Shown here: piece by piece, positions 1 to 64,000 of the stretch
Position numbering within the stretch: position 1 is the stretch's first letter
Layout of the letters: each line of letters starts with the position of its first letter
Source: Scyliorhinus canicula
Taxonomy: Eukaryota
Assembly (NCBI RefSeq): GCF_902713615.1
Contig: NC_052157.1
Location: forward strand, 5,572,327 to 5,636,326
Length of the DNA stretch: 64,000 bases
Reading direction: 5' to 3'
Notes under the pieces: model-generated
What the model saw: the letters and a program-made list of their open reading frames with translations, nothing else
What the model was told of the DNA's origin: nothing
The model's database searches: none
Program-made: the position numbers and the translations under genes

Positions 1-355
1 CAGTGATCACCTTATTGACCTGTCTAAAGAAAGACCGCGGAATAAAGATGGGGAGACACTGAAACTCAAACAGGAAACTCGGGAGGACCATTATTTTCAC
101 TGTCTGCACCCTCCCAGCTAGTGACAACGGGAGCATGTCCCACCTTCGGAAATCGTCCTTCATTTGGTCTACTAATTGGGCCAAATTTAACTTGTGTAGC
201 CGTTCCCATTCCCACGCCACCTGAATGCCGAGGTACCGAAAGCTTCCCCCTACCACCCTAAACGGCAGCTCCCCCAATCGCCTCTCCTGTCCCCTTGCCT
301 GGATTGCAAACATCTGACTTTTCCCCATATTCAGTTTATACTTCGAAAACCGGCT
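1..355 (-). mobile_element. degenerate L1-clade ORF2 (RT thumb region) fragment, truncated by window edge
   Basis: Minus strand gives RYLGIQVA..WERLHKLNL..RWDMLPLSLAGRVQTVKIMVLP..IFIPRSFF, homologous to the same region of the L1 ORF2 at about 14720-14970. Confidence 0.8.
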
Positions 356-427
356 TCCCAGAACACTTTTAAACAACAGAACGTCCCTTTTCCAAAACAT
401 GGCCGGTTGAATCACTATCCTGTAAAT

Positions 428-503
428 CAGGGGTGGGCAAACTACGGCCCGCGGGCCGCATGCGGCCCGCCAAAGGAATTTCTGCGGCCCTCCAAGTTTT
501 AAA

Positions 504-534
<31 letters not shown>

Positions 535-789
535 TTAAGGTTAATGGGGGGGCTGTTGGGTTACTTACTAGTATAGGGTGGATACGTTGACTTGAGTAGG
601 ATGATCATTGCTCGGCACAACGTCGAGGGCCGAAGGGCCTGTTCTGTGCTGTACTGTTCTATGTTCTATATAAGGCGCCCAGAATCATAACCGGGTGAAG
701 TAATTATTTTACTTAATATACTATGCGGCCCTTTGTGAATTGTGAATTTCTGAATGTGGCCCTTGCACGGAAAAGTTTGCCCACCCCTG
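428..789. mobile_element. non-autonomous hAT (Charlie-like) MITE
   Basis: 16-bp TIRs caggggtgggcaaact / agtttgcccacccctg; perfect 8-bp TSD ctgtaaat at 420-427 and 790-797. Confidence 0.9.
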
Positions 790-1169
790 CTGTAAATGCT
801 TAGACCTGGATCCGTGCCAGATTCTGGCTAAAAGCTTTCCCCTTTGCTGACTGAAAAGAGCAAAGTTAAATGGAACTGGACAGTCTGAATGCAGCTCGCA
901 AATGCTGCAGGACATCACCACAAAGCTGTACTCCCAGTGTATATACTTTGTAAAATATGAAGCTTTTATCTCCTTTGGAATCAAAGGACTCTTCAGTAGA
1001 TATACTCCCAGTGAACTACTTTGTGTAAAGAACATTGTTGTTTATAATTAAGCAGTGATACAATTGACAAAATGTTTGGTTAATGTACAAGTAATGAAAG
1101 GGCTTATGATCAACTGGCGCCTGCAGTTCTAATTAGCCTGGATGTGAATAATAAAATAGACATTTTCTT

Positions 1170-1500
1170 CTGGCCTGTGTCAGCCTGAGTCAGTTGGCAG
1201 TTTATGGGTCCAAGCCACACTTCATCAGGAATCGAGAAAGTAACAGAGGTTGACGTATAATGCAATACTGAGGAAGCGCAGCATTGCCGAATTCACCTTC
1301 CCTTCAGCATAAATCAAAGCCTTGGCTGGAGGTTAAAGATCCCTTCACACTAATCAGAAAGGCAGAGAATTCTACTCGTGTCAACAGCAACAAGACAAAT
1401 GGACAGTCGTTTCAGCTATAATTTATGGGGCATTATGTAGCCCTACATAATGACAGGTACTGTATTTTAAAACATAATGGTTGTGAAACACTTGTCGACT
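1170..1500 (+). mobile_element. old, decayed DeuSINE/SacSINE-like SINE
   Basis: Remnant blocks tgcaatactgaggaagcgcagcattg and ggttaaagatccc..cacacta..agaattct resemble the Deu-domain consensus as recalled; boundaries approximate. Confidence 0.45.
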
Positions 1501-1680
1501 TCCTCAAGTATTAAGGAATATTACCATATTCTTCCTAATGAAGCTCTAAATGATTTTGCTCATCAAGGTGTAAGGGGCAAAGAACCTACCTTTGCATACA
1601 TCATTTTTATAAAATATATAGATATACGCATCATTATCAAGAAATATTTTAAACTGGATAAAGTTCTAAAATGGCTGCAT

Positions 1681-1980
1681 CTAGAATCCCTACAGTGCAG
1701 AAGGGGGCCATTCGGCCCATTGAGTCTGCACCTATCCTCTGAAGCAGCACACTACCTAGGCCCACGCCCCCATCCTAATCCCGTAATCCTACCTAACCGT
1801 TGGACATTAAGGAGCAATTCAGTAAGGCCAATCCACCTAACCTGCACATTTTGGACTGTGGGAAGAAACATACACAGACATGGTGGAAAGTGCAAACGCC
1901 GCACAGTCACAGTCACCCAAGGTCGGAATCTAACTTGGGTCTCAGGTGCTGTGAGACAGCAGTATTAACCACTGTGCCGC
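1681..1980 (-). mobile_element. tRNA-derived V-SINE (HE1-like) with CR1-type tail
   Basis: A/B-box head, V-domain-like core and tail (minus strand ...gggccgaatggcccccttctgcactgtagggattct) shared with many copies in the window. Confidence 0.8.
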
Positions 1981-3155
1981 TTTGTCTCTGCGTGACCCTG
2001 AACAAAAGGGAGTAACTGAAATTATTGGGGAATTTGCGCCTCGTTAGCCCCAAAGTGGCACTAACAACCCCATATGGGCTGCACAGACCAAATTCAAAGA
2101 CAGTTATACAAAGGCCATCTGAATTTCATAACCCAGGCTGGCCAACAGGAGTCTGCTTGTCTGATGAGACAAAAGGGCCCCACAACCTTCCTTTCAACTA
2201 TTGACAGTTTCAGGACCCAGATGAGGGGAAAGACATCCTTTATCAAAGACAGTGTGGAGGGGTGGATGTCATGTGACATGGGTCTCGACTTTGTGGAACT
2301 AATAATATTAATAATACAGACTGCAAAGTCTCAGTCTGTGGTTTACCGTCTAACTAGCAGCCTCACAAATAAGGAGCTCTGACCTGGGTGGACATGTGGC
2401 CCCCATTTACACTGCGTCTGCTGAAAATTCTGTTCCATCACCTAGAAGATTCTCTGCCTGTCTATCTCATCGTGTGAAATAAATACCACCGGAAAGGTAA
2501 GTTCTACATTGGTCTTTCAGCCCACCGACTTCTTTGAAGGAATACCTCATTGGGAATTTGATTCTGGACTCTGGAAAGCACATAAAACAAAATTTATTTT
2601 CTCTGTGGTCTCTGCACTGTAAATCTTTCTTCTCTGCATCCCTCTGTTACTGTATGAATGTAAAAGAGGCAACATTACAACCCTTCTCGTGTTTTGAATG
2701 TGTGCAAATAAACTAACCCTTTGAGTTCACCTTATCTTCCGTTTGCTGTGGGGTTATTAATAGAGAATTGGATCGTACCAAGACCAGTGGGTTGGCGAAT
2801 ATGCAAACATTTATAAAGAGGAAAACAAATTAAAACACCTTTTGTTTACCGATGGGTGGCAAGAGGAGAAATCTGTGCCTCCTGTGGCAACAAAGGTGTG
2901 TACTAGAGAATATGCCACCTGTTTAATGAAAATTCATTTTGATGCAAGTATTTCTAGTTCTCTTTTCTTCTCTCCTGAAGGTAATGTGTCACACTATTTC
3001 CACCAGCAATGACATCCCCTTTACATCTTATTCAAGTGTCTGTTCTCCTGATCTGGGCCTCTACAGCAAGTGCTGGCAAGTTGTTCCATTTTGGGGAGGG
3101 AATTACAGCCAATTTTGATCCCATCTACGTCAAACATCCATACATTAATTTGTTA

Positions 3156-3307
3156 TGATGTGGAGATGCCGGCATTGGACTGGGGTGAGCACAGTAAGAA
3201 GTCTTACAACACCAGGTTAAAGTCCAACAGGTTTGTTTCAAACACGAGCTTTCGGAGCACTGAAACAAACCTGTTGGACTTTAACCTGGTGTTGTAAGAC
3301 TTCTTAC
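3156..3307 (-). mobile_element. Penelope-type fold-back (inverted pLTR) element
   Basis: agtaagaagtcttacaacaccaggttaaagtccaacaggtttgtttca followed by its reverse complement, with an unpaired tail of about 35 nt; TSD ttaatttgtta at 3145-3155 and 3308-3318. Confidence 0.75.
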
Positions 3308-3924
3308 TTAATTTGTTACATCAGCAGGATCTCTGGAGCTTCTGGCTCTAATTTAGTGACACCCCCCCCCCCCCCCCCCCCCCCCCCAAACCCTGCCCCA
3401 GAGAACAGCTAATTCAGCTCAGATCAGGAACGGAACAGATCCTCATGGCTCTTTACAGCACACCGGCACATTTAACCACCAAGCTATCAAAGGAAACAAC
3501 TTATGGTAAATGCCACAAGCTCCAAATATAAATTTTGTTTAGGCTCATTCAGTGGAATGTTTGGCCCCTTTCACTAGAGGCATTATGCTTGGAATATCTG
3601 CAGGTAGGGTTACATCAGCTGGTTATATAAAAACCCAAGAGAGGAAGGCTCTATTTTTATACAGCATGCGCTTAGAAGCTGCTGCCCATGAGTAATGGAA
3701 GCAGAAATGAGCAACGATTTAAAAAGGAAATTGGATGGATACTTGAAGGAAATAAACTTGCAGATCTAGTAAGGGCCTGACTGGATTGTGACACTGAGAC
3801 AGCATAAACTTCGAGTCAAGTAGTCTCATTCTGTGGCTGAGATGACAAAGAACTAAAATCCAAAAAAATTCTTCATGCGAGTATATCCATAAGTGTGGAA
3901 GACCATGTAGCGGAGATCAATTTT

Positions 3925-4161
3925 TAAAAAAAATATATAAATTTAGAGTACCCAACTCTTTTTTTTCTCCCCCCAATTAAGGGGCAATTTAGCGTGGCCA
4001 ATTCACCTACCCTGCACATCTTTTTGTGTTGTGGTTGTAAGACCCACGAAGACACGGGGAAAATGTGCAAACTCCGCATGGACAGTGGCCCTGGCCGGGA
4101 TCGAACCTGGGACCTCGGCCCGTGACACAACATTGCTAACCACTTTGCCACCGTGCTGCCC
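3925..4161 (-). mobile_element. V-SINE, short A/T-tailed variant
   Basis: Same head and core as other copies; ends (minus strand) ttaattgg..gggtactctaaattt plus A/T run. Confidence 0.8.
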
Positions 4162-4403
4162 ACGCTAAGCCCAATTCTGAGCTTGCCATATTTCTACACC
4201 AGTTTATTGTTACTGGTTTAAACCCAAAAAATTCTCAAGTGTAATATGATGTTGTAACATGTGTATTGCAATGTGTAAAGTGTACAAGAGACCCTGCTCG
4301 GTCAGCGGACTCATACACAAAATGTGTCTGTGCAGCAATGCTTAGGGAACATGGTTGCATTGGGGAAGTCCTCAGCCAAATGGTGCATTTAAAATTGTCT
4401 CAC

Positions 4404-4703
4404 AATAATAATAATCTTTATTAGTGTCACAAGTAGGCTTACATTAACACTGCAATGAGGTTACTGAGGAAAGCCCCTAGTCGCCACACTCCAGCGCCTG
4501 TTCAGGTACACAGAGGGAGAATTCAGAATGTCCAATTCACCTAACAGCACGTCTTTCGGGACTTGTGGGAGGAAACCGGAGCACCCAGAGGAAACCCATG
4601 CAGACATGGGAGACAATGCAGACTCCACACAGACAGTGACCCAAGCAGGGAATCGAACCTGCCACTGTGAAGCAACAGTGCTAACCACCGTGCTACTGTG
4701 CCA
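4404..4703 (-). mobile_element. V-SINE with alternative (ATT)n-ending tail
   Basis: Head and core followed by gaacaggcgctggagtgtggcgactaggggc...aagcctacttgtgac..(att)n. Confidence 0.8.
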
Positions 4704-4734
4704 CCTAGTGCCACACAGGCAGCAAGAGCCATGT

Positions 4735-4769
<35 letters not shown>

Positions 4770-5046
4770 TATTTAATTTCTGCGAACTCATGGTCACTGT
4801 CTCATGATGTCAGGCATTCTAATGTCTGGGGCTTCCTGTTCTCCATTAGTTTTATTTTAGTTTCCTCTCCTGTAGACGATGATCAGTAATTTTTTGCTGG
4901 AACATGGGAGTGCCGAGGCTCCTACTGAGTGAGTGTTTGACTGGCCATCGCAAGACCAGCTAAATGTGGATAGCCACGCAGCTGACCCTGATATTCTGAC
5001 CTCACCATATCTCCAGCTGGGATCGTCAGACGAAAATCGGAAACAT

Positions 5047-5845
5047 TGATTTGATTGGATTTGATTTATTGTCACATGTACTGAAGTACAGTGAAAAGTA
5101 TTTTTCTGTGGCCGAGGGAACGTACACAGTACGTACATAGTGAACAAAAAGAATAATCGGCAGAGAACATTGACAAATGGTACATCGACAAAACAGTGAT
5201 TGGTTACAGTGCGGAACAAGGGGCCAAACAAAGCAAATACATGAGCAAGAGCAGCATAGGGCGTCGTGAATGGTGTTCTTACAGGGAACAGATCAGTCTG
5301 AGGGGGAGTCGTTGAGCTGTTCCTATGTCTGGATGTGCGGGTCTTCAGACTTCTGTATCTTCTGCCTGATGGAAGGGTCTGGAAGAAGGGAGAGAGGGGT
5401 CTCTGATAAAGCTGTCTGCCTTCCTGAGGCAGCGGGAGGTGTAGACAGAATCAATGTAGGGGTGGCAAGCTTGTGTGACGTGTTGGGCTGAGTTCACCAC
5501 ATTCGGCAGTTTCTTGCAATCTTGGGCCGAGCAGTTGCCACACCAGGCTGTGTTGCATCCGGATAGGATGCTCTCTGTAGCACATCTGTAGACGTTTGTG
5601 TGAGTCGATGCAGACATGCCAAATTTCTTTAACTTCCGGAGGAAGTAGAGACGTTGTTGGGCTTTCTTGACTGCTGCATCAACGCGAGTGGACCAGGGCA
5701 GACTGTTGGTGATGGTGACACCAGGAATTTAAAGCTATCAACTATCTCCACTTCAGAGCCATTGGTGCAGAGTGTGTGTGTCGTGTTACGCTTCCTGAAG
5801 TCGATGATCAGTTCCTTGGTCTTTCCAACATTTAGAGAGAGGTTG
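5047..5845 (-). mobile_element. Rex1/Babar-type LINE 3' fragment
   Basis: NLSLNVGKTKELIIDFRK and YRCATESILSGCNTAWCGNCSAQDCKKL motifs; 3' tail of short (aaatc/caatc) repeats. Confidence 0.75.
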
Positions 5846-6776
5846 GTCAAATACTTCTCTCCCTGTGCAGGAATTCTGAAGCCAACAGCAGCACCCAACA
5901 GACAAAGGGTGGTATACGCAACAGGGCCGCCAGCTTAAAGAAATTAAAGTTCAGGGAAAAGACATTCAGATCGAAGAGGAGTCTCTACCAGAAATGTTAC
6001 TCTGACCTCTCTCAGATGCTGTCAGTCCTGCACATCTGGACTGTTATTATATGATTAATGCTATATAAATAGGAAATTGTTGAGGTTGTAGAATACGGTA
6101 ATAATAAGCAGATGGGACTGCTTGGGGAACAGGCATGTCTCACTTTTTCAGGGACCTCAAACCCTAATATATAAATATCTATTACAGTATTCCGAGAGAG
6201 CTCATGTTACCTCTGGAGTTCCTTCAATATGAAAAAAGTATGCACTTAAATCAACTGCTTTTGAAGTCATGAGCCAGATTTTGTAAAAGGAAACACTCCT
6301 TTCAGACTTCACTGATCAAACTTTATTTGTTTAACAAAAAACAACCTTGTAGCAAAGCCTCATTCAGTCATTGACATTCGGAAAGGTTTCTGAATCCCAA
6401 ATGACCTTTGCAGCGATCAGTGCATTGCGAGCATTTCTGATCAAACCTTATCTCTGAAAACCACAATGAAACAGATGATCAAAATTAAATTTTCTTTGTA
6501 AATGCCGTGAATGCTTTTGAGAATTAAACAAACAAAGGAACAAAACCTGAATCTCTTTGTGGGTTCCACATGGTGGGATGATGACGGGAAAGTAGAATAT
6601 CTCCAGGTGGATAAATTAGATACCTCAAGCACTCAGCTGGCTAAGAAACTAACTGACATACAGCACAAAATGTAGGAATAGGCCAATTGGTCCAGCTGTG
6701 CTGGTGCTTATACTCCACACGCACGTTTTGATCTTTGGGCAATCGACTAGTGGAATGTGGGGGTTGGTCACCCACT

Positions 6777-6970
6777 TTTATTTCATTCATGGGTTGTGGG
6801 CATCGCTGGCTAGGCTAGCACTTGTTGCCAATCCCTAATTGCCCTCGAGAAGGTGGTGGTGAGCTGCCATCATGAGCCTCTGCAGTCCATGTGGTGTAGG
6901 TACACCCACAGTGCTGTTAGGTAGGGAGTTCCAGGAATTTGACCCAAGGACAGTGAAGGAATGGCGATAT
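6777..6970 (-). mobile_element. CR1/L2-group LINE ('family B') 3' end
   Basis: Shares the 3' terminus (gctcaccaccaccttctcgagggcaattagggat..gcccacaacccatgaatgaa) with copies at about 18770, 44270-44765, 45452, 51843-52590 and 62160-62445. Confidence 0.7.
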
Positions 6971-7490
6971 ATAGGCAGGTGAAGAGGCCTGGCCTATTTT
7001 GACAGGCTGCAGAGGCCAAACCAGATGCCCCATTGCAGCTCACCAGCTTTACGCCTACCTACTGGGAATAATGGAAAGCTGGTGGTTCTGCTGAATAGAG
7101 ACCAGACCTCATTCAAGTTAAATGTTTTTTTTTTAATGTTTCCGCTCTGCAGCCAGTCAGACTGAAGAGAACATCCACAAACACACGCACGGTTAAACTG
7201 GAAGCAACCACAGTGACAGGTTTGGGAGAGGTCAACCGTACTATTGTTATGCCCACCAATTTCGCCCCAGACCCAACCCCTCTCTCCGGTCCATCGCTTG
7301 GGTTGAAGGGGGTGGGGGCACAGAGGAAAGTGGGGGGTGTTGACAAAGAGGGCATATTTCCCCCATAGTAAATAGAATATATTTAGCGAGAAAGAGTTAA
7401 ACAAAACTGCAAAGCATTCAAGTGCAATTTAGTGGTCCAATGAGGAGCAGAACTCCCATAGGATTCCCCAAACCGAGATATAATGTTTAC

Positions 7491-7689
7491 CTTTGGCTTC
7501 TGCTGAGGAGAGTGAAGCCTGAACAACTTCTTCAGCTAGAAGTGCCGCCACTGCTTCCGGCTTCAGTCCCTGGGTTGTGATAAATGCCTGGGCTTTTTTA
7601 TATCGGTCAGGTCGTTGAGATGACAACACTTCCCGCAGAACAGTGTCGGAATCCTGGGTTGATATATCATTGAAAGAACAGCCAAGCTC
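7491..7689 (-). CDS. SPG11: spatacsin coding exon (approx. human exon 32)
   Basis: ELGCSFNDISTQDSDTVLREVLSSQRPDRYKKAQAFITTQGLKPEAVAALLAEEV (cf. QQPDRCKRAQAFISTQGLKPDTVAELVAEEV); ttaag|GAG and G|gtaaa; 199 nt. Confidence 0.95.
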
Positions 7690-8081
7690 CTTAAGGGTAA
7701 CAAAGTAAACTATGAGTGGTTAATGCTTATTATACAGTTATTAATAATGTCAAACCATCTTAAAACAAAATGGTAAACCAATGTGAAATTATGAAACAAA
7801 ACGCATGAGCAATATTCAAGAGAAAAGAGATAACTTTGTCACTGTGTATTAGTGCTTTAATATACTGAAGCGTACTTAGTAATGTTTCCTTAATAAAGCC
7901 AGCAAAAATGCAAAAAGCTATGACAAGATTCTCCAGCAGATACACAATGGCCTCCTTCCCCTGCTACACGAATTTATTATCTTATACTAAATATGTACCT
8001 TGACAAGTCTTGCATGTCGTCTCTGAAAATGTTACCCTTCCTTCCCCACAAAACACCATTACGCACGATCCAAGCCCCTTT

Positions 8082-8260
8082 GGGGCGGGTTTAGCACAGT
8101 GGGCTAAACAGCTGGTTTGCAATGCAGAACAAGGCCAGCAGCGCAGGTTCAATTCCCGTACTGGACTCCCCGAACAGGCGCCGGAATGTGGCGACTAGGG
8201 GCTTTTCATAGTAACTTCATTGAAGCCTACTTCTGACAATAAGCGATTATTACTATTATT
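8082..8260 (+). mobile_element. short tRNA-derived SINE, second head type with (ATT)n tail
   Basis: ggggc(t)ggtttagc..ggttcaattcccgtac head joined directly to ccgaacaggcgccggaatgtggcgactagggg tail; sister copies at 30124-30307 and 51192-51377. Confidence 0.8.
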
Positions 8261-8789
8261 TAGCTGTCTGACGATTGGTTAACCTTTTTCTTGGTTTGCC
8301 CCTCTCCCATTTGTCTACTTCTGACAGATTCCCGTTTCTATGGATCATGCACGGCAGTCTTTCGTCCCAGTGTTCGATATCTCCTTTCAATGGGCCCCAA
8401 TGAGAATGATTGTACAGAGACAGTCAGACTATAGCAGCCCTGGTACTAAACACCTAATCCCTGGGCACAATCTGGGCCAGTACAAAAGTCAGTATTTTCA
8501 AAATTAACACCAAGGTGAAAGAGCCTTCCTAACACAATACATATCAAAATAGCTTTGGACTACAGAGATAAAGCCTTGTTTATATCCGACATAATGTGGC
8601 CAAACTTTCATTTATTGTAAGTATCCATTTTACTGCAATACACTTTTGCTATAAATGAAGAAATATTAGACTGAGCTACTGTACACACTAAAAAAGGGCC
8701 GAATTAAACAAGTCCCTAGAACTGCACCCAGAATGAAGCTCATAGTTCACATGAACACAGGTACTAAATTATCTTGGGAGTTTATTTAG

Positions 8790-9330
8790 AGATCACAGAA
8801 TTGTTACGGCACAAGAGGTCACCATTTGGCCCAACTTGTCAGCACCAGCTCTCCAAACGAGCGTTATGACTTAGTGCCATTCTCCTGCCTTTACCCCATA
8901 CCCTTGCACAAATAATCATCTAACGCGCTCTTGAATGCCTCGATTGACCCCTGCTTCCACCCCATTTCCAGAGAAGGAGGCAGTGCATTCCAGACCTGAA
9001 CCCCTTGTGAAAACATTTAGTTCTCACATCATATTTACTTCTTTTGCAAATCACTTTGAACCTGTTCCCTCTTGTCCTTGATTCTTTTATGAGCAGGAAT
9101 AGTTTCTCCATGGCTACTCATGAGCATCAAATCACCTGCCTCCTCCTCTCCAAGGACAACAGTCCCAACTCTCCAATGTATCCTCATTCTTCTAAACCTC
9201 TCCTGAACTCTCTCTGATGCCTCAGCATCCTTCCAATAGTGTGGCACCCTGAACTGTACGTAATATTCCAGCTGAGGTTTAACCAGTGTCTTGTACAAGT
9301 GCAGAGCAAATGATTTGTTGTAAATAGCAG
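8790..9330 (-). mobile_element. decayed CR1 LINE 3' fragment
   Basis: YKTLVKPQLEYYVQF..PHYWKD..ERVQERF and SRTRGNRFKV motifs. Confidence 0.75.
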
Positions 9331-9504
9331 CAAGAGTTTAAAATGTGACCGATTTCTTATGGAATGTAATTCAACCCCAAAACCGTTTCCCTCATTTTCA
9401 GGCATCTTACTTACACCGACTCGACTTCCGGGCGGCGAGCGAGGAGGTCGCAGGGAGAGGGGCTCCCGCAAGCGCCAGGAAGGAACCCCCCCGACAGGCC
9501 GGAC

Positions 9505-9680
9505 GGCGGAGGAGGAGCGGGCGGCAACGGCGGAGGAGGAGCGGGCGGCAACGGCGGAGGAGCGGGCGACAACGGAGGAGCAGCGGGTGGCAACGGCGGG
9601 CGGCAGCGGAGGAGAAGCGGAGGAGGAGCGGGCGGCAACTGAGGAGGAGCGGGCGGCGGCGGAAGGCGGAGGCGAGGAGC
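9505..9680 (+). repeat. GC-rich ~24-nt tandem array in L1 5' UTR
   Basis: About 7 imperfect units of ggcggaggaggagcgggcggcaac. Confidence 0.85.
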
Positions 9681-9780
9681 GACGGCGACAGGGAGGCCCA
9701 GCAGCGGCAGGTCCAACCCCTCTCTCCCCCCCCCCCCCCCCACGCGGGCCGGGAACGGTGCGGCAGCGGCGGGCCCTCTT

Positions 9781-10243
9781 CCCCCCCCCCCCAAACCAGC
9801 AGCGGGACACCACCCCCCCCCCCCAACCAGCAGCGGGGACACCAACCCCCCCCCCCCAACCAGCAGCGGGGACACCAACCCCCCCCCCCCCCCCCCCCCC
9901 CAACCAGCAGCGGGGACACCAACCCCCCCCCCCCCCCCCCCCAACCAGCAGCGGGGACACCAACCCCCCCCCCCCCCCCCAACCAGCAGCGGGGACACCA
10001 ACCCCCCCCCCCCCCCCAACCAGCAGCGGGGACACCAACCCCCCCCCCCCCCAACCAGCAGCGGGGACACCACCCCCCCCCCCCCCCCCCCCAACCAGCA
10101 GCGGGGACACCAACCCCCCCCCCAACCAGCAGCGGGGACACCAACCCCCCCCCCCCCCCCAACCAGCAGCGGGGACACCAACCCCCCCCCCAACCAGCAG
10201 CGGGGACACCCCCCCCCCCCCCCCCCCCCCAACCAGCAGCCCC
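9781..10243 (+). repeat. tandem array of aaccagcagcggggacacc units separated by variable poly-C runs (L1 5' UTR)
   Basis: 12 near-identical units plus one partial, counted directly. Confidence 0.95.
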
Positions 10244-10479
10244 ACTCGCCCCTCCCCCTCCCCCCAACTGCAGTGACCACCACGTGGCAAGGACAAAGGG
10301 GGACTCTCTCTCTCTCTCTCCTGGGCGAGTGGAGAGAGAAAACAAAAGAAAAAAGAGACTTATATTTCTGTTCTTTTTTTAAAATAAAAACCCAAAAGAA
10401 AACTGGTAAAGAGAAAAGGGGTGAAATAAAGGGGTAAAGGAAAGAAGGGGGGAAATAAATTTTTCATTTAAAAAAAAAA

Positions 10480-10490
10480 ATATATACATA

Positions 10491-10537
<47 letters not shown>
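10480..10537. repeat. (TA)n microsatellite in L1 5' UTR
   Basis: About 20 perfect TA units plus degenerate flank. Confidence 0.95.
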
Positions 10538-10540
<3 letters not shown>

Positions 10541-10597
10541 TAAAATTTAAATAGGGTGCGGAAAAGGGGGAAAAGAAGAACAAGGAGAGAAGAAACG

Positions 10598-11623
10598 ATG
10601 AAGGGGAAGGGGGAGAAAAAAATGCCAGAAGGGACCCAAGAGAAAGGGGGCACCGGAGGTGGACGGGGCAAAGGGCAAACCAGCTTGGGCGAACGAGTCA
10701 ACACGCGAAGCAGCGGGAAGAATGTATCGCCGCATCCAAAAGAGCTGGACGGGCGGGCAACCTCTCCCCTGGGGTTAGAGGGGGGCGTGAATTGGAAGGA
10801 AGCCATTGCCGAGGTGGTGAGGGAGCAGCTGCAGGCAATCAAGGCAGAGTTAAAAGCAGACACAGAGGCCGCAGCACAGGCAGCAGTGACCAGGGCCATG
10901 TCAGGGGTGCAGCAGGCTCTGACCAGAATGGAGGAGAAAGTGGATGCCCAAGGGAAGATACTGGAAGCCCAAGGGAAGATACTGGAAGCCCAAGGGGCAA
11001 CCATTAAAGAGCTGGAGAAGGCAGCGACTGACGTGAGCGACCGGGTCATGTCCCTGGAGAGGGAAATGGCGAAACTGAGTGCAACACAGGGGAGCCTGAA
11101 GGGCAGGGTAGACGACCAGGAGATCAACTCGAGAAGGCAAAACATTAAGATAGTGGGCCTGCCAGAGGGGATAGAGGGTAGAAATCCCACAACATTCGTG
11201 GCTGCGATGCTGGGCTCCTTAGTGGGGCGGGAAACTTTTCCCACCCCACCGGAAATGCACAGAGCTCATCGGTCACTGCGCCCGAAGCCCAAGGAAGGGG
11301 AAAAACCGAGAGCAGTTATAGCCAGACTGCACCGGTACCGGGATAGGGAGACAATCCTGCGCTGGGCCAAGGAGAATAGAGCCTGCAATTGGGACGGGCA
11401 CGCCATCAGAATCTACGAGGATTTTGGAGCGGACATAGCTAAGAGACGGGCGGAGTTCAACAGAGCGAAAGCAGCTCTCTATAAGAACAAAGTACGTTTT
11501 GGTATGCTGTACCCAGCAAAACTCTGGGTCACATACCAACACAAGGAATATTTCTTTACAGCCCCTGCCGAGGCGAATAGATTCGTTGAGGAGCACGGGC
11601 TGGAAAAACGCCATGGGAAGTAG
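10598..11623 (+). CDS. L1 ORF1p (coiled coil, RRM, CTD)
   Basis: Uninterrupted ORF with heptads, SRRQNIKIVGLPEG, RAHR, IRIYEDF and LYPAKL motifs; first in-frame ATG at 10598 (the track start at 10556 is GTG). Confidence 0.93.
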   Translation: MKGKGEKKMPEGTQEKGGTGGGRGKGQTSLGERVNTRSSGKNVSPHPKELDGRATSPLGLEGGVNWKEAIAEVVREQLQAIKAELKADTEAAAQAAVTRAMSGVQQALTRMEEKVDAQGKILEAQGKILEAQGATIKELEKAATDVSDRVMSLEREMAKLSATQGSLKGRVDDQEINSRRQNIKIVGLPEGIEGRNPTTFVAAMLGSLVGRETFPTPPEMHRAHRSLRPKPKEGEKPRAVIARLHRYRDRETILRWAKENRACNWDGHAIRIYEDFGADIAKRRAEFNRAKAALYKNKVRFGMLYPAKLWVTYQHKEYFFTAPAEANRFVEEHGLEKRHGK

Positions 11624-12396
11624 GGACGAGGGGCCCATGGCAAGGAGATACGTCATGCCGACGGGGGGGTGGGGAGGGGCGAGGCAAAGCCAGCCCCCTC
11701 CCCCCTGGCAGGAGCACCCAGGAAAAACAACCCAATGCCCAAGGGCCCGCTCCAGGTGGGAGGCCAGGCCCCGGCACGAGGGAACGGGAGTACTGGAGAG
11801 GGGAGAGGGGAAGGGGGACAGCAACCTCCGAGCGGGGAGCCACCGTGCTAGCAGGAAAGCTAGCGAAGGGGACGCGCAACAGAGCAGGGCCGCAGCGCAC
11901 CCCCAACAGGGGGGAAGGCGCCAGGCAGGGGAGGGGGGGGATCACCCATCAAAGGTGGGAGAGCAAATGGGGACAGGAATGGGGGAGAGAGGGGCAATGG
12001 AGGGGTACACAGGGGTATCCCCGAAAGGGATAGAGTGGGGGGGGGGGGGGGCACTCGGGGGGCGAGAGACCAGGGAGGGGAAATGCAGGGACGAAGGGAC
12101 AAAAGAGGCCAGAAAGGGAATAGGGCCACAAAGTGCCACAGACAAGGGCTCGAAACAGGGAACTGCTGCAAACACCCACCCAGTACGGTCTGTGGGTGAA
12201 GGGGCCCCCCGGAGTGCAGGGGGCTACCCGCGTGGCGGACACACAGTGGACGGCCATGGCGGGTGTCCCCGGGACAAGGGGGAACCCCGGAGCGCAGGGA
12301 CCCGACCGCATGGGGAGAGCAGTGATAGTGGACATCCTGGACGGCCCCCTAACAAAGGGAAACCCCAGAGGGCAGGGGCGCGTCCACCGGACAAAT

Positions 12397-15300
12397 ATGG
12401 TTAACCCCACAGGAGCAAGGGGGCAGAAGCCCCCCACCAGAATAGTCACCTGGAACGTAAGGGGACTTAATGGCCCAGTGAAGAGATCTAGAGTCCTCAC
12501 CCACCTTAGAAACATGAGGGCCGACATAGTCTTCCTCCAAGAGACGCACTTGAGGGAGCAGGACCAACTGCGGGTAAGAAAGGGCTGGGTGGGACAAACC
12601 TATCATTCCTGTTATGGGGCAAGGGCCAGGGGGGTGGCGATCCTGATTGGCAAGAGGACAATGTTTAGGGCGACAAAGACGGTTACGGACCCAGGGGGAC
12701 GGTATGTCATGGTCAGCGGGGCCCTGGATGGGGCGCCGGTAGTCCTAGTTAACGTGTATGCGCCCAACTGGGACGACACGAGCTTCATCCAAAAGACCAT
12801 GGCAGAAATCCCGGACATAGCGACGCACCGACTAATCATGGGGGGGGACTTCAACTGTGTACAGGACCCAACGACGGACAGATCAAACCCCAGAACGGGG
12901 AAAACCTCAAACATGGCAAGGGAACTCAGTCACTATATGGAGCAGATGGGAGCAGTAGACCCCTGGAGATTCGCCCACCCGGGGGAGAAAGAATTCTCTT
13001 TCTTCTCCCCAGTACACAACGTGTACACCAGAATTGACTTCTTTGTGGTGGGGAAAACGGTGCTTCCAGAGATAGACAAGGTGGAATACTCCGCAATTGT
13101 GATATCAGACCACGCCCCACACTACATGGATGTGCGGCTAGAGACGGGAAGGGCCCAGCGCCCCAAATGGAGGTTGGACGGTGCCTTACTAGCTGACAAG
13201 GCCTTCAGCGAAAGGATAGCGCGGGCCATAGCGGAGTACACTGAGATCAACCAAAACGGGGAGGTCTCACCCTCCACGTTCTGGGAAGCGCTTAAGGCCG
13301 TACTAAGAGGGGAAATCATAGCCTACAAAGCGCAAAGAGATAGGGAGGAAAGGGTGGCTAGGCAGAAGCTGGTCGACTCCATACTGGAGGTAGACCATAA
13401 ATACTCCGAGGCCCCGACCGTAGAACTCCTGGCGGAGAGGAAAGAATTACAAAGGAACTTTGACCTGCTCTCCACCAGGAAAGCAGTACACCAACTCCGC
13501 CAGGCACGCGGGGCCCTATACGAACACGGAGACAAAGCCAGCCGCCTGTTGGCCCACCAGCTGAGAAAGCAGGCAGCCAGCAGAGAAATTGCGCAAATCA
13601 GAGATACCAGAGGCACGTTGGAAACAGAACCAGAGAGGATTAACAAAACCTTCAAGGCCTTCTACCAAGAGCTGTACACCTCAGAGCCCCCAACGGGGAA
13701 GGCTGGGATGAACCGGTTTCTTGACGGACTGGACATACCAGTTGTGGGAGAGGGCAGAAAACGGGATCTGGAAGCACCACTAGCACTGGGAGAGATCATG
13801 GACAGCATTAGCTCCATGCAGGCGGGGAAGGCGCCGGGACCGGACGGATTCCCGGCGGACTTCTACAAAAAATTTGCGACAGCGCTGGCCCCGCACCTGC
13901 GGGAGATGTTCACAGACTCGCTAGCTAGGGGCACATTGCCACCCACGTTAGCACAGGCCTCAATCTCGCTGATACCTAAGAAAGACAAAGACCCAACGGA
14001 ATGTGGGTCATACAGACCCATATCTCTGCTGAATGCAGACGCCAAAATACTGGCCAAAATCCTAGCCAAGAGGCTAGAAGACTGTGTACCTGAGGTGGTC
14101 ACAGAGGACCAGACGGGCTTTGTCAAAGGTAGACAGCTTACCGCGAACATCAGGCGCCTGCTGAACGTGATAATGACCCCCTCCGGGGAGAGAACACAAG
14201 AGGTGATCGTCTCCCTGGACGCAGAAAAGGCCTTCGACAGAGTCGAGTGGAAATACCTCATAGAGGTACTGGAGCGGTTCGGGCTTGGAACAGGGTTCAC
14301 CGCTTGGGTAAAGCTCCTGTACAACGCTCCCATGGCGAGTGTACAGACCAACAATACCAACTCCCAATACTTCCAGCTGCACAGGGGCACCAGACAAGGA
14401 TGCCCACTGTCCCCGCTGCTGTTCGCACTAGCAATTGAACCGCTAGCAATCGCGCTCAGGGCAGCAAAAATTGGAGGGGGATCCGAAGGGGAGGTAGAGA
14501 GCACAGAGTCTCACTCTATGCGGATGATCTGCTCCTCTATATCTCGGACCCACAAAGCAGCATGGACGGAATCATCGCGCTCCTGAAAGAGTTTGGAGCC
14601 TTCTCGGGCTACAAACTCAACATGAGCAAAAGTGAGATCTTCCCAGTACACCCGCAAGGGGGGGGGGGGGGGGGGGGGGGGCAGCACTAAAGGGGCTGCC
14701 GTTCAATCAAGCCCGACATAAATTCCGCTACCTGGGGATCCAAATAGCCCATGACTGGAAAGGGATCCACAAATGGAACCTCACCAGCCTGACGGAGGAA
14801 GTTAAAAAGGACCTGCAAAGATGGAACACACTCCCGCTCTCCCTCGCGGGGAGAGTTCAGACGATCAAAATGAACGTACTGCCCAGGTTCCTCTTCCTGT
14901 TTAGATCCATTCCGATCTACATCCCCAAGGCCTTTTTCAAAGCGCTGGACAAACTCATCATGGCGTTCGTATGGGGGGGTAAAAATGCTAGGATCCCAAA
15001 GAAGGTCTTACAAAAAACAAAAACCAGGGGAGGGCTAGCCCTCCCGAATCTACAATTCTACCACTGGGCAGCAACAGCCGAGCGAGTAAGGGGATGGATC
15101 CAGGAGCCAGAGGCTGAGTGGGTGCGTGCGGAGGAGGCCTCCTGCATGGGAACCTCCCTCCGGGCCCTCGCCACGGCAGCACTCCCATCCCCACCCAAAA
15201 AACACTCCAGCAGCCCAGTGGTGACAGCCACCCTCCAATCCTGGAACCAACTGCGGCAGCAACTTGGCCTGACCAAAATGTCGAACAGGGCTCCCATCTG

Positions 15301-16234
15301 CAACAACCATAGGTTCACACCAGCACTGACTGACGCCACCTTCAAAAGGTGGAGGCAGGACGGGGGGACACTGACAGTCAGGGACCTATACACGGACGAC
15401 AGGATCGCAACACTGGACGAACTGACAGAGAAGTTTCAGCTAGCTGGGGGGAACGAGCTACGGTACCTGCAGCTCAAAAACTTCCTACGAAAGGAGACAA
15501 GGACGTACCCACAACCGCCACGACAGACACTACTGGAAGACCTACTGGACGCAAGTATCCTAGAGAAAGGGAACTGTAGTGACATGTATGACCGACTGGT
15601 AGATAGGGACGACACCGTACTGGACGCAACAAGAAGGAAATGGGAGGACGACCTGGGGATGGAGATAGGGTGGGGACTCTGGAGCGAAGCACTGCATAGG
15701 GTCAACTCCACCTCCACGTGCGCAAGGCTCAGCCTGACGCAACTAAAAGTGGTACATAGAGCCCACTTAACAAGAACCCGTATGAGTAGGTTCTTCCCGG
15801 AGGTGGAAGACAGATGTGAACGGTGCCAAAGAGGCCCGGCCAACCACGCCCACATGTTCTGGTCTTGCCCCAGACTCGTGGAGTACTGGACAGCCTTCTT
15901 CGAGGTTATGTCCAAAGTGGTGGGAGTGAGGGTGGAGCCATGCCCGATAGTGGCGGTCTTCGGGGTTTCAGAACAGCCAGATCTATTCCTGGGGAGGAGG
16001 GCGGACGCCCTTGCCTTTGCCTCCCTGATCGCCCGCCGTAGAATCCTGTTTGGCTGGCGGTCAGCAGCACCGCCCAGAGCTGCGGACTGGCTGTCCGACC
16101 TCTCGGAATCTCTCCAAATGGAGAAAATCAAATTTGCCATCCGAGGGTCGGACGACGGCTTCCACAGAACGTGGGAGCCATTCATGCAACTGTTCCGGGA
16201 CCTATTTGTGGCCAATGTACAAGAGGAAGAATAG
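12397..16234 (+). CDS. L1 ORF2p (APE endonuclease, reverse transcriptase, CCHC knuckle), two homopolymer frameshifts
   Basis: TWNVRGLN, LQETH, GGDFN, RIDF, SDH; KAPGPDG, YRPISLLN, LDAEKAFD, RQGCPLSP; YADD in shifted frame at about 14517; CERC..HMFWSC. Frame breaks at the A5 run (14466-14470) and the G24 run (14658-14681). Start codon inferred. Confidence 0.9.
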
Positions 16235-16688
16235 TCGGGGGAAGGTAGCGGGAGGGGGGGGGGGGGGGGGGGCTACAGGTTCGGTACGGGGGTTCGATGG
16301 CTAGCTAAGGCCCAAAACCAAACTAAATAAACATGTTGAGGGGGGGGGGGGGGGGGGGGGGGGCGGGCGCAGTTACTACTACGAAGATGCTTACCTGTAA
16401 ATATGTATGTTAATTTTTGCGTGTTTGTTTGTTGTTTTTTTTTTGTTCTTTTTCTCTCCTAACAATTTGTAATTTGTTCAATATAAAATATGAAAACTGA
16501 ATAAAAACATTTATAAAAAAAAATCTTACTTACACCATCCAAAAGGGAACTCGGACATATTTTTCTTAGTATTGTGGGAGCTGTAAATTTATTCCAATGA
16601 AGATTTTTTGCTTTTAGTTGCATTTGGATAAAAGAACAATGTTAATAATTATTAACCAGTTGGCTTGAGAAGAGTATAATGCTGGTAC

Positions 16689-16837
16689 CTTTGAGAGCTC
16701 ATACAAGCTAAGGACTTGACGGCAATAACTCTTTCCGTGGTGGCACTCATTTGTGAGGATTTTCAGATCCTTAACAACCTGGTCTTTAACATTGTCTTCT
16801 TCTGGATACAGTGCGAATGATGAGGCTATACTGCTCA
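16689..16837 (-). CDS. SPG11: spatacsin coding exon (approx. human exon 31)
   Basis: SSIASSFALYPEEDNVKDQVVKDLKILTNECHHGKSYCRQVLSLYELSK (cf. KCLHGKNYCRQVLCLYDLAK); cag|TG and AAG|gtacc; 149 nt. Confidence 0.93.
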
Positions 16838-17027
16838 CTGAGGGAGGGAAAAAAAGTGATTGCTTAGCCAGGTGCATAACAAGTGTGGGAACATGATATG
16901 AATTTGTACTTAAAATTGTAAAGTTAAACACTTGGGCGGCATCACTCAGTCCAGCATCAGGTTGATGCATCTTTGACAATCAAACTAAAAACAGAAAGGA
17001 CTATAGAAAGCAATACAATATGCACAC

Positions 17028-17708
17028 TGTCATGAGTGTCCATCTAAGAAAGGTTTTGTTTGACCACATGACTTGTAGCACGGCTTCAGTGATGTCATTT
17101 ATGGGTGGAGCTGGGCTGTGGCTGTCGGGTGAGAGGGGGTTTAGTGTTTGGGTTTCAGTTTCGGTTTGTTGCTTTGGACTGAAGAGAAGCAGTTTCCCGG
17201 TTTTCATTTGAAAGCTGTTCCAGGGAACTGAAAGCACATTGGGTGTGGTAAACTGTCTTGGTAACTTTAAAGATAGAGTTGCTTTCCGGAAGGAGTTTTG
17301 AATCTGCTGGTTGGAACTGGATCAGAATCTCAGGGAAAGAACCAGTCTCATTCAAGTGGGATTGCAGTGTGCTGGGCCACACCCTTGAAAGGGGTTTTGG
17401 TTTATTGGATTTTGTTATTGAATTGGAACAGCCAAGGGGGATTCATTAAGAGTTATATACATAGATTACTGTAGCTGTTGTGTTTTTTTTCACGTTTGTA
17501 ATTGATATCAAATTCTTGATCAGCGTTTTATGTATGTTAACTACATTCTTATAATAAACTTTGTTTTGATAAAAGTGCCGAGGAGGTTTGATGAATCACA
17601 GCTGAAGTGAAGGCTCGTGTGCTCATCCTAGCCAAATTCAACACAACAGTTATAGGTCAGGTGAGCTTCATAATACACTTTGGAGTTTCTACGCCCTGGC
17701 CCACAACA
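17028..17708 (+). mobile_element. probable solo LTR
   Basis: Begins tgtcatgag and ends cccacaaca (TG...CA), internal aataaa at about 17553; flanks acac/acca give no clean TSD. Confidence 0.55.
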
Positions 17709-18311
17709 ACCAGACAAACTGAACCATCATCTTCTGCTGACAAGGACTCATGCCGATAATATGCTTCAACCCAAACCTCGGAAGGGAGTCGCTCATCCCC
17801 TTTGCCTTTATGACATTTTCCACAACAGCCATGTAACAAGACAGCAAAACCTTCTTCTCTGGCAAGATGGGCTGAAAACCAATAAGAGTTTTCAACCAAA
17901 AACTAGTCCACTGTTCTCGCTCTCGGAACTGTCACAATGAGGCAATGTCTTTGGAATTTAGGAAATGCTGGAAAGCAGCATTTTCCCAGAGCACAAGTAG
18001 AACTCTCAAGGTTAGGGTTCCCAATACTGCTTTTGGCTATCTATGAAGTCATGTACCCAGCGATAATGATTAGTAGCTAGCTGGTAACTACAGGGGAATG
18101 ACCTTGCGGACAGTTACTCTCTCAATGATCAACAGTAATGAGCATGGCATCATTTAGTAGGCTGTTGATGATTAATGACCCTTTTGTGTGCAAAATAAAC
18201 ACAGGTGATTATTTAACACCTCACGTAATCCAAGTTAAGATTTTCTTTATTATCTTTACTATCTACACAAAACTTTATATTTAAGAGACCTCTTAAGAGT
18301 GACAATAAACA

Positions 18312-18488
18312 GGCAGCATGGTGGTGCAGTGGTTAGCACTGCTGCTTCACGGCACCAAGGACCCGGGACAGTGTGTGGAGTTTGCACATTCTCCTCGTTT
18401 CTACGTGTGTCTCGCCCCCACAACCCAAAGATGTGGTCGGTGGATTGGCCACGATAAATTGCCCCTTAATTGGACTTTTATTTTAAAA
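18312..18488 (+). mobile_element. V-SINE, short A/T-tailed variant with TSD
   Basis: TSD agtgacaataaaca at 18298-18311 and 18489-18502. Confidence 0.85.
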
Positions 18489-19026
18489 AGTGACAATAAA
18501 CAACACTGTTCACGATTCATCTGCAGCCACAGGAAACAATAAATAAATATATGTAATTAAATCAAAGACTTATGCTTTTGGTTAATAAAAGTTACATGAA
18601 ATGGACCAATCTGTAAGTAATGCATTAAAGATGGAGTAAAATGGTTATTTTTAGTTTCCGGATATGGAACTGTTCCAACCTCAAATCAGGTAAAGCACAG
18701 CCAGATGCAAAGTAAAGCTCCCTCCACTACAACAGCATCAGCAATGAGGGTGGTCAGTTTAAAAAAAATCATTTATATGTTGTGGGTGTTGCTGGCCAGG
18801 TCAGTGTTTGTTGCCTATCTCTAATTGCCCTCAAGAAGGAGGCGATGAGCTGCCTTCGTGGACCGTTGCAGTCCACGCGGTGTAGGCACACCCACTGGTT
18901 TAATTAGATTGTGAGATGGTGTTTCCTTCATCTTTCACTCCCACTCTATTTCTCTCTCTCTTTCTAGATGTTTCTCATTTTTCGCGTTCTCGCGTCTTTT
19001 GCTCTCGCCCTCTGTCTCCCCCACGC

Positions 19027-19325
19027 CAGCACAGTAGTTAGCACTAATGCTTCTCAGCGCCAGGGTCCCGGGTTCAATTCCCGGCTTGGGTCACTGTCTG
19101 TGCGGAGTCTGCACGTTCTCCCAGTGACTGCGTGGGTTTCCTCCGGGTGCTCCGGTTTCCTCCCACAGTCCAAAGATGTACAGGTTAGGTGGATTGGCCA
19201 TGCTAAATTGACCCGCAGTGTCCAAAAAGGTGAGGTGGGGTTAGAGTGAAAGTAGGGTGCTCTTTCCAAGGGCCGGTGCAGGCTCAATGGGCCGAATGGC
19301 CTCCTTCTGCACTGTAAATTCTATG
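19027..19325 (+). mobile_element. V-SINE (HE1-like) with CR1-type tail
   Basis: Head, core and tail ..gggccgaatggcctccttctgcactgtaaattctatg. Confidence 0.85.
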
Positions 19326-19328
19326 TAC

Positions 19329-19434
19329 AGAGTTCAATAAAACTGTAAAACTTTCAAGTGCCAGTTAACAGTCTTCATGGGATGCAGAACTCCCATAGGA
19401 TTCTCAAAACCAAGATATTGGCTTCTGCTGAGAG
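19329..19434 (-). pseudogene. decayed duplicate of SPG11 exon/intron junction (copy of about 7393-7510)
   Basis: Exact 20-mer gcagaactcccataggattc and 15-mer ttggcttctgctgag shared, with collinear flanking similarity; 12 nt containing the donor are missing. Confidence 0.8.
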
Positions 19435-19616
19435 TAATGGAACAATACATTTCCAAGTCAGAATGATGTGTGACTTGGAGGGTATTTAACCATAGAATTT
19501 ACAGTGCAGAAGGAGGCCATTCAGCCCATCGAACTGATCTTCCAGGTGGTGGTGTATCTTCTCCCCTTGTCATCCTAGGTGCTAGTGGTTGCGGGTTTGG
19601 AAGGTGCTGCCGAAGG

Positions 19617-20890
19617 CAGTCATTTTCAAACACAGGGTCACGACCTGCGGGTGGGTGTTGGGAGGCTTGCGGAGCTATTGGTCGCATCATTCCTGACCGC
19701 AGGAATAGGTGCCCAACGGTCGTGACCGGCTTTAAAAAATACCGGCCGTCCCACACATGCGGGGCCCCTCAGCCGGATCTAGCAGTGTGCAGGCACAGAG
19801 ACCATCTCCTCCTTACGTCAGTGCACTGCACTGTCCCAGGACCAGATTTGTTTAAAACTCGATGGAGCCATCCTGCCAGAAGGGGCAGCAGAGAGAAGAT
19901 CTTGCGCCCTATACACTGACGTCGTATGCTCTGCACGTGCAATCACGGAGGATAGATTCATTTTGTAGCTTCCAGCAAGTAAGCAACAGGCCGGTGTGAA
20001 GAACTGAAGATGGATGATTTTGTAATAAAAGGAAAAGAGGGCCAGAGATCTCCCAATTGAATCTGCTGGAGAGAGCTTCTCAGGAGTCTCCACAGCAGAA
20101 AAAAAAACAGTGCTGGTCAACTGTATGCAGAGCTCTGCTGAACAAACAATTCAGAAGAAACTGAAATCGGGACTAAAGCAATATAAAGATGATTTCTTGA
20201 GGTGTGGCATTGTTAATTTTGCCAATGCAAATCAGGATGCAAAGCCCATGAGTGTTATATACAGGGAAATACTGGCAAATTAAAGTTTAAAACCTTCAAA
20301 ACCTCAAAGGTATTTGAAGAGTATTTGGGCAGCACGGTAGAACAGTGGGTAGCACTGTTGCTTCTCAGCTCCAGGGTCCCAGGTTCGATTCCCAGCTTGG
20401 GTCACTGTCTGTGCGGAGTCTGCACATTCTCCCCGTGTCTGCGTGGGTTTCCTCCGGGTCCTCCGGTTTCCTCCCACAAGTCCCGAAAGACGTGCTGTTA
20501 GGTGAATTGGAAAAACTGAATTCTCCCTCCGTGTACCTGAACAGGCGCCGGAATGTTGCGAGTAGGGGCTTTTCACAGTAACTTCATTGCAGTGTTACTG
20601 TAAGCCGACTTGTGACAATGAAGATTATTATTATTATAAGACGAGGCATGGCAATTTCTAGGATAAACCTCTTGATTTTTTCAAAGGATGCAACGAGAAC
20701 TTAAACTGCCAGCTGAAGTCCTGAGCAGAAATGTGACACTGAATGACAAAAGCAAGTGAGATCATGAGGACCAAGCAGGTTCATCCGTCGCATTAAAGGT
20801 AAGCAAAATGGTGCATGGGCCGCGACGGCCAGGCGGCGTGGGCCGCGACGGCCAGGGTCATGAACGTCAGCCGGCGTGGGCTGCACATTC
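19617..20890 (+). mobile_element. decayed hAT/Charlie-type transposon with transposase N-terminal remnant, interrupted by a SINE
   Basis: About 20177-20690 translates KQYKDDFLRCG..KPMSVIYREILAN*SLKPSKPQRYLK//RHGNF*DKPLDFF, resembling the BED-like N-terminus of ZBED5/SCAND3/Charlie transposases; outer boundaries approximate. Confidence 0.6.
20327..20637 (+). mobile_element. V-SINE with (ATT)n-ending tail
   Basis: Complete head, core and tail, ending gattattattattat. Confidence 0.88.
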
Positions 20891-21766
20891 AAAACACTTC
20901 CAACCCTGTCTTAAGTCCCATTCCTCATCACCCCTGTGCTCACTAAACTACAGTGGCTCCCTGTCAAGTAACATCTTGATTTCAAAATTCTCATCCTCCT
21001 TTTAATTGCCTCCATGGTGTCACCCCCTACCCATCTTTGTAATCTTCTCCAGCTTCACACCCGCAGTTATCACCATTCCTCTAATTCAGGCCTTTTGCAC
21101 ATTCACAATTTTATTCACCATCATTGGTGGAAACACCTTCTGTTGTCACGGCTCTGGATTTCCCTCACGATACCTCTCCGCCTCACTATCTCATTCCCTC
21201 CATTAATACACTGCTTAAAGCCTACCGCTGACCAGGATTTTGGTAATCTGATCTAATATCTGTTTTTTTGTGGTTCACTGACGTGCTTAGTTTCATTACA
21301 TTTCTGAGGAATGCCTTTGGACTTTTTATTATTTTTGAAGTGCTCCATAAATTAGCAGTTGTTGTTAACCTCACCGCACACCCAAACTGAATGTCACACA
21401 GGGTGAACAAACCAAAATCACAACATGTTGTGGCACAGACTTGGAGCAGTTCGACCTGCTGCACCATTGGCTTTCCTCTGTACATTTTCCGTCTTGGTTT
21501 ATCTATTGCTGATATGCAAATTTATTTTGTCAGGTTCTAGAATGGTCCACTGAAAAATGGTGGTGGAAGCTGATCACATATATCATTTTAGAAAGATAGG
21601 TACTTAAAGGAGAACAATTCACAGGGTAATGGATAAAAAGGCAGGGGTGTGGGACTAAGCACGAGTGCTCTGAAGAACCAGCGCAAGTATATAGGCAAAA
21701 TGATCAGCTGCTGTGCTGTAAGTTTCTACAATTGTATTTGGAAGAAGTACAAATAAACCAACTTAC

Positions 21767-22526
21767 AACTTGGAATCCTTTTTCGATGGAGTCCTATCTC
21801 TTCATTAAAAGATGCTCCTGTAGTCAAGACGATCTGTATCGAGGGGTGAAAATCCGCTGTCTGTAATTCTCCTGAAGCCAAGGCTCTGCAGTGGAGAACT
21901 AGAGATATATCCTGGTTGTAGAATTCAAAATACCTAGAGACTCTACTGGCTTCATGAATGCAGCCTCTGTCTAATAACTCGCCAATCAAAATAGTGAGAG
22001 CCTCTTTCGCTGTTTTGTCTAGTCTACAGTTGGAAGCGGTGTCCTTGTTTGGAAATCCTTGCAGCTTGAGGTACTGTGACGAGTTCAGGGCAGGCAGTTT
22101 TGAGAACAGGAACTCTTTGGTGGCACTATCAAAGGATATTTCACCACAGACTGAAACCTGCCAAGCAAATCCTGAAGCTGTGGACATCAGCAAAGCCTGC
22201 TGACTGATGCGACACAACCAAATCCTCTTCTCCACCTCTTCCAATTCATCCAGGGTGGGAGGATTGTTTTGTGACAGCCAGTGGCCTGCCATGGTCAGCA
22301 ACAGACATCGCTCCTGAATGGTCTCCAATTGTTCTTTGAAAGATGAAGCCGGTTCTGATTTAATGGTTTGCTGGTCGTTGCCCTGGGCCAGGAAGAATTC
22401 TGAGGCAACTAAGTGGGATATTAAATTATTTTTGAAACAATTGTGGCATTTCTTCCAAAAATTTATCCTAGTTTCTTTTCTTTGCCATTGACCATGTTGC
22501 TTCAAACTTTGCAATTCTTGAGTAAC
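21767..22526 (-). CDS. SPG11: spatacsin large coding exon (approx. human exon 30)
   Basis: VTQELQSLKQHGQWQRKETRINFWKKC...LLLTMAGHWLSQ...IWLCRI...GCIHEASRVSRYFEFYNQDISLVLHCRALASGE; cag|GTT and T|gtaagt; 760 nt. Confidence 0.97.
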
Positions 22527-22749
22527 CTGTGAGGGGAAAAAGAAAGTAAATATCGGAGAAATAGGTAATAAATTAAAATTACTTTTCTGTATTAGGGTGC
22601 AAATCCCCCCTTTTCTGATTTTTCACCTCTTATTCTTAGATTATTGAGCCAAGGATCAATTGCAGATGAGAAAGAAAGGCGATCCATGCAAAATCTTCTG
22701 CCAGTCTGAACCAGTATTGCGAGGCGCACAAGAACAATCAGGCTATTAT

Positions 22750-22963
22750 TGATTTATTTTAAAAAAAATTTAGAGTACCCAATTCATTTTTTCCAATTAA
22801 GGGGCAATTTAGCCTGCACATCTTTGGGTTGTGGGGCGAAACCCACGCAAACACAGAGAGAATGTGCAAACTCCACACGGACAGTGACCCAGAGCCGGGA
22901 TTGAACCTGGGACCTCGGAGCTGTGAGGCAGCAGTGCTAACCACTGCATCACCGTGCTGCCCT
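22750..22963 (-). mobile_element. V-SINE, short A/T-tailed variant with TSD
   Basis: TSD aatcaggc(t/a)attat at 22736-22749 and 22964-22977. Confidence 0.85.
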
Positions 22964-23368
22964 AATCAGGCAATTATCGTCTTCCTTTTCCACAGAGAAA
23001 CACTGGTTTTCATTTTGCATTTTTCCTTGAGCAATGTATTGAACAATGGTAAATTTGTCAGTGCAAACAATCCAGAGCCAACAATTCTATAGTCCCTCCT
23101 TACCATGCTAACATTTTGTCACACTCAACTTGATGCTACAAATAATTGAGATTGCATCTCCCTTCTCTCACACAAAAATCTCAAGTTGAATTGATGTAGG
23201 GATTTTCGATTTGGAGCTGGATCTGAAAAAGGTTTCTGTTCATTCACTTTCAATCCTCCCTCCCCTTTTCAAAAAAAATATGCAGAGGTATTACAACAAT
23301 TAGGTAAAATTTTGCATACTTTATAGTTATCAACTCCCATAAAATATTTGTTAAATAACCAATATTAC

Positions 23369-23583
23369 CTCATGGATCACCAAGTGGTCGACCGGAAGCT
23401 GGGCGAGGTCAGCCACTTGTCTAGCTAAAGCAAAGAGCCCCTTCTTTTGCAGTTGGTCCAGAATTTTCCCACACACGTTTTGCAGGGTGTCGGTGTTGTC
23501 ATTAATGAGAAGGGAGCAATCAATGGAGATCGAGGTGTCTTGCAGGAGCTGACTAAGTCTGCTCAGTCTCTTGAAATCTGGTC
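23369..23583 (-). CDS. SPG11: spatacsin coding exon (approx. human exon 29)
   Basis: Not in ORF track. Reads (G)PDFKRLSRLSQLLQDTSISIDCSLLINDNTDTLQNVCGKILDQLQKKGLFALARQVADLAQLPVDHLVIHE; tag|GA and GAG|gtaat; 215 nt. Confidence 0.94.
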
Positions 23584-23801
23584 CTAGGTATAAAGGACAA
23601 ACTTTCAGATGCGCACCGGAATAAATATAAGCAAGAACATTTTAAAATTACATTAGTCTATACACCTGTAATCACAATGTTTGGAAAGGAAGAAAATAAT
23701 ATGGAACTAATTTCTCAACTTGAGAATTCACGAGCTTTTCCAAATCCTAGGTTGACACATCTGACCCTACCCATGCAGCTTGAAAACTCTTTTGCCATTC
23801 A

Positions 23802-24090
23802 TATTACTAATCTTTACTATTGTCACAAGTATGCTTGAAGTTACTGTGAAAAGCCCCTAGTCGCCACATTCTGACGCCTGTTCGAGTACAGAGAGAGAAT
23901 TCAGAATGTCCAATTCACCTAACAGCACGCCTTTCAGGACTTGAGGGAGGAAACCAGAGCACACGGAGAAAACCCACGCAGATGCAGGGAGAACGTGCAG
24001 ACTCCGCACAGACGGTGACCCAAGCCGGGAATCGAACCTGGGACCCTGGCGCTGTGAAGCAACAGAAACCACTGTGCTACCATCCCACCC
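23802..24090 (-). mobile_element. V-SINE with (ATT)n-type tail
   Basis: Reverse complement of the 20327 type. Confidence 0.82.
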
Positions 24091-24261
24091 AATTTACCAA
24101 GTAAGCAGACAACTAGATCTCATACTCACAGACTAATTGATTCTGAAAAAGGTGATTATCCAAGACTTTCTTTAAAAGGAACTGTGGAAGATGTCTTATT
24201 TGTTTTTCAAAAAGGTTGCTTTTCACTACAGAAAATCATTTCATAATCACTCATGTTTCTA

Positions 24262-24507
24262 TGAATCATAAGGAGGACATTCGGCCCATTGAATCTGCAC
24301 TGATCCACCCGAAAGAGCCCTATCCCATAACCCGACCTAACCTTTGGACACTAAAGGGCAATTTAGCTTGGTCAGTCCACCTAACCGCACATCTTTGGTC
24401 TCTGGGAAGAAACCGGAGAACCCAGATAAACGCCACACAGTCATTAGAGGTTGGAATCGAACCCGGGTCTCTGGCGCTGTGAGACAGCACTGAAACCACG
24501 GTGCTAC
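24262..24507 (-). mobile_element. decayed V-SINE with CR1-type tail
   Basis: Recognisable head and core with internal deletions. Confidence 0.7.
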
Positions 24508-27099
24508 TGAAAAAAACAGTACTTTCCATACCTGCATTGTACAAACAGATATAAAAATTTACAATTCATTATTTTCATTTGTTAAATCATGAAATATGTG
24601 GCAGCACTGGAAGGCAATGTTAGAAGATTTTGGTTCTGAAAACGTGACGCAAGCAGTATGTAAAGCTGGCTGGAGGTTAAACACAAGCAAGTGAGCTCAC
24701 GCCGGTGAGCTGTCCGAAAGGACGTAAAAGTTTAAAAAAAACTGAATAAATGAGAAGAAAAAGCTATCTGCATTTGTTTACTCAGTACTGTTGTTTGGCC
24801 ATAATACAGATCACTTTCCTGCTATTTCTAATGAGGCAAGGCCCAGGATAGCAAAACAGCAGAGATAAAATCATTGACAAAGATTGTTTTTTCCAACTAG
24901 TTGAGAGAAAGTTAATCTGACAGTTTTGTACAACCACAATTAATCAGGTAGAAATTGGCATGTGTTTTGTCCATTTTTAAGGAATAAATCAGGTGTATCT
25001 TACACCAATTTATGGGTACAACTGTACCTAACTTATGGCGGTAGCAGAACTTCTATCTTGTTGGGTTGAGCAGCTGCTCAAGATTCTCTCTCTCTCTCTG
25101 GTATGTCACTCAAAGCAAGGACCATGCTTGCCATAGAACCCTGAAAAGAACCTGCACGTGGAGTCCGATAACATGGGAGCTTACAATATCTTGTCAATTA
25201 CATTGTTATGGTTGACAAACAGGTGATGGATATTCATTGGCTTTGGGCACATTTACACATGCTAGGAGAGCCGTGAAGAAAGCTCTTTGTCTTGGTTTCA
25301 GCTTCACCAGCTTGCTTGGATTCTATTAACAGGGCTGTTGCACCGCAGCTACCGCACAAAACTGGCCGACTGGCAGACTCTTTCACTCTTATCATCTGCA
25401 ACTGGTGTTATCGGAAAGATTTACAGGTTGATAATCTGTTTCTGGCTCAGAGATAGAGATGCTACCCACTGCACCACAAGACTTACTGCTGCTCAAGTTA
25501 AACATGCAGAGGAGGGACTGTTCTCCCACACGAGCAAGAAGCCACTGGAACTTCCACCACGCAACCCCAGCCACGTTTTGTTTGTTTGTGCAGTGGCCTA
25601 ACCGGTAGGGTCCTTAAGAGACACTGAAGACTGCAAAAGCAGCACAAAGGTAAGCTTTTAAATCCTACAAGCCAGGTATACACTTTCTGGCTCCACATTA
25701 AAACAGCAGGCAGCTGACACCACAACTCACATCCCCACAGTTAGGCATGGATGGTGCTGTTGGTTCTCAGTTTGTGTCTGAAAATGGGTGCAAATGAATT
25801 TATAGACCAGTGACTAGGAGTAACTCAACATATTCTCCATATTGAACAGAAACCTACACAACGTGTCAGGATTTCACAATGGCAAAATTACCCAATTAAT
25901 AATAGGTGTCCAGAATGTAATTAGCTCCTGACAATGATCTTCTGATTTGGAGATGTAGGACCATTAATGCAGGATGCCATTGAGTTACATATACTAACTG
26001 CATCATTCATTGCTGGCATCGTAGAAAAACAATCTTTGTTTTCAAATTCAAGCTAGCTAATCAAGGCTGGTGCACGAGAGGTCTTCAGAAAGTTCCAAAT
26101 GAAAACAAACCGACCCTATGAAAGACTAGTCCAGATGGACATGTTTATCATTTCTCATTCAATGTAAACTGAATTTACAGATTACGTTCCTTTGTAAATA
26201 AGCATTTTATTATTATGCATTTTCCAAGATCTATTTAATGATACTGCAACCTTCCTATTTGACAATTACAGTAAGCTATTTCTAGTATATAATTCATCGC
26301 AAAGTGAAAATTGCTTCCATACGGTTGGATTTCTGGTTTATCCTGTGTGAAATTAATTTCCCTATCCAAGAATGAATGCTTTTACAATTAATACAAACCA
26401 CATGTCATCCACCCCCCTTGGAAATAAATTGATCTCGGAGCACTGGGCAGATTTCATGAGCCTGCATTTTTCAACTGACACCAGATTCTATTCGCCAGCA
26501 ATAGTGAAGTCATCCACAATTACCCACTCTGGTCCTTACTAATAGCAAGGTACAAGTGCTAAGAGAAAGGGTCGCAGAGAGTGGCAGTCAGCAGCACGTT
26601 AGCTGCAGATGCCAGGGCAATATGTAAATAAATCTTGTCCCTCACCACAAATAAAAAGCAAAAGATGACACATTAGAAGGTTCTACCTCTCTTATAGAGT
26701 TTTGAATGGCATCACAAGTGGAACCAGTGAAGCATAAGCAGTTCAGAAGTTTTGCAACATCCTAAAGTTGCTTAAAACACGGATGGGAAACACAATGTGA
26801 AGTGAACCCAGAATCTTCTGGTTGTTTTGATTTTGAGTGCACTCAACTCACATGAGTTCAAGAATCCCATGTGAAGGGAAAGTTTTATAACAGAGATTAA
26901 TCTCCACTTGCTCTTCAGCAAGGTTTACCCCATTCATGGCCATGACATATTTCAACATGTCAAAAACCGCTCCAAAATTGGCTGGCACTGTTGCACAATT
27001 AGGTTTCATGCACCAAAAGGTATCTATGCAGTCACAGTGGAACCAGAAGTTGGCGACACGTATGCTAGTGGGTCATCAACTTTATCCCCCAATGTTTAA

Positions 27100-27255
27100 C
27101 ACACAACCAACATCACTAAACCAGATTTATCTGGTCATCAGCTCATTTCTGCTTTCAGACCTTGCGGCGTGAAAACAGACTGCTGCATTTTCCACGTTGC
27201 CACAGCGACTATTCTTCAGGAGCGCTTCATTGTTTATCGTGAAAAGTGCAATATC
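27100..27255 (+). mobile_element. old DeuSINE/SacSINE-like 3' fragment next to an SPG11 donor
   Basis: caaccaacatcactaaaccagatttatctggtcat...gtgaaaagtgcaatat resembles the recalled Deu-domain and tail. Confidence 0.5.
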
Positions 27256-27281
27256 CTAATTAACTTTATCAAAATCCTCAC

Positions 27282-27438
27282 CATTTATTACAAGGGCACA
27301 GTCCACCTCAGCCAGTAACTGCAGCAGCTTCCCAAGTTCATACTGCGTTGGGCACTGTTGCATCATTAACTTCAGAAGCACACCAGCTTGCGATTCCATC
27401 CACTGTACTGAAATTTCAGTGTCTGCTGAATCTGCAGC
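27282..27438 (-). CDS. SPG11: spatacsin coding exon (approx. human exon 28)
   Basis: AADSADTEISVQWMESQAGVLLKLMMQQCPTQYELGKLLQLLAEVDCALVIN(G), matching LLKLMLQQCKTQYELGKLLQL; acceptor ttgaag|GCT (5' edge slightly less certain), donor G|gtgag; 157 nt. Confidence 0.9.
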
Positions 27439-28579
27439 CTTCAATAACAGCAAGAAAAATAAAAGATTTGGTAAGAATTGTAAGGTTACACAGACCACAC
27501 ATTTTTAAGACATGCAGAATAATTTCAATTTTGCAATACTTCCTAAAAGGTGGAACTTATGGAACAAGCCAATTTCCACATTCGCTGCTGCTCTATTAAC
27601 AGGCAGAGGGCAAAAGAAGAGCGTTAAACTGCAGGGCAGCAGCTCACCAGAGTCAAACAGGTGGAAAATGAGAAATGACGAATGTTTTGCTCTATTCTTT
27701 CCGGACACCAAGGATTTTGTATGTAGACCTTTCCCTCAGGAGATGAAATGGGATGAGGCGCATTATGAATAAAGTGCATTTTCTTTCCCCAAAGAGACCC
27801 TGAATCTTAGATGAGTCAGGGGAATTCAACCATATTTCACAGAAATCTGATAAAAGTTATGAAATACTTCACTCAGTTCCAAAATTTGTGGTGCATCAGG
27901 GACCCTATCAATACAAATAAATTCCATGCAAACCATTAATTCCTGCTCATGGTCTTTGGAAGGAAGGGACTTGATTGAGTAAGCTTGCATCTCATAAGCA
28001 GAACCATCATGATAATTAAGCCAGTGCAGATGAGGCTACAGGCAAACTTAGATATTTCAACATCCATGCTATGAATATATGGCTATGAATATTTGTGCTG
28101 CTGTTTTAGCCGCTGTTTCACTGATGAAATTTGGACGAAACAAACACCAAATGTAGAAATGTCTTCTGCAAGTAAGCCAGCCCAGCAAACCGCATCTTGC
28201 AACGTGGTCTGCTCAAACTGAGGGCCTTTGCACTAAGCTGGAGTGTGTGGGTTTTACATGCGCTCAGTGTTAAAATGTTTCATATATGATACCATATATT
28301 GCCACAATGTTCCCCAGCACTTGTGCTTGCAATTAGCAAGTTCTGTTCCTCATTGCAGAAATCTGATCAGGGCACTTTAATCTACTGTCTGCTGCAGCAA
28401 TAAGGACATCTGCTTTCAGTCTGCTGTTTATTAAAATAAAAACATTTAAACTGCAGACTACAGGCGTCCCTGAAACCTCTAGCTGTGTGTAAACAAATTG
28501 TTTACACTACAAATCATCAAAATTTATATGGGGGGGGGGTTAAATTGGCAATTAAATAAGTCAGTTATTAATGAGCACA

Positions 28580-28796
28580 GGTGGCACAGTGGTTAGTGCT
28601 ATTGTCTCGCAGCGCTGAGGACCCGGGTTCGATCCCGGCTCTGGGTCACTGTCCGTGTGGAGTTTGCACATTCTCCCCGTGTCTGCATGGGTGTCACTCC
28701 CACAACCCAAAGATGTACAGGTTAGGTGGATTGGCCACGCTAAATTGCCCCTTAAATGGGAAAAAGAAATTGGGTATTCAAAATTTTTAAAAATAC
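28580..28796 (+). mobile_element. V-SINE, short A/T-tailed variant with TSD
   Basis: TSD taatgagcaca at 28569-28579 and 28797-28807. Confidence 0.85.
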
Positions 28797-30123
28797 TAAT
28801 GAGCACAATATTTAAGGATAATTCACTCTTGACGCTGCTGCATCTGGTCTGGACATTAGATCTCGACTCAAATCTTCCTCTTGCAATTTAGCTTGGTAAT
28901 TTCAATCCATTGCTGCCCTATTGATGCTCGTCACTTAAACCAAGAGATGAATACATTTGAATATCACAAATTGTTAATCCTCAATGCAATCCTTGACTCC
29001 GTTAACAGATGTTAACATTCTGGAGCTGAACACATTAACCTTTCCATTAAAACAGCAGACGGAACACAGTCATACAAGTGAATTTGTATGTTAAGGTCAC
29101 TGATTTGGGGGGGGGGGGGGGGGGGGGGGGGGAAGAGAAGAGAACTGGAGAATCCCACCTCCAGGCTCTACTTTTCCTACCTAATTCGTTCGTGAGACAA
29201 ATATGACAGGAATCAGCTACTCTGACTATTTTGAAATAAACCATTTTTGTGCTAACGTACAGTGTAAAATCAGGCTGCTGAATCTGGGAAAAACAACAAA
29301 TATACACTAATGGTGCAACAACCTTTCCTGATCTTTTATTAAATCTGCATAGTATTCTCTCCCATCGGTCTTCGTCAGAATTACAAACAAAAGAACATAT
29401 GTTCTTACAGAAAACGCCTCCTCCCAGCAATCATAGATTATCATAGAATTTACAGTGCAGGAGGCCATTCGGCCCATCGAGTCTGCACCGGCTCTTGGAA
29501 AGAGCACCCTACCCAAGGTCAACACCTCCACCCTATCCCCATAACCCAATAACCCCACCCAACAAACTTTCAACAAAGATTGGAAGGAGCTGGAGAAATT
29601 AAATTATATAACTGCGAACAAAATATATTTTTTATCTAATGCAGACTAAATACCAATGTGCGACGCGTTACCTCAGCCAAATTGGGACAGCACCATGACA
29701 ATAGACGGGCTTTTGGGATACAATAGGAATTGTGTATAGTACACCTCATTTCCACTTTGATACTTGGAGACAAGCAAATAAGGGCTTTAAACACTTGAAT
29801 ATAAATAATTTTGAAAATAAGCTGATGAGCTGCACATTTGTATAGGAAGTCAATCTCTTGCCTGTTCACATGCTGAGTAGACACCTGATAGCACAAGCAT
29901 TTGTTTTTTTTTACAAAATGAAAATACCATCTCAAGGTATTGATTGTACAAATAGACAATGAAATCAGTGCAACCTGGTTATTCTTCACTTTGCTTGCTT
30001 AGTCCCAGTGGACACACTATCATACAGCCCAAAGCACTCAAATAAGTGTAACGCAAGCCACTCAGTAAGGTCTATTATACCGGCTTCAACAATTTGATGC
30101 CAGGACGCAGATCACAACTAAAC

Positions 30124-30307
30124 AGGGGCTGGTTTAGCTCACTGGGCTAACTCACTGGCTTTGAAAGCAGACCAAGGCAGGCCAGCAGCACGATTTGATT
30201 CCCGTACCAGCCTCCCCGAACAGGCACCGGAATGTGGCGACTAGGGGCTTTTAACTTCATTGAAGCCTACTCGTGACAATAAGCGATTTTAATTTCATTT
30301 CATTTTC
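30124..30307 (+). mobile_element. short tRNA-derived SINE, second head type
   Basis: Close match to 51192-51377; (cattt)n end. Confidence 0.82.
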
Positions 30308-31431
30308 AACTTGACACCTCATGGCAGGGTTTTCCGGCCTCCCAGCCGTGTTTCTCGGTAGTGGGATTCTCTGCTCCCATTGCTGTCAAATCTGAATTCC
30401 CAATGGCGCCACCTCACACTGCCGGGGCACACTGTCGATTTTAACAAGTACAAGTGGAGCATGTCAGCAGAGGGATTAGTGGAGTACAGAAAGTGCAGGA
30501 TGGAGCTGAAGAAATCAATTAGATGAGCAAAGAGGGGTGTCATTGAAAATATGGAAAGATGTGTCAATTGAAACATGGAAGTCTGGCAATATCTGGTCTG
30601 AGAGAACATAAGAACATAAGAACTAGGAGCAGGAGTAGGCCATCTGGCCCCTCGAGCCTGCTCCACCATTCAATGAGATCATGGCTGAACATGAGAGGAT
30701 ACAGGGAAAGATCCCACGAAGGGTTAACAGCAGCTGCAAAGAGACTTAGCAAACAAACAGGATTTTTGGATGAAGCTAAAAACAACGGTTCACACCTTAA
30801 TTGAAATTAACCATCAAAGTAAGCATCTGGAAAAGCATGGATGAGGGTTTCAGTTGAGTTAGGTGATAAATGTAAACCTTTCAAGTCATAACCAAGTGGA
30901 TTGTAGCATACAGCTAAAAGCAATGATTCACACCTTCATTGAAGTAAAATCAGCAGATAGAAAAAAATGACTGGGGGGCAAATATATAGGTGTGAAGCTC
31001 TGCTGAAATCAGGTAAATTAAAGAAAATTGGAGACTATCAGTCTACGAGAAACATAATTTAAAGCCAAAATCAAAGTCAAAATGATGAGCCGGGGACACA
31101 ATTGGAAAATAAAACTACAGAAATGACAGGAACCAAATTTCACACAAATTCATGCTTTGAAACCAAAGCATTTTTGAATATCACAAAGGGACTTTGACCA
31201 TCACAAAGGAAACAATGTAATCAAGAGACCCGAGAGGTGAGGCCATGTCAAAATGAATACTTAGTCGTGTTAGAAAAATTTAGATTAAAGGTACCTTTTA
31301 CAATCGAAGTGAAATAAAAGTTACTTTACAATAAAGTCATAAAAGCTTAATAACTGTTAGAAAGATATATAAACCCTGAGAAAGGGGACAGGAGATTAGG
31401 AAGTCCAAGAGAGAAGGAGAGAAGGAACAAG

Positions 31432-31660
31432 CAGCTCAGAGTCAGCTTACAGCCAACTCTGTCATGGGAAAGTGACAAAGCAAAGTAGCCGAGCTAAAAC
31501 AGCTAATACATCTAAGGAAGACCAGAATTTAAAGAGGAGGCAGAGTCAGCTAAGAGACAGCAAGCAGAGCCAGCTCTCACAGCTCGGTACATGGGAAAGA
31601 TAGAGCATAGCAACCGAGCAGAACAGCGAATACATCTAAAGACGACCAGATTTTAAAAAG
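31432..31660 (+). repeat. imperfect ~130-bp tandem duplication inside a probable LTR-like segment (about 30900-32069)
   Basis: catgggaaag..ccgagc..aacagc.aatacatctaa.ga.gaccaga.tttaaa occurs twice; segment ends in ..caacaaca. Confidence 0.55.
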
Positions 31661-32987
31661 ATTAATTGTCAAGGTGGGTCTGAAGGTCCCTTCAACCAAC
31701 CAGAAGGATCCAGAAGCAAGATCTTTTTACCTTTCTGTAAAGACAGTGATTGCAGCTTTTAAAAGAAAAAAATATAATAATAAAATAACTTAAAAGTTTT
31801 AACCTGAAACAGTGGTTATTCCAAAGTCTACTTTACTTACTTAGCAACGCAGGACCCAGGATCGATGTTACTAAGTGGTAAGTAGGTTAAATCTTCTGTG
31901 AAGGTCTGGGTTATACAGGGGGATAACCTGAAAATATAGTTTGACCTCAATAGCACCCACCGAAGCCTGCATAGGAGTCAGGAAGTGAGAATCCCTGTTC
32001 ATCATTTAGAATGTCGGCCCTTTTTGGTTTAGGGGGACTTCTAAGAATAGTGGTGAGTTTTCAACAACAGGGGATATGAGAAAGCTCTGGCTGGTAACAA
32101 TAGGGAAAATCCCAAGATATTCTATAAGTATATCAATGGGAAAAGGATAACCAGGAAAGAGTAGGGCCCATTAAAGACTAAGGGGGAAATCTATGGGTAG
32201 AGCCAGAGGACATTGGTAGGCTGTTGAATTAATATTTCACATTTGTCTTCACCCAAGAGAATGAGGAGGTAGTTATGGAACTTGGGAAGAGGGATTGAGG
32301 TTCTTGAGCAAATTGTCACAGGGAGTGACAAGGTTTGGAGGTATTGGCGGGCTTAAAAGTGGACAAATCTCCAGGTCCGGATGAATTGTGTCCCAGGCTG
32401 AGTGGGAGGTGAGGGAGTGATTGCCAGGGCTTTGACTCAAATTTTTAATTCCTCCCTGGCCACGGGGAGGTGCCAGAGGACTGGAGAACAACTACTGTGG
32501 TCCCACTATTTGAGAAAGGTTGTAGGACCAAGCCAGGGATCTACAGACCAGTGAGTCTCACATCAGTGGTGGGGAAACTACTGGAGAAGATTCTGAAGGA
32601 GAGAATCTTATCTCCATTTGTTAGAGGCAAGGTTTGATCAGGGATAGTCAGCAGGGCTTTGTCAGAGGGAGGTCACGCCTAACAAATTTGATTGAATTTT
32701 TTGAGCATGTAATCAAGTGCATAGATGAGGGTAGTGCAGTTGATGTAGTTTACATGGATTTCAGCAAAGCCTTTGACAATGTCCCACTTGGGAGACTTAT
32801 TAAGAAGGCAAATGCACATGGGTTACAGAGCAATTTGATAGGTGGGTTCATAATTGGCTTAGTGGTAGGAAACAGAGGGTGGTGATAGACGACTGCTTTA
32901 AGATCTGGAAGCCAGTGCCAGTGTCGTACCACAGGGATCCATGCTGGGCCCCCTAATGTTTGTCATTTATACAAAATGACATAGGTG

Positions 32988-35697
32988 GGGACTTCCGGTG
33001 ATGGCAGGCAGGAGGCAGCAGCACATTGGAGGGCTCCCATTCGGGAATGGCATTTTCAAGGTCGAACGCCTGGTCCCAGGGGTAACAGATGGCAAAAGCA
33101 GGGAGAAGGCACAGTGAAGGGAGATGTCGAAAACAAGTTTAAAAAACGGCCATGAAAAAAGCAGCTGAAAGTCCGTTGGGGAGTTGAAAGGTCACCGCAG
33201 GGACGGCAAGAAAAATGGAGGCTGGGGCACCAGGTAGGGCGCATTGCTTACGGCTGAAGAAATGACTAAGGTGATGGCCGCGGAACTCGAAAGGCAGTTC
33301 ACAAAACACTTGGAGGCGATGAGGAAGGAGATGGGGGCAGTATTGAAAGTGCCGGTGGAGGAGGCGATTGCCCCGGTGCGGGCGGCAGTACTGAGCGCAG
33401 TGGCGGAGGTGCGGGAGCAAGGCGAGGCGCTGAAGGAAGTGGAAGAGACAGTATTGCAGCACAGTGATCAACTTACCTCGATGGGGAAGGAGATGCGGAA
33501 GGTGATGGAGATCAACAAGGATCTGCGAGCCCCAAAATGGACAACTTGGAAAACAGATCTAGGCAACAGTGTAGCCATCTGGGGTGGCCACGTCACGATT
33601 ACAAAATGGACACTTTGCAAAGAATGAAGGGAAAAATGGACAATGCTGAGAAAGCAAGCAGGTGCAAGGTTTATCTATTGATTAGAGCTATAGCTCCCAG
33701 ACAAGACAGATACTGCAAAGCCATTACCATATTAATGAGCCATCTCCGGGGACAAAAGAGAAACGTTTAGGTAATCGATACGAAAGCAGACACCCCGGCG
33801 CCAGAGGAGACTAGAACAAAGCAGGCCAACGGCCACCTAGGGCCTGCCCAGCAATCAGGGCAGCCACCCCTTTATTGGAGGAAATCGATACCAATGATCA
33901 GGATACAGTCCAATTAATTGGGATCAAGTTCAAGGACCGCCCAAAAGCACGCAAAGCCCCCTTTGGGTATAATAGGAAGCCCCCAAGAGAGAATCGTTCT
34001 TCTTGGCCTTGGCTCTCAGCGACGAGTGGCCTGCCAAGCAGCTGCACCAGAACAATTAAGTCCAAAGTCAACGCACGCTACGAGATAGAAGCTCCTAGCT
34101 ACTATTCCGTACCAGCTCGACCCCAGCAGCCTCAGAACCAGACAACGGCCATTGTTCCTCTGACTGAGTGGGCGCCCGAAGCTAAGTATAGGCTTTAGTA
34201 GTAGTGATAGTTTAGTTGGTAGAGTTTGTGCATGAGTATAATTGACTGTGTGTGTAAATAAATAAGCATTGATTTCGAACTTACTAACTGGTGTATCGAG
34301 TCTTTGATCAGTATTCGGTTCTGAACCTTGTGGCGGTATCGAAAGATACCTGGCGACTCTTGAGCAAACGTAATTAGAATTAAGGATGGCGACCATATTA
34401 ACCGCCATAAACAGAGACAATTAAAGAGAGAACACAACAAGCAACAACAGAATCTGAGGATTGTGGGTCTTCCCGAAGGAGTGGAAGGCCCGAGGCCGAC
34501 TGAGTATTTTGCCACGATGTTGGCCAAGCTATTGGGGGAGGGGGATGATCCCTCCCGATATGAACTGGATTTAGCTTATCGGTTGTGGAGGCCTGTACCA
34601 AAGGAGAGTGAGCCACCAAGAGTAGTGACTGTGTTTTCGTAGGTAGTGTGTGAAGAAGAAGGTCCTGTGCTGGGCAAAGCAGAAGCGTTTGGTGCAGTGG
34701 GCTGGAGCCTATATATATACGCATATATCAGGACTTTACGGTGGAGCAGTCAAGGAGGCGGGCTGCCTTCAGCCGGGTGAAGAAGGCACTGTACGTTAGT
34801 AAGGTGCAGTGCGGCATAGTATACCCAGCTAAGTTGAGGGTGACCTACAAATCCAAGGACTTTTATTTCGGGACAGCGGAAACAGCGGAGGAGTTTGCGA
34901 AGGCAGAAGGACTGTGGCTGAATTGAGAAATGGTCATGTACCGATGTAGCCTCACGTAGCTGTATTTTTTTCACTGTGGCTGCTGTATGTGCTAAATGAG
35001 CCAATGTTGTATATACTTGGGCAAGGGAAGAGAGGGGACTTTCACTTGCAATGATGGTTCTTTGGGGCTTGGGTGTGTATGCGGGGTTTGTGTGCTAAAG
35101 GGGATTTCTTGGTTTTCCTGGGCTGGGGCCGGGCAAGGGGAAAAAAAAAAAAAGAGGCCCAGGCGGGGTCTTCCACGCTGGCCGGTTTAAGCCAGCCAGT
35201 GAACGGGAGTGAGGTGGGGGGAGGAACTGCGGCCATCAGAGCCTGGCAGAAAAGGTTCCGGTGAGTCTAGCCGGGATGGAAAGATGGGGAAGGAACAGAG
35301 GTTGGGGGGATGAGTTTGGTAAGAGGAAGTGGAGGGGAGGAGTCGGGGAGGGGGGGGGGCTTGCAATGGATAGGTGTCATTTGTGGTACTCTTTCGGAGA
35401 TTGGATGGCATTGAATGTTAGGGGGGATGGGGGGACTCTATAGGTTAATGGTGACCATAGGCGATTCCCAAATCCTTTTTCTTTTATTTCTCCTTTGTTT
35501 GTCCCACTGTGGGAGGGTTTGTTTTATTGGATGTTTATATTGTTAGGTGGGTCATTGCTTTGGATGGTGGGAGGATGGGATTGTTGTTGTTGATAAGGAA
35601 AGAGACTTTGTATTTGTTACCATTTACTGCTTGTGGGTGGGGTGTAAATTCTAAAGAAAATGTGAAAATGGAGAATAAAAATGTTTTACAAAAAAAA
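32988..35697 (+). mobile_element. ORF1-only L1-derived retroelement (HAL1-like)
   Basis: 10-bp TSD gacataggtg (32978-32987, 35698-35707); starts gggacttccgg; degenerate ORF1 from about 33150 to 34926; about 770-nt 3' region without ORF2; aataaa plus A tail. Confidence 0.85.
33570..34446 (+). mobile_element. solo LTR (877 bp), Gypsy/ERV-type
   Basis: tgtagcc...agcaaca termini; 4-bp TSD acag (33566-33569, 34447-34450); removing it restores ENRSRQQNLRIVGLPEG of the host ORF1. Strand tentative. Confidence 0.88.
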
Positions 35698-36292
35698 GAC
35701 ATAGGTGAAAATGTGGGAGGTAGGATCAGTAAGTTTGCAGGTGAAAGAAAGACTGGCCGGGTGGTTAACAGTGAGGTTGAGTGTCTTAGATTACAGGAAG
35801 ATATAGACGGGATGGTCAAATGGGCGGAAAAGTGGCTGATAGAATTTAACCCTGAAAAGTGTGAGCTCATACACTTTGGAAGGAGTCATTTAACAAGAAA
35901 GTATACTGCGAAAGGTCTGACATGGGAAGTTCCAAAAAACAAAGGGACCTTGGCATGTTTGTTCATGGATCTCTGAAGGCCGACGGGCAGGTTAATAGGG
36001 TGGTGAAAAAGACATAAGGGACACTCGCTTTTATCAATCAGGGCACAGATTACAAAAGCAGGGAGGGCATGTTGGAGTTTTATAGAACTTTGGTGAGGTC
36101 ACAGCTGGAGTACTGTGTGCAGTTCTGGTCACCACATTATAGGATGGATGTGATTGCACTGCAGAGAAGAGTCACCACAATGTTGCCTGGGATGGAACAT
36201 TTCAGTTATAAAGAGAGGTTGGATAGGCTTGGGTTGCTGTCTCTGGAGCAGAGAAGATGTAAGTGTGACCTGATTGAGGTATACAAGACTAT

Positions 36293-36397
36293 GATGACTC
36301 ACCTGATGAAGGAGCTCCGAAATCTAGTGATTCCAAATAAACCTTTTGGACTTTAACCTGGTATCCACCCTAGTCCAACACGAGCATTTCCATATCA
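36293..36397 (+). mobile_element. decayed Penelope-type pLTR fragment with hammerhead core remnant
   Basis: cacctgatgaaggagctccgaaatctagtg..aaacc..ggactttaacctgg; interrupts the CR1 at EVYK(I)M. Confidence 0.65.
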
Positions 36398-36605
36398 AGA
36401 TGATGAGGGGCATGGACAGGGTGGATAGGAGCAACCGTTCCCCTCAGTTGAAGGGTCAGTTACGAGGGGACACAAGTTCAAAGTGAGGGGTGGCAGATTT
36501 AGGGGTGATTTGAGCAAACACTTTTTTTATCCAGACGGTCTGGAATGCACTGTCTGGGTGGGTGATAGAGGTGGGAAGCCTCGCATTGTTTAAAAGTACC
36601 TGGAT

Positions 36606-36906
36606 GGGGGGGCATGGTAGCACAGTGGCTAGCTCTGTTGTGTCATAGCGCCATGTTTGATTCCTGCTTGGGCCACTGTCTGTGTGGAGCCTGCACGTTC
36701 TCCCTGTGTCTGCATGGGTTTCCTCCGGGTGCTCTGGTTTCCGCCCAGAAGTCCCGAAAGACGTGCTTGTTAGGTGAATTGGACATTCTGAATTCTCCCT
36801 CTGTGTACCCGAACAGGCGGAGTGTGGCGACTAGGGGATTTTCACAGTAACTTCAGTGCAATGTTAATGTAAGCCTACTTGCAACACTAATAAAAATTAT
36901 TATTAT
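36606..36906 (+). mobile_element. V-SINE with (ATT)n tail inserted in CR1 3' end
   Basis: Head, core and tail as at 20327; CR1 resumes at gagtacttggcac. Confidence 0.82.
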
Positions 36907-38144
36907 GAGTACTTGGCACATCATAACATTCAAGGTTATTGGTCAAGTGGGATTAGGTGGGCAGGTCAGGGCCTTGCATGCATTGGTGCAGACTCAATGG
37001 GCCTCTTCTGCACTGTAGTATTCTGTGACATGCACCATTTACAAAAGTTTATCCTGGGAATCAGCCAGAAGCAAGAACTATGTCATCACAGATGGCATTC
37101 AGCTCGGGGATGTTATGGTCAGCACCGGGGGGATCTGGAGTTCAGCCAAGCCAAACATCTGGTTAGATTTTAAAAGAGCTTCAAAATCTTTTCCGGGCGC
37201 TCCCTATTTTAAAAAAGTGCCACGCTGCTGATGTTAAGTGGAACTCCATCTTATTTCATCACCCAAGTTTCTAATCCATTAAGAGTATTCTGATCAAGCA
37301 TTCAACTTGCAGGACTGTATTTTGTTGACAGTCTTGTGGAGCCCACTGACGGCCTACTTGCCAACATATTCCACATAAGATGTCACTGTATAAATAATTT
37401 GCTCTATTTAAAACTTGCCAGAGAATTCTTGGCTGGCAAATAAGGTTTTGTGAGTTATAGCACGCTCAATTCAACAGTACAACTATCGTTTTCTTGCAAG
37501 ACTGAGGGCCTTTTTATGGCAAAAACATTGTCAATAAATTCTTCACAGACTTCATAGCTGTGAGAAAGCAAGAAAAATCTATTTTTAACCAATTGTCAAC
37601 CACTGAATTGAATGCCATGGGAATTCTTTGTTATGTTTACTGAGATGTTGGCAACAAGCCACCTTTGACGTTGAAATTCAGGGATAATCTTGCCTGTGGT
37701 GTTGCATTGAAACCCACAACAGGGACATTAGGCACAGCGTTCCAGCTCACTGCGTCGTCTTGTTCACCTTCCAAAAAAATGCATAATGGCAACAATAATT
37801 TTGCTGGATTCCTTCACAGCTTTTCTAACAAATGCTTTCTGTCAGCCAATTCCGCACAACATTACTCAATGTTAAACGCTCTAAAGAAAATGACAAATGT
37901 CTCTCAAATGTCCACACCAGCAGATGCTTTTTGCCATAAAGCATATTTTTAAAAAGTTGACGGTTTCCCCCCTCTAGAGGGACTGACTTATTTTCAAGGC
38001 ATTTCTCCACTAATTATTACTGTACCATGTCCCGCAGTTCAGACCACAAGGTTTTATTGTCAGATCAGTCCCAGAGGTGGGCTTCAGAGTGATGAAATAG
38101 GAAGGTTCATTTTCTTACCGATTTCCTAGGAGGCGCTAAGACAG

Positions 38145-38741
38145 TTTCAAATTCCTAGGGGTGCACATTTCCAAAAATCTGTCCTGGTCCACCCACGTCG
38201 ACACTACCACCAAGATAGCACATCAGCATCTATACTTCCTCAGGAAACAAAGGAAATTCGGCATGTCCACATTAACCCGTACCAACTTTTGGCGATGCAC
38301 CATAGAAAGCATCCTATCCGGCTGCATCACAGCCTGGTATGGTAACTGCTCGGCCCAGGACTGCAAGAAACTGATGAAAGCGGGCAGCATAATTAAAGAC
38401 CCTCCCACCCGGCTTACTCACTCTTCCAACTTCTTCCATCGGGTAGGAGATACAAAAGTCTGAGAACACGCAAACAGGCTCAAAAACAGCTTCTTCCCTG
38501 CTGTTACCAGACTCCAAAAAGACGTTCATGGACTGACCTCATTAACACAACACCCTGTATGCTTCACCCGATGCCGGTGTTATGTAGTTACATTGTATAC
38601 CTTGTGTTGCCCTATTATGTATTTTCTTTTATTCCCTTTTCTTCCCATGTACTTAATGATCTGTTGAGCTGCTCGCAGAAAAATACATTTCACTGTACCT
38701 CGGTACAAGTGACAATATACAAATCCAATCCAATCCAATCC
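38145..38741 (+). mobile_element. Rex1/Babar-type LINE 3' fragment
   Basis: FLGVHISKNLSWSTH..LYFLRK..RCTIESILSGCITAWYGNCSAQD; (ccaat)n tail. Confidence 0.78.
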
Positions 38742-39629
38742 AGATATGGCATAAAGAGGTGAAGTGTTCATTATGAACAATTGTTTCCTTGTCATGTCTG
38801 ATATATGTCTATTATATAAAATATATAGGCATACATGCACACAGTATACTGCAAGGATTTGGTGCTATTTGGCCGCTACGTTTATCTGTTAAGTCAATAC
38901 ATTAAATGACACTACACTGATGTATTAATCCAATGTAAAACTCAATGGCAGAATATAGCTTTGTGCTCACAATCCCCATGCGTTTTTTTTTTCATATCAG
39001 ATCGTCGTACTGAGCTGCAGTTGCTGGCAGTAACTTTGTCTGTGTTTACCTTCATGTAATAATTATGATTGAAAAAGAGAAAAGGTGCATTTACCCCAGA
39101 GTTTGCTCCACCACACATTGCAAATTACAAAAACTTTCCATTCAATTTTGGGGTACAGCAAGTCCCAAGAGCAACAACAGAGAGGGAGATTTAGGGTCAT
39201 TCCTTGACCATTCCATACAGGTTATTGAAAAAGTTATAAATTGCTGGACCAACTCCATTATTTCAGTAATTACAATCCCAAGGAAAACTGGTTATTGGCT
39301 CCAACAACAACATAATTCCAGTTTTAAATAAATGTACAAAAAGGGGGTTGGAAATTCAACAACGTTCATACCTCAAGTACTGAGGGATCCTAATCTGCAA
39401 ATATAAAGTTCTCAAAAGTGTAAAATAACAAGCGTCTGGCCCAGACTGCATTTTGGGATTTAGCACCTGAAAGTGCTGAAAACATCAGACTCCTACTTCG
39501 AGGTAAAGTTAATATTCCTTTAGCTCAATGATTGGCGCATGACTGAAAATTTAAACTGCAACTCTAAGTTGAGCAACTGCAAAGTTGGCTTGAATAGAAG
39601 ATCCAAGCAAAAAAAATGAGAGGCTAAAA

Positions 39630-40729
39630 TGTGTTTTACGTTTGGGGAAATTACCTGTACCAATCAGGATCAGACTTAACTTGGCCACTAGGACATGAAT
39701 ATTGAGATGAGTGATGTATTTGGTATTCTGTGCAGGTAAAGGAAGCTATGTGTATATGTTTGTGTGAGCGTGTGCGCGCATCCAGGGTTAATTAAACAAG
39801 GAGGTTACTTGAGACAGGTTGCCTGTGAGGGCTAAGAGATGAAAGATTAAAGGGGTTAGGTTGACACACTTGCACAGAGTTTATGATGAGTTTCAGTTAC
39901 AAGTCAATAGGTTGGATCAAAATTTGCATTGAGTGATAAGGGGAAACTTTTCAGCTATTGAATTTTCAAAGGGAATTCAGAGGTGACAAGGAACACTTGC
40001 ATCTTACAAAGGTTTCAGAAGTAAACTGGGGAAGAGATATTAAAATTTATTGACCTGAAAGTAGAGGCAAAAAAGAAAACATGAAAGATTTTTACATTTG
40101 GAAAAGTTGCATTCAAAGAGGGGTTTGAGGACAATGAACCCGAGATGAAAGGGAGGGGGTGGGGGAAACATTTAAAGAGGGATGATGAACCAAGTGTGAT
40201 GGCTGTGGGTAGGAAAGCCCTGAAGGCCAGCTCCTTTGTGTGCAAGCTGCTGTGCAAGTTTTGAAGTGGAGGCAGCCACCCAGTGTTACAAACAGTTTAT
40301 TTCTGAACCTCATTTTGAAATTCCACATCAGAGTGCAAGTGTTTGCGATGTTGTGCGGTTCACCTTTATTAAAGTGGCAACAATTCCTTGACTTGGGTAA
40401 TATTAACTGGATTTTAAAAGGTTAAAAATCTACAACGTGGTTGTTGCCAAGAAGGTAGTTTACTTGTGTACTTTTGACCAGGCGGGTTATTGTGAGAGTT
40501 GTTTTGTTTTAACTGTGTAACTTTAGCATTATGGGTTCAAGTATTTTTGTTCCTTTTTAATAAATCTTTTAATTTTTGACAGTTCTAAACATGTTACTAG
40601 AGCTCTATGTTTTGGAGTCAGTTACCCTTTCGGTTCATTTTCACAATAAATAAAGTTTTATGATCAACGAGACATACATCATTCTGGAGTCTAGCTTGCT
40701 CAGCAATAACATCTGCTGTGGTCATAACA
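39630..40729 (+). mobile_element. possible solo LTR
   Basis: tgt.. start, aataaa motifs near 40560-40650, ends ggtcataaca; no TSD verified. Confidence 0.35.
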
Positions 40730-40984
40730 GTATGTTTTGGGCAACTCATTAAATCCCTAGAACAAATTTCCACAGTTAAACAATCGCTTGTTTGGTCATC
40801 ATTCTCACTACGCACAAGTTTCAATTCACCAAGTTGGTTTCTTTTGCTTTGGTTACAAGCTAAATTCTAGGAGGCAATAGGAGTTGTAACATTGCCAACT
40901 TACATAAGAGTTTTAACCTGCAACAAATATTTCCTGCAACAATCATTTCACAGTTTTTTATTAATAAAATGTGCTCCTGCTTAT

Positions 40985-41317
40985 AGACATAGAACATAGA
41001 ACAGTACAGCACAGAACAAGCCCTTCGGCCCTCGATGTTGTGCCGAACAATGATCACCCCACTTAAACCCACGTAACCCGTATACCCGTAACCCAACAAT
41101 CCCCCCATTAACCTTACACTGCGGGCAATTTAGCATGGCCAATCCACCTAACCCGCACATCTTTGGACTGTGGGAGGAAACCGGAGCACCCGGAGGAAAC
41201 CCACGTGCACACAGGGAGGACGTGCAGACTCCACACAGACAGTGACCCAGCCGGGAATCGAACCTGGGACCCTGGAGCTGTGAAGCATTGATGCTAACCA
41301 CCATGCTACCGTGAGGC
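40985..41317 (-). mobile_element. young full-length V-SINE (HE1-like)
   Basis: Near-identical, in reverse complement, to 50760-51106; (gttctat)n tail. Confidence 0.9.
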
Positions 41318-41699
41318 CCTCTCTTTTTTTATAATACAAAAAAAAAAAAAATAAAGTAGATTAAGTAGATTATTTTGAAATTTTAATTGAGGTCATGTTT
41401 TGGTAATACTCAACTGCAGTACAATAAAGCAGAGTTTGCTGTCAAAGGCAATCAATATCGAGGGATTCCCCAAAAAACCAAATATGTCCAATAAATTCAG
41501 TTTCAATGCTCCATGGTGTTAGTTGGTGAAAATTAAGATTAAAAAATGAAATTTGGATAAAATAAAATGGGCAATTGATAAAGGCAGCTATCTGAAGGGG
41601 TTTTGATATACGATTAGCATACAAGTGAGAAAAGCAAGCATTTACCTATGTGACCAGGGGAAGAAATTGGGATATGGAAGAGGTAAGTTCAAAGTAGAG

Positions 41700-43192
41700 A
41701 GATGAGGAATTTGACTGACATCTTTGTATCCTCATTGGCTCCAGGTCCCAGAGGACTGGAGAATAGCTAGTGTGGTACTGCTGTTTAAGAAAGGTAGCAG
41801 GGATAATCCTGTAAACTATAGGCTGGTGAACCTCATGTCAGTAGTAGGTGAATTATTGGAGATAATTCTCAGGGACAGGATTTATACCCATTTAGAAACA
41901 AATGGACTCATAAGCGATAGACAGCATGTTTTTGTGAAGGGGAGGTTGTGCCTCACTTACTTGATCGCGTTTTTTGAGGAGGTAACAAAGATGTTTGATG
42001 AGGGGAGGATGGTTGATGTTGATTACATGGACTTCAGTAAAGCCTCTAACAAGGTGCCTCATGGCAGACTGGTACAAAAGGTGAATTCACACGGAATCAG
42101 AGGTGAGGTGGTAAGATGGATACAGGACTGGCTTGGTCACAGAAGACAAAGGGTAGTAGTAGAAGGGCATTTTTCTGAATGGAAGGTTGTGACTAGTGGC
42201 CTTCCACAGGGATCTATGAGGGGGCCTCTGTTGTTTGTAGTATACATAAATAATTTGGAAGAAAATGTAGCCGGTTTGATTAGTAAGTTTGCACATGACA
42301 CCAAGATTGGTGGAGTGGCGATAGTGTTGAGGATTGTCAGAAGATACAGCAGGACATAGATAGGTTGGAGACTTGAACAGAGAAATGGCAAATGGAGTTT
42401 AATCCGGACAAATGTGGGGTAATGCATTTTGGTAGATCTAACATAGAGAGGAAATATACAGTAAATATACAGTAAATGGTTAAACCCTTCGGATATGGAA
42501 AGTCAGAGAGATCTGGGCGTGCAGGTCCACAGATCTTTGAAGGTGGCACAAGTGGACAAGGTAGTCAAGAAAGCATACGGAATGCTTGCCTTCATCGGAC
42601 GGGGCATCGAGTATAAAAACTGGCAAGTCATGCTACAGTTGTATAGAACCTTGGTACGGTTGCATTTGGAATATTGCGCACAATTCTGGTCGCCACACTA
42701 CCAGAAGGAGGCTTTGGAGAGGGTGCAGAGGAGGTTTACCAGGATGTTTCCTGGTCTGGAGGGTTTTCGCTATGTGGAAAGGCTGAATAGACTCATACTG
42801 TATTCTTTAAAACAACAGAGGTTAAGGGGTGACCTGATAGAGGTCTACAAGATTATGAGGGGCATGGATAGAGTGGATGGGCAGGCACTCTTTCCCAGGG
42901 TGGAGGGGTCAATCACCAGGGGGCATTGGTTTAAGGTTCATGGGGAAAAATTTAGAGATGTGCAAGGCAGGTTTTTTTTCAGATGGCGAGTGCCTGCCAT
43001 GCGTTGCCAGGGGATGTTGTGGAAGCAGATACATTAATGGTGTTCAAATGGCATTTTGACCAATACATGGATAGGATGGGTATATAGGGTTACGGCACAA
43101 AGAAATGCTGAGGGTTTTGGCAAAGGTTGGTATTATGACCGGTACAGGCTTGGAGGGCCGAAGGGCCTGTTCCTGTGCTGTATTGTTCTTTG
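41700..43192 (+). mobile_element. CR1 LINE 3' part (RT region), degenerate
   Basis: VPEDWRIASV..FKKG..NYR, YMDFSKA, VTSGLPQGS..GPLLF..YIN..SKFAHDTK, LEYCAQFWSPHY; 3' tail gggccgaagggcctgttcctgtgctgtattgttctttg. Confidence 0.9.
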
Positions 43193-43751
43193 ACGCTTAT
43201 ATGCTAAAAGCCAGGTTTAAAGGGTGGGTAATATTAAAGGAAAGAATGATTTATCCACAATAACTGGAGAAAGGGACACAGTAACAGCAGCTGCCATCGC
43301 AGCCACACCCAGCTGAAGAAACCAGTCTCCTGAAAACAGGTTATTGCTGAAAGGGCAGCCAGCAGGTTAAGATGTAAAACTCAAACCGAGAAGATTACAC
43401 CTTTGCTGAAATTGAAGACTGTTTCCACAAATGTTGGCAAATAACCAGTGTGTGGTAATCATTTGCTGGACTTAACTCAGTGTTATACAATTTTGGATGT
43501 TGTTTGGGAACATGGGGCGTCTCAAGAGTTCAGAAAACGTAGGTAGTTGGGGACAAAGGAGTGCCCATGTAATACTGTGTGTGTATAGCCATCGACATAG
43601 TTAGGTGTACTGTTGTTGTATATTGTAGTCCTTCTCGTCATGTTTTTTTCTTTTAAGTTAATAATTATTCTTTATTAATTGATCACAAAATGACTGAACT
43701 TTTCCTCCCTGGTTTGTACGTCTTTTCTCGGTACACAACATTGAAAATATG

Positions 43752-43976
43752 AGGGCAGCACGGTGGCCTAGTGGTTAGCACAACCGCCTCACGGCGCTGA
43801 GGTCCCAGGTTCGATCCTGGCTCTGGGTCACTGTCTGTGTGGAGTTTGCACATTCTCCCCGTGTCTGCGTGGGTTTCGCCCCCACAACCCAAAAATGTGC
43901 AGAGTAGGTGGATTGACCACACTAAATTGCCCCTTAATTGGAAAAAATAATTGGCTAATCTAAATTTATTAAAAAA
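43752..43976 (+). mobile_element. V-SINE, short A/T-tailed variant with TSD
   Basis: Perfect 15-bp TSD aacattgaaaatatg at 43737-43751 and 43977-43991. Confidence 0.9.
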
Positions 43977-44261
43977 AACATTGAAAATATGCACCACTAA
44001 GAACCGGTGTTCCAAGTAACCCTTCTGGGTTTTGGTAAACTCTCGCATTTAACATCAGCGGGGATATTTGCAACTTGATTTAAACTATAATAGACATATA
44101 GTCTCTAAGTTTCAAATGTAAATATACACGTTTGCGTACACGTGTAAGCTCTTGGTGTGGTGATGGGAAGGAAAGGAAATTACCCATTATTTTGAAATCA
44201 GGAGAGAAAATTGGACGTGAATATGTTTTCTGTGCTGCATGTGTAGAAAATGACCATAAAG

Positions 44262-44765
44262 TCAGAAGTGAAGATGTTCACTGATGATTGCACAATGTAC
44301 ATCGCCATTCATGACTTAGATCCTGAAACAGTCCTTGCCCAAACTCCTGAATCACCTGGACAATATTCAGGGCTGGTCTGATAATTGGCAAATAACACTC
44401 ATGCCACACAAGTGCCAGGCAATGACCATCTCCAACGAGAAAATCCATTCTTCTCCCCATGACATTCAAGTACCTTCCTCTACCACCTAGAAGGACAATG
44501 GCAGCAGATACAAGACAGCGCCACCACTGCAGGTTCCCCTCCAGGCCACTCACCATCGGGACTTGGAATTATATCACCATTCCATCACTGTCCCTGGGTC
44601 AAAATCCTGAAACTCTTCTCCTAACAGCACTGTGGGTGTACCTACACCACATGATCTGCAGCGGTTCAAGAAGGCAGTTCACCACCACCTTCTCAAAGGC
44701 AATTAGGGATGGGGAATTATGTCCGCCCAGCCAATGATGTCCACATCCTCTGAATAAATTGTTAA
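44262..44765 (+). mobile_element. CR1/L2-group LINE ('family B') fragment
   Basis: gttcactgatgattgcaca (FADD-like) and the family B 3' terminus. Confidence 0.7.
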
Positions 44766-44769
44766 AAAG

Positions 44770-45005
44770 TGGGCGGCATGGTGGTGCAGTGGTTAGCACT
44801 GTTGCGTCATGGCACTGAGGACCCGGGTTTGATCCCGGCTCCGGGTCACTGACCGTGTGGAGTTTGCACATTCTCCCCCATTTCTGCATGGGTCTCACAC
44901 GCACAACCCAAAGATGTGCGCGGTAGGTGGATTGGCCACGCTAAATTTCCCCTTAATTGGAAAAAAATTGGAAAAAATTATAATGGGGCACTTTAAATTT
45001 ATTTT
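44770..45005 (+). mobile_element. V-SINE, short A/T-tailed variant
   Basis: Head and core plus ttaattgg..cactttaaattt tail. Confidence 0.82.
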
Positions 45006-45642
45006 AGAAAAGCAATGAAATAATGATCAGTTAATCAGATATCTTGAGCTTCGTTTGAAGGATGAATGTGGCCAGGTCACCAGAAATATTCTACTCCTCC
45101 CACAATTAGACAAATGCAAATTTTAGCTCTCCTCATAACGGAGAGAATCTATGCCATGTACTCTGTGCAAACAGAGTTATGATTGACGGGAAACCTTCCA
45201 CCAACTTCCTTGGAAGATGGAGATTCTAGTTTTGTGGCTGAGTCTAGAAGCTGGAGTGAAGCTGCCCAAATTAACTTATCACACAACACCGATATTGTGT
45301 TCTGCTAAGATTCTTTCAAATCCTAAATAAATTGCCAATAAGGATAGCAAGTTACAATGATACACCTTAAAAACATAAAACATAACATAAGCAGGAGAAA
45401 GTAATTCAGCCCTCAAGCTTGCTCTACCATCCCAAAAGATCATGAACTTTGGCGGTTCAAGAAGGTGGCTCACCATCACTTTCAGGCCAATTATTGATGG
45501 GCAATAAACTCTGGCCTAACCAGCAACGCCTGCATTCCATGAATAAATAAATTTAAAAATATTTCATTAGCTAACTTTATGAAGCTTTGCCCACATCTGC
45601 ACGAGCTACGATCCCAACAGTTACCCCAGGTTATTAATCGCA

Positions 45643-46217
45643 TGGGCGGGAGCGGGGTGTGTGGGCAGGAGTGGGGCGTGTGCGAAGGAGTGGGTGGGAG
45701 GAGAGAATATGAGGGAAGGGAACAGGGTGTGAGGGAGAGAGAGGGGTATTGTGAGGGGGGCATAAGGATGGGGATGTGAGGGAGAAGGGTGTGTGGGAGA
45801 GATGGGGTGCGTGAGAGAGAGGGGGTTAGGGAGGGGAGTGATGGAAAATGGGGTGAGGGAGGGGTTGTGAGGGAGAAGGGGTTGGGGGAGATGAGAGAGC
45901 AGGGTGAGGCAAGGAGGTAAGGGGTGGGAGGGATGTAAGACTGGATGGGGAAAGAGATAAGAGAGAGGGGTTGAGCAAGAGGGGGTAAGTGAGAGGGTGG
46001 GGATGAGGGAGAGCCTGGGGGATGGATGCAGATGAGATAGAGACGGCGTGTGTGGGATGGTGATGAGAATGAGGGGCATGAAAGGGGGTATGATGGAGGT
46101 TGAGGGGAGGGGAATGAGAGAGGTGTGGGCTGAAGGAGGGTGCTCTTTCCAAGAGCCGGTGCAGACTCGATGGGCCAAATGACCTCCTTTTGCACTGTGG
46201 AGTCTATGATTCTATGA
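45643..46217 (+). repeat. G/A-rich low-complexity tract fused to a SINE/CR1-type 3' tail
   Basis: About 490 nt strongly C-depleted, followed by gggtgctctttccaagagccggtgcagactcgatgggcc..ctatgattctatga. Confidence 0.75.
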
Positions 46218-47187
46218 ATGGTAGCACTCTAGCTGAACAGCCGAGAGAATTCAGATCCCTGGAAAGCTTTTCCTTCAAATCTAGGTTATGTATTCTATAG
46301 ATTACAGTAGCACCAAATTTATCCCAAGTGTTTCTAAATTGAAGAGTGCAAGTCATTCTTTAGAAGCTGAAAGGGTCATCCCAGGAGGCAGTAAAAATAT
46401 CAGGTGGCCAATTGATGGCTGCAGATTTACTGCCAACATTTTCTCTTTTGCATCGGCTGGAGTTCAGTTGTAACAACAGGGAAACTATTTCTGTGCACAT
46501 TCTTATCATGATTTTATTATGCTGAACATGTAAAAAAAAAAAAATCTTGGTTCATCTTCAACTGAACTATGGTTTTCAATTCTGGGCACCACACTATGGG
46601 AAGGGTGTGAAGGCATTTGGGGACGGTATAGAAAATATTCACAGGAACGGTCCAAAGAACGTAGAACTTTAGCCATGCAGATAGATTGGAGAAGCTAGGG
46701 CTTTTCTCCTGAAGAACAGAAGATTAAGTGGACACTTAATGACATTTTTGAAACTCATGAGGTGTCTGGACGGAGTAAATAGGCAGAATTTGGTCCTGTT
46801 GGCTAAAGGGTTGAGAAACAGAGAACGCGGATTTAGCACGATTGGAACAAGAAACAATAGCAACATGCAAAAAGGGAGGCAGATTCTCTAGAGGCCTTCA
46901 AAAAAGAATTGGATAATTATTTGTGGAAAAAAATTACAGGGCTATGGGGAAAATACAAGGGAGTGGAACCCAGCACAATAAACAGAATAGGCACCTTCTG
47001 TGCTGTAACCGCTCTAAGATTCTATTTGCTTCTGCCCGGGATCTGATTATTTTCAATTCTTCACCTCCAGCGTACACGTGACAATAAACAAATCCAAATA
47101 AAGAACTGCTGCAGAATCTTTGATTTATTGCAGCTTCTATTCCCAACACAATGCAGATCAACTAGGTGACAAATTACATAGACTCAC

Positions 47188-47295
47188 AGACAGTAGGCAT
47201 TTCTGGAATTCCTGAAATTTCAACTTTGCTTCTTGGTAATTTTTGTGTTCTGTGCACATTTCGTACATCTCCAGCATGTAGACCCAGGGGCATTC
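47188..47295 (-). CDS. SPG11: spatacsin coding exon (approx. human exon 27)
   Basis: Not in ORF track. Reads ECPWVYMLEMYEMCTEHKNYQEAKLKFQEFQKCLLS (cf. DSPLLLVMEMYELCMFFRNYKEAEAKLLEFQKSLET); poly-T tract plus aag acceptor, TCT|gtgagt donor; 108 nt. Confidence 0.92.
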
Positions 47296-47908
47296 CTTAC
47301 AAAAAAAAACGTTCAGGATAAAGTGATGTGCAGACCATTTTTTTTTTTTGTCAAAGATTTACAGCAGTGGTCGGTGAGTTCAGTTACAACAATGGAATCA
47401 TATTTTGGCACCCCTTTCAATATTAGCACTGTAAGTGTTCTCGATTAACCTTTCCGTAGAATGCAGTCTGCAAAATCACAGCAACACCAAGTAAAATGAT
47501 CAGTTAAGCCTTTATTTCTTGGTGATATTTACAAAGGGCAGAATGTTGCTCTAAGAACTCTCTGCGTTTCTTCAACATGGTTCTTGAACCATTAACATTC
47601 TCTCCAATGGGCAGACAGAATCCTGGTTTGGTGAGAACAACACCTTCAACAACGCAGTGTCACACTTTAAATGCTAGCCTTAATTCTGAGGCCCAGAGTT
47701 TTCACTATAATGGAGAGGCTCTCCGTCATATCATTTAATTTAGATAAGTGTGAGGTGATGCATTTTGGTAGATCGAATCGGGGCAGGACCTATCCCTCCC
47801 ATAAAAGAACCTTGATGGTTTGAGTTATAAGGAGGCTGGATAGACTGGGACTTTTTTCCCTGGAGTGTAGGAGACTTAGGGGTGATCTTAAATAGGTCTA
47901 TAAAATAA

Positions 47909-48127
47909 TGATGTGGAGATGCCGGCGTTGGACTGCGGTGAGTACAGTAAGAAGTCTTACAACACCAGGTTAAAGTCTAACATGTTTGTTTCAAACACTA
48001 GCTTTCGGAGCACTGCTCCTTCCTCAGGTGAATGAATTCATTCACCCTAGGAAAGAGCAGTGCTCCAAAAGCTAGTGTTTGAAACAAACATGTTGGACTT
48101 TAACCTGGTGTTATAAGACTTCTTACT
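47909..48127 (-). mobile_element. Penelope-type fold-back element inserted in a CR1 fragment
   Basis: Near-perfect 182-bp palindrome 47946-48127 centred on gaattc (48034-48039) plus an unpaired tail; flanking direct repeat ctataaaataatga (47898-47911, 48126-48139). Confidence 0.82.
47990..48036 (-). ncRNA. putative minimal type-I hammerhead ribozyme
   Basis: Minus strand: UUCAUUCAC-CUGAGGA-A-GGAGC-AGU-GCUCC-GAA-AGCU-A-GUGUUUGAA. CUGANGA and GAAA core, 5-bp stem II, palindromic AGCU stem III, CUA cleavage triplet, stem I CAC/GUG plus UUCA/UGAA. Confidence 0.7.
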
Positions 48128-48282
48128 ATAAAATAATGAATGGCATAGACAAGGTAGATAATCAACATCTTTTCGGAGGGCATAGGTTTAAGGTGAGAGG
48201 CGAGAGATACAAAAGGGTCCAGAGGGGCAGTTTTTTTCACATAGTTGAGTGACTGGAACGAGCTGCCAGAGGCAGCAGTAGA

Positions 48283-49690
48283 ACTTTGTGTCCCCTGCAA
48301 ATCTGGAGATATGACATTTTTTCCCCCTCGTCTAAATCATTAATATATATTGTGAATAGCTGGGATCCCAGGGCCGAATCCTGCGGTACCCCACTAGTCA
48401 CTGACTTCCAATTTGAAAAAGTCCTGTTAATTCCTTTGCTTTGTTTCCTGTCTGCCAATCAGTTTTCTATCCATCTCAATACACTACTCCTAATCCCATG
48501 TGCTTTAATTTTACATGCTAAGCTCTTACGCGGGACTTTGTCAAAAGCCTTCTGAAAGTCTAAATATGCCACATCCACTGGCTTCCCCTCATCACCTCTA
48601 CTCTTTACATCCTCAAAGAATTCCAGTAGATTTGTCAAGGATGATTTCCATTCATAAATCCGTGCTGACTCTGTATGATCCTGCCACTGTTTTCCAAGTG
48701 CTCTACTATAAAATCTTTGATAATGGAATCCAGAAATTTCCCCGCTAACGACATCAGGCTTACTGGTCTATAAATCCCTGTTTTCTCTCAACTTCCCTTT
48801 TTGAATATTGGAGTGATATTAGCTACCCTCCAAATGTAGGAACTGTTTCAGAGTCTGTAGAATCCTGGAAGATGACCACCAATGCATCCACTATTTCTAA
48901 AGTGGCTTCCTTAAATATCCTGGGATGTAGATTATCAAGCTCTGGGAAATTATCAGCATTCAATCCCATCAATTTCCTCAACACCATCTCTCTACTAATA
49001 CTGATCTTCAGTTCCTCCTTCTCACTTAACCCTGGGTTCTCCACATTTCTGGTATTTTTTTGCGAAGACAGAACCAAAGTATGTATTTAATTGTTCGGCC
49101 ATTTATTTGTGCATTATAAATTCCCCTGTTTCCGGACGGCATGGTGGCGCAGTGCTTAGCACTGCTGCCTCATGGTGCCGAGGACCCAGGTTTGATCCCG
49201 GCCCCAGGTTACCGTCCATGTGGAGTTTGTACATTCTCCCCTTGTCTGCTCAAGTGTCACCCCCACAACCCAAAGATGTGCAGGGTAGGTGGATTGGCCA
49301 GGCTAAATTGCCCTTAAATGGGAAAAAAAAAGAATTGGGCACTTTAAATTTATAAACCTAAATAAATAAATTCCTCTGTTTCTGACTGCAAGGGACACAT
49401 TGTCTTCACCAATCTTTTTCTCTTCACATACCTATAGAAACATTTACAGTTATGTTCTCTGCTAAGCTTACTCCCGTACTCCATTTTCCCCTTCTTAATC
49501 AATCCCTTGGTCCTTCTTTGCTGAATTCTAAACTGCTCCCAATCCTCAGATCTGTTGTTTTTCTTGGCCAATTTGTAAGCTTCTTCCTTGGATCGAATAC
49601 TATCCCTAATTTCCCTTGCAAGCCATGATTAGCCACCTTTTCCGTTTTACTTTTGTGCCAGACAGAATTAAACAATTGTTGCAGTTCCAA
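48283..49690 (-). mobile_element. CR1 LINE internal ORF2 fragment, interrupted by a SINE
   Basis: [57 protein letters not shown]. Confidence 0.85.
49133..49365 (+). mobile_element. V-SINE, short A/T-tailed variant with TSD
   Basis: TSD ataaattcc(c/t)ctgtttc at 49116-49132 and 49366-49382. Confidence 0.85.
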
Positions 49691-49995
49691 ATGTAACTAA
49701 TAGCAGACAGAGCACCATCAGGCTATTGGAATACAGAGGAGCAGGCTGGCTGAATCCAAAATCCCACTCTCATAGATAGACAAACATTCCTGCTGTGATG
49801 AATAAACAGCAGTCAGCTTTAGAAACCCTGGCTGATTGTTGCCCTCCCCACATCTCAGACGGTGAAGTCTATAGCAATCAAACTGCTACCTTCGCTGAAA
49901 TTCGCCAGCTTTGGTGAGAGACCAAGGATTAAATCTGGGCTTTGTGTTGAGAGCCTGGTTTTGTTCTCTGCAATAGTTCTATGTACTGGCCAAAA

Positions 49996-50306
49996 GGCGG
50001 CACGGTAGCACAGTGGTTAGCACTGTTGCTTCACAGCACCAGAGTCCCAGATTCGATTCCTGCTTGGGTCACTGTCTGTGCGGCGTCTGCACATTCTCCC
50101 CGTGTCTGCGTGGGTTTCCTCCGGGCGCTCCGGTTTCCTCCCACAAGTGCTGAAAGACGTGCTGTTAGGCAAATTGGACACTCTGAATTCTCCCTCTGTG
50201 TACCCGAACAGACGCCGGAGTGTGGCGACTCGGCGCTTTTCACAGTAACTTCATTGCAGTGTTAATGTAAGCCTACTTGTGACAATAACGATTATTATAT
50301 TATTAT
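49996..50306 (+). mobile_element. V-SINE with (ATT)n tail, about 45 nt from an SPG11 donor
   Basis: Same structure as 20327. Confidence 0.86.
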
Positions 50307-50351
50307 AAATATCAAAAAGAAGGCTTGAATAAAAAACACACCATACACTAC

Positions 50352-50552
50352 CTTCAGAAATAGCTGAAATCCTCGGACAAGTTGTTTGCCTTTTCCTCTT
50401 TCCAGTAACACTTTCCACATCAGTGACAGGTCGTGGAGATTCCATTCATGATATTCTATCGAATCGTTAATGTGCTTTGTAGCCTCAGCAATGATGATAT
50501 CATCCAATGACACAACAACCCAAACACAAAGACACTGTAGAACATCTGTTTC
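50352..50552 (-). CDS. SPG11: spatacsin coding exon (approx. human exon 26)
   Basis: ETDVLQCLCVWVVVSLDD...HEWNLHDLSLMWKVLL..LVRGFQLFLK; cag|GAA and AAG|gtagt; 201 nt. Confidence 0.95.
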
Positions 50553-50759
50553 CTGTGAATGAAAAGATGAGCAATTACTCTTAGCAACAGCAGAGTAATC
50601 ATAGACAAGGGCAAGAATGAAAGCCATCATTTCGGAGGTCCCTGCCTCGAAAAAATTCTTTTTCTCTTCCTATCTCCAACCTTTTTCGATACATGCTCGA
50701 CTTCATCTAGTTTGTACTTCCCAACTTCCCTCTTACAGTTTTAGCTTGGCGATGGTTAG

Positions 50760-51106
50760 GGGCAGCAGGGTAGCATGGTGGTTAGCATAAATGCTTCACA
50801 GCTCCAGGGTCCCAGGTTCGATTCCCGGCTGGGTCACTGTCTGTGTGGAGTCTGCACGTCCTCCCCCTGTGTGCGTGGGTTTCCTCCGGGTGCTCCGGTT
50901 TCCTCCCACAGTCCAAAGATGTGCGGGTTAGGTGGATTGGCCATGCTAAATTGCCCGTAGTGTCCTAATAAAAGTAAGGTTAAGGGGGGGGGTTGTTGGG
51001 TTACGGGTATAGGGTGGATACGTGGGTTTGAGTAGGGTGATCATGGCTCGGCACAACATTGAGGGCCGAAGGGCCTGTTCTGTGCTGTACTGTTCTATGT
51101 TCTATG
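50760..51106 (+). mobile_element. young full-length V-SINE (HE1-like)
   Basis: A/B boxes, V core, CR1-type tail ..gggccgaagggcctgttctgtgctgtactgttctatgttctatg. Confidence 0.9.
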
Positions 51107-51191
51107 ATGGTCTGCATCTTGACCTTTCAACCTTTGTTTTTTAAAATTCTACTGCTCAGAAGGTAATATACTGATAGAGGGAGACATTTTA

Positions 51192-51377
51192 GGGGCTGGT
51201 TTAGCTCACTGAGCTAAATCGCTGGCTTTTAAAGCAGACCAAGCAGGCCAGCAGCACGGTTCGATTCCCGTACCAGCCTCCCCGGACAGGCGCCGGAATG
51301 TGGCGACTAGGGGCTTTTCACAGTAACTTCATTGAAGCCTACTCGTGACAATAAGTGATTTTTATTTCATTTCATTT
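51192..51377 (+). mobile_element. short tRNA-derived SINE, second head type
   Basis: ggggctggtttagctcactgagctaa..ggttcgattcccgtacc plus shared tail and (cattt)n. Confidence 0.85.
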
Positions 51378-51842
51378 AAGTTCAGGAGCTTTTGTTTTTG
51401 ATTTTGAGAATATTCAATATATTCTTTGCATGAAAGATCTTGTTGCAAAGATTAGAAAACATAGTCAATAATAAAACCACATCTGCATTTTATCTATTAA
51501 TTGATTGATTGTGCTTGTCCCAGTGAAAACCTGGCTTTATATAATTATGATTTATAGACACAAGGACTTCATTGCATGATGAATGTTCCGGTTACAATCT
51601 GTTCAGAGCAATTCTAACCATTTTAAATAGTTTCATGCACAGCTTTGTCTTATGGGCAAGGTCACTGAATCAACTGCACACCATATGCAGTTATGTTCCT
51701 TCAGCATCATCAGAGTAAATCTATAATTAAGAGGAGTCCACATTAAAATATATCCTGCCACCAGAGAAATTTCACCCAGTTTATACCACAATGTCGATCA
51801 GGAGTTAAATTCAGCTCTGAAAGGCTTAATGTTCAGTTATTT

Positions 51843-52592
51843 TCATTCTCTCAAGAAGATGTGGGTATCATTAGCCTGGTCAGCATTTATTGCCCATCCC
51901 CACCTGCCCTTGAAGGTGATGAGCCACCTTCTTGAACCACTGCAGTCCTTACGGTTTAAGGTGAGAGTTCCAGGATTGTGACCCAGTAACAGTGAAGGAA
52001 CAGCAGTAGGAGTTTCAAGTCAGGATGTCGGGTGCCTTGAAGGGAACTTGCAGGTGGTGCTGCTTCCATGCATCTGCTGTCCCTGTCCTTCTAGGCATTG
52101 GAGGTCAGGATGTGAAAGATGCTGTCAAAAGGCCCCTGGTTAGTCACTGCAGTGCATCGCGTAGGTGGTGCATGCTGTTGGCACTGTGCTTCGATGGTGG
52201 AGGGAATGAATGCTGAAGGTGGTGGATCGGGTGTCAGTCAAGCAGGCTGTTTTGTCCTGGATAGTCTGAAGCGCCTTGAGTGTTGCTGAAGCTGCACTCA
52301 TCCAGGCAAGTTGAGAGTATTCCATTACACTCCTGACTTTTGCCTTGTAGATGGTGGACAGGTTTTGGAAAGTCTGGAAGCAAGTTACACACCGCAAAAT
52401 ACCCAGCCTGTGACCAGCTCTCGTGGGCACAGTGTTGATATATGGCTAATCCAGATCAGTTTCTGGTCAATGGTAACCCCAAGATGTTGACAGTGTGGCT
52501 TCAGTTATGGCAATGTCATTGAATGCCAAGATGGAGGTGGTTAGATTCTCTCTTATTGAAGATGGCCATTGCCTGGCACTTGTGTGGCGCAA
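51843..52592 (-). mobile_element. CR1/L2-group LINE ('family B') 3' fragment
   Basis: LSTIYKAKVRSVMEYSQLAWMSA..IQDK motif; same motif on + strand at about 54140-54360. Confidence 0.78.
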
Positions 52593-54740
52593 AACATCTG
52601 CCAGGATGGTATGCTTGCACACCACATCAGTCTTAGGACAGTGAGGTCCGTTAACACATTGGAGAGTAAATTATGTGATGTTCAAATGACTTCGGCCCAG
52701 CAAACTGTCAGCTGCTAGGGAAGCAGCAGCTAAAATTAGTTACAGTGCAGAAGATAATCCCTGGACATGGGGGACAGCGAGAAATCAATATTGATTGTAA
52801 ATCAGAGTCAATGGTAATCTGTGGCAGGTGTTGGGCTTGCGACTTAGGAAGCCCCAACACAAACCACTTCAGCGCTGCTCCCTGGGTCTACCCAACAATC
52901 CTCCAACTACCATCATTTACCTGGGTGCCGTGGCAAACCTGGGCCTCTGGTGTGTGCGGTACACGGCAGCAGCCAAGATATCCCTGGTGGCTCTGCTGAG
53001 CAAGGACGAGCTCATCCCTCTGATTGGCCAGTAGTTCCCGGCAGTGTTGGGGGAGGGGTACTGCTTCCTGGGTTCATAATATCAGGGAAGGGCCACCACT
53101 GGCCTCTTAATGTCTTCTAGGTGCTAATGCAGCTAGCCTTGCTGAAGAGGCAACGTTGTACTCTTGCCAGCTCTTCAGTTGATGGACAAGATCCCAGTTT
53201 ACATTAAATTCCACCCTGGTTTCCATATTTAAGCAGAATGGGCCTATAATTGAATTACCCTGCCCCTGCTAATCTACTCCAACACACAATCTATAGATTT
53301 AAGACAACCCAAGAGGAAAAGGACATTTCAAAAACTCCTGAACAAGGATTATTTTTTAACAAGCTTTCAAACAGACCATTAATCATTTGGTGCTGGTGCT
53401 AAACCTGCAATTGGAGCAACATAATAAATTCAGCAATCTACTTTTCAGTGCGTTATTAGAAGAATTATACTTGCACTCTCAATAACGTAGGCTTTGTTTT
53501 GTCAAGCTTTTTCTTCCTCTCTGAAACCTCACTTGCTGATTGTATAGTTGGTTTTGCATTACACACAGAAACTGCCTGAACAGCTAAATGGTGTTTTACA
53601 ATGATGCCAATTGCTTCCTCCGCAGGATTGAAGCAACAATATCTGACAAAGTCATCCCCCTCAAAACGTTACCTCCCTTCTCTCTCCACAGATCCGGTCA
53701 GACCTGCTGAGATTGTCCAGCATTTTCTGTTTTTGTTTCAGATCCCAGCACCCACAGTAACTTGCTTTGATATTACAATAATATCGGGGCTAATTATCCA
53801 ATAACAAAATTGTGATCACAGACAATTCCTAGAATGTGACTGAAATAAGAGATACAAAAATGTACGGAACTTGGTGAGTAATGTAAAATCTGCTGTTTCC
53901 TTTTACAAATTTAAAAACCTAGATGGAGGTCTGAAGTTCATAGTACAGAACATCTCAATGATTGATGGGAAAATGGATACGAATCAGCAAGTGATGATGA
54001 TTACATCATTTTAGTCCATTCCTCGAATTCAGGTCAACGAGCAAGATGTGATTGGTGATGTTGCAAATCTGTATTTGATTTGCTTACTCAAATACTTTAC
54101 TTTAAAAAGGCCGGAGACCAGGAATTCTCCAGAGAGTAACTCACCTCCTGACTCCCCATGCCTGTCCACTATCTACAAGACACAAGTCGGGAGTGTGATG
54201 GAATACTCTCCACTTGCCTGGATGAGTGCAGCTCCAACAACACTCAAGAAGCTCAACACCATCCAGGACAAAAACAGCACACTTAATTGGCACACCATTC
54301 ACCACCTTCCAACATTCACTCCCTCCACCACCAACGTACAGTGGCAGCAGTGTATAATATCTACCAGAACTAGTGAAAATAGTCAAAAACACAATGAAAT
54401 TTGTGACCTATTGTGCTTTTTTGAAAAGTATTTCTAGGTAAGGGGATTTACAGTACAAGTAGAACAGGGGGTCAAAGTCGGAGTAAGTGGGGTAGGCCAA
54501 TTAGGGGTGAGATGAGGGGAAATGTCTTCACTCAAAGGTGGTGACAGAGGATCAGCCATGAGCATATTGAAGGGCAGAGCAGGCTCAAAGGAGGAATCAC
54601 CTACTCCTGCTCCTATTCCCTATATTTTAATGTAATGTTCCAGTCAACCCTGGTCAAAGTGTTCAACTAAATCTCTTAAGCGTTTAGAAACAGGTTCTGA
54701 GTAGTGAAACTCGGGTCCTCCCATCACACTTTACTAAAGG

Positions 54741-54872
54741 GAGAAACAGAAAATGCTAGATAAACTCAAGCACCCATGGAGAGAGAAACAGAGTTAAGGT
54801 TACAAGTCCGTATGACCCTCCTTCATAGATGCTGCCAGACCTGCTGAATTTATCCAACATTTTCTGTTTTTA
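54741..54872. mobile_element. second Penelope-type fold-back family, decayed (another copy at about 53640-53770)
   Basis: aaacagaaaatgctagataaactca ... ctgaatttatccaacattttctgttt inverted arms; agatgctgccagacctgctga core. Confidence 0.55.
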
Positions 54873-55047
54873 TGAAGGATTTCCAACATCCATAGTATTT
54901 TGCTTTTACTACATTTTACTAAAAAGCTTTCATTCAAGCCATTCATCACCAAGATTGGATCTATCCAGAACATTTTATTCAAATGCTTTTCTATTATCAA
55001 ATGTCCCAATTAAATGATTGCATAGAGTTGGCTTGTCCAACCTTTAA

Positions 55048-55395
55048 GGGCAGCACAGTAGCATTGTGGATAGCACAATTGCTTCACAGCTCCAGGGTCC
55101 CAGGTTCGATCCCCGGCTTGGGTCACTGTCTGTGCGGAGTCTGCACATCCTCCCCGTGTGTGCGTGGGTTTTCCTCCAGGTCCTCCGGTTTCCTCCCACA
55201 GTCCAAAGATGTGCAGGTTAGGTGGATTGGCCATGATAAATTGCCCTTAGTGTCCAAAATTGCCCTTAGTGTTGGGTGGGGTTACTGGGTTATGGGGATA
55301 GGGTGGAGGTGTTGACCTCGGGTAGGGTGCTCTTTCCAAGAGCCGGTGCAGACTCGATGGGCCGAGCGGCCTCCTTCTGCACTATAAATTCTATG
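55048..55395 (+). mobile_element. full-length V-SINE with CR1-type tail
   Basis: Head, core and tail ..ggcctccttctgcactataaattctatga. Confidence 0.88.
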
Positions 55396-55725
55396 AAAAA
55401 GTAACAGAATATTTGCGGATTAGGAACAGGCCTCTCAGTTTAACTGGTCTATGTTGGTCTTTGTGCCCCATACCGTCCACTTTCCCCTGTACTCCATCTC
55501 ATCTCAACAGCATCTCCATCTATTCCTTCCTCCCTTATCTGTTATCCAGCCTCACCTTAAATGCATCTACACTGTTCACCTCAACTACTGCCCATGGTAA
55601 CGAGTTCCATATTCCAAACACTCACAGTGTAAAGACGTTTCTGCTGAATTCCTTATTGGACATATTAGTGATTATTTTATGATTAGGACCCCCATGTGTC
55701 AGGACAGCCTCCAGAAGGACCCTAC

Positions 55726-55986
55726 CTGAAAACATGCAGCCAGGATACTCAACACGGGTGCACTGTGTTGCACTGCCTCACTCAAAAGATAACGCCAAGG
55801 CTTTGGCTTTTCTTGGCACCAATAGAGAGCTTGAAAAAGATCCTCAGGAGACTCGTCCTTCTTGTGTTCCTCCTTGGTCACAACACAGCTCACCGAGTTA
55901 TCTTGTGAGACAAACTGCAAGTTCTGAAAAGCTAGTGACAGGTGATCCTGAAGGGTGGCACTGAAGTCTTTCAGTAGTGCCTGCAC
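55726..55986 (-). CDS. SPG11: spatacsin coding exon (approx. human exon 25)
   Basis: VQALLKDFSATLQDHLSLAFQNL...LLSEAVQHSAPVLSILAACFQ; tag|GTG and CAG|gtagg; 261 nt, phase 0-0. Confidence 0.95.
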
Positions 55987-56218
55987 CTATTGAAAAGTAA
56001 CAGATAAAGACACATTAAAAACACAAGAAAGCAGAGTTAGCTGGAATGCTCACGAATTCCAGTTGCTTCGAGCAATTTACTGCCTTTTCTAAAAACAATC
56101 GCGGCCAGCGGATAACAGAACAAACTAACTCCCTCTGTTCTTGCAAAAATGGGACAAAGGACTATTTTTCTGTAGCAGGGCTGATTATTCTTGTGCAACA
56201 GGACCGTGGATAATAATG

Positions 56219-56332
56219 GTGTGGAGATGCTGACATTGGACTGGGGCGGGCACAGTAAGAAGTCTTACAACACCAGGTTAAAGTCCAACAAACCTGTTGG
56301 GACTTTAACCTGGTGTTGTAAGACTTCTTACT
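56219..56332 (-). mobile_element. Penelope-type fold-back element (short)
   Basis: Inverted arms agtaagaagtcttacaacaccaggttaaagtccaaca; TSD gtggataataatg at 56206-56218 and 56333-56345. Confidence 0.8.
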
Positions 56333-57401
56333 GTGGATAATAATGCAGTATGAATGAGCAGTTCCAAGACAAAATGATATTTTTTAAATATCAAAACGAA
56401 CTTCAGGAAACTAATCCCCATCAGCACATGAAAATGTCATTCTTCTGAGAATTTCTGCATAAAATACATGGTCCACTACTAGTCCTAATACTGTTTGGGT
56501 ATTTAAAATAAAAAGAAATCCTGTTAAAAATGTCAATTCTTATTGGAGTGCAATTTCACAGGCACCAGGTGTCCGACTTTCACACTCCAGCATGGACAGT
56601 AATGGCAATAGTTAGGTCACCATCAGATCTTCATGGTCACATTACTGATACTAGCTTTTTACTCCAGATTTATTTAACTGAACCAAATTGAATTCCTTAG
56701 CTTCTGTGGGATGACATGTCTTGATTACTAGTCTAAGCCTCTTGATTAGAAGTCTATAAAATAGCCCGCTATGCTGTTGTTCTCATATACTGGGTTGTTC
56801 TCGACGGTGTTCCACAGATAATATTTTAATTCCTGGACACTCCAGGATACTTCTGGAGGGTTGGCAAGCTTGTGATGGGAGTTTCGTTTTAATTTAATAT
56901 CAGCAGGAAGCATGTGTGCAGATGCCAGAGGCAGGTTGTGCATGGGAGCTGCGTAGATGCTTCAGAAATTATTTCAACTGGTGTGTTAATTTGGCTACTT
57001 CTTAACAATTCCTTCAAGGTAGTTACTCACCACAGTTCTGGAAAACCTAATTGCCACCCAATTCCGTGCTAATAAATTCCAAATATCAACAAGATATTGA
57101 TCAACTTTAATAAGCTTCAACTGCAAGGCTTTACTGGAACAGAGCTAAATTTCCAATCACTGCTTACCCTTCTAGTGGATGCCTACTTGGTAAGGTTTTA
57201 GCTTCAATGTTATCTGGGCCAGGGATGGGGACAAGAGGAAATGAATTCTAGGCCCCAGTGACAGTCCCAATTCTCCGTGTTCCAATGTGAGCCCTTCTAA
57301 AAGCGGTAAATAGACCACCAGCCATTTTCTTCCAGCAGGAATAAAGGGGGAGGAAGGGTTTAAAAAAATAAAGGAAAAGACATCAGATTACTTTGATATT
57401 T

Positions 57402-57630
57402 AAAAAAAATAAATTTAGAGTACCCAATTCATTTTTTCCAGTTAAGGGACAATTTCTTAGTGTCATCAATCCACCTATCCTGCACATCTTTGGGTTGTGG
57501 GGGCGAAACCCACGCAAACACGGGGAGAATGTGCAAACTCCATACGGACAGTGACCCAGAGCCGGGATCAAACCTGGGACATCGGTGCAGTGAGGCAGCA
57601 ATGTTAACCACTGCGCCACCGTGCTGCCCT
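57402..57630 (-). mobile_element. V-SINE, short A/T-tailed variant with TSD
   Basis: TSD ttactttgatattt at 57388-57401 and 57631-57644. Confidence 0.87.
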
Positions 57631-57983
57631 TTACTTTGATATTTTATGATCTGACTCTATACTGGCTTGAGCAGGAATAGGCCATTCAGCCATTAGAGCT
57701 GGCACTGCCATTCAATTCATTAATATCATGGCTGACCTGTTTGTGGTCTCAACTCCACCTTGCCATCTGCCTCCATCCCCATAACCCGAGACCCTCTTGT
57801 CTCTCAAAAATCTGTAACTCTGCTTTGAATGACCCAGCCTCCACTGCTTTCTGAAGAAGAGAATTCCACAGACTGACAAACCTTTGAGAGAAAAACATTC
57901 CCATTTCAATCTTAATTGGTGGTACTCATTCTTCAAACCGCATCCCCTGGTTCACATTTCTCCCATCACTGGAAATGTCCGTC

Positions 57984-58900
57984 CAAGAACAAAGAACAAT
58001 CCAGCGCAGGAACAGGCCCTTTGGCCCTCCAAGCCTGCACCGGTCATAATACCACACTTTGCCAAAACCCTCAGCACTTCCTTGTGCCGTATCCCTCTAT
58101 ACCCATCCTATCCATGTTTGTCAAGATGCCTTTTGAACGCCGTTAATGTATCTGCTTCCACAACCTCCCCTGGCAACGCATTCCAGGCATTCACCACCCT
58201 GTGTAAAACAAACCTGTCTCGCACATCTCCTCTAAACTTTGCCCCACGGACCTTAAACCTATGCCCCCTGGTGACTGACCCCTCCACCCTGGGAGGGAGT
58301 GTCTGCCCATCCACTCTATCCATGCCCCTCATAATCTTGTAGACATCTTATTAGGTCACCCCTCAACCTCCATCTTTCTAATGAAAACAGTCTGAGTCTA
58401 TTCAGCCTCTCCACATAGCTAACACCCTCCAGACCAGGCAATATCCTGGTAAACCATCTCTGCACCCTCTCCAAAGCCTCCACATCATTCTGGTAGCCAT
58501 GATGTGGAGATGCCCGCGTTGGACTGGGATGAGCACAATATGAAGTTTTACAACACCATGTTAAAGTCCAACAGGTTTGTTTCAAATCACTAGCTTTCGG
58601 AGCTAGTGATTTGAAACAAACCTGTTGGACTTTAACCTGGTGTTGTAAAACTTCTTACTATCCTTCTGGTAGTGTGACGACCGGAATTGTGTGCAATATT
58701 CCAAGTGCAGGCTTGCCAAGGTTCTATACAAATGTAGCATGACATGCCAGTTTTTATACTCGATGCCCCGTCCAATGAAGGCAAGCATTCTGTATGCTTT
58801 CTTGACTACACTGTCCACTTGTGTTGCCACCTTCAAAGATCTGTGGATCTGCACGCCCTGATCTCTCTGACTTTCTATATTCCAAAGAGTTTTGCTATTT
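57984..58900 (-). mobile_element. CR1 LINE 3' fragment (same family as 41700-43192)
   Basis: VVKKAY.MLAFIGRGIEYK..LEYC, MRGMDRVDG..TRGHRFKV; (ttcttg) tail. Confidence 0.88.
58497..58659 (-). mobile_element. Penelope-type fold-back element inside CR1
   Basis: Inverted arms around agctttcggagct; TSD atc(a/c)ttctggtag at 58484-58496 and 58660-58672. Confidence 0.8.
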
Positions 58901-59105
58901 ACGGCATAACTCTATCATATCTCCTCAGGATCTTGTATACTTCAGTAAGATCACCTCGCACCAATGGTTAGAGACCCAACCTGCTCAACATTTCTTCACA
59001 AGGCAAGCTCCTCACTTCAGGAAATGAGTGGGGTGAACTTTCTCTGAACTGCTTCTAACCCAATTATATCATTTTTCAAATTAGGAGACCAAAACTGTAC
59101 AAAGT

Positions 59106-60900
59106 GGGCGGAATTTTCCAATGTTTTTTCGAAATGTCAATCTCGGCCTGAAACCTGGAGAGAATCCCGCTGGCGGGAAAAGTCACCGTATGTTCAGCCT
59201 CTTCAACAAAAACGTTTTCCCACATGTTTCACGCCGCCCCCGTGTCAGCTTGCCTCAGGTTCATTCATCCCGGTAAAACTTAATCTCCGCCATCTGTGGA
59301 GTGGTCCTTTTAAACGCCTCCCAGCAACTTGTTCCAAGTCCGTGCCAGAGAGGCTGTGGCCATGATAGCGAGTGCTAGCTCGCTCCACAAGGACGGGGCT
59401 ACACTGCCAAAAGGAGATTGATGACCACCTTCATGTAGCCAGGGCAAGCCCATCTCCTCATGTCTCCCACTGCACCCCTTAACAGCACCATCACACCTCC
59501 ACGATGATCTCTCTCCTAGCCACCTCACAGGGTCCCAACATACCGCCCATCCCCCATGGTCCCCCAGTAGATAAACTGCTCCTCCCATCCCCTCCCACCC
59601 ATGCCAGACATCATTTCCAGCTGGCCTGGCAGGGCTCCTGCCTACTCCCCAGCCGTCTCATTCCAGGACAAACGTAAATACAACCGTGAGCAGGCACAGC
59701 GAGCTGAAAACCCCAACCCGCTTTGAGCAAAGAGCCCTTGAGCTGGCCGGAGAGCGACAGGGCTGCATCTGCGCAGAGGACAAAATGAAAACCCTCAACA
59801 CATCTAGCCATGGTGCAAGCCTCATGCGAGTTAACCTCCTCCCAGTCTGCCCCCATGATGCACTAATGGCATCTCGCTTCTTTTGCAGGTCAATTGATTC
59901 GCCCGGATCATCCTCATGCCCTCTGGAGATCACAGACCCCAGCAGATCAGAGGAAGATGACCATCGAAGAGGTGCCACAACTGTCACCCGTACCCTCCAC
60001 CAGCACAGATATGGACGCTTCAGTGGGGAAAACTGACAAGCAGCTCTGGGTCACTCACTGCTGAAGATCCACAGCAGGAGGAAGGAATGCCCCAGGTGTC
60101 AGACAGTCAGAAGAATTCCGGAGCCCGGGAATCTGCTAAGCCCCAGGCCGATGACATGTCCCTGGGTACAGTCATCCATCCCAGAGTTGTTGGAGCTACA
60201 AAGGCAGAGTCGTGAGCAGGAGGACAGCATCCGTCCTCGGATTAGGGTTAGGGTTAGGCAACAGAGCCAAGACTGCGAGGGTGGGGTCCGCAATTGAGGT
60301 AGCGGTGCAGGATAGACATTCATTGGCGGGGATGCCTGCTCCATGGTTCAGCTCAGAAAATCCATGGCTGAGGGCACAAGCTCCATGGTGTAGGGTTTCA
60401 ACTGCACGGTGCAGGCAGAAGTGGGAATCCACAAGTGTCAGTGCCAGAGAACAGCAGGGCTTCTGGATCTCACTCCAGCTGTCCCTCTATCCCGGAGGAG
60501 CCCAGAAGGGACCCGAAGGGAAGAGAATCGGCAGGAGTGCAGCCCGCAGCCTTCCATCCAGGAGACCCTGGGGGTGTCCAGTCCATCTAACACTGTCCGC
60601 TCCTGGTGAACAACCAGCCCTGCACACCAAGGGAAGCAGCACTGTAACACACGTGCAACCCAAAAGCAAGCCGGGACCCTCAAGGTCCTGGTCTCCCCAG
60701 GAGTTGCCCGCCAAGGTCATCTCGGACAATGGGGAGTGGATGTCAGCAAGCCACCTCAAACCCAGCTGTGGATCCTGGGGATACACCTAGATATAGCAGG
60801 AAGGGGAGGAAGGGTAAGAAACTGTAGGCACCAAGTGGGCATGGGTGAACCGAAGCACTAGTAGAGATAATAGCAGACTTGTATTAAAGATCACCATGCG
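59106..60900 (+). mobile_element. possible decayed PIF/Harbinger-type element (accessory-protein remnant)
   Basis: Starts gggcggaattttcc; GC-rich; TPTRFEQRALELAG and PSTSTD-like segments resemble recalled Harbinger Myb/SANT accessory ORFs; no right TIR or TSD found. Confidence 0.4.
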
Positions 60901-61414
60901 ATCTTATCTTGCAGTAACGTTTGATGTGGTACCTTATTAAATGTCTTCTGGAAATGCAAGTATACCATATCTACTGGTTCTGCTCTATCCACCTTGCTTC
61001 CTCAAAACATCTAATTAATTAAATATTATTTCCATGATTCTGCCTGATCAAGTTATGATTTTCTAAGTATCCTGCTATCATCCACATAAGAATGGATTCT
61101 GGCAGATCTCCACGATTGATCATTAGGCTAACCGGCCTGTAGTTTCCGGCCTTTTGTCTTGCTCCTTTCTTGAATAAAAGATATTACATTGGCTATTTTT
61201 CAATCCACCTGGACTCTTCCATTATCAAAGAAATTCATTACTAATGCATCGGTCACCTCTGCAGCCATTTCTTTTAGACCCTATGATGCAGGTCAGGGAG
61301 CTTGTAAACGATTACTGACGACGTTATGGTATAGAGCTGCTTGAGCTGGGGAGAGTAGAGAATGAATAACAAAACGGTCAAACAAAGAGTGATTAATCTC
61401 CAAGAACTTGTTAC

Positions 61415-61574
61415 CTCGTCGGGTTGGTAGTTGTGAACCTGAGCAAAGATGACAAACTGCAGCCACTCATCCTCTCGGGCACATTCCTGCAGGTAGGCCA
61501 TGCTCAGGGTGATGTCATGCAGCCTGCAGAATTGGGCCACCAGTGACCACTCCTGACCAGCTTCAAAAGATGCC
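61415..61574 (-). CDS. SPG11: spatacsin coding exon (approx. human exon 24)
   Basis: ASFEAGQEWSLVAQFCRLHDITLSMAYLQECAREDEWLQFVIFAQVHNYQPDE, matching QWALVVQFCRLH..YLRECAKANDWLQF; cag|G and GAG|gtaac; 160 nt. Confidence 0.95.
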
Positions 61575-61669
61575 CTGTGATTAAGCAAGTTCAATGTTAT
61601 TGCTAATCTACTGAAGCCACAACATTTGGAACAAAAAAGGTCCAAATAAATATTGTACTTTCGTGTTAC

Positions 61670-61778
61670 CTGTGTACATCCCTGCTCTGTACGTTCTCCC
61701 TAGTGGCATTTTCTAAATGGGTTAGCAATTCCTCTGCTGATGATCCATTAAATTCAATTAGGTTCTGAAGTTTTTCAG
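61670..61778 (-). CDS. SPG11: spatacsin coding exon (approx. human exon 23)
   Basis: Not in ORF track. Reads (A)EKLQNLIEFNGSSAEELLTHLENATRENVQSRDVH(R); cag|CT acceptor, AG|gtaac donor; 109 nt, phases fit both neighbours. Confidence 0.9.
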
Positions 61779-62159
61779 CTGAGGAAGACACAATGAGGCA
61801 AAGATCAGACTTTAGCCGAGATGTTATACTGATTAATGAACATGAAAATTGTTCAAATGACTAATAGTAAATTTTAGAAATGAATATAATTGCCAGGTTA
61901 GAAATAAAGATTTTAAAGGGTCATTCTGTAAAAGTTACAATGTTAATAAGGACAAATGTGGTATCCTAGATTAGACTGCTAAAAAGTAAAAATAAAAGAT
62001 AAAAGCAATGCCAGTGAACTACTAAGATGACAGGAGACTTTTTATTGTTGCTATTGTAACTGCTGCCTACATTTTATTGTTACAGTTCTTTACTTAACAG
62101 GGCCAGTTTTCATGGCCTCCATTAGGATGCTTAACTTTCCCAATATTGTAGAGTTTAAC

Positions 62160-62445
62160 TTGCAAACTCTCAACCTCCAACACTTGGAAGAATAGGGCAG
62201 CAGACACATGGGAACAATTGCTGTCCAAGTCACACACCATCCTGACGTGGAAACGCATCAACATCTCTTCACTATTGTTGGGTCAAAAACCTAGGACTTC
62301 TTCCCTAACATCATTGTGAGTGTATCCGTACCAGCTGCAGTGGTTCAAGGCAGCGGCTAACCACCACCTTTCCAAGGGCAGATTAGAATGGGAATAAATT
62401 ATGGCAATACCAGCGATGCCCACATCTCAAACAAATGAACAAAAA
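62160..62445 (+). mobile_element. CR1/L2-group LINE ('family B') 3' end
   Basis: gcagtggttcaaggcagcggctaaccaccacctt..cagcgatgcccacatc terminus. Confidence 0.68.
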
Positions 62446-63339
62446 TGCAAATCAGAGTCTTTCACCAAATGTAGGATTCTTTTGCCATTTCTATTAGGTG
62501 TCGAGAAACCAAACTTGAGGAGTGCTGCAGGCTGTTCAAAAATCACAGTAAAATATGTATCACATCAGATGCTCCTCCTGACACCAGACAAATCTCCTTC
62601 CACTTCAGCCCCCACCTGCCCCCTCTCGAACAGGAACCTTCAGCTTTGCACTGTGGCAGAAGTGCTGGATTTCCAGCCCCTCCCCACAGTTGGCAGAGTT
62701 ACCACGAGAGCCGATTCACTGTTCACATCACATGACCGTCCTCAGGACCGATCCGGCTGTTAGAATGGTTTGGGTCTCTTACAGAGAATGGCAGGTGGTC
62801 ATTGCAATGACACTGCTTGACCAAAATCAACTCCAGTACCTCAACATTCCAATTCTTTTTAACAACCTGGTGTATGCCCAGATGCTCGTATGTCTCTAGT
62901 GCCTTCCTCATACCAGCTCATGCAACTTCCAGCATAACATCGGAAACAATGCTTAAGGAGCACACAGGGATAGCTGGATAGGATTACCTTCCAGCGTTGT
63001 CCTCCTTCCCCATGATGTTCCTGGCCCAATGTGACATTTGACCGTACAGCATTGGTCAGACATTTCTCTTATGATGAACCACGTAACACAAAGCCACATG
63101 CCACCAGTGCATCATGTTCTAGTCTGCTTGTCCTAAATGCAAGCTTAAATCAAGACATGTTCCACTGATAGAGGAAACTTAACATTAGGGCAGAAATCGG
63201 CAATTCAGCCCCTCGAGCCTGCTCCGCCATTCAATTAGATCATGGCTAATGTCTTCCTGTCAGACGCCTTATCTATTAGGCCATGGGACCATCAATGTCT
63301 TTACTGGTAATACAATCAGAAAGAAAACAACATAATTAC

Positions 63340-63548
63340 CCAAGGTGTTTTGTAACGAACGGTGTTGACTCTCTTCTGCATTCATGTGCCAATGTTTCAA
63401 AATTGTATCCGCAACTTTAAGATCAATTCTGAGTTTAAAGCTGGAAGCACCAAGTAATTCAAGAAAGGCAACGCATGCTGCAGCAACAGGGGGTACAGTA
63501 AAGTGAGTTAACCCTAGGTTGTACGCCTCGATGCTTGCTCGCTGCATC
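63340..63548 (-). CDS. SPG11: spatacsin coding exon (approx. human exon 22)
   Basis: Encodes MQRASIEAYNLGLTHFTVPPVAAACVAFLELLGASSFKLRIDLKVADTIL..., matching recalled spatacsin GLSSFHIPSIGAACVCFLELLG..LKLRVDMKVAN. Acceptor ttttag|G, donor G|gtaatt; 209 nt. Confidence 0.93.
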
Positions 63549-63894
63549 CTAAAACAGAAAAGAGGAAAACAAATTAGATTTTCAATCAGAGAACTGGTAT
63601 GCATACAAAATATTAGATAGATACGTTACCTAGAGTGAAGTACAAAAAAAAATTCCATGAGCTCTTTTCAACAGTAGAAACTTTAATTTATCATCATTGT
63701 ATTAAATAATCTCTACACTGCAAAATGGAGCCTCATTAATGGATCAAAAATAACTCATTTTAGACCTTCACATCAGAAATATCCAACTTGGTGGAAAATT
63801 ATTTTGCACAGCACACATCACCAAGGGAGCAAGAATGTATTTTCTTTAATCCTAAATTGCTTTCTCAGTTTATTTAAAAATATACTTTAACAGG

Positions 63895-64000
63895 GCACTG
63901 CTGTCTCACGGCGCCGAGGACCCAGGTTCGATCTCGGCCCCGGGTCACTGTGCACATGGAGCTTGCAGTCTCCCTGGGTTTCGCCCCCACAACCCAAAGA
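63895..64000 (+). mobile_element. V-SINE fragment cut by window edge
   Basis: gcactgctgtctcacggcgccgaggacccaggttcgat..gggtcactgt. Confidence 0.75.

What the first reader, a model, noticed from the sequence alone, without database searches (positions are those of the whole stretch)
32978..35707. ORF1-only 'half-L1' (HAL1-like) retroelement in a shark genome
Seen: after removing the solo LTR the element is about 1.83 kb. It has its own 10-bp TSD, an intact-looking 5' start, a degenerate L1-type ORF1 (ENRSRQQNLRIVGLPEG..IRIYQDF..VYPAKLRVTY..AEEFAKAEGL), then about 770 nt with no recognisable EN/RT sequence, AATAAA and an A tail. Known: HAL1 elements are ORF1-only non-autonomous L1 derivatives, best described in mammals. 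Inference: an independently arisen non-autonomous family that supplies its own ORF1p and borrows ORF2p from an L1 such as the one at 9418-16522.
Basis: partly seen in the sequence, partly recalled or inferred. Interest (0 to 1): 0.72.

Follow-up and report, generated by a model that had tools for sequence, protein, structure and literature searches.

The report
Dead ORF1-only L1 copy, catshark
This is a decayed 1.83-kb jumping-gene copy, later split by a solo LTR, that keeps the RNA-binding gene (ORF1) and an L1-like tail of an L1 element but lacks the copying-enzyme gene; it is probably one more member of a catshark "half-L1" family that this scan has already noted elsewhere.

Summary
Between 10-bp target-site duplications (15 bp with one mismatch) lies a 1829-bp element, counted without a nested 877-bp solo LTR. 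It has a 137-nt leader, a broken L1-type ORF1, a 763-nt G-rich non-coding tail, AATAAA and an 8-A tail. No endonuclease or reverse-transcriptase remnant was found.

The ORF1 is about 49% identical to the ORF1 of the window's L1. It is about 81% identical to an intact 305-aa protein of Scyliorhinus torazame (XP_072362954.1). A profile of these ORF1s hits human L1 ORF1p structures at E 1.6e-27. The last ~60 nt of the tail resemble the 3' end of the window's L1.

Support for a family is therefore indirect:
- at least three related gene models exist in the sister species;
- the scan has eight earlier notes on other DNA of this genome describing ORF1-only elements, most about 1.8 kb, some followed up as multi-copy. 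I did not check those notes.

Verdict: most likely a dead member of a shark HAL1-like family, a new member of a known kind. This copy is ordinary.

The parts
32973..32987 (+). 5' target-site duplication (10 bp perfect at 32978-32987; 15 bp with one mismatch)
   Evidence: D8
32988..33124 (+). 5' leader (137 nt) upstream of the ORF1 start codon
   Evidence: start codon placed by alignment to P0001
33125..33569 (+). ORF1, 5' part: N-terminus and coiled coil up to ...KMDNLENRSRQQ; frameshifts and one in-frame stop
33570..34446 (+). Nested solo LTR (877 bp, TGTAGC...GCAACA, 4-bp TSD ACAG at 33566-69 and 34447-50). It inserted after the ORF1-only element; its strand is taken from TATAA lying upstream of AATAAA on the + strand
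   Evidence: no second copy in the window
34451..34926 (+). ORF1, 3' part: RRM and C-terminal domain, NLRIVGLPEG... to ...AEGLWLN, stop at 34924-26; two frameshifts and one stop
34927..35689 (+). Non-coding tail (763 nt): 35% G with many G-runs, internal A13 at 35141-53, T-rich end, AATAAA at 35674-79; the last ~60 nt resemble the 3' end of the window's L1
35690..35697 (+). A tail (8 A), 10 nt after AATAAA
35693..35707 (+). 3' target-site duplication
32634..32977 (+). Host: left part of a decayed LINE reverse-transcriptase gene (RVT_1 profile 37-99)
35708..35976 (+). Host: right part of the same decayed RT (the scanned piece 35698-35973 matches RVT_1 profile 165-194)

Best explanation
This is a dead copy of a non-autonomous, ORF1-only L1 derivative: a shark counterpart of mammalian HAL1.

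Inferred steps:
1. A ~1.8-kb polyadenylated RNA (short leader, ORF1, L1-type G-rich 3' UTR) was reverse-transcribed into an AAAA-type target inside an older LINE RT gene.
2. The ORF2 protein came from an autonomous L1 acting in trans, primed on the A tail.
3. The RNA's own ORF1p would have coated it in cis.

Shown by the nesting and the breaks: the copy then decayed by frameshifts and stops. Later an LTR retroelement hit it and collapsed to a solo LTR.

Shown: the anatomy, the L1 ORF1 identity, the absence of ORF2, the TPRT hallmarks, the order of nesting and an intact close relative in S. torazame. Inferred: family status with a shared junction, trans-mobilisation, and cis use of ORF1p.
For: - TSD, A tail and AATAAA are present, and the target reads TAC|AAAA.
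- ORF1 pieces match the window L1's ORF1 at 48-49% identity, E 5e-32. They match S. torazame P0001 (305 aa, intact, XP_072362954.1) at 81-82% over the RRM and C-terminal pieces and 80% over 250 aligned columns.
- P0001 hits human L1 ORF1p 2ykp at E 3.6e-5. A 16-sequence profile hits it at E 1.6e-27, and also mouse ORF1p. Eight of the 16 relatives match Pfam Transposase_22.
- In the tree, the element groups with P0001, P0025 and P0053 at 100/97 support. That means at least three gene models of this lineage in the sister species.
- No ORF2 remnant was found.
- The tail's last ~60 nt are the best match to the window L1's 3' end among 46 A-run sites (score 26, against at most 18 for the rest; alignment). 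Both tails share the layout G-runs, then a T-rich stretch, then AATAAA 10 nt before the A tail.
- Leads only, not checked here: eight earlier notes describe ORF1-only elements elsewhere in this genome, seven of them 1.7-1.96 kb and one a 1030-bp copy with a ~740-nt UTR. Some follow-ups report several insertion sites and presence in related sharks.
Against:
- No second copy lies in the 64-kb window.
- Only two clusters of close protein relatives exist in the word-search database, and none is from this genome.
- This copy is dead, so it says nothing about present activity.
- TSDs alone do not exclude a later internal deletion.
Confidence: 0.72

Rival explanations
1. A one-off: a full-length L1 that lost ORF2 through an internal deletion. 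The loss could have happened after insertion, or in the RNA or cDNA of this single event (aberrant splicing or template jump). No family propagates the structure.
For: TSDs would look the same. No second copy lies in the window. I could not read other copies. The tail's 3' end looks like an L1 3' UTR, as expected for a deleted L1.
Against: A deletion would have to spare the whole ORF1 with its stop codon and leave no trace of EN/RT. Earlier notes report several separately TSD-flanked elements, five of them within ~10 bp of my 1829 bp, and one with a ~740-nt UTR after the ORF1 stop; I did not check these.
Confidence: 0.12
2. A processed pseudogene (retrocopy) of a host gene derived from L1 ORF1, in the manner of L1TD1. 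Its mRNA would be copied by L1 machinery; it would not be a self-propagating transposon family.
For: The closest relatives are annotated as ordinary 'uncharacterized protein' gene models in S. torazame. Two of them are isoforms spliced to other sequence (P0025, P0053). A retrocopy would also carry a TSD and an A tail.
Against: The tail ends like an L1 3' UTR. The lineage has several loci on one chromosome in the sister species. Annotation pipelines often call transposon ORFs genes.
Confidence: 0.08
3. A composite: the true element ends at the internal A13 run (35141-53), and the following ~540 nt are a 3' transduction or a template-switch partner.
For: An A13 run sits 215 nt after the ORF1 stop.
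Against: No AATAAA or ATTAAA stands before the A13; the only signal in the tail is at 35674. The part after the A13 carries the L1-like G-runs and the L1-like 3' end.
Confidence: 0.05

Closest known systems
Mammalian HAL1 (half-L1) elements: non-autonomous L1 derivatives that encode only ORF1p and arose several times in mammals (Smit 1999 and Bao & Jurka 2010, as cited in PMC5753468)
   Same: L1-type ORF1 only, no ORF2, an A tail, a TSD, and presumed trans-mobilisation by L1 ORF2p.
   Different: The host is a cartilaginous fish. The ORF1 belongs to a Scyliorhinus L1 lineage and is only remotely like mammalian ORF1p (26.9 bits), so any likeness is by parallel origin, not descent. Copy number and selection on ORF1 were not measured here.
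The autonomous-type L1 in the same window (9418-16522)
   Same: ORF1 of the same architecture (coiled coil, RRM, C-terminal domain) at 48-49% identity. Sister clades in the ORF1 tree (97/94). G-rich 3' UTR with a similar last ~60 nt and AATAAA spacing.
   Different: It carries EN, RT and zf-RVT, a 1.1-kb repetitive 5' region and a ~770-nt inter-ORF spacer. There is no nucleotide similarity outside the 3' end.
S. torazame XP_072362954.1 (P0001), with XP_072358813.1 and XP_072359545.1
   Same: The same ORF1 lineage: 80% identity over 250 columns, and the same start and end of the protein.
   Different: P0001 is intact (305 aa) and annotated as a gene. Its flanks could not be read, so whether it is followed by the same tail is unknown.
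L1TD1, a domesticated L1 ORF1-derived host gene of mammals (PMC4161310)
   Same: An ORF1-derived coding sequence without ORF2.
   Different: L1TD1 is a single host gene. This locus is a TSD-flanked, polyadenylated, decayed insertion inside another repeat.

Membership tests
HAL1-type ORF1-only non-autonomous L1 derivative | Encodes an L1-type ORF1p | tested here: met
   49% identity to the window L1's ORF1, E 5e-32. The family profile hits human and mouse L1 ORF1p structures, E 1.6e-27. P0001 alone gives E 3.6e-5.
HAL1-type ORF1-only non-autonomous L1 derivative | No ORF2 (endonuclease / reverse transcriptase) between ORF1 and the 3' end | tested here: met
   tblastn with the window L1's ORF2 gives E > 1. 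No Pfam family in the tail's ORFs on either strand.
HAL1-type ORF1-only non-autonomous L1 derivative | Inserted as a unit by L1-type target-primed reverse transcription (TSD, A tail, AAAA-type target) | tested here: met
   TSD of 10 bp, or 15 bp with one mismatch; A8 tail 10 nt after AATAAA; target TAC|AAAA. A later internal deletion is not excluded by this alone.
HAL1-type ORF1-only non-autonomous L1 derivative | Repeated family whose copies share the ORF1-to-3'-UTR junction | not testable with these tools
No relative in metagenome contigs. No second copy in the window. Earlier scan notes claim several copies; unchecked.
HAL1-type ORF1-only non-autonomous L1 derivative | ORF1 kept intact or under purifying selection in source copies | tested here: inconclusive
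   An intact 305-aa relative exists in S. torazame. No DNA was available for dN/dS. This copy itself is broken.
HAL1-type ORF1-only non-autonomous L1 derivative | Mobilised in trans by ORF2p of an autonomous L1 | not testable with these tools
   Inference from the A tail, the TSD and the L1-like 3' end. It needs a retrotransposition assay.
L1 ORF1p (coiled coil + RRM + C-terminal domain) | RRM and C-terminal domain alignable to solved L1 ORF1p | tested here: met
   The profile covers chain residues 2-206 of 2ykp, and also 2ldy, 2jrb and 2w7a.
L1 ORF1p (coiled coil + RRM + C-terminal domain) | Match to Pfam Transposase_22 (PF02994) | tested here: inconclusive
   No hit for the element's pieces, the window L1's ORF1 or P0001. 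Eight of 16 aligned relatives do match, best E 1.3e-5.
L1 ORF1p (coiled coil + RRM + C-terminal domain) | N-terminal coiled coil | tested here: met
   Profile positions ~30-135 hit many solved coiled coils, including the L1 ORF1p coiled coil 6fia. No heptad analysis was run.
Solo LTR (the nested insert) | TG...CA ends with short inverted repeat, short TSD, internal TATA and poly(A) signal, no coding part | tested here: met
   TGTAGC...GCAACA ends, ACAG duplication, TATAA at 33968, AATAAA at 34257. Removal restores ORF1 exactly. No matching full element or second LTR in the window, so the parent family is unknown.

The most novel reading that the evidence does not exclude
ORF1-only 'half-L1' parasites arose independently in cartilaginous fish. 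The lineage may still be coding in Scyliorhinus, given the intact 305-aa ORF1 and gene models in S. torazame. If so, carrying one's own ORF1p while stealing ORF2p is a recurrent strategy across jawed vertebrates, and it could be tested in a non-mammalian system.
Probability: 0.55. Interest if true: 0.5.

Novelty: new member of a known kind. Interest (0 to 1): 0.38.

Why it matters
In the papers I could read, HAL1 elements are described only from mammals (PMC5753468). My searches of the held open-access library turned up no paper linking HAL1 to sharks or other fishes among those listed. A shark family would show that ORF1-only parasitism of L1 recurs over some 450 million years of vertebrate history. 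It would also bear on why an element keeps ORF1p when poly(A) RNAs can be mobilised without it. This copy adds one more dated example with a clear nesting order: old LINE, then half-L1, then LTR element. It is dead and has no effect of its own. The family has already been flagged several times by this scan.

Tried and rejected
- A word search with the 69-aa C-terminal piece found no candidates; the length window is 38-120 aa.
- A word search with P0001 found only P0001, P0025 and one distant hit.
- A metagenome scan with P0001 found no relative.
- The big representatives search was not run. The protein is already identified, and representatives at 50% identity would not resolve this family.
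- blastn of the element against the window gave only the self hit.
- Tail against the window L1's inter-ORF spacer: no similarity (z 1.65). This gives no support to an origin of the tail from that spacer by premature polyadenylation, though the two lineages are too distant for non-coding alignment.
- 5' leader against the L1 5' region: nothing (z 0.5).
- Rfam on 32700-36000: nothing.
- The 3'-transduction reading of the A13 run was rejected for lack of a poly(A) signal before it.
- The search of earlier findings by sequence and by relatives came back blank.
- Bao & Jurka 2010 (PMC2923044) is not held.
- The broken ORF1 was searched piece by piece, as separate rows by reference. It was joined only with X at each break, inside one script for the tree.
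Full report
**1. What is there**

- The stretch 32978-35707 is bounded by GACATAGGTG on both sides. The repeat finder extends the repeat to 15 nt with one mismatch, AAAATGACATAGGTG against AAAAAGACATAGGTG (D8).
- The target therefore read TAC|AAAA. This is close to the TT|AAAA preference of L1 endonuclease, which I cite from general knowledge.
- The flanks are two parts of one decayed LINE reverse-transcriptase gene on the + strand: Pfam RVT_1 profile positions 37-99 on the left and 165-194 on the right. The element landed inside an older repeat.
- Earlier notes place the window in an SPG11 intron. I did not check that.

**2. The nested insert**

- From 33570 to 34446 lies an 877-bp insert with TGTAGC...GCAACA ends, a 4-bp duplication ACAG, a TATAA at 33968 and an AATAAA at 34257.
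- Removing it, with one ACAG, joins ...KMDNLENRSRQQ to NLRIVGLPEG.... That matches the intact relative P0001 without a gap.
- This is what a solo LTR looks like. Its parent family is unknown, and there is no other copy in the window.
- The nesting order is: old LINE, then the ORF1-only element, then the LTR element.

**3. The element without the LTR** (1829 bp)

- A 137-nt leader comes first.
- ORF1 runs from 33125 (MSKTS..., aligned with the MSRVS... start of P0001) to the stop at 34924-26. It has at least five frameshifts and two in-frame stops.
- A 763-nt tail follows, then AATAAA at 35674-79 and A8 at 35690-97, 10 nt later.
- The tail has 35% G with many G-runs, an internal A13 at 35141-53 and a T-rich end.
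- The tail has no similarity to the ORF2 of the window's L1, no Pfam family in any of its ORFs and no Rfam family.

**4. Identity of ORF1**

- The pieces match the ORF1 of the window's L1 (10556-11623) at 48-49% identity, E 5e-32.
- Pfam recognises neither that ORF1 nor ours.
- The window's ORF1 and P0001 both hit human L1 ORF1p (2ykp) at E 7e-5 and 3.6e-5.
- A 16-sequence profile led by P0001 hits human and mouse L1 ORF1p at E 1.6e-27 and 1.7e-21, covering the end of the coiled coil, the RRM and the C-terminal domain.
- Eight of the 16 aligned relatives match Pfam Transposase_22. The protein is an L1-type ORF1p.

**5. Relatives**

- I ran a word search with an alignment that held the window's ORF1 and our pieces as separate rows. 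It found a 305-aa intact 'uncharacterized protein' of Scyliorhinus torazame (P0001, XP_072362954.1).
- P0001 is 81-82% identical to our RRM and C-terminal pieces and 80% identical over 250 aligned columns.
- Two further S. torazame models (P0025 and P0053; XP_072358813.1 and XP_072359545.1) share its N-terminal 173 residues and then run into unrelated sequence.
- In a maximum-likelihood tree of 55 ORF1s, our element groups with these three (100/97). That group is sister to two more S. torazame proteins (100/100). The six together are sister to the clade holding the window's L1 ORF1 (97/94). No rows were left out. Our row was the pieces joined with X at the breaks.
- So the lineage is catshark-specific among what the database holds. 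It has at least three loci in the sister species and at least one intact reading frame.

**6. The tail is L1-like at its end**

- The local alignment of the tail to the 288-nt 3' UTR of the window's L1 stands out from shuffles (z 6.5), but it aligns only G-runs.
- More telling are the last ~60 nt before the A tail, which align.
- Among the 46 other places in the window where a run of seven or more A follows, the L1's 3' end is the best match to ours: score 26. The next best, 18, is its own reverse strand, and the rest score 16 or less.
- Both tails have G-runs, then a T-rich stretch, then AATAAA 10 nt before the A tail.
- This fits 'ORF1 plus an L1 3' UTR'. It agrees with earlier follow-up notes that speak of 'the tail of a shark L1'.
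- The tail shows no likeness to the L1's long inter-ORF spacer (z 1.65). At this distance between lineages that proves little.

**7. The decisive question could not be answered directly**

- Whether other copies carry the same ORF1-to-tail junction needs DNA of other copies.
- A metagenome scan found nothing, and the window has no second copy.
- What remains is indirect. The sister-species proteins are one part. The other is eight earlier notes of this scan on other pieces of the same genome. Seven describe ORF1-only elements of 1825, 1828, 1838, 1839, 1873, 1733 and 1955 letters. One describes a 5'-truncated copy with 'about 740 nt UTR' after the ORF1 stop.
- Follow-ups to those notes report three or more insertion sites, presence in a sister species, or an abundant family. 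These are unchecked AI notes.
- The only thing I could test against them is that my own measurements (1829 bp; 763-nt tail) fit their numbers.

**8. Mechanism**

- Most likely (0.72) this is a dead member of a HAL1-like family.
- Inferred steps: a ~1.8-kb polyadenylated RNA, bound in cis by its own ORF1p, was copied into an AAAA-type nick by ORF2p from an autonomous L1.
One of the breaks lies at a G-run and could be an assembly error. Its ORF1 is only 49% identical. So its lineage, not that copy, is the candidate, and the true parent lineage is unknown.
- Rivals are a one-off internal deletion (0.12), a retrocopy of an ORF1-derived host gene (0.08) and a composite ending at the A13 run (0.05). 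The last is disfavoured because no poly(A) signal precedes the A13 and the L1-like end lies after it.

**9. Comparison and novelty**

- HAL1 is defined as a non-autonomous L1 derivative encoding only ORF1p that arose several times in mammals (PMC5753468).
- The present element works like one and meets the structural criteria. The family criterion was not testable here.
- It is not a descendant of mammalian HAL1: its ORF1 sits among catshark L1 ORF1s.
- Among the papers listed by my searches of the held library, none links HAL1 to sharks or other fishes. That is weak evidence of absence, and Repbase and Dfam could not be consulted.
- I rate it a new member of a known kind, already noted repeatedly by this scan, with modest interest.

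**10. Conduct**

- Broken ORF1 pieces were searched apart by reference.

Noticed in passing
window 12133-16234: The ORF2 of the window's L1 is not one frame as assembled. EN and the first part of RT are in one frame up to 14586. The YADD motif (VSLYADDLLLY) lies in a second frame. After a G-run near 14680 a third frame continues into the ORF 14870-16234.
   Followed up: partly
window 11624-12396: The same L1 has an unusually long inter-ORF spacer (~770 nt) that is purine-rich and has only 7% T. Its 5' region (about 9418-10555) holds GC-rich repeats that read as long proline/glycine-rich ORFs on both strands.
   Followed up: no
window 16235-16522 and 35630-35697: The 3' ends of the autonomous-type L1 and of the ORF1-only element share a ~60-nt terminal motif, with AATAAA placed 10 nt before the A tail. 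This may be a conserved 3'-end signal of this catshark L1 group.
   Followed up: partly
P0025 / P0053 (S. torazame XP_072358813.1, XP_072359545.1): Two separate gene models in the sister species fuse the first 173 residues of this ORF1 lineage to the same unrelated 25-residue end. This could be a duplicated chimeric transcript or exonised copies.
   Followed up: no
window 33533-33552 and 33602-33621: A 20-nt stretch of ORF1 just before the LTR recurs at 85% identity just inside the LTR (repeat finder D5). It is probably chance.
   Followed up: no
window 32634-32977 and 35708-36356: The host of the insertion is a decayed LINE reverse-transcriptase gene with several frameshifts. Its clade was not determined.
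   Followed up: partly
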